From positions 1-44,168 of the IMG/VR virus record IMGVR_UViG_3300036779_000027: DNA of 44,168 bases. One strand, given 5' to 3'. Source of the stretch: a virus (taxonomy: Duplodnaviria; Caudoviricetes). Positions 1 to 44,168 of the stretch are shown piece after piece (within the stretch, counting starts at the first letter, position 1; each line of letters starts with the position of its first letter). Both the position numbers and the translations under genes were made by a program. The notes below the pieces were generated by a model. That model did not search any database. It was not told where the DNA came from and saw only the letters and a list, made by a program, of their open reading frames with translations.

Positions 1-2
1 CT

Positions 3-383
3 TCCGCCAGGACAATTCACCGTGGCTCCATTAACAGGAACTTGTCTGCTAACCCCCACGGTCAACCCGCTGCCGGTCCCGCCAGCGACGGCGGCATCAA
101 CATAGGCTTTGTTGGCTATGTCACTCCCATTGATCGGATTGGCCATACCGGTGATCTGGGTGTAACCAGTCTGCCCCAGGATGATCTGGGTCGAGCCGAT
201 CATCACCCACGGTGTCGCCAGCTTGTCGTTGGTGATAGTTCCCGGCAGGATTGAACCGGCACCGCCGCCGCTACTCTCACCCGACTGGATCGCTATCGCG
301 ATGGCAGCGTTGAGATCGGCAGCGGTCAGGATACCAAAATCTTTCCACGGGTACCCGCCGTAGTAAAAGCCTTGCATTGACAT
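3..383 (-). CDS. Tail-fibre-associated protein, runs off the left edge (partial)
   Basis: Not in the ORF track. Manual translation from ATG 383 (AGGAG upstream): MSMQGFYYGGYPWKDFGILTAADLNAAIA...ITNDKLA...PINGSDIANKAYVDAAV..., open to the window edge. The NKAYVD motif is typical of phage fibres. Confidence 0.7.
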   Translation of the reverse strand, partial: MSMQGFYYGGYPWKDFGILTAADLNAAIAIAIQSGESSGGGAGSILPGTITNDKLATPWVMIGSTQIILGQTGYTQITGMANPINGSDIANKAYVDAAVAGGTGSGLTVGVSRQVPVNGATVNCPGG

Positions 384-394
384 CGCAGTGACTC

Positions 395-2224
395 CTACGA
401 CCAGAACTGAAGTCGGACACCACCTTGTGTACCGTCTTGTCCCTGGCTTGCGTTGAACGCGGCACCTCCACCACCCCCCGGTGCAGTGGGTGCGTACTGC
501 ACGCCACCAACATTATAGATGCCGCCCTTACCACCACCACCCGCCGCATCACCTCCCTTCGCGCAACCCGTGGCTGGCCACGAAGAGCCGTCAAGATCAG
601 TACCACCTTGACCCTGTATAGAGAAAGAACCGCCGCCACCACCGCCGCCAGCACCGGGTCCAGAAGAGGCACCGGCACCACCGTAGGCAACATAACTAAA
701 TCCGGCACCATTTACGACGGTGGTGTTACCGTTACCGGCTTGGGCACCATTGACAGCACCAGAACCGCCTTCACCAACATGCCCGGTTATGTTTTGCCCA
801 GGTGTGACTCCGACAGTACCGGCTGTAAAACCGCCGCCCGCGCCGCTTGCACCTTGGGTGGAAGGATTAGTGCCACCATCACTCCCGCTCCCGCCACCGC
901 CGCCACCCCACGCCGAAATGGTACAAAAACGCGCGTTTGCGGGTATGCCGTAAGCAAAGTCACCGGGGTTGTTGATGTAAATATCGTTGGACATCGGCGT
1001 GGGAATGTCATTCGGGAACAGGGCGTCACCGACATAGCTGCCATCGACATATATGTTGAGATGTCCGTTCCAGCCGAACCCAATGAAATGACTACCAAAG
1101 CCGACATATGCCCATCCGTCACTGCCGATGCTACCGCTATTATCGATCTGGGCACTGCCGGTATCATGGAAGCCATCAACCGTCAATCCGGCGACAATAT
1201 TAGCCGAACCGTTGACCTGGAGGTGACCCTGAACACCGGCGGCACCGCTGGTGTACAAAGAAGCACCGGACACTTGGTTATTGCTTGTAATGTTACCAGT
1301 GACATTTAAGTTACCCTGAACATTGGCGGCACCGCTGGTGAACAAAGAAGCACCGGACACTTGGTTATTGCTTGTAATGTTACCAGTGACATTTAAGTTA
1401 CCTCCCATTGAGAGACTACCGGAACCCAAATTGAGGTTCACGTTACCAGTCAGCCAGCCGCCGCTGTTGTAAAGCTGGATGCCGTTGACAAAAAGCGAGT
1501 TACCGCAATACAGTGACTGACCAGCACTGATATTGAGGCCAGCATTGATACCGGCGTTGGCGTTTATGTTGTTAAAACCTGCGTCACCAGTAGCCAGATT
1601 AACGCTGGCGTGTGAGGCTGCGGCAGAGTCGTAGAAAAACAGGTAGCCGTTACCGGAACCAGGACGAATATAGGCATTCGCCGTGTCCATATAAAAATTT
1701 GGACCCGCCGATGTAGCACCGCTAAAGAACACATAGTTCCCGCCCATAAACAAGTTGCCGGTCAAACGAACATTCGGCGCGTAAAGGTCACCACTCAGTG
1801 GCACCGTAGGGCCAGCGGTCAGAGGCAGGCACGGTACCCAGGTTCCCGCATGCCGACCATAGGTGTTCCCGTCATTCGGCGCTTCAGCGACAAACACACG
1901 ACGCAGCGCGGCATCGAAGTTAGCTATCCACTCGGCAAGGTTACCGTCATCGAGAATAGGTACTGACACCAATGCCTCATTGACCCACTCAGCGATACCC
2001 GCCGAGATGAACGAGGGCTGACGAATCGCCTTGTTCGCCTCGATCGACTTGGCTAAGCCGCCGACAAAGCCGTTAGCGCGCGCCGGGTTCCCGGCCCAAC
2101 TCGGCTGATCCTGCACATTCGCGCCCGCGCCTGTGGCGAAGGGCAGAAAGTCATTTTGCGCGGCACAAGTTCGACGTGTCTCTAGAGAGGTGACATATCG
2201 AAACGCCTGGGATAGTTCCAACAT
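395..2224 (-). CDS. Tail fibre protein with C-terminal glycine-rich domain
   Basis: N-terminal NDFLPFATGAGANV anchor typical of fibres following baseplate J/DUF2612; foldon-like APNDGNTYGR; beta-rich repeats; C-terminal WGGGGGG...GAGGG...VTPGQ Gly-rich domain. GAGGGGAGGG lies upstream of ATG 2224. Confidence 0.85.
   Translation of the reverse strand: MLELSQAFRYVTSLETRRTCAAQNDFLPFATGAGANVQDQPSWAGNPARANGFVGGLAKSIEANKAIRQPSFISAGIAEWVNEALVSVPILDDGNLAEWIANFDAALRRVFVAEAPNDGNTYGRHAGTWVPCLPLTAGPTVPLSGDLYAPNVRLTGNLFMGGNYVFFSGATSAGPNFYMDTANAYIRPGSGNGYLFFYDSAAASHASVNLATGDAGFNNINANAGINAGLNISAGQSLYCGNSLFVNGIQLYNSGGWLTGNVNLNLGSGSLSMGGNLNVTGNITSNNQVSGASLFTSGAANVQGNLNVTGNITSNNQVSGASLYTSGAAGVQGHLQVNGSANIVAGLTVDGFHDTGSAQIDNSGSIGSDGWAYVGFGSHFIGFGWNGHLNIYVDGSYVGDALFPNDIPTPMSNDIYINNPGDFAYGIPANARFCTISAWGGGGGGSGSDGGTNPSTQGASGAGGGFTAGTVGVTPGQNITGHVGEGGSGAVNGAQAGNGNTTVVNGAGFSYVAYGGAGASSGPGAGGGGGGGSFSIQGQGGTDLDGSSWPATGCAKGGDAAGGGGKGGIYNVGGVQYAPTAPGGGGGAAFNASQGQDGTQGGVRLQFWS
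1226..1402. repeat. Near-perfect 87-bp tandem duplication inside the tail fibre (29-aa unit)
   Basis: accctgaaca..ggcggcaccgctggtg(t/a)acaaagaagcaccggacacttggttattgcttgtaatgttaccagtgacatttaagtt occurs at 1226 and 1313; encodes GNLNVTGNITSNNQVSGASL(F/Y)TSGAA twice. Confidence 0.9.
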
Positions 2225-2225
2225 A

Positions 2226-2909
2226 TTACACCCTCCCCTCGCATAATGCCTGATCTGCGAGACGCATCCGATTAGACTTTCGAGCGTTCTCCACAGGCGT
2301 CAGATATTGCAGATTTTCCTCGATGTGCAGTCCGCTGATCCGGTAACCTTCAACGGTGTAACCTTTAAGCGGGACTATATGATCGACAACCGCTCCTGGC
2401 GGGCAGGCACTATAAACTGCGGAAACTGCGTGTTGATCCGCCCAGTATGGATTTGCCCTTCTGGCTCTATATCGCGTAGCTTTTGCGCGATTCTTGTCAG
2501 GGTTTGAAGCTCGCCAACAACGCGCCAACTCACGATAATAATCCGGCTTAAGTTCCCTAGATCGTCTAGTCCTAGCTACACAAACTTCTTTGTTCGCCTC
2601 TCGGTAACGAGCCTTGGCATCACGACTCGCTTCCGGATTAGTTTCAGCCCAACGCGCGGCGTTGGCAATCACGGTCCCTCGATATCCCGGTCGCTCTCGA
2701 TAATAGCGCGCCTCACGGACACCAAGTTTGTCGGGATTGTCGAAGCCCCGTTGTTGTCTAAGAAGTGCCAAACAGACGGAGCATCGCCTGTTTGAAACAA
2801 GCCGTTCGGCGACGTGTCCGTACTTACACGGTTTGCCCGTGAAGTAGCGCGTCACTCCTCTAACCCTAGCTTCTTTCAGCGACAACAAAGGTGTCACTCC
2901 CCTATTCAA
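2226..2909 (-). CDS. HNH homing endonuclease
   Basis: N-terminal RYFTGKPCKYGH..ER..SN..C..C zinc motif, basic helical linker, C-terminal VDHIVPL..GLHIEENLQYL..ENARKSN HNH motif. The start may be a few codons downstream. Confidence 0.85.
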   Translation of the reverse strand: MNRGVTPLLSLKEARVRGVTRYFTGKPCKYGHVAERLVSNRRCSVCLALLRQQRGFDNPDKLGVREARYYRERPGYRGTVIANAARWAETNPEASRDAKARYREANKEVCVARTRRSRELKPDYYRELARCWRASNPDKNRAKATRYRARRANPYWADQHAVSAVYSACPPGAVVDHIVPLKGYTVEGYRISGLHIEENLQYLTPVENARKSNRMRLADQALCEGRV

Positions 2910-3637
2910 TCAGAATATGGCGATTTCGTGGTTGCCCACGCGCCGACATCCCATCCCGCGATCGTGGTGTCCATACAATCGAACCCGAACACCGGCGTAC
3001 CACCGGGACCGGCTGGCCACACAGTCGGATACCAGTGACTCATTCCGACACCGGCGGGCTTCAAATCGAGTTCCCCTGTATCGAATAGCGCGACAGTGAT
3101 CTGATCCGGCGGGCTTGGTCCCAGGATCAGAAGACCCATCGTACAGTCACCCCAGTCCTGTACGGCGATCGAATACCCGGTGCCTTTGAATAGCTGGTCG
3201 TAGGCCGCATAGGCACCGGGAATTGTTCCATCCCAATGGTTCGCCAGGATCACCGCGCGTAACAGATTGCGGTATTGTTCATCAGGCAGTGACACAATAC
3301 CGGTATCCGGATCAAACGGGCGTTTCCAGTTCGCTTGGTTCCAGCCCAGACCTTCAATGTCCCAACTAAAATAGGCGTTGATCGGAACCGTCAGGAACCG
3401 GGTGCGCCCGACCCAGTCACCGACACCATCGAGTTGCTCGCCCACGGCGGTGTCGAGATCGTAGTACGCGTAGAAATGTGTCTCCAGCCATGTGGTGTCG
3501 CCAAATGGCTGTAACAGACAAATGAGCATCTCGGTATACTTCGGTTGCTGATTGTGCTCCGAAGTGACTTCATCGAGATACGAGGTGATATCGGCAATAC
3601 CGTGCCGATCCGGCGGGGGTTCGGTTCCATCGATCAT
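2906..3637 (-). CDS. DUF2612-family baseplate wedge protein
   Basis: DLDTAVGEQLDGVGDWVGRTR...LPDEQYRNLLRAVILANHWDGT motif; lies directly after baseplate J. Confidence 0.85.
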   Translation of the reverse strand: MIDGTEPPPDRHGIADITSYLDEVTSEHNQQPKYTEMLICLLQPFGDTTWLETHFYAYYDLDTAVGEQLDGVGDWVGRTRFLTVPINAYFSWDIEGLGWNQANWKRPFDPDTGIVSLPDEQYRNLLRAVILANHWDGTIPGAYAAYDQLFKGTGYSIAVQDWGDCTMGLLILGPSPPDQITVALFDTGELDLKPAGVGMSHWYPTVWPAGPGGTPVFGFDCMDTTIAGWDVGAWATTKSPYSD

Positions 3638-5067
3638 TGCGCCACCACTACGATGTCACTGGAGTTTGTGATCACGGCTGCGCCGTAAAACTCGATCCCA
3701 ATGTCTAACACCCCGTACACGATGGAACCCGGCGGCACCGAGAACCCGGCCTGGATGTTGTCGGCGAAAAAGATCGCCGTACCACTGATCGAGGTGATTC
3801 GGGTCAGCATGTAGGTCATGGTGTTCAACGTCAACCAGATCGATTCACCTACGACGAAGCGGGCCGGGTTGACCACGTTGATACCATTGCCGGTGTACGG
3901 TCCACCGACCACCGTCATGTCGCTGCGCGCCAGCGCAAGCCCGGAGGGCGTGTTAATCGAGTAGGTGGCACCCAAGGGGTCCAGAGCCGATTGAGGCTGC
4001 CCTGTCGCCTCCGTGGCGGCATCACCGTCCAGGTTGATCGGCGAGTAGAGATCGCCCAAGTGCAAGCTGGTGCCGATCTCCAGGTTATTGACGTACTGCA
4101 TCAGCGACGCCGACGCCATCGCGCCGATCGCGTCCGAGTAACCAAGCACCGCCGTCAAATGAATGAGCGCGGAGATTTCAATGTTCACCAATTGAAAATA
4201 CTTGATTGTCGATGGCATACCCTTCGAGTCAATCACCGTCTCGGTGACATTTCCATAAGTCGGGATACCCGGCGGCTTGGTGTTGGCGATACTCTGCGCA
4301 ATTGCCACTGGATCGGAACCCTCGACCACGGCGGCGATACTATGTGACGGAATACCGGTCACCGGATCGGTGACAAACGTGGCGTTCTCGTACACGCGCG
4401 CGCGTGTCACCGTGGGCAACGTCAACAAGTTACCCTGGATCGATGACAGGACCGTCTGCGCCGGTATCGAGGTTGACTTGGTCTGACGGCGGCGCAACTG
4501 CGCATCGGTTTCAACCGGGTTACCGACAACCGCTGCATTAGCATTAGTAACCGTCTGCCAGCCCGGTATCGGCGTGTCGATGTTCAATATTGTATCCGGC
4601 GCAGCCACGACTGCGCCCTGTGCCGTGGACACGGCTATCGTATCGATAACACCGGCTGGCGGAATAGTCACAGGACCGAGAATAAACCATTGAGTACCCA
4701 GGTTCAGGCTATCACTGACATAGGAATTCTGGATCACCGTACCGATAGTTCCGCCCAGTGTCACGGTGACAGTGCTGTTAGTCGGTATCTTTCGCGCGAT
4801 CCCGTTGATTTTGACAATGGAACTTAAACCCGCACCGACCGCGAAGCCAGGACGGAACGAATTGAATGCGGTGATCGCCGCGTTGTTAGTGTCATCGAGT
4901 GCCTGGGAATAGATACCCAGTAACTGACCATCTTGGGTATCTGGATCAATATCGATGTCGACACCGTAAATGGCGCGGAACTGGTTCTGGAAGTAGGCCA
5001 GCACCTCTTCGAACGGCACCGCGCTGATACCGCTTGCGTCAATAGTGACAATAACCGGTGTCGTCAT
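3634..5067 (-). CDS. Baseplate J/gp47-like protein
   Basis: DPDTQDGQLLGI, GAGLSSIVKINGIARK, ETDAQLRRRQ, ARVYEN, PSHSIAAVVEG motifs. Start moved to ATG 5067 (ATGA overlap with upstream stop). Confidence 0.9.
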   Translation of the reverse strand: MTTPVIVTIDASGISAVPFEEVLAYFQNQFRAIYGVDIDIDPDTQDGQLLGIYSQALDDTNNAAITAFNSFRPGFAVGAGLSSIVKINGIARKIPTNSTVTVTLGGTIGTVIQNSYVSDSLNLGTQWFILGPVTIPPAGVIDTIAVSTAQGAVVAAPDTILNIDTPIPGWQTVTNANAAVVGNPVETDAQLRRRQTKSTSIPAQTVLSSIQGNLLTLPTVTRARVYENATFVTDPVTGIPSHSIAAVVEGSDPVAIAQSIANTKPPGIPTYGNVTETVIDSKGMPSTIKYFQLVNIEISALIHLTAVLGYSDAIGAMASASLMQYVNNLEIGTSLHLGDLYSPINLDGDAATEATGQPQSALDPLGATYSINTPSGLALARSDMTVVGGPYTGNGINVVNPARFVVGESIWLTLNTMTYMLTRITSISGTAIFFADNIQAGFSVPPGSIVYGVLDIGIEFYGAAVITNSSDIVVVAQ

Positions 5068-5510
5068 AGCGGGGCACTCCCGGTCAACGCGGACCAATTA
5101 AGCACGAAATACGGGCGTTCGACGATCGGTGTAACCTGGAAGCCGAGCCGCCCGTAGATCGTGGTGACAATCATTTGCACCGAAAACTGCCGAGTGCTCG
5201 TATCGACCTGTGACGCGTACACGTCGATCGTCTGCACACCGGGTGTCTCCAACACACGGACACGAAGCGCCACATCGCGTGTCAGTTCCGTGTGCATCCC
5301 CAGAACCTGCCCCTGCGCCACCACCTGGGGGTTAAGCGGGAACCCTCCCCACGGAGTTCCTTCCTGCGCATCGAGGAACCACTCGCCGCGATACAGCAAG
5401 AGTCGGGTGGCGATTGCCTGCCCGACACCTTCAACCTGATTGTACCAAAAGTCGGCCCCGTTGTGACCGAATTGATAATCTCCCTGCGTGTCTTGCTTAC
5501 GCAGCCGCAT
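5064..5510 (-). CDS. Baseplate wedge subunit (gp25/GpW-like)
   Basis: MRLRKQDTQGDYQFG...VGQAIATRLLLYRGEWFLD..EGTPW...VLETPGV...TIYG. Start moved to ATG 5510. Confidence 0.8.
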   Translation of the reverse strand: MRLRKQDTQGDYQFGHNGADFWYNQVEGVGQAIATRLLLYRGEWFLDAQEGTPWGGFPLNPQVVAQGQVLGMHTELTRDVALRVRVLETPGVQTIDVYASQVDTSTRQFSVQMIVTTIYGRLGFQVTPIVERPYFVLNWSALTGSAPL

Positions 5511-5745
5511 CGGGAACCGCCACTGACATTGGGGGTTGAGCGGCGAGTGCCTCGCCATTGGGGAGCTTTGGCGGTATCGATGACTGAAGCGAACTCTGTA
5601 ACTGTGCCTGGATCGCTTCAAGCAACGGTGCGGCGATCTTGTACGGCGCTTCCGAAAGCGCCGTCATGACACCGTTCCATTGCTGCGCTTCCAGAGTCAC
5701 TGTCATCGGCATGGTTGCCGGGATCGGCGTGGGTTGACCTAGCAT
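5497..5745 (-). CDS. Small hypothetical fibre-associated protein
   Basis: GAGGAGG RBS; helical VTLEAQQWNGVMTALSEAPY..AAPLLEAIQAQLQ, a type of small gene often next to phage fibres. Confidence 0.6.
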   Translation of the reverse strand: MLGQPTPIPATMPMTVTLEAQQWNGVMTALSEAPYKIAAPLLEAIQAQLQSSLQSSIPPKLPNGEALAAQPPMSVAVPDAAA

Positions 5746-5765
5746 AAGTTCCTCCTCACAAAAAG

Positions 5766-6368
5766 TTACGCGATACTCACCGTGTTACTTGCCGGTGCGA
5801 CGGTAGACCCGATGGCGTTTGTCGCTGTCACCACGCAAACGATGCTATGACCGGAATCACCCGCGACAACAACATAACTGTTGCTGTTGGTACCGACATT
5901 CGCGCCGTCACTCTGCCACTGGTAAGAGTAACCGGTTGGCTGGTTTGACCAAGTGCCCGTCGTAGAAGTGAGTGTGTCACCAACAGCCGCCGAAGCGACA
6001 ACCGCACCGTTATACAAAACAGCGGGAATGGTGGTGTTACCCGGCACGACGGTTGGCGGCGCAGGCTGTTGAACCGCGCCAGTGACTCCCAGATTGGTCA
6101 ACGCGGTGACAATGTCGGTAGAACGGTTGACGAGTTCGGTACGAATCGCCGACATTGTCGCGGTGGTAGCCGGTTTGGCCATAAAGATCGCCACCGGCGG
6201 GTTAAACGTGGTTGGCGGGCCGCCTGGGCTGTCGGTTGGCGGTGGCGCGCCGACAACGGTGAAATGAGACAGGGTTCCGCCAGCATCGATCAGACCGATT
6301 GCTTGCCCGATCGACTCGTTCTCGGTGTAGAGCGCGGTGATTTGCTGTTGATCATCATATGCAGACAT
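5766..6368 (-). CDS. Hypothetical structural protein with C-terminal Ig-like domain
   Basis: AGGAGG RBS; N-terminus paralogous to 6414-6752; C-terminal VGDTLT..TGTW...YSYQW...SYVV..GDSGHSIVCVVTATN Ig-like sandwich. Confidence 0.75.
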   Translation of the reverse strand: MSAYDDQQQITALYTENESIGQAIGLIDAGGTLSHFTVVGAPPPTDSPGGPPTTFNPPVAIFMAKPATTATMSAIRTELVNRSTDIVTALTNLGVTGAVQQPAPPTVVPGNTTIPAVLYNGAVVASAAVGDTLTSTTGTWSNQPTGYSYQWQSDGANVGTNSNSYVVVAGDSGHSIVCVVTATNAIGSTVAPASNTVSIA

Positions 6369-6413
6369 TTGCTACCTCCTGGGGTTGGGCGAAGTATATC
6401 GCGTGTTGAGGGA

Positions 6414-6752
6414 TCACGCACCTGTCGCGCCGGTGGCACCAGTCGGTGGCGTCTTTTCCGCAACCGGCGTATTGGCCACGCCAAGCGCCGCCAGTTCAGC
6501 CTCAACCGCATTGGAACGGTTGACCAGCCACGCCCGCAGATCAGCCATCAATTGCGGATCGTTAGGACCGGGCACAGAAATCATCGCCGCCATCATCATC
6601 GTCGTCACCGGCTCAGTACCCGAAGGTGGAGGTGGTCCGATGGTAAACGTTGTCAACGGACCACCCGCATCGATCATCGCAACCGCATTATTGAGTTGCT
6701 GGTTCTCGGCATAGAGCGCGTTGATCTGGGGAACGTCACTGTATTCGGCCAT
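6414..6752 (-). CDS. Hypothetical protein, paralogue of the 5766-6368 N-terminus
   Basis: Shares QI.ALY.EN..+..A+.+IDAGG.L..FT+..PPP and LVNRS with the neighbouring gene; AAAGGAA RBS. Confidence 0.7.
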
Positions 6753-9700
6753 GCATCTGTTCCTTTAAAGAGGTGACTTCCGCTGCCAATTCCTGAACCG
6801 CCTTCCAGAGGATGGCTGTTAGTTCCCGACTGTCGAGTGACTGATTGCCAGTCTCCTCGTCAATTTGGTGTCCACCAAATTCCTTACCGCCGCCAATGAC
6901 ACTTTCAACATCCTGGGCGATAAAGCCCCAATGCACGATGTCACGCTTCTCTTCGAGTCCATTGTTCCATTTGAACCGTTGCGGGTTGAGTGACATCACA
7001 TACGGCAGACACTCCGGTAGATCGATAATGTCACTCTTCTGCCGCCGGTCACTGGCACCGGGATACGCGTGGGCATAAACATTGGCCCACGCGGTTCCGT
7101 TAAGACCGCAATTCAACGTGTTGTCACTAGTCGGATACAAATTCATATAAGCAATTATGTATGAGGCACCCATTATCAGTTGGGTTACCGCACCACCGAT
7201 AGTCTGAAAATTATGAATGGTGTTACGATAGAAATTGTTACCATTGTCACCGAGATAGATCGCACCGTTGCCCGCGTGATCAAGCAGTGTCACGTAACCG
7301 CTCGCACCGGGAACATTGGAATACATACATTCAATACCGTTCGACCAGAAAGCACCAGCACTGTCGATGGCTGCGATCTGAGTCGCAGCGCCGCCGTTCC
7401 AGAAACGGAATGACGTGCCGCTGGTCGGCAGCACAAAATCTATAACCCCGCTTGCCGCCGTGATCCGCGCTGTGGCAGTACCTAAGTTAATACTGCCTCC
7501 ATTGACTGAGAAGCTAGAGACAACTAAGAGATTGCCGCCAAACGTCGCATCGCCGGTCGTGACATTGAAATACAGCGGGCGCAGTGAATTGAACCCGCCA
7601 AAGGCGTCACCGCTGGCAGTGAACAACAGATAGAGATTAGAGGTGTCGAGCCGGAACATCGCGCCGATGCCGGATGTTGAATTAGCCGGGGCCATGCGGA
7701 TTTGGCCCGCGCCACCCGCTATCGTCGCGAGGACGCTGGGAACGCTGATCGTCGTGTCATCAATAGTAACGCTGGTGATCGCCGCCGCCGTATTGACAGG
7801 TGTCGTCAATAGACGGATTTGCGTGCCTTGCGCAGTGTCCGTCCATGCTTGAGAGGCGACAAACTGGAACGCCGCCCGCGCCCCGGAACTATACCCGGTC
7901 GCGCCGTAACCCATCGCGTTAAACACCCCCAGAACGTCATTCGCTTGCGTCGCGGTCGGTACCGCCGCCGTGCCGTTCGCGCGCCGGAAGGTGAAGAGCG
8001 GCTGGACGCTGCCCCACGCATCGATCAGAAAGCGGGTGCCGCTGCCATCCGCCCCTTGCAGCCACAATGCTGTGCCGCTAAGAACCGTCGCGGTTGGCAC
8101 TGTCGTCGTCGCGTTGAGTATCAACACACTGTTTGACAGCGACATCATCCGCGTGACGCCGCCGTACCAGAAAAAGGTTCCCGCCGTAGCGTTTGGCACC
8201 GAAAACCAGACCGCACCACCTTCTATCCCAATCGCGTAATCGACCGCAGACGCGCTTTCATTGGGATAAAGAATCAGCTTTGTACCGACCGATCGCGTCG
8301 TGAAGGTAGGGGCACCGATGCCGCTGGCAAGCCAACTGATCCAGTTCGACGTGGCGTTAGCGAGCGTGATCTGCGGTGCCGCGCTGGTGAGATTGAGCGC
8401 GCTTGTAATCGAGCCGCTTAGCGAGAGATTGTTAACAACTATCAAATTATCGTAGATACGAACATTACGATTAGGTGACGTCGTACCAGCCCCAACAATG
8501 CTGAGCGAGCTTGTGTCAAAGCCGCGATAGTCGATAGTTCCCGCGTTTATATCGTCACCGCTGGTGATCGCCATCCGCCAGCGAGTTGGAGTGAGGTTGG
8601 CGTAGACTGTAGACTGTGAGTCAGTGGTTTGAATAAGCACTACATCGGCGGCACCCCCTACCGTCTGAAAACGATGGTGCGTGTTCCGGTAGTAGTTGGT
8701 CGGGTCACCGCCGCTGCCGGTGTTTCCGAGAACCAGCGCCGCGTTACCGCCGGGTTCGTACACATACACGTAGCTGGCGCTTGCGTTGGCAAAACCGACA
8801 CCGTTACTGGAATAGATACCACTGGAAGAGATGTTCGCAAAATTCACCCCGTTCTTGTCCTGGAACAGGATGCCATCGTTCCCCGATCCGACATGTAGCG
8901 CGATATAGTTTGGGTCACCGTAGATAAACGGTCCACCCACACCATTGACTGTGCCCGTTCCGCCACTGAGATAGAGGTAATTCCCGCTGAGAGTCAGGCT
9001 TGTCACTGTTACCGCAGCGAGCGTCGTAGCTCCGGTAACATTCAGCGTACCACTAAAAGTACCATTAACCGCAGCCAAATTACCGGTTAGTGTCAATCCG
9101 GTGCTGGCAAAGGTGGCAACCAACGCGGCATTGCCCGCAGTGGTGGGCGCGGTCACATTTATAATCACCCGCGCGCCCTGCGCGGTTCCCGACCACAACT
9201 CAGCGGCTTGTAACTGTATCGAGGCGCGTGTCCCGGTGTATGCCGTGCCGTAACCGCGACCTTCCCATGAACCCAGAATCTGGTTGTTGATGGTCGCTGT
9301 TGGTGACGCGATCGTACCGCCAACCGCTCGCATGTAGATAGTTGGGATACCGGTATTGGACGCATCAAGTAGTACACGCGGGTGAGAATTGTCCGCTTGC
9401 ACCAGCCACAACATCGTCTGAGCGATGGCTGGCGGTGACGCGGCATTCTGACTCAGAGTCACCAAACCGGTGACAGTACCTCCGGTTAACGGCAGGTAAG
9501 GTGTCACTACATCTATCGTGTTCGGCGTGGTACCGGTGTTAAGTGCCAATCCGGGACCAACTTGCCAGTTCGGACCCTGCGGACCTGTAGGTCCGGTTGT
9601 GCCTGTGGCACCTGTTGGTCCCGCTGGTCCGGTCGGTCCCGGAACCGTGCTCGCGGCACCAGTGGCACCCGTTGCACCTGTCGGCCCCGCTGGACCCGTG

Positions 9701-12105
9701 GGACCAGCAACACCTTGCGCGCCCGTTGCACCTGTAGCCCCAGGCGGTCCCGGCACAGTCGAATCTGCACCCGTCGCGCCGGTGGCCCCTGTCGCGCCCG
9801 CTGGGCCTGTAGCGCCCGCAGCACCGGTTAAACCGATCGGACCCTGCGGACCCGTCGCGCCGGTCGCACCGGCGGTTCCTGGAGTGCCCGCCGCGCCTGC
9901 CGGACCCGTAGCACCGGTGGCTCCAGGCGGTCCCGCTGGGCCTGTAGCACCGGTCGGACCCGGCGGTCCTGGCGTGCCGCTAGCGGCGTGCGCGTCGACA
10001 TACTGCTTGGTCGCGGCGTGTAACGCTAAGGTCGGATCGCTAGGTAGCGTCAGCGGGCCGATCAGGGTCGCGCCGGTCGGATCGACCACTAAACAGTTTT
10101 GCGTGACTATGTTGGAACCTTTTGCCGTGGCACCCCACTGCCACATAGTACCCTGCGCGGTGTCGGTCCAATTCTCGGTGGCACGCACAGTCAATTGCGC
10201 GCGACTGGAGGGACTATAGCCCGTAGCACCGTAACCGTAGAAACTAAACTGACCCAGAGGATCATTCAATTGTGTCGCACTGGGTGACGCGTAGGTACCG
10301 CGCGTGGTGCGCATCGTGAGGACTGGCTGAAACCCGGCTCCCGATGAATCGATCTGCAACCGTGCGGGCGTGCCGTCTAGCTGGCGCAGCCACAACATGG
10401 TACCGGTAAGCTGCGGCGGTAAGGGACCAGTATTAAAGTCCAGCATCACCCTGCCGGTGACAGTACCTCCGCTTAATGGCAGGTAAGGTGTCGCGACATC
10501 GAGTGTCGACGGTGTCGTAGTGGTATCGAGTGTCAGCCCTGGTCCGGTCTGGAAACTCACGCCCGCACCCGGCGGTCCCTGCGGCCCAGGCGGTCCAGGG
10601 ATACCCGGTGGTCCCGTGGGTCCGACCAGCGATGTAGCTACGCCCCAGACACCACCCGACTTCGGGCCATAAATAGACTCGGCCACGGTGTCAATATAGA
10701 AGTCACCGTTGACACCAGTGGTGCCAGGAGGTGGTCCGTGACCATTCAGGATCGTGTTACCATTGGCACCCGGTGGACCCTGCGGGCCTGCCGGTCCCGG
10801 TGGTCCCTGTGGTCCCGGCGGTCCAGGACTACCTTCACCGCCGCCGCCACCGATCGGAACTCCGTTGACAAAAAACCCCTGCGAAGCGTCGATCTTGCCA
10901 AACGCCTTGACATCCTTGCTAAACGACGCGAGCGGCGTAGTGTGTAGTAACTGACTCGCTGCCGTAATGGTGATCTGACCTTGCGCCAAAATCTTGATCA
11001 AGTTCTGCGCTGGGCCAGTTCCACCCACTATGTTGTTTACAAGACCGGAAGTCATTTTTAGCAGTGACGAGATATCGGTGCCGAGATTTGCGATGCCGTT
11101 ACCGATATTCGTGAGCGTACTAAGAGCGCCGATCGCCGAGTTGATACCCGAAGTGACACCAGTCATATTGAAGGCGTTACTAGCGGCGTTCCACGCCATC
11201 GAGGCGAGCGCAGACCCTCCCGCTGCGGCACTCAGTCCGGTGTTGATGACATTGGCGACATCATTAAGGCTCTGAACAGCGGAGAAGTTAAGTCCGGTGA
11301 CTTGATGGATGATGTTGTTAATTGGAACCTGAAATGACCCGTTGAGAATAGATTGCCAAGAGCCGATCGCTTGTTCCGCAGCGTTCAGCGCGCCACCAAT
11401 CAGTGAAGCGGGATTCGCGGCTCCCGCCGCCTGAACAATATGACTAACAGAGTCACTGACATTGTGTAGTTGACTCTGGACAACGCTGTTAAGTGCCTTG
11501 CCGAGAACACTGGTCGGGTTGTCGGGCGCGGTGAACGTGAACATCCCGCTGCTTGGACCCGTGGCGCGCCCTTCGGCGTCAAGCCCGTGACCACCCTGGT
11601 TCGGGTTGAAGGTGAGCTTGGTACGCCCGTCGTTGGTCCGCACCTCCCAGGAGGTGGTACTGACGTTGGGTATCTTGTTCGGTTGTGACCGAAAACCAGG
11701 GATCACAAAAGCATCGGACAAGTGGTGCATCCGCGCCGAAGCCTGCGGTCCCACACCGCCGTCCACAAACCAGTTTTCGGTGTCACGGCTGGAATAGATC
11801 GCCAGACCCTCGTCACCCTGCTTGACCGGAATGGTGATCGCCATCCCGCCGCCACCCAACAGTAACAGCGGCTGATCGTCCACTGCCGGGATACTTGTCC
11901 ACTTACCCTGACCGGTCCTGCCGTCGACCACATTAAGCTGGGTGGCTGGTTGTGACTCAACGGTGTTCTTTTCAGGTATGTGCTTATTGATGATGACAGG
12001 CAGCGCGGTCCACATGCGCGCTTGATGCGCGTCCTGTTGCTGGCGAACGGTTTCGTCAGGATCGAAAAACCGCTCTAAGGTGTCAAAGTAACCACCGCTC
12101 ATCAC
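6736..12105 (-). CDS. Baseplate spike (Gp138-like N-terminus) fused to a collagen-containing long fibre and a peptidase S74 chaperone
   Basis: N-terminal MWTALP...[24 protein letters not shown]...[13 protein letters not shown]; GXY collagen tracts; repeated YLPL(S/T)GGTVTG modules; C-terminal [10 protein letters not shown]...[10 protein letters not shown]. Confidence 0.85.
9570..9975 (-). repeat. Collagen-like (Gly-X-Y)n coding repeat
   Basis: [22 protein letters not shown]... in the 1789-aa ORF; shorter tracts at about 10570-10625 and 10765-10830. Confidence 0.9.
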
Positions 12106-12434
12106 TACCTCAGTGTCTGAAAAAACACCTGACCGTCGATACCGAGATTGTCAAAGGTCGGTATCTCGTCCGGTGAGTGACCCACACCAACCGTCATCGT
12201 GATCAGCGGTAACCCGCCGCCGATACCCAGATAACGGAACTGGCCAAGCAAATCCACCCCGGTGACAAGCGAAATACCCCGACAGATCGGGTTGTCGTTC
12301 GCGTCACCGATATCCAAAATCCACGTCTGGTTCACAATGTTGTAATTGAAATGCAGAGTGTAATTAGTACCTCCCATATCCATAACCAGTTTCTGGTTAC
12401 GCGGTGACAGTGGAACTTGCCAGATGGTCGACAT
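12105..12434 (-). CDS. Small baseplate protein (DUF6983-like plug)
   Basis: W+LDI.D....[17 protein letters not shown]+GG ... PTFDNLG motif; conserved position before the spike gene. Confidence 0.75.
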
Positions 12435-12436
12435 TG

Positions 12437-13294
12437 TTACCGCCTACGTGGTGGTGGAATTATCACCTCAACACCCTGTTCCGCTCCTGTGTACGATTGC
12501 TGGACTTGCTGGATCGGCGGATTGTTGGGAACCTCCGCATAGTTACTGGTAAGCTGCAAATTAACCGCGTCCGCTTGCGGTGTCGTAAAACTCAACTGAC
12601 CACCAGTAAGCATGCCTGATCCTGGTTCCGAAGGTGCATACGATGGCGGTTGCGACGCCGCAGGCGGTTGCGAGAGAGTCTCGCCAGCAACCGGTGACGC
12701 GAGGGTAGCCTGACCGCCTGTTGAATAACCGGTCTGACCGGCCTGCTTATTACCGCCATTTGACTCCTGTCCGGTTTGTGCCGGGTTCGCTTGGTCATTT
12801 GGGTTGTTTGACAACCCGGTGTTTGTTGTCGTCGCGGTGGCGACAATAATCACTTGCCGACAAGTGATCTGTGCCATCAACGCGAACTCGGAGTGATTGT
12901 CGGTTGTCACTCCCAACCGCTCGATCAGCATGTTGGTGTACTTGCGCTTCCCGGTGTATACATCAAACGGTAACAGTGCCGATTGCCATGATAGTAACAA
13001 ACCATAGACACCGGTTTCGGCACTTAAGTCCCACGCATGCTGCCGGTCCCATCCTGCGCGTATTGTGACAGTTGCGGGACGCTTAAACGCATGATCCGCT
13101 ATAGGGGCACCTTGCTCGACCGGGTGCTCCGTGATCTGTATGTCATCATTGGCCTGTTCGTCAATTGTCACCTGGGCGACGATACCACCAATCGATCGCG
13201 CGTGCGGCATAAAGAACGCCGGTGACCAGTTCCCGTAGGGCTGCGCTAGAGCGCCGCCACCGGGTGTCAGAAGACTAGGAGGAACCGATGCCAT
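12437..13294 (-). CDS. Dit-like baseplate/tail-tube initiator protein
   Basis: ITEHPVEQGAPIADHAFKRPA...FDVYTGKRKYTNMLI motif. Confidence 0.8.
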   Translation of the reverse strand: MASVPPSLLTPGGGALAQPYGNWSPAFFMPHARSIGGIVAQVTIDEQANDDIQITEHPVEQGAPIADHAFKRPATVTIRAGWDRQHAWDLSAETGVYGLLLSWQSALLPFDVYTGKRKYTNMLIERLGVTTDNHSEFALMAQITCRQVIIVATATTTNTGLSNNPNDQANPAQTGQESNGGNKQAGQTGYSTGGQATLASPVAGETLSQPPAASQPPSYAPSEPGSGMLTGGQLSFTTPQADAVNLQLTSNYAEVPNNPPIQQVQQSYTGAEQGVEVIIPPPRRR

Positions 13295-13296
13295 CG

Positions 13297-14736
13297 TTAC
13301 CTCACCGGAGCATTGATCGCAGCCGTGGTCGCACGGCGGAATGCGTTGGACGGGTTTGCGTCACGCATCAGGTTACCGTTACTATCCAGCGCAACCATTA
13401 TCATTTCGTTGTACCAAGAGTTACCGCGAGTGTCACCGTTGATATTCATCAGGAGCACCTTGTACAGCCCGATCGGACTCGTCCAGGCGACTTCAAGCTG
13501 CTGCTTGAGCAAGGCTTGGGCAAGTTCACCAGTCAATAGACCACCGGTCGGGTTCCCGGCAACAATGTTCCCATTCTGGTCAATCTGGGCTGCGGTACCC
13601 GGTGTATATGCCACGCCAGACAGGACGCTGTTATCGATCTTCACCAAACCGCCTAAGACAATGCGCGGGTTCAACAGACACTTCGCCTGGATACCCTGCG
13701 GGGTCACTTCCGGCAGTCCGACAAGACCGGTCTTTGGTGACAATACTACCGCCTCACCGGTGCGGTACGCGCCCTTGGGTATAATCACCGGCAACCCATT
13801 ATCGATCCCATGCTGGGTTTCCCAGGCATTATCTAGTTCACGCTGGATATTTCTCACCTGACCAAAATCGAGCCGTGTCTTTCGGATATATTGATCATAG
13901 GCATCTTTCGGGAGCGGTGCCGGGTCTTTTAAATCCTGGTCATACTTTTTCTGTGCCGCTTGCAAATCTTGCACAAGTTTCGCAACCTTTGTTCCCGGAT
14001 GAGTCACCCCGTAAAACATCGCTTCGTTGACCGCGCCGTCACCGTCACCGGCGTGTATCTCAAGATAAGTGTCAACCGGGTTCTCTTTGCCGCGCCGGTA
14101 CTGCACCACTCGACCATCAAAGATCATCCCATAGTTGGCATAGCGGTAACCAGCGTGGACTTGCACGCGGGTAAACTCTAGTACCTTCGCCAGCGTGGTC
14201 GGTGACAAATTGTACACACGCGCGAAGAATACATTCGGTGACTGATTTGTCGTCTTGTTAACATTGAACCGACACCGCAGGTTCGACAGGTCGATTCCAC
14301 GATCCTGTTGCGCCGGTTGCTGCGTCGTTGCCGGTGCCGTAATGTCGAGCGGGTCTAGGGTGGTCGAGGGTGTGTCACGCGCCCGCAGTAGGACAGGAGT
14401 TCCTGGCGAAGAGGTGGCTCCGGACTGGGTCGATTGGTTACCGGTGTTCGCGGAGTTCGCGCCCGCCTTGTACACAATCAGACTAAACACCCGCATCCAC
14501 TGTGCGTCGTTGTTTATTGATTCCGGGTCAAGTTGTCCCGACCCCGCACCCTGTGACGGCTGCATCTGGAACGCGAGCTTGCGCCAGGACTCGGTCAGTG
14601 CCGAATCCTTGGTTAGGTCCGATGCCGCGAAGTTGTTGGTCTGAGTAGCAGTGCTGGCGAAACGGTCCTTATCTAAGGTACCGTAAGGAAAGTCACCGCC
14701 GCCGCCGACAGTTACATCACCGGGACCACCGCTCAT
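13297..14736 (-). CDS. Baseplate hub protein (gp27/GpD-like)
   Basis: DLSNLRCRF.V.K...PN....VYNL, +HAGY...YGMIFDG, LSPKTGLVGLPE.T..GI.AKCLLNP, GDTRGNSWY motifs. Confidence 0.8.
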   Translation of the reverse strand: MSGGPGDVTVGGGGDFPYGTLDKDRFASTATQTNNFAASDLTKDSALTESWRKLAFQMQPSQGAGSGQLDPESINNDAQWMRVFSLIVYKAGANSANTGNQSTQSGATSSPGTPVLLRARDTPSTTLDPLDITAPATTQQPAQQDRGIDLSNLRCRFNVNKTTNQSPNVFFARVYNLSPTTLAKVLEFTRVQVHAGYRYANYGMIFDGRVVQYRRGKENPVDTYLEIHAGDGDGAVNEAMFYGVTHPGTKVAKLVQDLQAAQKKYDQDLKDPAPLPKDAYDQYIRKTRLDFGQVRNIQRELDNAWETQHGIDNGLPVIIPKGAYRTGEAVVLSPKTGLVGLPEVTPQGIQAKCLLNPRIVLGGLVKIDNSVLSGVAYTPGTAAQIDQNGNIVAGNPTGGLLTGELAQALLKQQLEVAWTSPIGLYKVLLMNINGDTRGNSWYNEMIMVALDSNGNLMRDANPSNAFRRATTAAINAPVR

Positions 14737-17423
14737 GAGTACATCGTCCTTGAGTTACGTTTCTGGTAGGAGTCGTGTTTGTTGTTCATCACATTTCCAG
14801 GGATCGCTTCGTGATAATTAGTGACACCGTTGACAACCGTTGTGTTGGTACTGTTATCGACATGCGGCGTCGCCTGCGGGTACATGCCTGAACGGAACTG
14901 TGTCTGGTTCTGCTGATCCTGCCGAACGGTTTCCTGCATATTCTGTCTCTGTGTTTGAAAAAGCCGCAGTGCCTCATTGTATTCCGCCTTCGAGTCACCG
15001 ATGTGGCCACGTATCCCTTTAAACAACCAGTCAAAGTGCATCGTGTCGGCTTCACCGCCGCCACCGATCGCGGTACCAAAGTGACCGCCCCAACCTAGCT
15101 TCTTGGCCATTTCGGTGCCGTACTTCTGCATGACATAGAGGTACGCCTGAACCGCGACTTGGCGATACATCGCAGAGGTCGCCAGACCACGATTACGAAT
15201 CGCTTGGTGAGCGGCATCAAAAATCTGGAAATCACCGGCATGACCACCAAAATGAGCAGACCTTGTGTCACCGCTCCGCTCACCCGATGTCTGTTCCGCA
15301 GTCCACCCTGCCGGTAAGCCCGCCGCAAAGGCATGCTGCATGATCTCGATAAGCGCGGGATCGGTGCCCTTGCCAGCCTTTAGCAACTGACCACCACCGG
15401 TCGCGATACCGGGCGGTAGCGGCATGTCACCACCAGCACCAGCGGCGTGTCGCGCGCGAAACGCCGGGAACTTTGCCAAGTCGCCCGGCACACCGGCACC
15501 TGGGGTGAAGAAGGTTTCACCACCGGCACTATAGGCGAACCTGTACTTACCCGACCGCATGTCATCGAGTGCCAATTGTGCCGAAGCATTGTCGGTGGCA
15601 TAGTTACTGATGTTCGACCCAGCGAGTACCTTCGCCAGATTCTCGTCCATCATCTTCTTGTTCGCGGCATAAGCTGCCGGGTTCCAACCCTTATAATAAC
15701 CGCCTCTTTCAATACCGTACCGCTTCACCTGTTCAGACAAACTGGTACCGCGTAACTCCGCGCGGTTCATCATTGTCTCAAGTACGGCTTGGTGACCCTG
15801 CGGGTTCTGTTGCTCACCCGCCGCAATCGCCATCATCTTTTGTTGCAGGTCCGGATTGTTTTTGAGTTCCTCCGCGAACTTGGCGCGACTCTCACTAAAG
15901 GTCTGGTTAGGTGGACCGGTGTCTGGCGCGCCCTGATCGGGTGTACCGCCGCCGCCGCCACCTCCTCCACCTCCTCCACCACCTCCTCCACCGCCGCCAG
16001 TGCCTTCACCAAACCATCCAGGCTTGCCGCCATCTATAAACACCCGAAGAAGTGCCTCTTCAAATGTGTCAGTCAGCTTAGTAAACATGTCATCGGCAAA
16101 GCTCACTACAGGCTCAAACCCGGAGACACCCTCTATCCATTGACCGAGTTCGTCTATCGCGTCACCAAAACCACCGCCTTCACCAAAGAATGACTGGAGT
16201 CCCTGACTGATAGGCTGCGGCAGTACCATCTCGCCGCCGTGGGCGTTGATGGGAACAATACCGCCGTGCTGGTAGGTACCCGGCTTCTTCCCCGGTGTCA
16301 GTTGGGGTTCCCCTGGTTCCCCTGGTGCCCCAGGTGTAGGAGGCGCTAAGCCCAACCACTGTAACCCACGGTGAATGAGTTCAGTTGGATTGAGTAACCC
16401 CGCGCCGATCTCACCGGTAATGTGAACGGTAGGTTTGACTATGTCCTTGATCTTATCCCAGACATTGGCACCGACAAGTCCCTCGATGATGCCCTCTACA
16501 ATACCTTCAGCGATCTGTTTGCCGATAGACACACCGGCTGCGAACCACTCCGAAAAGTGTTCAACGAAAAACTTGACCGCCTTACCGATCGCCTCACCAA
16601 CCTGCTGACCAACAGCTTCCCAATCATGTGTCTGGAACTTCCGATCAAGTTCATCCATCCACTCTTCAAATTTCGGTAACTGTTCCAGTAACCAATCATC
16701 AATCTCCTTAAAGATACTAGTCAAAAACTCCATCATACCAGCCATCGACGTTTTGTAGTAACGCTCGACGGTGTTACCAAGAAAATCGAATTGGCGTGTC
16801 AGACGAACCGCGTTCTTTTCCGCCAAATCCCAGCGGTACCCAGCCGCATCGATTAGCTTATTAGAATGCTCTATTGCCGCATTGTGACCTTCCCAGTCCT
16901 TATCCGCCAGAATCAGTGGCTTCATATCGATACCGAGTACCTGTTCTAGCTCGATACGATAAGCCTGGACTTGGTTACTTCCTTCACCAAACTGCTGCAC
17001 CAACCGGTGGTACTTTTGAGTGATCCCCTCCATAAAATCAGCGGTATTGGCAAACTGCCGCCCCAATGTCCCTTGGGCGTAACCACGCATCCACGGCTGT
17101 TGTAACAAGAACTGACCAAAGCGTTCCTGTGACGCGATCGCCTGCTCGTAACTACCACCAACGGCTTGCACCGCGCTGGCGTACTGTTTCATTGCTTGGG
17201 AACTGGCACCCGCCAACTCAGCCGAGTAGTGCAGCCGCGCCATCTGCGCAGCGGTGCGGCGTACAGCTTCCTCGACCGCAATCGCCATCGCCGCGATGGC
17301 ACCGGCGAACTCGGTGACCATCTTGGCTGCGCCACCGACCGCAGACAAGAAGGTCTTCTGACTCGCCTGATCGATTTGGTAACCGAGCTTGATCAGGAAT
17401 GATTCGAGTACCGTATCGGCCAT
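14733..17423 (-). CDS. Tape measure protein with C-terminal putative peptidoglycan-hydrolase domains
   Basis: ESFLIKLGYQID N-terminus, long helical body, poly-Gly linker, AVLETMMNRA domain and SGER...H..GHAGD...GWGGHF...MHFD (M15-peptidase-like). Follows the tail chaperone genes. Confidence 0.8.
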   Translation of the reverse strand: MADTVLESFLIKLGYQIDQASQKTFLSAVGGAAKMVTEFAGAIAAMAIAVEEAVRRTAAQMARLHYSAELAGASSQAMKQYASAVQAVGGSYEQAIASQERFGQFLLQQPWMRGYAQGTLGRQFANTADFMEGITQKYHRLVQQFGEGSNQVQAYRIELEQVLGIDMKPLILADKDWEGHNAAIEHSNKLIDAAGYRWDLAEKNAVRLTRQFDFLGNTVERYYKTSMAGMMEFLTSIFKEIDDWLLEQLPKFEEWMDELDRKFQTHDWEAVGQQVGEAIGKAVKFFVEHFSEWFAAGVSIGKQIAEGIVEGIIEGLVGANVWDKIKDIVKPTVHITGEIGAGLLNPTELIHRGLQWLGLAPPTPGAPGEPGEPQLTPGKKPGTYQHGGIVPINAHGGEMVLPQPISQGLQSFFGEGGGFGDAIDELGQWIEGVSGFEPVVSFADDMFTKLTDTFEEALLRVFIDGGKPGWFGEGTGGGGGGGGGGGGGGGGGGTPDQGAPDTGPPNQTFSESRAKFAEELKNNPDLQQKMMAIAAGEQQNPQGHQAVLETMMNRAELRGTSLSEQVKRYGIERGGYYKGWNPAAYAANKKMMDENLAKVLAGSNISNYATDNASAQLALDDMRSGKYRFAYSAGGETFFTPGAGVPGDLAKFPAFRARHAAGAGGDMPLPPGIATGGGQLLKAGKGTDPALIEIMQHAFAAGLPAGWTAEQTSGERSGDTRSAHFGGHAGDFQIFDAAHQAIRNRGLATSAMYRQVAVQAYLYVMQKYGTEMAKKLGWGGHFGTAIGGGGEADTMHFDWLFKGIRGHIGDSKAEYNEALRLFQTQRQNMQETVRQDQQNQTQFRSGMYPQATPHVDNSTNTTVVNGVTNYHEAIPGNVMNNKHDSYQKRNSRTMYS

Positions 17424-17424
17424 G

Positions 17425-17604
17425 TCACCGGTTCCGTTCCGCTTCTACCGCGTCCTGGACACGCGCGCGTAACTCGGCGCGCACGTCCAGTGCCTCATTC
17501 ATCCGTGACACATCGGCTAAGTCTAATACGCCGTTTACCAACGATTCGTAGAGACACATCCCTTCGAGTACCGGGCGCATGATCCAGTACTCTTCATCCG
17601 TCAT
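17425..17604 (-). CDS. Tail assembly chaperone, second (gpT-like) ORF, DUF6889-like
   Basis: Not in the ORF track (59 aa). Manual translation: MTDEEYWIMRPVLEGMCLYESLVNGVLDLADVSRMNEALDVRAELRARVQDAVEAERNR; in the -1 frame of the upstream chaperone. Confidence 0.8.
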   Translation of the reverse strand: MTDEEYWIMRPVLEGMCLYESLVNGVLDLADVSRMNEALDVRAELRARVQDAVEAERNR

Positions 17605-18062
17605 ATCGACGGATTCGATGGCTGGGCCACCTCTGCTCCCGAACCGTTGAGGGAGCGGCCTGGAAAAAAAGGTGCAAGGTTTTCCTGGATCACCGCAAAC
17701 GACAGTGACAGCATAACCTCCAGGTCGATGTCTTCGAACATCAAGTCACCCTGCGGCGTGGTCAGCCGTACCCATTGGCCTGTCGGGTTTTTTCGCTGAC
17801 ACACGGCGAGACACGTTTTGATGATAAACTCGCTGTCGGTTTGTGTCATATCAGCGATAGCCTGGGCGACCGGCCCAAACGACGCCCAACCGACAACACC
17901 ATCTGAGGCACCCACCGCGCCTGCGGCACGCGCAACACGTACCGCCGCAGTCTCACCCATCCCGCTAAACAGCGGCATCAGCTTGCGGAACAGGTGAAAC
18001 TGCTTGAACGCATCGAGTTTCCCCGTGCGGTACCATGTATCTTTCAGTTCCAGTTCTTCCAT
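17601..18062 (-). CDS. Tail assembly chaperone (gpG-like)
   Basis: YRTGKLDAFKQFH..RKL.P ... LMFEDIDL..ML.L...VIQENLAPFF; lies between tube and tape measure. Confidence 0.8.
   Translation of the reverse strand: MEELELKDTWYRTGKLDAFKQFHLFRKLMPLFSGMGETAAVRVARAAGAVGASDGVVGWASFGPVAQAIADMTQTDSEFIIKTCLAVCQRKNPTGQWVRLTTPQGDLMFEDIDLEVMLSLSFAVIQENLAPFFPGRSLNGSGAEVAQPSNPSI
17664..17670 (-). promoter_or_regulatory. Programmed -1 frameshift slippery heptamer (T TTT TTT)
   Basis: CCT TTT TTT CCA in the chaperone frame; the -1 frame is open from here into ATG 17604 of the next ORF. Confidence 0.75.
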
Positions 18063-18094
18063 TTTGTCACCCTCCCTGTGTGACTAATGGTGTC

Positions 18095-18568
18095 TTAGAA
18101 CGCGACCGCCAGCCCGGAACCCAGGATGAAGTCAACGACACCGGCGTGGAACGTCCACACCATTTCGCCGCCCTCTTTGGCAAATGTCACATCCGGGAAC
18201 TTCGCGAACGCGCACTGTTGACACGTAATGACATCGTTCCGTTGCAAGTCACGGATCGATATCTGGTTCTGTCCGTGGTTGGCAGTGCCTTGTGGGTTAC
18301 CGACAGTGCCTGTGTCCATCGCGTACATCTGCGACAGTAACGAATTGGTCGGGCTGGTCTTCAACAGCCGAACGGTGACTGTCGCGCCCTTGCCGGAATG
18401 CAGCGAATGCATGACACAACCATCGGCCCCGATCGTCATGGTCGACTTATCCTCAACCATATTGACCGAGATACCGCCTTCCGAGTTACACGATCCGTAA
18501 CCCAGGCTGAAGGCACCATTGGGTCCGGAGATCGCGCACATATTATCGTTGAAACTGTAGGTGGCCAA
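18095..18568 (-). CDS. Tail tube protein (DUF3277-like)
   Basis: ATYSF.D..CAI.GP.G...LG.G..NSE.GI...M.EDK.TMTIGADG..MHSLH motif; GGAGGG RBS, TTG start. Confidence 0.85.
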   Translation of the reverse strand: MATYSFNDNMCAISGPNGAFSLGYGSCNSEGGISVNMVEDKSTMTIGADGCVMHSLHSGKGATVTVRLLKTSPTNSLLSQMYAMDTGTVGNPQGTANHGQNQISIRDLQRNDVITCQQCAFAKFPDVTFAKEGGEMVWTFHAGVVDFILGSGLAVAF

Positions 18569-18577
18569 TTTTCCCTC

Positions 18578-19180
18578 CTATTCAACTAGATAGACACGAT
18601 ACCGATGCGCGCCCTTCCTATAGTTCTCTAGAGCAAACATCGGCTGGAGATTGGTGTAGTGACACGCCTGCTTGAATTGCACCGGATCGGTGAGATCGAA
18701 AGCGGCGAGCGGTTCCTTGTGATCAACATGCCAGACTGGGCCGTAGTTCTCCCAGGTCATGCCGGACACAAACTGCCCCTCAAGCCACGCTTTCAATTCA
18801 GTTACTGAACAGCCAAGATCGCGAACCGCCGAGCCTCTGCGAATCGCGTGACTCACACGACGACGCAGATTGACACTTAGCTTGAAGACAAAATCCGTCG
18901 CCAGCTTGTCCTTCCGCCAACACCGCAGCCGTGTATTGACCTTGGCGAGGTTGTTCTTGCGATAGGTAACAGAACGCGCAACTTCGGTTTCGGGGTCTTT
19001 GTGATAGTTTTCTCGCCGCCGTTGTCTTGCCGCCGGACGAAGTGTCTCGGCGTTCCTCCGGTAATAGTCACGGGAGAGCGCGTTGAGCTTGTCGCGGTCA
19101 CGCGCGTCGTTCAACGCCTTGACCCGGTCAGGATTGCGGGAACGCCAACGACGTGACGCCTCCGCATTTCCTGTCGCCAT
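18578..19180 (-). CDS. HNH-type endonuclease
   Basis: Basic N-terminus; LGCS..ELK.WLE.QF..GMTWENYG..WHVDH..PL..FDL......ACHYTNLQP...EN..KG. Confidence 0.85.
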   Translation of the reverse strand: MATGNAEASRRWRSRNPDRVKALNDARDRDKLNALSRDYYRRNAETLRPAARQRRRENYHKDPETEVARSVTYRKNNLAKVNTRLRCWRKDKLATDFVFKLSVNLRRRVSHAIRRGSAVRDLGCSVTELKAWLEGQFVSGMTWENYGPVWHVDHKEPLAAFDLTDPVQFKQACHYTNLQPMFALENYRKGAHRYRVYLVE

Positions 19181-19194
19181 CTGTCACCTCCTCT

Positions 19195-19398
19195 TCACGG
19201 CGTATCGTGTAACGCGACTGCCAAACAACGCTCAAACAATTCGCGCGCCATGTCATCGCGTCGCTCTAACTGGTCCTTCATCAGCCATGTCACAAAACCC
19301 AAAAACAGCAAGTTCATCACTAGTAACAACAAGAAGGCGGGCGGTAATGCGCTGATTAGTGACTGCCCCATTCGGGTGACTGGCCCGCCTTCAGTCAT
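19195..19398 (-). CDS. Small single-TM membrane protein (possible holin/antiholin)
   Basis: Hydrophobic LPPAFLLLLVMNLLFLGFVTWL followed by a charged tail. Confidence 0.5.
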   Translation of the reverse strand: MTEGGPVTRMGQSLISALPPAFLLLLVMNLLFLGFVTWLMKDQLERRDDMARELFERCLAVALHDTP

Positions 19399-19405
19399 TG
19401 AGTTA

Positions 19406-20902
19406 CTATCTGTTGACGTTGATCAACACGTCGACAAAGTGAATCGCACCGGCGAGCTTCACCGCGATTTGAATCAACGGTGCAATACGTGCCTCGCGAT
19501 CCGCTTGTGACTGTGTGTCGACATTGTTGGCAAAGGTGTACCAACCGTTGTGCAGGGTGTCACCTTGCTGGAGTTCGCCAAAACCCGGTGCGTTCCACAC
19601 ACCCGGCGCGACCAGACCGTTCTGCACGCCCTGTGACAGCGCGCCGTCACAGGTAGTCACCAAAACGTGGACACCGGGATTGGTCTGCGGAACTTTCGGG
19701 CTGGTGTACAACACGTTCCACAGATCGTTTTGTATCCGATTGCTCAGCCAATCCAGCCCGTGCATCTCGTCAAAATAGGCTGCGCCCGACATGACACCTT
19801 CTTGGGTGATCGCCGCGCCGTTGTTGTACATGACGTACACATTGATCCGCTTGGTGGCGAGTGTCGTTGCCTCCGACCCGGAGAGTATCTCTGGCATGAC
19901 ACCCGGCTCGACCTTGAACTTCATGGTCAGCGTGGTGTTCACGCCTTCAAAGTTCACGGTCAGTGCCCGACCGAAAAAGGAACAAATCGCGTAGGGATTG
20001 GTCAGTGACCATTGGATCACTGTCCGCATATAATCGGCGAGCATCGCCGATGACCCGATATCCGTCGAATTCGCCGGATCGAGACACGTTTGCTCGTTGG
20101 TGGTGATCCCGTACATATGCTTGTCACTGGCAGCCTCGATGTAACCGGAGCACGCCAGATGTTCCGCATCGGTCAGTACCCGTGACGCCGCAAAGCTCGC
20201 CGCGTACCAGCCGCGCCCGTCCACCCGCGCCAGACCCGCCACCGGGGTTTCGGAGGCAATACCGGGGGTGCTGCGGATCGCGGTACCCGATGTCATCATC
20301 AACTGAGCGGAGATGTCGACCGGACCCGTAGGGGATGGCGCACCAAAGAACGACACCTGAGAGGTAGGACCGGTGGTACCGCTCTGGCAAATAAACTGGC
20401 TGCCCTTGCGCACAAAGGTCAACTGTGGGGAACCCGCAGCGGTCTGCAACGCGGTCTGAATGATACCGGCCACCGCATCCAGGTTGGTGGCTGCGGCGAA
20501 ATTCAGCGCGGACACAGTAACCGGTGCCGCGCCATCGAGTGTCACCGAGAACCCGCCGTCGACAATCGATGTCCAATTCGACATCTGCATTTGCTGGGCG
20601 GTCATCAGACCACCGGTCAGCCGCGCGTGCGTCGCGGTGTTCGCCCACTCACCGATGTACATGGTTGAGGGTTGCGGTGCCTGAGAGAAGAACTCCAGCG
20701 CCGCGAGGTACTCCGGAGCCGTGGTGCCGAAGTCGGTGGCGACATCCTTGATCTGATTGTACTGGCGGATCGCTTCGCCGGTATCGATGACACCAGAGTC
20801 ACCCATCACCAGCAAAGTGTCAAACCGGATAGCCGGGATCGCCTGCGGTGCGAAGTTGACTTGAACATCGACAACGCGGCTGACGGATAAACCTTGTGTC
20901 AT
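19406..20902 (-). CDS. Tail sheath protein (DUF3383)
   Basis: GLSVSRVVDV, DFGTTAPEYLAA..FFSQ.PQP, TLTMKFK.EPGV, DE.HGLDWL, LAGAIHFVDVLINVNR motifs. Confidence 0.9.
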   Translation of the reverse strand: MTQGLSVSRVVDVQVNFAPQAIPAIRFDTLLVMGDSGVIDTGEAIRQYNQIKDVATDFGTTAPEYLAALEFFSQAPQPSTMYIGEWANTATHARLTGGLMTAQQMQMSNWTSIVDGGFSVTLDGAAPVTVSALNFAAATNLDAVAGIIQTALQTAAGSPQLTFVRKGSQFICQSGTTGPTSQVSFFGAPSPTGPVDISAQLMMTSGTAIRSTPGIASETPVAGLARVDGRGWYAASFAASRVLTDAEHLACSGYIEAASDKHMYGITTNEQTCLDPANSTDIGSSAMLADYMRTVIQWSLTNPYAICSFFGRALTVNFEGVNTTLTMKFKVEPGVMPEILSGSEATTLATKRINVYVMYNNGAAITQEGVMSGAAYFDEMHGLDWLSNRIQNDLWNVLYTSPKVPQTNPGVHVLVTTCDGALSQGVQNGLVAPGVWNAPGFGELQQGDTLHNGWYTFANNVDTQSQADREARIAPLIQIAVKLAGAIHFVDVLINVNR

Positions 20903-20911
20903 GGTGCTCTC

Positions 20912-21457
20912 CTATGCTGGCGATAGTTTAGCCCGCAAATCAGTAACTTCGTTTTCGAGCGCGGCGATCCGATCTTGCAGATCGGTTAGTGACACAATAT
21001 CGGTTCCAGGAGTAACCGAAACCGTACCGATTTGTGTGCCATCAACATAGACGTACACGGCAAAGCCGTTCCAATCAAAGGCGATCTCATGGTGGGTGAA
21101 GGCGGTGACATTGTAGGCAACACCATTGCCGCCGACTATGAGTTCGCCGGTCAATGTGCCACCGCTCAGCGGCAGCACGGGGGTCCATGCGGCACTTTCG
21201 CGTCCGTAAGCCTGTCCATCTGACGGTGCGTCAGGGAGACTGCTTGTTCGCAGCGCGGTGATGTCAGTGGTGTTCGTCGCGATATTGGTGGTATTAGTCG
21301 CCACGTCACTTTGCAGCGTCGCGATATTGGCTTCGTCGGTCGCGGCGTTACTCTGAAGGTCATTAATCTCGGTCGCTGCAATCGAGAAGTTACCGCGCAC
21401 GTCAGCGGTATAGGCTGCACCTTCGGTCGGTTTGGTAATGTCGATATTAGAGGTCAT
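20912..21457 (-). CDS. Fibritin/whisker-like mini-fibre
   Basis: Heptad coiled coil followed by LPDAPSDGQAYGRESAAW, matching the T4 fibritin foldon motif. Start ATG 21457 (ATGA overlap). Confidence 0.6.
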   Translation of the reverse strand: MTSNIDITKPTEGAAYTADVRGNFSIAATEINDLQSNAATDEANIATLQSDVATNTTNIATNTTDITALRTSSLPDAPSDGQAYGRESAAWTPVLPLSGGTLTGELIVGGNGVAYNVTAFTHHEIAFDWNGFAVYVYVDGTQIGTVSVTPGTDIVSLTDLQDRIAALENEVTDLRAKLSPA

Positions 21458-22155
21458 GCCCAGTCCCACACAGTCTGACCGTCATCCCACACGGTGTCAT
21501 TTGGCGGCGGCGCATCCCAAGTTGTCTGGGGCTGCGGTGCCTGGGAGGTATCAAAAGTATCTCTGATAATGTCACTCCGACCCGGCGGCTGCGCATCGAT
21601 AATCCCGCGCGCGCGTAACAGGTTGAGGACACTGTAGTTGTAACGCACCTCACGGCGCAGAGTGACTGTCATATCACTGCGCGGCCACCAGCGATCCTTG
21701 AACAGTTCCGCCGCGCGGGTGAACCCGGTGGTACTAACCATGCCGACCGCATTGGCGCGGAACACCGCTTGGTTCTGATCGACGTACAAGCCGCGCCGAC
21801 AATACGATTGGTACTTCTCGGCATTGGGTCCGTAGAACGAACACAAGATGTCGAGTTCTTCCATCTCCTGCATCGCGTCGTAACCGTCACCAACATTGTC
21901 CAGATGGTATGTCACCGGCACGAAATCGGTGCGGGTAGCGTGTGTTCCGAATGCCATCCAATCGACACTGATATCGGGCCGCAGCGGCGGTTCCTCCTGC
22001 CAGCGTGGGCGTACCAATGTAGGGTCTAAACCGGTGACACCGGCGAAGACATCGTGCAGGAAGTCTTCCCACGAATCGTCTTCGAGCGGTGCCGGTCCTG
22101 GTGTTACCGGACCCAGGTACCCCGCAAACCGGCTGTCAGTGACAAACGGCATCAC
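21454..22155 (-). CDS. Neck/tail terminator protein
   Basis: GYLGP...GVTGL...LVRPRWQ..PP.....DW.AFG...SFYGP.A motif; position upstream of the sheath. Confidence 0.75.
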   Translation of the reverse strand: MMPFVTDSRFAGYLGPVTPGPAPLEDDSWEDFLHDVFAGVTGLDPTLVRPRWQEEPPLRPDISVDWMAFGTHATRTDFVPVTYHLDNVGDGYDAMQEMEELDILCSFYGPNAEKYQSYCRRGLYVDQNQAVFRANAVGMVSTTGFTRAAELFKDRWWPRSDMTVTLRREVRYNYSVLNLLRARGIIDAQPPGRSDIIRDTFDTSQAPQPQTTWDAPPPNDTVWDDGQTVWDWA

Positions 22156-22565
22156 GCATTCCCTACTGGATCGGGTATCGGCGGATAGTCAACATTCTGC
22201 TTCGAGGTGGCAACAGCGTGAACAAAACCGCGACCGTAACCGGAGTAATCCTCCAGGAAATTGACGATAAACAAAGAGTTCCGCCACAATATCTCATCGG
22301 GATGAGTGACATTACCGACTTCATCGGTCGCCGGACCCTGGATGCGGAACGGGGTGTACAATGAGATCGTCTTGTTCATCCAACCCCATTCGGGAACTCG
22401 CTGGAGATCGGTTGGTCCCGCTGCGGTGACAACCGCATAAGCGGTCATCGACTTGTCCTGTGTAGCCACGCGACCACGGTTATCGATGTACGCCTGCCGC
22501 CGGATCACCACAATAGTGTCCCAGAAGGTGTAATCAAACGCATCGGTAACATCTAACGAAGGCAA
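22152..22565 (-). CDS. Head-tail adaptor/closure protein
   Basis: MP.LDVTD...F.D...V.RR...GR...DLQR.PE...PD.I.W....F.V....DYS.YG.GFV.A pattern; TTG start. Confidence 0.7.
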   Translation of the reverse strand: MPSLDVTDAFDYTFWDTIVVIRRQAYIDNRGRVATQDKSMTAYAVVTAAGPTDLQRVPEWGWMNKTISLYTPFRIQGPATDEVGNVTHPDEILWRNSLFIVNFLEDYSGYGRGFVHAVATSKQNVDYPPIPDPVGNA

Positions 22566-22566
22566 G

Positions 22567-23160
22567 TTACTCTCCCTGACGACTGCGGTTACGCACCACG
22601 TAACTAATCGAGTTGATCATCTGCGCTGTATCGATCAGCGCGGTAACATCGGCGGCGGTTGTCGCCAAACGCTGGTAGGTACTACCGCGTGACCGTTGAC
22701 GGCGGCGATCGATGGTAACCTGGGAGAGCGGCGGCGGGATGTTGGACTGGATACGATCCTTGACCCCGGTGACCGCTGTCATCCCTGCGGCGTGCCACGC
22801 TTTGTCCGCGTCACTCATTTTACCCTGGAACGCGAGGTGACCGGCACGCTCCATATAGGCTTGCCACTGTCTCCGACTGTTTCTGACACCGGGACTGAGC
22901 CACGGGCGCGCCGGGATGTTGACCCCTGGCGCGCCGGTTTCGTGGATGTACCCGATGTTGGCGTTACCGACCGGGATGTCGGTGCGCTTTTCGGTTCCCT
23001 TGGCTTGGCTGCCCCGTTCATCGAGGTGCGGTTGTTCCTGATCGGACGGGATACCGACCATAATGGTAGTATTGGCCAGTCGCTTGATCGCATCGACCAC
23101 CATTTGAGTGTTGTCTTCAAGCACTTCCAGGTGCGCGTTGACCCGCCGACCCTGTGCCAT
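22567..23160 (-). CDS. Neck/virion morphogenesis protein
   Basis: VGIP...NA.IGYIHE.G.P..NIPARP.L.PG...PPL...TI..R...LIDT.QM.NSI.YVV motif. Confidence 0.8.
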   Translation of the reverse strand: MAQGRRVNAHLEVLEDNTQMVVDAIKRLANTTIMVGIPSDQEQPHLDERGSQAKGTEKRTDIPVGNANIGYIHETGAPGVNIPARPWLSPGVRNSRRQWQAYMERAGHLAFQGKMSDADKAWHAAGMTAVTGVKDRIQSNIPPPLSQVTIDRRRQRSRGSTYQRLATTAADVTALIDTAQMINSISYVVRNRSRQGE

Positions 23161-23161
23161 T

Positions 23162-23491
23162 TTAGTGGAACACCCCCGCTGACGGCTTTACATCGCCGCT
23201 AAGGTTGCGGAACACCGGACGGCTTTGCTGCGCGGTGACAATTGCGGGCTGAAGCGGTTCGGCGTCCACAAGTGCCTGCAACTGCGCCGCAGTGTCTTTG
23301 TGGATTGCCGCCATCTTCTCATCGGGATCGGGTTGCGGCGGTGACGCCGAAGCGGTCATCTGACCACCACCGGAAGTGTCTCCCGCTTTCGCTGCCTTCG
23401 CGTCGACCTCGCCTTGGTGGAACTCAGCCATCGCGCTGTGGTACTCGATGTTCCGTTCCAGTTTTAGACGCATCGCTGGACTCATCGTCAC
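23162..23491 (-). CDS. Hypothetical protein
   Basis: GGAGG RBS before GTG/ATG; co-oriented and tightly packed. Confidence 0.55.
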   Translation of the reverse strand: MTMSPAMRLKLERNIEYHSAMAEFHQGEVDAKAAKAGDTSGGGQMTASASPPQPDPDEKMAAIHKDTAAQLQALVDAEPLQPAIVTAQQSRPVFRNLSGDVKPSAGVFH

Positions 23492-23696
23492 CTCCTAGGT
23501 ATGCATCGAGCGTGCGAGTAAGTTCCCGCAGAGCATGTGACTCTTCTACTTGACCCGGTTGTGCGATCCAAAACGCCTTCAGTGCCCGAATGACGTTGAT
23601 CGTCTGGATGGTTCGCCGTTCCATTTGTGACTTAGCCCATTTGTCACCGGATACGTGACTCGCAAAAACGATGCGGCCACCTTTGCGTCCGATCAT
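23424..23696 (-). CDS. Hypothetical protein
   Basis: ATG 23696 overlaps the DUF4054 stop (ATGA); the 3' end overlaps the next gene by 68 nt. Confidence 0.45.
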   Translation of the reverse strand: MIGRKGGRIVFASHVSGDKWAKSQMERRTIQTINVIRALKAFWIAQPGQVEESHALRELTRTLDAYLGGDDESSDASKTGTEHRVPQRDG

Positions 23697-24499
23697 AGCT
23701 GGATTGGGGCGGCACCTGCCATCCGCAGGTAGTAGAGGAACTGGTTCCCCCACGGTGTCGATCCCCACCAGCCTGCATCCTTCTCCAGGCCGATCTGGTT
23801 GTCGTAACTTAAACTGACACCGTCGACCGATTTGGACGCTGGCACACCGGAACCCGTCAACGGTGTGCTGATGTAGGTCGGACCACCCATTCCTGGCAGC
23901 CCAGCCCGCTGGTTCATCATATCCTGAACGGCGAGATTATGCGCCACCCACAGGTGTAAGCCAAGATCGTAAAACTGGCCCCAGCGGTATTTGTTGATCG
24001 CGGGCGTGCTGTTGGGCGGCGAGCACGCCTGATCGATCCAGTACTGCACCTCCTCGTCCGTAAAGCGCGAGGCGTCGCCAAACGCGGGGTAGTCAGCGCG
24101 GAATTGCTCCACGGTGAAAGCCTCGTCAGCGGGTGACACGCCGGTCGCGCATTTGATGTCGCCAGAGAGCGCCAGGACGCGCTCGTCGTCCACGGTGGCC
24201 ACGGCGGTCAGGGTATAGACCACCTCCGCAATAAATCCGCCACAGAGCGCGGCGATCTTGTTGACTTGCGGCCCGGTCGCGGGCGGCACCGGCGCGGACG
24301 CGATCGGCTGCGGAGTAACGTGACCCTGCGGATCAGGATCGGTGACCGCTGGCGGGCTGGACGGCGATATCACACACGTCCACTCTGCGGACACGATGTT
24401 CCCGGTAGCACCTAACTTTCGACTAAAGTCGAAGGTAAAGAAATCAGTCTCATCCGGTCTGATCGCCGGGAAGGGACCGCCGGTCGAGACACGCGCCAT
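23693..24499 (-). CDS. DUF4054 head-completion protein with an extra N-terminal domain
   Basis: C-terminal half FRADYPAFGD..RF...L.LWVAHNL...SKSVDGVS.SYD...AGWW..T.WG.QF is DUF4054-like; N-terminal PDETDFFTFDFS..L....I.SA.W beta domain. Confidence 0.8.
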   Translation of the reverse strand: MARVSTGGPFPAIRPDETDFFTFDFSRKLGATGNIVSAEWTCVISPSSPPAVTDPDPQGHVTPQPIASAPVPPATGPQVNKIAALCGGFIAEVVYTLTAVATVDDERVLALSGDIKCATGVSPADEAFTVEQFRADYPAFGDASRFTDEEVQYWIDQACSPPNSTPAINKYRWGQFYDLGLHLWVAHNLAVQDMMNQRAGLPGMGGPTYISTPLTGSGVPASKSVDGVSLSYDNQIGLEKDAGWWGSTPWGNQFLYYLRMAGAAPIQL

Positions 24500-24507
24500 G
24501 AGTCACC

Positions 24508-25062
24508 TTATCGCTTGCGTGCCCAGAAGGCACGATTGGCTGCGTTCATCGAGCGCAAGGAGTCACCGGTTGTCGTCGCGGTAGTGCTGGAACTGCTTCC
24601 GGCACTCGGTCGCGCACTGATATTCGGTGACGGAATACCCATACCGAGATTGTTCATCGGCGCGCCGGATTGCACGTTGGAGAATTCCGATGACTGATCC
24701 TTGGCCTTTTTCTTGGCGTCTTCGGATTTCGCGGTTCTTTCCGGCGGCTTAGCCTGGGCCATCGGCCCACGCGGTGTCGATTCCGGCTTGGACACCTCGC
24801 CCAACAAATCCTTGTGGCGTTCGGGAACCCGGAGTGCGCCAGTCACTAGCGGACCTCCTTTGTCACCATCCCCATCATTGGATTGAGTCACTGTCGTTCT
24901 CCCTAATCCAGGGATCGTGCGTGAGTGAGTCACCGTGGTCTTGTCTACGCCGGTGATCGTGCCCTTGTTTTTGCTGGCATAGAACACCTCCTCACCCTTC
25001 TTCTCGCCATACTGTTCCTGCATGGCGCTCTTGATTTTGTTACCTTTTTCCGTGAGGGGCAT
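24508..25062 (-). CDS. Hypothetical head-associated protein
   Basis: N-terminal MPLTEKGNKIKSAMQEQYGEKKGEEVFYASKNKGTITGVD; C-terminal MNAANRAFW resembles the scaffold C-terminus. Confidence 0.7.
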   Translation of the reverse strand: MPLTEKGNKIKSAMQEQYGEKKGEEVFYASKNKGTITGVDKTTVTHSRTIPGLGRTTVTQSNDGDGDKGGPLVTGALRVPERHKDLLGEVSKPESTPRGPMAQAKPPERTAKSEDAKKKAKDQSSEFSNVQSGAPMNNLGMGIPSPNISARPSAGSSSSTTATTTGDSLRSMNAANRAFWARKR

Positions 25063-25071
25063 AGCACCCTC

Positions 25072-25806
25072 CTACAAGATAGTCACCGAGTTACTTATCG
25101 GTGAGGCGGTAGACCCAGCGGCGTTTGTCGCTGTCACTACACAATCGATACTGTGACCGGAGTCACCCACGACCACGGTGTAACTGCTACTGTTAGCACC
25201 AACAGTCGCACCGTCACTCTGCCACGCGTAGGCGTAGCTGTTCGGCGTGTTCTCCCAAGTACCCATCGTACAGGTCAGCGTGTCACCGACAGCCGCTGAA
25301 GTGACAACTGCGCCGTTGTGCAGAACAGCGGGAACAGTGTCGTTAACCGGCGGTACGGTCGGCGGCGCGACATCTGGTGGTCGCCCACTTAGAAGAAAGT
25401 CACTTCCCGCCACCTGTGACGGTTGGGCAGTGACAGCAATCGCCTGCGCCACCTCATTATTCGGGTGACGCACATTGTATGGTATCCCGGCGTCGATCGC
25501 CGCCTGCCGGTTTGTCGCCCAAGTCTCGCCTGCGGCTGTCTCCGCAGTCAGCACTTCAGCCTGGGTAGTGACGACCGCCGTATCCAGTAACTCTTGTGCG
25601 GCTGCCGCTTCCTCTGCCGCAGACAACACCTCGCCATCGATGATCGCCTGCGCCGCCACCCTATTGGCGGTGGCGGCGATCAGGTTCGCCATAAACGGGT
25701 CGCTTTCGGCACCGGCTGGCACATCATTGATACCAGGAACAAAGTTCACGATGGTGCCATCGCGAAGGTACACATTGACACGCTGCGGTACGTACACTTG
25801 AGCCAT
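25072..25806 (-). CDS. Head-associated protein with C-terminal Ig-like domain
   Basis: N-terminus paralogous to 25835-26326; C-terminal Ig-like domain nearly identical to that of 5766-6368; GGAGG RBS. Confidence 0.75.
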   Translation of the reverse strand: MAQVYVPQRVNVYLRDGTIVNFVPGINDVPAGAESDPFMANLIAATANRVAAQAIIDGEVLSAAEEAAAAQELLDTAVVTTQAEVLTAETAAGETWATNRQAAIDAGIPYNVRHPNNEVAQAIAVTAQPSQVAGSDFLLSGRPPDVAPPTVPPVNDTVPAVLHNGAVVTSAAVGDTLTCTMGTWENTPNSYAYAWQSDGATVGANSSSYTVVVGDSGHSIDCVVTATNAAGSTASPISNSVTIL

Positions 25807-25834
25807 GACCGCCTCCTAAAAGTAACCGGCCCGA

Positions 25835-26326
25835 TTAGGGACCGGTGTCAGGCAGGACACGCGTGGCACTGGGCGGCGGTGACCCCGATGCCATCGAGCT
25901 ACTGATGATCGAACTCACCGCGTAGTTATGCGGTGACGCGGTCAGCACCATCGACTGTTCTGTCACCGGATCGGGGTGCGGATCGGTGAACACCTTACCC
26001 GCGTCGATCGCCGCCTGCCGGTTTGTCGCCCACTCCTCGCTCGCTGCGGCCATTTCGTCCAAAGAAGCCTTTTGTGACGTTGCGAGCGCGTCCAGCTTGT
26101 CCTGGGTCGCCTTTTCGGTGGCAGCTTGTGTCTCCGCATCGGCTTGTGCCTGTGCCACCGCCGGTGCGGTGGCTTTTACCAAATGGGCGACAAACGGGTC
26201 GGCAGCCGCGCTTTCGGGCACATCGTTCAGTCCCGGCTGGAACACCACCACCGAACCATCCGGGTTGTCCGGTGTGCCGCGCAGGTACACATTGACACGC
26301 TGCGTGACAAACACTTGATCAGGCAT
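25835..26326 (-). CDS. Head-associated protein (post-capsid gene)
   Basis: QV(F/Y)V.QRVNVYLR...F.PG.NDVP..A..DPF.A.L and WATNRQAAIDAG shared with the neighbour; GAGGAGG RBS. Confidence 0.7.
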   Translation of the reverse strand: MPDQVFVTQRVNVYLRGTPDNPDGSVVVFQPGLNDVPESAAADPFVAHLVKATAPAVAQAQADAETQAATEKATQDKLDALATSQKASLDEMAAASEEWATNRQAAIDAGKVFTDPHPDPVTEQSMVLTASPHNYAVSSIISSSMASGSPPPSATRVLPDTGP

Positions 26327-26849
26327 TTGATGCCTCCTCGATTGGAACTCTCCAAAACTTCACTTCGGCCCTCCTGCGAGCTTCGGCGGCTTCCGCGTGA
26401 GTCGGGTAGGTGCCCAAGTGAACAATCTTGTTGTCTACATTGATCCTGGCAAACCAGTTCCCAACCCTATTCCGGTAAACGCCCGCGACCTCGCTTGTGT
26501 TATCTCGCCTCCGACTACCGTTCACCATATTCGCGCCGTGTTTCAGAACCCGCAAGTTCCGCCACCTGTTGTCACTCTTGGTCTTATTCTTGTGATCGAT
26601 CTCAAAACCCGGCGGCGGTAACTCTCCTTTCATCCACACCCAGGCTACGACATGCGCGGCATAGTTTGTTCCCTTGTGCGCTAGCATAACATAACCGTGA
26701 CTGTCGGTTCCCATTTCGTCACCGACATCGATGACTCTGCCTCTACCCCACGTTCTGACCTTCGACGTAAACTTGCCTGTCTCTGGGTCGTAGTGCCAAA
26801 GCTCCCACAGCTTCGGCTCTAGATACTTCGCCGTGTATCTGATCGCCAT
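26319..26849 (-). CDS. HNH endonuclease with AP2-like C-terminal domain
   Basis: YDPETGKF...GY......Y.AH..AW.W..G..P....IDH.N....DNR..NLR.....N..N.....NTS...GV......W.A.I......HLG.Y....A..AR. Start ATG 26849 with GGGAGG. Confidence 0.9.
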   Translation of the reverse strand: MAIRYTAKYLEPKLWELWHYDPETGKFTSKVRTWGRGRVIDVGDEMGTDSHGYVMLAHKGTNYAAHVVAWVWMKGELPPPGFEIDHKNKTKSDNRWRNLRVLKHGANMVNGSRRRDNTSEVAGVYRNRVGNWFARINVDNKIVHLGTYPTHAEAAEARRRAEVKFWRVPIEEASNA

Positions 26850-26876
26850 GCCTACCTCCCACAAAGGGAGGCAAGC
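26850..26876 (-). promoter_or_regulatory. Hairpin sequestering the Shine-Dalgarno of the HNH gene
   Basis: Minus strand GCTTGCCTCCC-TTTGT-GGGAGGTAGGC-ATG: 11-bp stem (with G-U pairs), 5-nt loop, SD in the 3' arm. Confidence 0.65.
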
Positions 26877-26906
26877 CTAACATAACACGGTAACCCGTAC
26901 TACGAC

Positions 26907-27956
26907 TCAGACACCATCCAGGTACGAGAACGTGCTAGGGTAGATAAACTCCATCTGACCCAACCTACAGTAGTAAGTCGTTACGTGGTAGATACCTTGG
27001 TACTGGATTGGTGTCTTTTGCAGCGGTGTCATCGGGTACCGCGCACGGAGCGGGTCTTTGCTGTAGGCGATAACCCGGTCGACGGTTCCCAATACCTGCG
27101 GGGTACCACCAACACCCATGCCAATGCCCCACTTGCACGGGTAGATTTCGAGCCGACCGCCGCGCTGTGCTGCGAGGTTGTTCTCTTCGAGGAACTTCAG
27201 CGTCGAAATGTTACCGGCTGAACTGACAACCTGTGACACCAGGACGCCATACTGCGCGGGAGGAACAATCAGGCGATCGGGGATCACCGAGTAACCGGAC
27301 GCCGCCCAGGTGTTGGTGAGGATGGTGTTGACATCGTTGAGGATTTCTTGCGGCTGTTTTGACGCCCAGTGGGTGGAACCGCCGGTGCCCGCAATCGCGG
27401 TGTTCGCGGTGACCAAGGCGTTGTTGTAGAACCCAGTCATGTTCATCGTGGCGTCACCCACGTACACAACTTGGTCGATATCCATTTGGTGTTTGAGGTT
27501 CAGACCCTCAAACTTTTGCTGGTCGATCGGACGCCCGACCTTGATCGCTGACTCCAGTTCCGGGATGGAATATTTGAGTTCCATCTCCCAGAGGTTCAAC
27601 GGCTGCGCGGTCTTGCTGATATCGACCGCGATACCGGCAATCGCCGTTGACACCTTGCCACCCCAGTTGATACCCGCCGGTACCACACCGCCGGGAGCGG
27701 CAAAGGAACTGTTAGTGAAGCTCGCCGATTCATCGGCAATGGTGACATCTTCGCGGAGATCGATGTCACGCGACCAAGTCACCGCCGCCAGCGGCATGTG
27801 CAGGGTCGGGTCCAGCCGTTCCAACTCGTTCACCAAAAAGGCACCCGCCGAGTCCACGGTGCGGACATCACCGGTTTCCGAATCGGTGTAACTATAGGCG
27901 CGGTCAAGGGTTGGCCACCCGCCGTTCACCGCGCTCGCCATTTGATGAGCGTACAT
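26907..27956 (-). CDS. Major capsid protein (DUF2184)
   Basis: DSAGAFLVNELERLDPTLHMPL..VTW.RDI.LREDV, YSIPELE.A...GRPID.QK, Y+CRLG.+EF.YP....Y.DG. Confidence 0.92.
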   Translation of the reverse strand: MYAHQMASAVNGGWPTLDRAYSYTDSETGDVRTVDSAGAFLVNELERLDPTLHMPLAAVTWSRDIDLREDVTIADESASFTNSSFAAPGGVVPAGINWGGKVSTAIAGIAVDISKTAQPLNLWEMELKYSIPELESAIKVGRPIDQQKFEGLNLKHQMDIDQVVYVGDATMNMTGFYNNALVTANTAIAGTGGSTHWASKQPQEILNDVNTILTNTWAASGYSVIPDRLIVPPAQYGVLVSQVVSSAGNISTLKFLEENNLAAQRGGRLEIYPCKWGIGMGVGGTPQVLGTVDRVIAYSKDPLRARYPMTPLQKTPIQYQGIYHVTTYYCRLGQMEFIYPSTFSYLDGV

Positions 27957-28007
27957 CTTTGTACCCCTCCTCTAATCTCGCAGGGTGACTACCCCAATCC
28001 GTTGACA

Positions 28008-28526
28008 TCAAATCCGGAACGCGATCTCCACGTTGCCTAGCGCATCGGCAGGACCGGAGAAATAGGCACCAGCCAACACCCACGCGGTCGCGCCGGTCGC
28101 GGCTTCGATACCAGCCTGGACATGACCGCTGCCGGTGGCACCGTACCACACGTACACCGCGCCGCCCTTGACCGCCGCAGCGGCACCGTTGAGCTTCATC
28201 GTGATGTACCCGCGATACATGCAATCCACGATACCGCGCGGCATCGGGACACCGGCACCAAAAGGTACCACACCCGGATTCGCGACGGTATTGTCACTCG
28301 CCGGGAACGGGCGCACCGAGATGTTGACAACCGGCGGCGCGGCGGTATCTGTCACCGCGATCGGGCGTGCCCCGTTCGCGTCGATGGTACCAACCTGACC
28401 ATACGCCGTGAACGGCGTGGTGTTGTTTTGGTTTTCCGGCTTGATCGTGGTGCCGACAACATTGAATCGGCTGCATTCACCGGCAATACCGGCTGGCATC
28501 CGGAACGTGAACACACTATCAGGCAT
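28008..28526 (-). CDS. Capsid cement/decoration protein
   Basis: FRMPAGIAG...VRPFP......RGYITM.......KGG.VYV.....G..GIEA...F.GPADA.GNVEIAF; immediately upstream of the major capsid gene. Confidence 0.8.
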   Translation of the reverse strand: MPDSVFTFRMPAGIAGECSRFNVVGTTIKPENQNNTTPFTAYGQVGTIDANGARPIAVTDTAAPPVVNISVRPFPASDNTVANPGVVPFGAGVPMPRGIVDCMYRGYITMKLNGAAAAVKGGAVYVWYGATGSGHVQAGIEAATGATAWVLAGAYFSGPADALGNVEIAFRI

Positions 28527-28556
28527 CGCGCCCTCCTGTGACTAAAAGAGTGACTC

Positions 28557-29540
28557 TTACCGCGAAGCGCCGTTGGTGTTCCGGTTGTTCCAGAACTCCT
28601 TGGCACTCGCGTTCATCTCGGCGATCGACGGCGGGCCGCGCCGTGGCAGCGTGACACCGTCACGCGTCTTCGCGGCGGTACGCGTGGTGCCCTGCCGGTT
28701 CATCAACCGAACCTGGGCGGCGGCGGCGTTGAACGCCATTTTGACACTGTCACACGTCAGTGTCTTGGTGTCGATCGTGCCGATGGAATCGTGGATGATC
28801 CCCTTGGTGTTCTCGTCACTCAGCGCGTGATCGAGAACCCGGCGGCGGAACGCACACAGACGGCGCGCCGTGCTCGCGAGTGTCAACCGCGCATCAAATG
28901 TGGGAACTTTGACACCGGGCTGGAGTATCTCAGCCGCCGCCATTGTGCCTTGCCACAGGTCTTCGGCATCCGCCGAATCGTGGGTCCGTGCATAATTGTC
29001 ACGGAACTTGCGGCGGTCACCGGTACCGCCCTGCTTCAGGTCTTCCAGACCGGGGAGATCGGTTTCGCCGACCATATCCTCGCCCAGCCGTTCCGGTGTC
29101 GGAATGTCACTCTCGTCATGGGTTCTGCCGCGCCGCATGCGGAACCGGCGGCGATCCTTGGTTTCGGGGTCTTCGAGTTCAACGTCTTCGCCGTCTTCGC
29201 CTCCCTCGCTGTTACCGCCGCCACCGTTACCGCCGCCGCCTTCGAGTTGCTCAACGCGCTGTAACAGTTCGGCCACGGCGGCGGCAAGCTGTTGAACATC
29301 CGGCTCGCCGCCACCACCAACATCGATCGGGGGATCATCGTCACCTGCCATACCGCCGCCTCCTTCGCCGCCTTTGCCGCCCATGTGCAAATGGATATGG
29401 GTGTCACCGTCATCGGGACTGCCGCCGCCGGTCGGTTGACCGCTGCTAGGGTCAATAAAGTCTTTGGTGACTTCGCGGGCTTCCTCTTCGGTGTCCGCGT
29501 CACGCACCCGGCGCACCATACGGTCCAGCCAGTTAGCCAT
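28557..29540 (-). CDS. Capsid scaffolding protein
   Basis: Acidic/Gly-rich with many T(H/G/R)D motifs, AEILQPG+K+PTFD, LC.FRR..L, C-terminal SIAEMN....FW; lies between protease and cement genes. Confidence 0.75.
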   Translation of the reverse strand: MANWLDRMVRRVRDADTEEEAREVTKDFIDPSSGQPTGGGSPDDGDTHIHLHMGGKGGEGGGGMAGDDDPPIDVGGGGEPDVQQLAAAVAELLQRVEQLEGGGGNGGGGNSEGGEDGEDVELEDPETKDRRRFRMRRGRTHDESDIPTPERLGEDMVGETDLPGLEDLKQGGTGDRRKFRDNYARTHDSADAEDLWQGTMAAAEILQPGVKVPTFDARLTLASTARRLCAFRRRVLDHALSDENTKGIIHDSIGTIDTKTLTCDSVKMAFNAAAAQVRLMNRQGTTRTAAKTRDGVTLPRRGPPSIAEMNASAKEFWNNRNTNGASR

Positions 29541-29552
29541 TGCTAGCCCTCC

Positions 29553-30401
29553 TTAGACATGAATGTGGACGTGACGCCCACGCTTCGCGCGGCGGCGCAG
29601 TATCTGTTCGCCGATCTCGTTGACACGCGACCAGTCACTTGTATTGGCGATTTTGCGGCTGCGGACGGCGGCATCGAAACGGTTACACCAACCGCCGGGA
29701 TAGATCGGGGCACTGACGATGTCACAGGAGTGACTCTCGTAGTGGGTACAAATCCCGCAGTGATCCGGTCCTTCGGCATCGACTTCGTAACTCACCTCCG
29801 CGTGCGACAACTTTCCGTCATCGTCACCTTCGTCTTCTTCTTGATCTTGAGTGTCGACGGAGAAGAAAGCCTTGTCGCCTATACGACACACCACCCCGCA
29901 GCGCCCATCCCTCACCAGTGCGAGGTGATTACACAGGATGTCGTGCTGCCGCCCACGGGCGTCACCTGTGATTTCGTACTGAGCCTTATAGCCAACGCTG
30001 ACTTCGCGAAGCAACTTATTCCTTATAGCCTCGATCGCTTTTTTGTCGTGGATCAGCAGATCACCAATCAGTAGATGGTCGAATACCCCCGTTCCGCGAC
30101 GCGGGTTGATGACGTGACCAACCGCTAAATCGTGATAATTATCCGGGTTTACGTCATCAGTTGGGTGATCGAGGGTGATCGGCTTGCCCTGGAGCGAGGC
30201 GATCGTGGCGGGCCGGAACACCTCCTCCGGTTCGCGGTCGATAATAATTTTTCCCTCCGCGTCACCCTTGATCGGGATTTCCTTGTCCGAATAGAGTTGC
30301 TTGCCGGTGCGCGCCAGGGGCACCGACTTGACCACCAGGAAGCCCTCAGGGGTGAACGCCTGTTGCGGACCCAGCGGCTCGGTGACATAAAAATCCATCA
30401 T
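29553..30401 (-). CDS. DUF2213 prohead protease with C-terminal HiPIP-like Cys4 domain
   Basis: TPEGFL...VPLARTG.Q.Y, R.PEEVF...+ASL.GKPITLDHP, EVS.GY, NHLALV..GRCG..CRIGD; then C..C.....C..V...I.P.GWC..F. Confidence 0.88.
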   Translation of the reverse strand: MMDFYVTEPLGPQQAFTPEGFLVVKSVPLARTGKQLYSDKEIPIKGDAEGKIIIDREPEEVFRPATIASLQGKPITLDHPTDDVNPDNYHDLAVGHVINPRRGTGVFDHLLIGDLLIHDKKAIEAIRNKLLREVSVGYKAQYEITGDARGRQHDILCNHLALVRDGRCGVVCRIGDKAFFSVDTQDQEEDEGDDDGKLSHAEVSYEVDAEGPDHCGICTHYESHSCDIVSAPIYPGGWCNRFDAAVRSRKIANTSDWSRVNEIGEQILRRRAKRGRHVHIHV

Positions 30402-30619
30402 CGGTTAGCTCTACACTTAGTGCAGGAACACGGCGAGTCGTGCGTTTTGCCAGACGCGTCGCGCCCTAGCTGTAACTCCTCCGGTAACTGATCCTCGTCC
30501 TCGTTCGTCCACGGTTCGGGCGGTTCGGAACCCCAGTTCAGGAGTATGAAGTTTTCGCGAGTCACCGGTAGACCGGCGTCTTCCAGCGTCTTGATTAGTA
30601 ACTCGTTTATTGTTGCCAT
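30398..30619 (-). CDS. Small hypothetical protein overlapping the 3' end of the 1353-aa gene
   Basis: GGAGG RBS before ATG 30619; MATINELLIKTLEDAGLPVTRENFILLNW...LPEELQ...CSCTKC; its stop overlaps the protease start (ATGA). Confidence 0.65.
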   Translation of the reverse strand: MATINELLIKTLEDAGLPVTRENFILLNWGSEPPEPWTNEDEDQLPEELQLGRDASGKTHDSPCSCTKCRANR

Positions 30620-33600
30620 CGTCAGCCTCCGCTTGTCCCTTCGAGAAGCCGCCCGCGATCCTGACAATCTTCTTCTGGGTATCCTCCAAGCTGGCGTTGC
30701 CGCTATGGTAGTCGCGCCACGCCGTATAGATAGCCTGGGCAGCTTCCTTGGTCAGGTGACGGTCAAACAAGCGGCGCTTGGCTTCCCAGGTGATCGACTG
30801 TAGCACGCGCGGCTTGATTTCCAACTCCTTAGCCAATTCGCGGTTTGCTTCGGCAAAGAGCGGATAGGTGCCGCTCATCCCGGTCAAAGAGTTACCAGTT
30901 GGTGCTACATAATGCAACTGTCGGGCAATCGCCGCCGTCGCAGGCTTTGATCCCAGCGAGTGCATCACCGCAGTATGTGACTGACCCATTGGTGACAACA
31001 ACGCCGCACCGACCGCGTGCGTGTCCATAGTCACATCATCGTTGTCACTATCGGGATCAAGGATGTTGTTATAAAAGGAACGCACCTTGTGCTGGTTACC
31101 CATCGCCGGACTGATTTTGTCACGGTCACCACCTGACTCCAGCGAGATGATCGCGTTGGCGATCGAACCGGTGGTGTGCCACGCGTTTGTCGCGGGCTTA
31201 CCCTTGTCGGTCAAATAGGTACCGATCACTCGCCCATCGGGACTGAGTGCCTTAAAGCTGCGCGCATTGTGTGCCTGATCGTAGGTTCTGATCCACATCG
31301 CCTTCTTCACCGGGGTGTCCATTTCCGCCAGGGTCTTACCCTTGATCAGCTTATAAAGTGCCTCTTTCTGCGCGGCGTTCTTCGCGGCCTGCGGTGTCGT
31401 TGCCAGTTTCTTGGGATCGGGTAACCAAATCTTCTCACCGGTCTTGGTCATCTTGTCATCCCAAGGTTCCTGCTGCTTAGTGAAATAAGTGTCTAACACC
31501 ACCTTGGCTTGATGGACGTTCATGTCCCACAGATTTTGCGGTGACAGCGCGGCGTAGGCACCAACAACCGACTGCAACGGTAACTTGTACTTGTCTGCGT
31601 CCTCCTGTGCCAGCCGGTGCGCGCCCTCGTACCACTTGTGACCTTCGGTGCGTATCTTCTCTGGTGCAGCCTCGTACAGGAACCGCAGGTTATTTTTCAT
31701 GTGGTTGATGATAGCGCGTGCCTGTTGGTCCGGTGTACCTTTGAGTTCACCGGGCTTAAAGTTTGGGTACTGTTCCGCATTCTTGAACAATCCGACATCG
31801 TGCTCAAAGTTCTCCGGGTCGAGCTTCATCGCCGCGAGATCAACGCGACGGTATTCGTCGCCTTCCACCGCGTTGACATGGGTCGGGCGACGCGTCGAGA
31901 TTGTTGCGGGGTGACTGTTCTTCGCGGCACCCTTTAGTAACTTGTTCTGTTTGCCAAGTGTCGGTTCCTTTGTGTGTTCCTGTTTGCTTATGCTCTTTGT
32001 TTCTGTCTGCGCATTTGGCTCACTACCAGCACCGCCAGCTTCTTCTTTAGACACAAACTGACCGCCGGTGCCACCAGCCGCGCCCTTGGGCGCGGTCGGG
32101 TGCTCCTCTTTCTTGAACACCGCTCTATCACCCAGGTTGAGCACCTCCATCAGGCTGTGCGCTAGCCTTGTCACCGCTGGGTGCGGCACACTCGGTTTAT
32201 TTGATTCTGTCTCAGCGGCTGATCGCGACGGTGACGCCGGTCGCTGTAACGGATCGGGAATAGTGGTCACTTTCTCCTGGCTCTGCCACTGGATGCGTTC
32301 GCGGCGGTGATCCCATTTCTCGTTCTTGCGTGACTTCTGGGTCCGGTATAACTGGTTCACTTTCCGGTACAGGTCCATCCACGGCTTCTTGACCTCCGAC
32401 AGTGACTCATCAGTCTCATCGAGCCGCGCGATCTCGGCGAGTGTCTCATGGATCGCATTGCGCAGCGGCGCTTTACCGTCGAGATACTCCTTCCACCACT
32501 CACGACTGTATGCGGTGACACCATCGGTAGATTGCAAGTCATACTGTTTGTTACTCATCAACTCGTTCATCACCGAATACACCGGATAATCACTCGCATA
32601 TTGTTCCAGAACGGAACCGTCCGGCTTGATGACACTGTCACTCCCGTTGCGCTCATCGTGCATGATCTCATCGAGTTCCTCGTTGAACTCATCGAGCGCG
32701 TGTTGGAACTTATAGTGCATCACCTCATGCGACAGGACACCACGCACCTGTGATATCGGCAGACGCTTTGAGTAGAGCGTGATCATGCCCGTCTGTGAGT
32801 CATGGGTACCAGCGGCGTAGTGCTTCTCACCGTTCAGCATGAACTCGTAATCAGTGTCAACGATCTTAAACAGGTTTGGCGGTATGTGTGCCTTTTTCAG
32901 GATCACCTGTGAAGCGTCCTGTATCTCCTGGTGAATTTGTGCCTGTACCCGCGCCACCGACGCCTTGTGTTCCGCATGCGCGTCTTCCACGGTGTCGAGC
33001 GTGTTCTTCAGTTCATCCCAACCGCGACCCTCGTTGTAGGAACGCTTGTCACCGTCACCGTGATCGATCAGGTACCGCCAACTGGCATTGGCGAGTGTAC
33101 CTTTGTCGTAATCCTTATAGATGAATACTTCGTCGCCATGACGGTTCCTAAACGCCACGGCGGTGTCACTCTCAACAAACGGCTTGAACCCCATCTCTGT
33201 CGAGAATAACTTGTCACCAAACTGCTTGGCAAACTTGGAGTCAAACACCTCACCCTTTTCGTATCTCCGTAGGTGACCGATCAGACTTAGGTTACCGTAA
33301 CCCGAATAACGCCGCTCATTGTAGGAGTCCGTGTGCTGCCAATACCGCCCTTCCTGGCCAGGAAACTGCGAACTGCCGTATTCAATCGTGTTCCCGTATT
33401 TACCCTTATAGACATGACGCCCCATATCGGTATCAAGGTCTTGACTGTGATCAAACCTGTAGCCCTGGTTTTCCAGTTCAGTGGTTAGTGACTTCGGCAA
33501 GCCTTTAGGCGGCTCGGTACTTTCTGCCTTCGGCTCCGGTGACGGCTCCGGTAACGGTTCCAGCACAGGCGGTACTTCTTGCTGTCGCGCGCTACCCGCA

Positions 33601-34478
33601 CGATGCCCTGCGGTGAACTTCCCGTCCTCGTCACGCGGGTGCTCGTCTTCCCTGAACTCGGCGTCATCGTGGGTCGGCCTGCCCATCAGCACTTTGACAT
33701 CGGCAGGCAACTTCACCTCAAACCAGCGCTCACCCTTATTAAAACGGTCGATCAAATCACCAACCGTATACGTCTCGGTACTCATATGTCCTTTGACACC
33801 GGGACGCTCCGTGGTTTCCCGTGTTACACGGTCACCGATACCGTCCTTAGCTTCAGGTCGTAACTCGATCTCGCCCTGCTTGCCTTGCTTCTCCATGTAC
33901 CACTTCTTTTTGTCCCAGTCGAACTGCGCGCCCTTCGCCTTAGCTTCGGCGCGTTTGCTATAGGGCACATCGAGGTACTCGCGGCCTTCACCGGACGGTT
34001 GGACATAGTTACCAATGAATGTCCAAATTGCGCGATGCAGCGGTGTTGGTGCCGTCTCCCACTTACCCTTACCACCGGTAAAGTAACCCGGTTCAATGAA
34101 CTCGCGCCCCTTACCGATGACCTTGCCTTTAATCTTGTAGGTACCGGGCGGCGCGGAGGTCGACGGCAGGAACTGCCCGCCCTTGTAAAAATATTCGTTG
34201 GATTGTGCGACCTCGCCGCCCTTACGGGCACGCTCGCCCTGACCCCTGGTGAACTCGCCACTCCTGTTACGCGGGTGTTCTGCTTCCTCCCACTCATCGT
34301 CACCAAAGCCCACGCGCGAGCGGTTACGCTCCATCTGCGTGCGATAGAGTTCCTGGATGATGTTACTCTGCTTCGCGTTCTCGGCGAGGAACAACAGGTC
34401 GGAATCGAGCGGCACCGGGATGCCGCCCTGATCCTTCACCCGAAACACCTTATCACGCAGATGCAGGAACACGCTCAT
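30417..34478 (-). CDS. Large polyvalent head-associated protein (DUF5710-like, HEXXH metallopeptidase-like and HhH-glycosylase-like domains)
   Basis: Three D..(W/F).E.EHP....G.F motifs; YLDVPYS.R.EAKA.GA.FD...KKWY; HEVMH...HETLAE; WY..A...ALSPQ..W..N, KVRSFYNNI, VTMDTHA, LQSITW. Confidence 0.8.
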   Translation of the reverse strand: MSVFLHLRDKVFRVKDQGGIPVPLDSDLLFLAENAKQSNIIQELYRTQMERNRSRVGFGDDEWEEAEHPRNRSGEFTRGQGERARKGGEVAQSNEYFYKGGQFLPSTSAPPGTYKIKGKVIGKGREFIEPGYFTGGKGKWETAPTPLHRAIWTFIGNYVQPSGEGREYLDVPYSKRAEAKAKGAQFDWDKKKWYMEKQGKQGEIELRPEAKDGIGDRVTRETTERPGVKGHMSTETYTVGDLIDRFNKGERWFEVKLPADVKVLMGRPTHDDAEFREDEHPRDEDGKFTAGHRAGSARQQEVPPVLEPLPEPSPEPKAESTEPPKGLPKSLTTELENQGYRFDHSQDLDTDMGRHVYKGKYGNTIEYGSSQFPGQEGRYWQHTDSYNERRYSGYGNLSLIGHLRRYEKGEVFDSKFAKQFGDKLFSTEMGFKPFVESDTAVAFRNRHGDEVFIYKDYDKGTLANASWRYLIDHGDGDKRSYNEGRGWDELKNTLDTVEDAHAEHKASVARVQAQIHQEIQDASQVILKKAHIPPNLFKIVDTDYEFMLNGEKHYAAGTHDSQTGMITLYSKRLPISQVRGVLSHEVMHYKFQHALDEFNEELDEIMHDERNGSDSVIKPDGSVLEQYASDYPVYSVMNELMSNKQYDLQSTDGVTAYSREWWKEYLDGKAPLRNAIHETLAEIARLDETDESLSEVKKPWMDLYRKVNQLYRTQKSRKNEKWDHRRERIQWQSQEKVTTIPDPLQRPASPSRSAAETESNKPSVPHPAVTRLAHSLMEVLNLGDRAVFKKEEHPTAPKGAAGGTGGQFVSKEEAGGAGSEPNAQTETKSISKQEHTKEPTLGKQNKLLKGAAKNSHPATISTRRPTHVNAVEGDEYRRVDLAAMKLDPENFEHDVGLFKNAEQYPNFKPGELKGTPDQQARAIINHMKNNLRFLYEAAPEKIRTEGHKWYEGAHRLAQEDADKYKLPLQSVVGAYAALSPQNLWDMNVHQAKVVLDTYFTKQQEPWDDKMTKTGEKIWLPDPKKLATTPQAAKNAAQKEALYKLIKGKTLAEMDTPVKKAMWIRTYDQAHNARSFKALSPDGRVIGTYLTDKGKPATNAWHTTGSIANAIISLESGGDRDKISPAMGNQHKVRSFYNNILDPDSDNDDVTMDTHAVGAALLSPMGQSHTAVMHSLGSKPATAAIARQLHYVAPTGNSLTGMSGTYPLFAEANRELAKELEIKPRVLQSITWEAKRRLFDRHLTKEAAQAIYTAWRDYHSGNASLEDTQKKIVRIAGGFSKGQAEADDGNNKRVTNQDAGRRRSTGDSRKLHTPELGFRTARTVDERGRGSVTGGVTARARRVWQNARLAVFLH

Positions 34479-34651
34479 TTGTTACCAACTTTCCGCAAAT
34501 AGGTGAACCTGACCCACCAGGGACGGTAACCGTACCTACACAAAACAGCCGCTATACCCATACGATGGCCGCGAACCAATCGCTGCCACAGTGTCAAACG
34601 AGAACCCGCGTTAAGATCGCGCAACTGACCAAGCATCATTTCAAAATACAA
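34475..34651 (-). CDS. Small hypothetical protein
   Basis: Manual translation (58 aa, TTG start, AAAGGAAA upstream); its stop overlaps the ATG of the 1353-aa gene. Confidence 0.4.
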   Translation of the reverse strand: MYFEMMLGQLRDLNAGSRLTLWQRLVRGHRMGIAAVLCRYGYRPWWVRFTYLRKVGNK

Positions 34652-34753
34652 CACCGGTCACTTTCCTTTAAAAGCGAGGCAGCCGCCAGCCCACTACCGC
34701 GCTGCCAGTGTGCGCTCAACTAGGTGGGCACTCCCACACACCTACCGGCAACC

Positions 34754-34927
34754 TCAGTCACCGGCTGTCTCGTCATCGGCTTCGACGTTGGTAACCCATA
34801 CCACTTCACGATTGTCATCAAAGATCACTTTTGCGAGTGACCAATCCTCCTTGGTCGCGGGCATCATCTCCTTGGTGAGATACGCCACCATTGCCATGCG
34901 ACCGTCAATCGTCTGTTTCTCGATCAT
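34754..34927 (-). CDS. Small hypothetical protein
   Basis: Manual translation MIEKQTIDGRMAMVAYLTKEMMPATKEDWSLAKVIFDDNREVVWVTNVEADDETAGD; ATGA-coupled to the HNH stop. Confidence 0.6.
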   Translation of the reverse strand: MIEKQTIDGRMAMVAYLTKEMMPATKEDWSLAKVIFDDNREVVWVTNVEADDETAGD

Positions 34928-35358
34928 CGCCACGCACCTTCTGGCCGTTTAGCACCCGGTGGTGCCGTCAGCGCGTACTCCAAGTTCCAACCGTAGATAA
35001 GTCTCTTAGTAAGCGCAGAATGGGAAACACCGTAACGTCGAGCCAAATCAGCCAAAGGAACACCATCCACAAAAACAGTGTTACGCCGGTTGTTGATATT
35101 CTCGCGTGGCAGTGACCACTTAACATTACCAGGAGCGTAACCAACATCGTTCATGATCCGGTCAAGCTGGTGTCGCGGTGACGGTCGTAGACCTACGTGA
35201 GCAAAGAACGCCGCAAAGTTCTTTCGCCACCCCGGATAAACAGTGATACCGCGACCACCGTAATTATGGTACCCTTTATGTCGCGTATCATAACACCTGT
35301 TTAGCATCGCCCGCCAAGACCGGTACTCAGGAGTTCCGTGCCTACCGTGTTTGATCAT
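34924..35358 (-). CDS. HNH-type endonuclease
   Basis: EY.SW..M..RC.......Y.NYGGRGI.V...W...F..F....G.RP.....LDRI.N...Y.PGN..W.....N..N.R plus a C-terminal HTH. Start ATG 35358 (ATGA with the MuF stop). Confidence 0.85.
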   Translation of the reverse strand: MIKHGRHGTPEYRSWRAMLNRCYDTRHKGYHNYGGRGITVYPGWRKNFAAFFAHVGLRPSPRHQLDRIMNDVGYAPGNVKWSLPRENINNRRNTVFVDGVPLADLARRYGVSHSALTKRLIYGWNLEYALTAPPGAKRPEGAWR

Positions 35359-36302
35359 CTCCCTATTTCCTCTGGCGGTGGAATATGAGGACTCTGCCAG
35401 CACCTACAATTGTATATCGTGCCGGGCAAGCCGGTTTCCCCATTATCTCCTATTACCGGCGGATCGTCATAAGCAAATATCCTGCCTTCGAGCTTCCTAT
35501 GCAAAGGTCTTACATCCGCGTCGAGGGCCGTTTTCCAGGTGAAGTGTGTAGCTCCTATATACTGTGCTCGTGATTGTGTCACTGCACTACTGGTCCGCGC
35601 AGTTTCAGTTCGGGCTATAAGCGAGGCACGGTTATAAACACTCTGCGTCGTTGCGTTGATCCCCTCGATCAGTAACTTTCGGGCAATATCCTCGCGGGAC
35701 TCCAACACCTCCTCACGCAGGTAACCGTATCTGCGGCCCGCAACCCAGTACGCCTGTGACAGGTCTTGTACCCGCTGCGCTGCTTCGAGTGGAATCGAAG
35801 TGATCAGTTCCACTTGCTCGTCAACAATACGCCGCATCTCATCACCGGTCAGAGTACCTCCCCACAAAAGTTCCTTATCAAGCTCTCGGTTTATCAGCCG
35901 CGCGTGCCTCACCCACGCAGTGTAATCACGGCGTGACACTTCAGCGACCATCAACTGCCCGGTAGCCCTAGCCCAAGGTCTGAGTATCGACGCGTAGTCT
36001 CGGAGGTACCGGTTGATCGCTTCCACACCAGCCGGATCACCCGGCGGGTACGCGCGTATGATATCGGATACGTGTCTGGCGATCCGTCGAAGTTTTGCCG
36101 CGTAACCGTGGTATACATTGAGTATCTTGGCGAAGTGTTCCGCTTCACGTTGTCGTTGTCTGCGTGACTGGGCGTCTAAAGTCAGTGTGCTCGCGGCAAA
36201 ACGTTTGGTCACCTCACGCTGGTGTTCGATGCGTGACACTAAGCTGGTGTTACCCAGTGAGTCAGCCAGTGTCGCCGCAAACGATGCCGGGTTCTTCATC
36301 AT
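35355..36302 (-). CDS. MuF / SPP1 gp7-family minor head protein
   Basis: LITSIP.EAA.RV, RA.LIARTET.R, W.TA.D.DVR..H..L.G..F....PP.....G.PG..YNCRC. Confidence 0.9.
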   Translation of the reverse strand: MMKNPASFAATLADSLGNTSLVSRIEHQREVTKRFAASTLTLDAQSRRQRQREAEHFAKILNVYHGYAAKLRRIARHVSDIIRAYPPGDPAGVEAINRYLRDYASILRPWARATGQLMVAEVSRRDYTAWVRHARLINRELDKELLWGGTLTGDEMRRIVDEQVELITSIPLEAAQRVQDLSQAYWVAGRRYGYLREEVLESREDIARKLLIEGINATTQSVYNRASLIARTETARTSSAVTQSRAQYIGATHFTWKTALDADVRPLHRKLEGRIFAYDDPPVIGDNGETGLPGTIYNCRCWQSPHIPPPEEIGR

Positions 36303-36571
36303 CGGCCTGACCTCAATCGGGTCTTCAACCCTACATCGTCAAACCACGCTGGTCGGCCTGCCAGCACATCCGGGACCGCCGGTTTTGCCTTGGGCGGTCC
36401 TGGCGGCGGCTTGCGGAACTCCGCGCGTAAATCGTCACCACGGAGTAACCGCGTGCGCCGGTTGAGGATATTGTGTCTTTTGCGGCCTAGCTTATCGGCG
36501 AGTTCCGTGAGTTCCTCGAAACTCGCCGCCTTGATTCTTTCATCCTCTTCCGACGAATAAAACCGTGACAC
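36299..36571 (-). CDS. Small HTH-like hypothetical protein
   Basis: YSSEEDERI....+.ELA..LGR....I..R..RL resembles Myb/GcrA-like HTH; start uncertain. Confidence 0.5.
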   Translation of the reverse strand: MSRFYSSEEDERIKAASFEELTELADKLGRKRHNILNRRTRLLRGDDLRAEFRKPPPGPPKAKPAVPDVLAGRPAWFDDVGLKTRLRSGR

Positions 36572-36572
36572 C

Positions 36573-36851
36573 TCACTGGCTCGGCGCACCGGAACTGTGT
36601 CTGACGACATGCCGGTGCAAACGGCGCGCACTCACCCGATGCGCATAGTAGTTATGGTGCGCATAGTAGTGGTAACGCCCACGGTGCCGGTGACCATACA
36701 ACACCGGTGGAGCTTCGGGAACCGGCGCAGGCACAAACACCTGTGGCGGTGGCGGCGGCGGCGGGATCGCCGCTACTGGTTCCGGTGCGGGCTGACACGC
36801 TGCCAAGCCCAATACAAGAACCGCCGCGATTACCGCTTTCTGGTAAGCCAT
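36573..36851 (-). CDS. Proline-rich lipoprotein
   Basis: Signal peptide with LAAC lipobox, poly-Pro, His/Tyr/Arg-rich tail; AGGAGG RBS. Confidence 0.65.
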   Translation of the reverse strand: MAYQKAVIAAVLVLGLAACQPAPEPVAAIPPPPPPPQVFVPAPVPEAPPVLYGHRHRGRYHYYAHHNYYAHRVSARRLHRHVVRHSSGAPSQ

Positions 36852-38476
36852 CTTCTGCCTCCTTGTGTTCTAAGGAACCGCTTTGGTGGACCCGGTGTAC
36901 CTGCCCGTGTCACCGCACCACCACCGCCGCCACCGTGCTCGCGTAACAGTCGGTTCATGTGTTCTTTTTCCTTGTCCGACAGTTCGCCCTTGGCGTGGCG
37001 TGCTTGCAGTGACTTTAGCTCCTCGCGCTGTCTGGCGGCGGTTGTCGCCTGCCGTTCCCGCGCCGGACCTTCACGCTCGCGTTGTGTCATGCTGATGTTT
37101 TGACCTAGCGGCAGACTACCTGCCTTCTTACCGCGTGACTCCGGTGACCGTTTCTTACCCTGACTAAAGAAACTCTGTTGTGTCTTGTAACCGGTGCTCG
37201 CCGGTGCCTGTCCCTTTTTCGGCATCACCACCACCGGATCGCGTTGTACACCTTCCGGTGTCTCCGCTTTCCTTGGGTTGCGTGGTGACGGTTTTGGCGT
37301 GTTGCGTTCCTTTTTCTCCGGGAACACTTCGGTCTGCGCCTTCATCTCGGCAAAGGTCGGTCTGGTAGACGGCGTGGTCTTGCGTAACTCCGGTGGCTCG
37401 ACCACCGTGCTGGTACGACCTCGATTGGCCCAACCCTTTTTGGCACCTTCGGAAGTACCTTCGTCACCGGTCAAACGGTTACCGCTCGACTTCAGTCCAC
37501 CAAACATCGGACCAAACCGACCGCTGTCACCGTTCTGCTTTGGTGCCGACGCCAGTATCTTCTTCATGTCGATCGGCGCGGATGCGAGTGACTTCGCCAC
37601 GGTTTGCAGATAGTCATTCAAAGCCTGCATACACTGTTGATCGGTCGGTCCATCGCGGAACGCGCGATCGTGATGACCACCCTGCGCCGAACGCCCACGG
37701 ACCACATGGCGCAGTGCCCTGCCGACACCACCGCTCAGCTTGAGTGTGTGTTCCTCCGTGGCGTGATCCACCACCTCTTCGGTCACATGTTCCAGGATAT
37801 GTTGTGTGACATGATCCAGGATGTGTCCCGCGACGTGGCCGATCGCGTGCGCGGCACCTTCTGCCAACGCCGCCGAACCCGGCACCGGCGGCACGCCCGC
37901 CGCTGTCATCAGTATCCGTAGCGCGACCTTGCGGCCAACCGCCTTCCACGCCTCTGTTTCCCGGTCACTGAACGGTCGCCCGTTCGCCGCCGTCCACAAG
38001 CTGGAACCGACACCACGCACAAGGTCGACATTCTCCTTCGCCATCTCCTTGAGGTAATTCGGGATGTTCTTGGCGAGTGCCTGACCTAGCTTCACCCGCA
38101 TCGGTGTATTGGGTGACGAAAACCCTTTGGTCAGGGTGTCGACATCATGCGGAATAGTGAAGGCTTCTTGGGCGAGTCCAGCACCTTGTGACTTTGCCGT
38201 CTGCACCGCGCGCGCGACGCGAGCGGCGGCGCCAGCCTTGACCTCTTGTGCCTGTTTACCCCAGGTGGCCAGCCGTGACTGCGGCTGCGGCTGCGGCTTT
38301 GGCCGCGCGTGGACACTGCGTGTCGGCGGCTTGGTTTCCCTCAGTCCCGGATTCACCTGTTGCGCACCCGGTCCCGCCATCGTCGCGAACCTGCCGTGAC
38401 TGCGTTTGTGCTTGGCTTCCTCAAACGGCTTTCTGTCACTTTGCAGGAAGTCGTGGAAGTGTACGTGCGTCGTCAT
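36830..38476 (-). CDS. Large basic hypothetical protein, probable capsid cargo
   Basis: N-terminal THVHFHD and D..F.E.KH.R..GRF motifs; DEGTSEGAKK motif; K/R-rich low-complexity C-terminus. Confidence 0.7.
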   Translation of the reverse strand: MTTHVHFHDFLQSDRKPFEEAKHKRSHGRFATMAGPGAQQVNPGLRETKPPTRSVHARPKPQPQPQSRLATWGKQAQEVKAGAAARVARAVQTAKSQGAGLAQEAFTIPHDVDTLTKGFSSPNTPMRVKLGQALAKNIPNYLKEMAKENVDLVRGVGSSLWTAANGRPFSDRETEAWKAVGRKVALRILMTAAGVPPVPGSAALAEGAAHAIGHVAGHILDHVTQHILEHVTEEVVDHATEEHTLKLSGGVGRALRHVVRGRSAQGGHHDRAFRDGPTDQQCMQALNDYLQTVAKSLASAPIDMKKILASAPKQNGDSGRFGPMFGGLKSSGNRLTGDEGTSEGAKKGWANRGRTSTVVEPPELRKTTPSTRPTFAEMKAQTEVFPEKKERNTPKPSPRNPRKAETPEGVQRDPVVVMPKKGQAPASTGYKTQQSFFSQGKKRSPESRGKKAGSLPLGQNISMTQREREGPARERQATTAARQREELKSLQARHAKGELSDKEKEHMNRLLREHGGGGGGAVTRAGTPGPPKRFLRTQGGRRWLTRKR

Positions 38477-38479
38477 CGG

Positions 38480-39286
38480 TCACTTCCTGCGACTGTCGTA
38501 ACCACGAAACGGTTCCGGGTCCGGTCGTTTTTGTACCTGTTTGGTGTTGACACCCGCCTTGATGTCGACACCATAGTTACCGCCGGTGCGGACACTGCCG
38601 CCTGCACGCGTGGCTGCGGCTTTCTTGGCACCTTCGGAAGTACCTGAGTCACCGGCGCGATGGGTCATACCCCAGGCATGCGCCGAGTTCCCCGGTGACG
38701 GATTACGCCACGCCTGACTGTGCGCGTGATAGGCTTGGCTGTGCGCCAGTGCCGACCGCTGGTTACCCGCTGCCTGGGCACTGGTCGCTGCGTTACGGTG
38801 GTAGGCCGCTTGCAGCGTATGGCTCTGTTGCGAGTTACGCTTTAGCGCGCCTTCCCTGGTCCCGTAATCGTGTGACGCGGAACCCAGTGTCCGTACAGGT
38901 ACATTAAAGTGATAGTGCCCCATCTCATCTCTCCCGCCCGAATCGCGGTTCACCTCTTCGCCGATCTCGGCTACGCGCTCGATGCCACGGGTAGCCGATC
39001 TGACCAGCCCGGTGCCGCGCGCGGCACCTCTACCGACCGCCGTTGCCAGCCCCGCCCCGGTAGGCTTGGCGACAGCCTGGGCGGCAGGACGCTGCGGCTT
39101 GGTCACGTTGGGCACCTTTGGCGCATTGGGTGCCCTAGGCGGCTTCGCACCGGGCGCTCTAGGCGGCTTTGCCGTGGGAGGCTTGACGGACGGCAGCTTG
39201 GGCGCAGCCGACGCCTTGGGCGTGCGGGTCGACGGGAGTGGTCCCTGATCGCCTAGCCGCACATGGTAGTGCGGCATCTCATGCAT
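38480..39286 (-). CDS. Basic low-complexity hypothetical protein, probable capsid cargo
   Basis: HYHVRLGD N-terminus, P/K-rich repeats, two D.GT(S/R)EGA.K motifs. Confidence 0.65.
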   Translation of the reverse strand: MHEMPHYHVRLGDQGPLPSTRTPKASAAPKLPSVKPPTAKPPRAPGAKPPRAPNAPKVPNVTKPQRPAAQAVAKPTGAGLATAVGRGAARGTGLVRSATRGIERVAEIGEEVNRDSGGRDEMGHYHFNVPVRTLGSASHDYGTREGALKRNSQQSHTLQAAYHRNAATSAQAAGNQRSALAHSQAYHAHSQAWRNPSPGNSAHAWGMTHRAGDSGTSEGAKKAAATRAGGSVRTGGNYGVDIKAGVNTKQVQKRPDPEPFRGYDSRRK

Positions 39287-39431
39287 GCCCTAACAAGAGT
39301 GACAAGAAGTAAATCGCCACTCCCAGCCAACCGAGATGCGGTCGTTTCACTATGGGAGTAAACAAGAAGTCCCAACAGGATTCGATCAGTACCAGGACAA
39401 AGGCGAAAACCAGCAAGATTAGCTGTAACAT
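39279..39431 (-). CDS. Small two-TM membrane protein
   Basis: Not in the ORF track (50 aa). GGAGG RBS; MLQLILLVFAFVLVLIESCWDFLFTPIVKRPHLGWLGVAIYFLSLLLGHA. Confidence 0.65.
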   Translation of the reverse strand: MLQLILLVFAFVLVLIESCWDFLFTPIVKRPHLGWLGVAIYFLSLLLGHA

Positions 39432-39457
39432 CTAAACCTCCATCACCGGTTAATCGG

Positions 39458-39877
39458 TCAATGCAGGATCAGCTTCTTGCGAGAGTCCTTGCGGTACGCC
39501 TCGATTGGCGGCTTGTAGTTGGGCCAGCACTGACGGACGGCGTTCACCACTTCCATCGCACTAGGATGAATACCTTTTGCTGCGAACTGACGCAACCAAA
39601 TCAGTAGCTGCGCGTGAATTTCTTTGTGCTCTAAATCCTTGCGACAGCAGATGATAAACCGGGCACTCGGCAGGACGAAGACACCCAATGGCGGGAACTC
39701 GTAACCAGTCTCTGCTTTGAACTTGTCGGCGTGGTGCTTGATCACATAATCCACGCGATCGATCAGTGACTGATCGAAGGTGGCAAAGCTGGAGACAAAA
39801 CGGCTCAGTGCCTGACTGAGTTCCCGTAACCCGTTTTGTACCCGTTCATCATGGTTGTCGAGCATCGGCATCGACAC
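39458..39877 (-). CDS. Hypothetical protein directly downstream of the repeat array
   Basis: AAAGGAAG RBS immediately after the last repeat unit; globular-looking 139 aa with no recognised motif. Confidence 0.7.
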   Translation of the reverse strand: MSMPMLDNHDERVQNGLRELSQALSRFVSSFATFDQSLIDRVDYVIKHHADKFKAETGYEFPPLGVFVLPSARFIICCRKDLEHKEIHAQLLIWLRQFAAKGIHPSAMEVVNAVRQCWPNYKPPIEAYRKDSRKKLILH

Positions 39878-39887
39878 TTCCTTTAGA

Positions 39888-40134
39888 TGATTCTGTCAAC
39901 AATCGTGGGTCACTCATCTATCATGTTTCTGGTCATTGTCCCTGGTTCACTTCCACATCATGCGTCTGTCTCGCACCTAGGGTTCGCTTCCCTTGCTTGT
40001 GTCTATCTCTCGAATAGGCTCGCTCGTTCACTTTGTGTCTGTCACGATGCGTGACTCGTTCGCTTTGTTTGTGTCTATCGCACTTGGTGACTCGCTTTCC
40101 CGGCCTGTGTCTATTGATGTCCTCCGGCTCGCAG
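39888..40134 (-). repeat. Array block 1 (7 units)
   Basis: TGTGTCT-like box at 39888, 39924, 39961, 39998, 40034, 40070, 40106. Confidence 0.9.
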
Positions 40135-40246
40135 ATTCTGCTTCTCTCCGTGGCCTTGGCTGCGCGTGCGCGTGCGGGTACCGGCGTTGCCGTGCCAGAC
40201 GCCATAGTGCCGACCGCATCCCGTAACAAAACGCGCACATGTTGTT

Positions 40247-40419
40247 TGTATCCAATCTCCGTGGGTGGCTCACTCGCCTTTGTTGTGTCTGTCAATTGGC
40301 ACGGGTCACTCATCTTACCTGTGTCTGTCAATTGGCACGGGTCACTCATCTTACCTGTGTCTGTCAATCTTACGGGTTCACCCTGCTTCAATGTGTCTGT
40401 CTCTTGCAATGGTTCACTC
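40247..40419 (-). repeat. Array block 2 (5 units, two identical)
   Basis: Box at 40247, 40284, 40320, 40356, 40392; units 40284-40319 and 40320-40355 are identical. Confidence 0.92.
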
Positions 40420-40444
40420 AGGACTGTCTATCCGACCAAGCGGT

Positions 40445-40630
40445 TTAGATTGGTGACCTCCACTTCTCAGCCGCTGCCTTTGGGTCGTCTTGGTAACCCT
40501 GCGGCTTGAAGTTCTGCAAACAGCGCATCGCCTTAAAGTGGATTGACGCAGTGACCGGATCGGCCATGTCGGACGCTTCGGTCAGTTGCACCACGCGCGC
40601 CAGTTCCTCAACGGTGAGATCGATGTTCAT
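40445..40630 (-). CDS. Small hypothetical protein embedded in the array
   Basis: AAAGGAA RBS directly after a repeat box; MNIDLTVEELARVVQL... Confidence 0.6.
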   Translation of the reverse strand: MNIDLTVEELARVVQLTEASDMADPVTASIHFKAMRCLQNFKPQGYQDDPKAAAEKWRSPI

Positions 40631-40645
40631 GTCACTTCATTCCTT

Positions 40646-40890
40646 TGTTTCTGTCACATGACACGGCTCGCTTGGCCCTCTGTATCTGTCTATAACCGTG
40701 ACTCACTCTCCGTGCTTGTTTCTGACTTGCTGACATGGTTCACTCATACGATCTGATTCTGTTTTCCCCACGGGTTCATTCGTCTGGGCTGTGTCTATCC
40801 GAATATTTGAGTCACTCTGATATCTTGTGTCTGTCGCTTCTAGTGGTTCACTCTCCACAAGTGTTTCAAGTCCGCAAATAGGGTTCAATC
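40646..40890 (-). repeat. Array block 3 (7 units)
   Basis: Box at 40646, 40681, 40717, 40754, 40790, 40826, 40862. Confidence 0.9.
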
Positions 40891-41160
40891 CAGCACCAGC
40901 ACGCGGCGTTTGTGCTTCGCCGGTGGTGGCACATAATCCATACCATCGATCTCGGCGAGGATACGCTGCGCGTGTTCCTCCGGGATGTGACGCACCGACC
41001 AGCCGTCGACACCGGCTTGCTTGGTTGACAGTTGCCAGCCCTTGTTACCGTGGAACAAGGTAAAGCCTTCAAGCATCGGGTACCTCGTCATCAGCAAGTA
41101 CATTCTAAATTCGTCACCGGGGTGATGCGTGTGCTCACCCAACACAAACACCGCTGGCAC
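40885..41160 (-). CDS. Small hypothetical protein embedded in the array
   Basis: ...GFTLFHGNKGWQLS...GWSV.HI...; its TGA stop lies inside a repeat box; start uncertain. Confidence 0.6.
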   Translation of the reverse strand: MPAVFVLGEHTHHPGDEFRMYLLMTRYPMLEGFTLFHGNKGWQLSTKQAGVDGWSVRHIPEEHAQRILAEIDGMDYVPPPAKHKRRVLVLD

Positions 41161-41161
41161 T

Positions 41162-41207
41162 TAGTCACTCATTCCGTTTGGTTTCTGTCACCACCAGTGG
41201 TTCGCTT
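41162..41207 (-). repeat. Isolated single array unit
   Basis: tagtcactc-attccgtt-tggtttctgtc-accaccagt-ggttcgctt. Confidence 0.7.
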
Positions 41208-41372
41208 TTGCCAATGCCGTCGCGGCGGGCGTAGCGGGCGTGCGGGCGGCTCACAGATAAAACACCGGCACTTGGCCATTTGATCCGGCTTCGTCAGCCG
41301 ATCCGCGAACGCGACAAACGCCCCAGCGGTGATCATACCAAACAACCACCCGATTGCCAGCCAGCCGAACAA
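41169..41372 (-). CDS. Small membrane protein embedded in the array
   Basis: N-terminal TM segment FGWLAIGWLFGMITAGAFVAF and a CxCxxC motif; its stop lies in a repeat box. Confidence 0.5.
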   Translation of the reverse strand: MFGWLAIGWLFGMITAGAFVAFADRLTKPDQMAKCRCFICEPPARPLRPPRRHWQKRTTGGDRNQTE

Positions 41373-41830
41373 TTACGGCGCGGGGATCGGCTCCGGGTCA
41401 CCGACCGGGCTGATGGTACCCGATACCGCTTCGCCCGCCACCACGGTGACATCAAATATGGTGATCACGTTACGCACGCCCGCGCCAAGATCGGCATCAG
41501 CGGTTGCCGAGATTTGCGCGGTGCCTAGTGTCGCGCCCGCGACTACCACGGCGTTCTGTGTATCGACTGGATCGGCAGACACGCTCACGACATCGATTGC
41601 ACTGCTATCCCACGTCACCGCGCCGTCGACAACAGCGGGGTGACCGTTTGCATCGACATAGTCGACGCGGACGTGAACTTGCATACCGCCTGGAAGTGTG
41701 TACGCCATGTCGGTTCCTTTCGCTTGAAAATGATCACAGGTTGCAGTGACTATCACCCGGCCCTCGCGCGGCGGCGGCTTTAGGATCAGTTCGATCGCGC
41801 CACCAAACGTGACCGAGATTGAGTTACTCA
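41373..41830 (-). CDS. Ig-like (Big_2-type) domain protein embedded in the array
   Basis: YVDANG.PA.VDG.VTW.SS...V..V......A.V.AG..LGTAQI.ATADADLG. Start ATG 41830, or 41708 (AAAGGAA RBS). Confidence 0.7.
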
Positions 41831-42142
41831 TGTCCACCAAAGCCGTTCGTACACCGAGATATACACGCTCGGTTGAAGTGTCTCTCTCGCAGGGTGTGAC
41901 TCGCCCATTTCTTTTGTGTCTGTCTCTTGATATGGCTCACTCGCCGTAGTTGTGTCTATCAGAGTCGATGGTTTATTACGCTCCCACGGTTCACCAAACG
42001 GGACACAGAGATAGGCCCGGTCGGCAAGCACAGTGACCGTCGTATCACCAGTCACCGGATGCGTCTGCCACTTGGTGGCCAGCGACTTGCCGCCGTCCTG
42101 GTAACCGTGGGTCGGTTGATCTTCTGGGTAAGGGTTCTTCAC
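41828..42142 (-). CDS. Possible small protein whose 3' half reads through array block 4
   Basis: GTG start lies inside a repeat box; the unique part is 41979-42135. Confidence 0.35.
   Translation of the reverse strand: MKNPYPEDQPTHGYQDGGKSLATKWQTHPVTGDTTVTVLADRAYLCVPFGEPWERNKPSTLIDTTTASEPYQETDTKEMGESHPARETLQPSVYISVYERLWWT
41877..41978 (-). repeat. Array block 4 (3 units)
   Basis: Box at 41877, 41915, 41951. Confidence 0.85.
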
Positions 42143-42517
42143 TCTCTACTACCTGTGTCTATCTGGTTATGTGGTTCACTCTCGAAGAGTGTTTCCGTCT
42201 AGTATAATGGTTCACTCCCGGATGTTGTATCTTATCGATGCATTTGGTTCACTTCGACATCTTGTGTCTAATTCCAGAGGAGTGGTTCGTTCAACGCCCT
42301 TGTGTCTAATCCGGAGATAGGGACTCGTTCCGGTCTTTCGCTTCAGTCTTCTACTATGACTCGCTTTAGTCACTCCTACTACGTGTGTCTGTCTTTTCTA
42401 ATGGCTCCTGTTCGGTGTTTCTATCCTAATCCTTTGGCTCGCTCTGAGCTATTGTGTCACTCGATTGTAATGGCTCGCTCTGGAAGAATGATTCCCGTCA
42501 TCGTAGATGACTGCGCC
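42136..42517 (-). repeat. Array block 5 (about 10 units), starting 7 nt after the portal stop
   Basis: Box at 42154, 42190, 42226, 42263, 42301, 42339, 42384, 42416, 42453, 42489. Confidence 0.88.
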
Positions 42518-42524
42518 AATAGGA

Positions 42525-44168
42525 TCACATTGCCTTGCGCGCGTCCACGAAATTCTGGAAATAGTTCCTAAAGTCGCTCAGCGTATACTCTTTTCCGCGC
42601 ATGAAGCGGTCGGGACCGGAACCGTCAGCGTAGAACCCATTGAAAACCTTCAAGACGTCACTACCCGTACCCCAGCCGAGAAACACCTTGGGCTGGTGGT
42701 ACTTCTTGGTACCGGGTTCACAGGTATCGATAACAAACACCCGATTGCTCGCTTCGTGCGGACCCAGGAACACATCGAGGCAGTCACCGTCATTGGCGAT
42801 CGTGCCAGGGAAGTAACCGTAGGCTGCGAGCATCTCCGCGCCGCCGGAACTCCCGACATGACGATGGTCACCTTGCTCACACTCGACACACACCTTGAAC
42901 CCGGCATAGTTAGCGATCCGCTTTGGCGGTCCATCCTGGTCACTGGTGTAGACATGAAAGATCGGCTTCTTGGTGCGGTGCGGTGACTCGAACGGTAACT
43001 CAGGCTCGTCATCGTCACTCGCCTTCTCGCCACCGGCACCCAATATAGTTCGCATGCCTCCCGGCAAGAACGAGGAGCGGTGCTGCTTCACCCTGCCACT
43101 GCCACCAGGAAGAAATGACCGCTCCTCGTCCTGCCCGCCGGGTTTTGGTAGCTGCCCAGGCTGACCCTCTCCAGGGAGGAAGGAGGGTGCTGGCGGCTCG
43201 CCACCCGGCCCGCTGGCACCAGGAGTCCCCACCCCAGGCGGTGACAGCGGTGGCGCGTTTTCGGCTTGGTCAATCATCTCGTCGGTGATGTTTGTCCACA
43301 CACCCGTGCGGTGACTCTGTTGCTTGAGTTCCTTAAATATCAGTGCCTGATCGGTGACAACACCGGCCTCAAAAGCCTGTAACACCTGTTGGGTGACACC
43401 GGAACTAATTTGTACCTTTTCAATCTCCTGCAACTGCCACAAGGGATTAAAGAACCAGCTAAAGCCGTTGGGTATCTTTATGCCGAGTGACTTTGCCACC
43501 ACCTCGATCAGGTTATCAACTGGTCTGCGGAACTTACGTTCCTGTTGGGATTTTATCATATCATAATAATTTCGGATGTCTGACTCACCGGTGGAGTTCA
43601 GACCAACCGGTGACTGACCAAAGAGTCTCACTAGCGGGATACCCAGAGCACCGGAGATTTGCTGACCCATCTGGATCAGCACCGCATCGAGGCCGGTAAA
43701 CGAATAAACGTCACTTTCCAAGCGGTCGTTGGCATCGAGGATTGAGATACCCTCGTTTTGTTGGTAGAACCGCAGGAAGTCGATTGCTTGTAACTGTGCC
43801 GCCAGCATGTCACCGCCGGTACCGACTGTCTCCTTCCACTTCTCGATAAACAGCTTGCGGACACTCGCACGGTTCACCAACTGCGCGGTGCTCGCAGTGG
43901 TCATATCGAACGACATCAACCGGTCCCACAAGGGTTCCAGCACCGACATGTCCCACAGGTTTTCGCTGAGCCGCTGGTAGTATGGCAGCTTGACACCATC
44001 AAACCGGATAAACCGCGTGTGATGGATTCGGGTACTCGGCGGCAATGGCGTGTCACCAACCGTGGTATAAAACTTTGGCTTGCCGTAATCGAGTGACCGT
44101 TGATCGGTGACTAGATCGGTGAGTGACGGGTCGACCAGCCAGCGGTCGAGCGGTAACAAACCGCAGAA
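42525..44168 (-). CDS. DUF1073-family portal protein with C-terminal inorganic-pyrophosphatase-like domain (5' truncated)
   Basis: LDRW.V, IHHTRFIRFDG..LP, SGALGIPLVRLFGQSP.GLNSTGESD..NYYD, F.PLWQ; C-terminal YGY..GT...DGD.LDVFLGP....VFVID.......KVFLG. The frame stays open to the window edge. Confidence 0.9.
   Translation of the reverse strand, partial: FCGLLPLDRWLVDPSLTDLVTDQRSLDYGKPKFYTTVGDTPLPPSTRIHHTRFIRFDGVKLPYYQRLSENLWDMSVLEPLWDRLMSFDMTTASTAQLVNRASVRKLFIEKWKETVGTGGDMLAAQLQAIDFLRFYQQNEGISILDANDRLESDVYSFTGLDAVLIQMGQQISGALGIPLVRLFGQSPVGLNSTGESDIRNYYDMIKSQQERKFRRPVDNLIEVVAKSLGIKIPNGFSWFFNPLWQLQEIEKVQISSGVTQQVLQAFEAGVVTDQALIFKELKQQSHRTGVWTNITDEMIDQAENAPPLSPPGVGTPGASGPGGEPPAPSFLPGEGQPGQLPKPGGQDEERSFLPGGSGRVKQHRSSFLPGGMRTILGAGGEKASDDDEPELPFESPHRTKKPIFHVYTSDQDGPPKRIANYAGFKVCVECEQGDHRHVGSSGGAEMLAAYGYFPGTIANDGDCLDVFLGPHEASNRVFVIDTCEPGTKKYHQPKVFLGWGTGSDVLKVFNGFYADGSGPDRFMRGKEYTLSDFRNYFQNFVDARKAM

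Follow-up and report, generated by a model that had tools for sequence, protein, structure and literature searches.

Dispersed among the head genes of a soil phage are 33 repeat units that, judging from their sequence, form a dual-repeat TIGR array, with an edge repeat of the SpTIGR type and a divergent, A-rich loop repeat. We propose that this split array probably yields 36-nt guides, cut in the middle of the edge repeat, which would direct a remotely encoded, nuclease-free TasA to repress non-self DNA.

A split array in the head operon

The window (the whole stretch of DNA that we analyzed, 44,168 nucleotides) is the entire record G000, a linear virus contig of a soil phage with an estimated completeness of 40%. 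It holds the genes from the portal through the tail, on the minus strand. By reading every box, we found 33 units on the minus strand (10+3+1+7+5+7), in five blocks plus one single unit that stretch from the portal stop (42525) to a 137-139-aa gene (39877). An earlier note on this DNA had counted about 33 units by hand, with the same blocks and strand, and the exact recount gives the same number. A degenerate extra unit near 40433 comes on top of the 33. The features are:

42525..44168, minus strand: portal gene, its 5' part off the contig (Pfam PF06381, E=7e-63; C-terminal InPase-like PF18823, E=1e-16), directly upstream of the array
42140..42512, minus strand: array block 1, 10 units; begins with a 5'-truncated edge and ends with a 3'-truncated edge that overlaps the next start codon
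41828..42142, minus strand: 104-aa ORF with 74% identity in L002; L008 and L032 have its N-terminal part
41866..41973, minus strand: array block 2, 3 units, within the 104-aa ORF
41373..41840, minus strand: Ig-like ORF between blocks (weak Big_2 match, E=0.002, below the cut-off); homologue in L032
41166..41207, minus strand: single unit (edge, spacer A, loop, spacer B, half edge)
40885..41076, minus strand: 63-aa ORF between blocks, conserved in G001, G002, L002, L008, L035 and L043 with 57-70% identity
40633..40890, minus strand: array block 3, 7 units, including unit 40817, which has an A/B-swapped counterpart in G002
40445..40630, minus strand: 61-aa conserved ORF between blocks; homologues 39-75% identical
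40234..40419, minus strand: array block 4, 5 units, with an exact loop-to-loop duplication that creates a chimeric guide, and with unit 40419, which has swapped and shifted counterparts
39875..40134, minus strand: array block 5, 7 units; final spacer B just 5' of the following start codon
39458..39877, minus strand: 137-139-aa gene that closes the array region, 76-84% identical in relatives
32189..32224, minus strand: intragenic half-edge unit in a 1353-aa gene
31990..32025, minus strand: another unit in that gene, whose 3' half-edge is degenerate; it scores 28.4, as compared to 0.6 for the runner-up outside the array

The 3' half of the 104-aa ORF is an in-frame read-through of block 2. The Ig-like ORF is missing from this place in L002, and the 137-139-aa gene has no match in Pfam or PHROG. 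Relatives of the window keep the genes between the blocks, and comparison with L002 shows units gained, lost and reordered. Despite the altered order, the two have identical spacer pairs in common. Ribosome binding may be the reason why some of the conserved terminal spacers are retained. The homologues of the 1353-aa gene in G001 and G002 have units in the same region, with different spacers.

We also noticed several features of the surrounding genes. The InPase-like domain lies at the end of the portal protein (42525-42930), after a proline-rich linker. A 1789-aa ORF (6736-12105) fuses a baseplate-spike N-terminus, a sheath-like segment (DUF3383), collagen repeats and a tail-fibre chaperone domain. 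The structural operon holds four HNH or endonuclease VII-like genes (2226-2909, 18578-19180, 26319-26864 and 34924-35403). A near-identical phage (G004, loci L001/L007; 94.7% over 509 bp) extends upstream of the window and has 32 further units around its terminase genes. We searched for a viral contig that overlaps the window's left end and found none.

Edge and loop repeats

The edge repeat is GAGYGARCCA and the loop repeat is GAYAGAHACA. This assignment follows from the unit at 41207, which stands alone, and from the half edges that bound blocks: half edge repeats stand at the start or end of blocks 1 and 2 and of the single unit. In sequence logos, the loop is A-rich. The earlier note had both boxes right, but its register, with spacers of 8 or 9 nt, needed correction: the two repeats measure 10 nt each, and the two spacers mostly 8 nt (for spacer A, in 19/27 units). 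Information at spacer positions is at most 0.10 bits. The unit period is mostly 36 nt (range 35-38), with frequent length changes of 1-2 nt, and several edges in the window have drifted from the consensus. An exact 36-nt duplication at 40284-40368 appears again in run X1, the likely source sample of the window, as a contig of double depth. In unit 40383 (40347-40383), the spacers are near copies of each other, so its inferred site is palindromic; this unit is identical in L002.

A weight-matrix scan for both boxes found 29 units at 39.8-42.6 kb, as compared to a mean of 0.05 (maximum 1) in 200 dinucleotide shuffles; since the matrix was trained on the window and related arrays, this control is a test of clustering and not of independence. 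The same matrix found no units on the plus strand of the window. The two alternating boxes and the period of mostly 36 nt that the earlier note described are seen on the minus strand. An Rfam search of the array gave no match.

Assignment to TIGR

In the published description, a TIGR unit consists of an edge, spacer A, a loop and spacer B (PMC12045711). Dual-repeat arrays alternate two repeats of 8-12 nt with spacers of about 8-9 nt in a 36-nt unit, are bounded by half edges and have an A-rich loop, and the window's array agrees with this. The closest known system is SpTIGR-TasH from Salicola phage CGphi29 (PMC12045711), which, like the window, has a 36-nt unit, 10-nt repeats and 8-nt spacers (the SpTasH guide in its Table S3 has 8-nt spacers). 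The SpTIGR edge is identical in type to ours, including the CCA and TCA variants (PMC12045711): our edge consensus corresponds to the ends of the SpTIGR guides in Table S3, and the edge of the SpTasH guide is a common variant of the window's edge. When we ran the edge matrix on the CGphi29 genome, it found the validated array (10 edges at 36-nt spacing beside TasH) and nothing elsewhere. The CGphi29 locus, too, is found in a phage just downstream of the terminase. There are three differences. The window's loop differs from the SpTIGR loop at positions 3, 5 and 8; the effector in the window's relatives lacks the HNH domain of SpTasH; and in CGphi29 a single array of 10 edges follows tas directly, whereas here most units are remote and are split by small genes.

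In their Nop-only effector, the window's relatives resemble the dual-repeat TIGR-TasA systems (FpTasA, and the repressor MbTasA; 10.64898/2026.09.09.750476). A difference from these systems is an insertion of about 80 aa in the G001-type TasA. Arrays at least 37 kb from tas and units inside genes other than tas also set our system apart, as does the number of units: G001 has 77, versus "5 to 15 most often" in the survey of Faure et al. (PMC12045711) and about 16 for each dual-repeat array according to the preprint (10.64898/2026.09.09.750476). TaTIGR-TasR (PDB 9MTY) resembles the window's array in the core of the edge and in the two base pairs between the RNA ends, but it has 9-nt repeats and spacers, a UG box D and an active RuvC nuclease.

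Two other kinds of arrayed guides do not fit. CRISPR arrays are also found in mobile elements but have a single 25-36-nt repeat and spacers about as long, versus two repeat types and 8-nt spacers here, so the earlier note was correct to set CRISPR aside. VIPR arrays have GGY/NN motifs in the published account available to us. The earlier note had suggested either a divergent TIGR-type array or a new related class; given the SpTIGR edge, and the same motif next to Nop-only Tas genes (see below), the TIGR reading is now firmer than that. It had also named a 12-amino-acid protein repeat as an alternative, which can be dismissed for most blocks: blocks 2 and 4 do have one open frame, but in blocks 1, 3 and 5 every minus-strand frame has 2-9 stops, length changes of 1-2 nt are common, and the spacer positions carry almost no information.

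Predicted RNA ends and the asymmetric loop

In the structure of TasR, two base pairs join both ends of the processed RNA (PDB 9MTY). We counted pairs across the predicted RNA ends in 361 de-duplicated neighboring units, related members of which are not fully independent: positions 3 and 8, the box C/D pair, were Watson-Crick in 336/361 and positions 4 and 7 in 303/361. Within one repeat of the same units, the counts were 274 (3-8) and 247 (4-7), and the reverse control gave 266 and 244. In the window alone, the 3-8 pair across the ends was present in 17/19 (13.8 expected) and the 4-7 pair in 16/19 (8.7 expected). Because end-to-end covariation is stronger than covariation within the intact repeat, we infer that the RNA comes from the minus strand and is cut between edge positions 5 and 6. 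The end covariation could reflect selection on pairing, or else the insertion of whole mature units.

Faure et al. report that box C/D motifs covary in nearly all cases across edge and loop (PMC12045711). In the window, loop positions 3 and 8 are C.A in 14/27 units and T-A in 8/27, and they pair in 9/27, so this loop does not mirror the edge. Among 80 TasA loci (the best 80 of 499 from a search by protein alone), 57 have a symmetric G/C loop, 8 have Y/A(T), 4 are mixed and 11 could not be scored. The asymmetric loop is a variant trait, not an absolute criterion against dual-repeat TIGR-Tas. We considered a single origin of the Y/A loop and rejected it: these loops are scattered on a quick tree, where 7 changes are needed and at least 3 are forced.

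Five predicted RNAs had no stable structure when folded (z -1.5 to 0.9). A Rho-independent terminator after the array is described as typical of dual-repeat TIGR-Tas; on the minus strand, we found none directly after any block, and the region has 6 terminator-like sites versus 4.7 in shuffles. A promoter scan of the region gave hits at chance level.

A nuclease-free TasA encoded far from the array in a relative

A scan with the motif identified 22 viral and 30 metagenome stretches, and none in prokaryotic genomes. The matches come in two settings: a terminase-portal-head region syntenic to the window's, and arrays beside a protein of 270-380 aa. In six contig regions, the array adjoins one protein family. 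A profile of these six proteins matches TaTasR (9MTY, E=8e-18) and SpTasH (E=1.2e-11), and we found no nuclease domain in them. The top nine Foldseek matches of a low-confidence model (pLDDT 59) are TasH or TasR, and the protein from L017 is listed in Table S1 of Faure et al. (PMC12045711). Conversely, in 74 of the 80 loci found by protein alone, an edge array lies on the tas strand, and in none on the other strand. The insertion in the G001-type TasA (L005:11341-12489) is partly beta-stranded in a low-confidence model and is common to L017, L038 and L047.

A Tas profile search of the window found no tas gene, but another 7 kb or so would be needed for this 40%-complete contig to reach the place where synteny puts tas. 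The relative G001 (112,650 bp) has terminal repeats, is complete and is syntenic with the window, at a mean identity of about 75-77% in aligned stretches. Its one tasA lies at 18.8-19.9 kb, accompanied by 11 units; a further 66 units with the same logos are found at 56.7-83.5 kb. Thus, 66/77 units are at least 37 kb from its only TasA. A contig of 113,846 bp likewise has both a head-region array and a tas-side array.

Run X1 contains contigs at a depth of 7.2-10.4, about 84% identical across the G001 tasA gene and its neighbors; the window's own contigs are at 9.8-10.8 in that run. Runs X2 and X3 have short low-depth pieces of both the window and the tasA region. This is co-occurrence at similar depth, not physical linkage.

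The loss of tasA, with arrays that serve as decoys or use TasA supplied by a co-infecting relative, would account for a contig without tas, and a guide in G001 and G002 resembles the tasA of relatives (see below), so conflict over TasA is plausible. Nevertheless, we think that loss is very unlikely, given where the contig ends, the depth-matched tasA contigs in X1, and the presence of tasA in both long relatives.

SpTasH processes its own precursors through Y289 and H296 (PMC13421893). In 13 aligned TasA proteins, the counterpart of H296 is His in 13/13 and the counterpart of Y289 is Tyr in 10/13 and Phe in 3/13. The X1 homologue apparently has Phe at the catalytic Tyr position.

Remote arrays in other phages

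We scanned ten long tas-bearing records with the edge pattern. Three have arrays far from a single tas, six (including G018, which is 63% complete) have arrays near tas only, and one has none. With a stricter parser, the units more than 5 kb from tas number 46/56 in G001, 20/21 in G015, 45/80 in G016, 32/38 in G020 and 0/9 in G018. One array block of G015 lies just before the terminase gene, and the remote arrays of G016 are amid recombination, replication and methylase genes. In G016 (L373-L374), a single phage has 80 units, whose loop repeats vary greatly; its 45 remote units are 14-28 kb from tas.

The survey of Faure et al. covered 5 kb on either side of tas (PMC12045711). The TIGRFinder preprint describes a scan "surrounding tas loci" and, in the portion available, reports intragenic units within tas only (10.64898/2026.09.09.750476). 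We found no published account of remote TIGR arrays in the literature searched, whose coverage largely leaves out subscription papers.

Convergent guides

Under the published rule, a target site is spacer A followed by the reverse complement of spacer B (PMC12045711). Applying this rule to 1152 guides, we found four pairs in which guides from different phages name one site with A and B swapped, at up to 1 mismatch, as compared to a mean of 0.025 in 40 permutations. With up to 2 mismatches, there are 8 pairs (five sites) versus 0.43 in 40 permutations.

Two of the window's units, 40817 and 40419, take part in convergent sites. The swapped counterpart of unit 40817 in G002 is a mirror guide. Unit 40419 overlaps two guides of other phages: one in G002, with swapped spacers and a one-base shift (15/15), and one in L058, with a one-base shift (14/15). 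In these overlaps, the junction base fits the published geometry only, with one discriminating base per pair. Because the edge and the loop differ, duplication within an array would hardly produce a swap. It is simpler to suppose that the swapped guides were captured independently from one duplex.

Searches for targets

The earlier note had proposed a search for bipartite spacer matches (spacer A with reverse-complemented spacer B). Such searches gave no significant excess of matches over the permuted or control background. Across the DNA of the loci studied, 36/1347 guides had a site at up to 1 mismatch, versus 27 +/- 5.5 when permuted, and none matched exactly. For the guides of the window and G004, 4/65 had a site at up to 2 mismatches, versus 6-8 in controls. 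Cross-targeting among loci gave 5/380 versus 1-3 in controls, and at least one of these is an array artefact.

We also searched with the convergent sites. For site 1, the 87 matching viral stretches belong to 66 clusters that are unrelated and mostly of low GC. It also matched 120 prokaryotic stretches, with no taxon cluster among the 80 matches listed, and a search of three whole records for a second match found none above controls. Site 2 matched 12 stretches. One of them lies in a probable capsid gene, which we rejected as a target: in 78 loci of that family, 1/395 guides matched at up to 1 mismatch, versus 3-9 in controls. A codon-phase test of variable guide positions was not significant (23/61 versus 15-19 in other geometries; 8 clusters versus 5.0 expected).

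Two guides had individual matches. A guide in the head operon of G001 and G005, with a homologue in G002 (L009:11634, L012:6358), has a conserved 8+9-nt sequence whose site is a conserved coding stretch of tasA, at up to 1 mismatch in six loci (L038, L047, L116, L119, L084 and L086). G001's own tasA has four mismatches to this site. This is possibly an anti-TIGR guide, but controls gave up to 2 one-mismatch guides, so the match is not significant. For the guide at L008:8680, G001 and G002 have a site with 1 mismatch in a gene of the head scaffold region, and the window has one with 2 mismatches near 28757.

Proposed function

We propose the following steps. The array blocks are likely transcribed with the head genes, on late transcripts. 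The precursor would be cut halfway along every edge repeat to give 36-nt guides, with TasA either cutting or protecting them. A cognate, nuclease-free TasA, presumably encoded elsewhere in the same genome, would be loaded with these guides. The complex would then bind 16-bp sites in non-self DNA and block transcription, by analogy with another TasA that represses transcription in reporter assays (10.64898/2026.09.09.750476). Its targets would lie in rival phages or other mobile elements and not in the host's genes. Among the genes of G001 are those for an integrase and an AlpA-like protein, and the integrase fits with competition among temperate phages. Several observations speak against the proposal: the contig has no tas gene and is not linked to the X1 tasA contigs, target matches are at background level, the loop does not mirror the edge, several edges have drifted, the X1 homologue apparently has Phe for the catalytic Tyr, and some terminal spacers may be kept for ribosome binding.

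We weighed this proposal against several others. First, the units could act in cis: TasA would bind or cut them in the late polycistronic mRNA and tune the expression of head genes, and guides would be a by-product. The blocks do lie between and inside conserved late genes and overlap start codons, a large head gene has intragenic units with different spacers in three lineages, and self-processing by SpTasH, with the His retained in all aligned TasA proteins, is also compatible. But a cis role does not explain dozens of distinct spacer pairs or why swapped and shifted guides should specify a common site, and G016's remote arrays have recombination, replication and methylase genes around them. 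We consider this reading unlikely, but less so than the loss of tasA or the next two.

Second, TasA and its guides could regulate the phage's own genes at the DNA level (the lysis-lysogeny decision or the timing of late genes). The integrase and AlpA-like protein of G001, and the published repression by TasA in reporter assays, would be in line with this. However, 0/53 G001 guides have a self site at up to 1 mismatch, G001's 2-mismatch self sites are not above controls, and the other genomes are alike (0/196 guides at up to 1 mismatch in G001, G015, G016, G020 and G018), so we find self-regulation very unlikely.

Third, the array could be a decaying relic that spread by slippage and no longer makes useful guides. 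Degenerate boxes, variable periods and the chimeric duplication are what decay would produce. The compensatory changes across the RNA ends in the window (the 4-7 pair) and the spacer pairs shared with L002 though their order differs argue against this, and we give it very little weight.

A broader scenario may be suggested, although we hold it only tentatively and think it somewhat doubtful. Contiguous double-stranded sites of 16 bp might be captured as guides again and again, each time independently, in both orientations and with a shifting register, and whole 36-nt units might be inserted at edge or half-edge sites anywhere that is transcribed. The phage would hold a genome-wide library of 50-80 units, served by one TasA in trans and aimed at rival phages, and in one case at the rivals' tasA.

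Implications

Compared to known TIGR systems, what is new here is a remote and dispersed array, an asymmetric loop, and natural convergent guides that bear on spacer acquisition. Both TIGR papers name the origin of spacers and their targets as questions (PMC12045711; 10.64898/2026.09.09.750476). Surveys anchored on tas would miss most of the guides of G001, G015, G016 and G020, where the majority of units are more than 5 kb away, and more guides per genome give greater power for finding targets. A loop without the box C/D pair gives more freedom in the design of engineered tigRNAs. Natural pairs of swapped or shifted guides can serve to filter for real target sites, and they bear directly on how guides are acquired.
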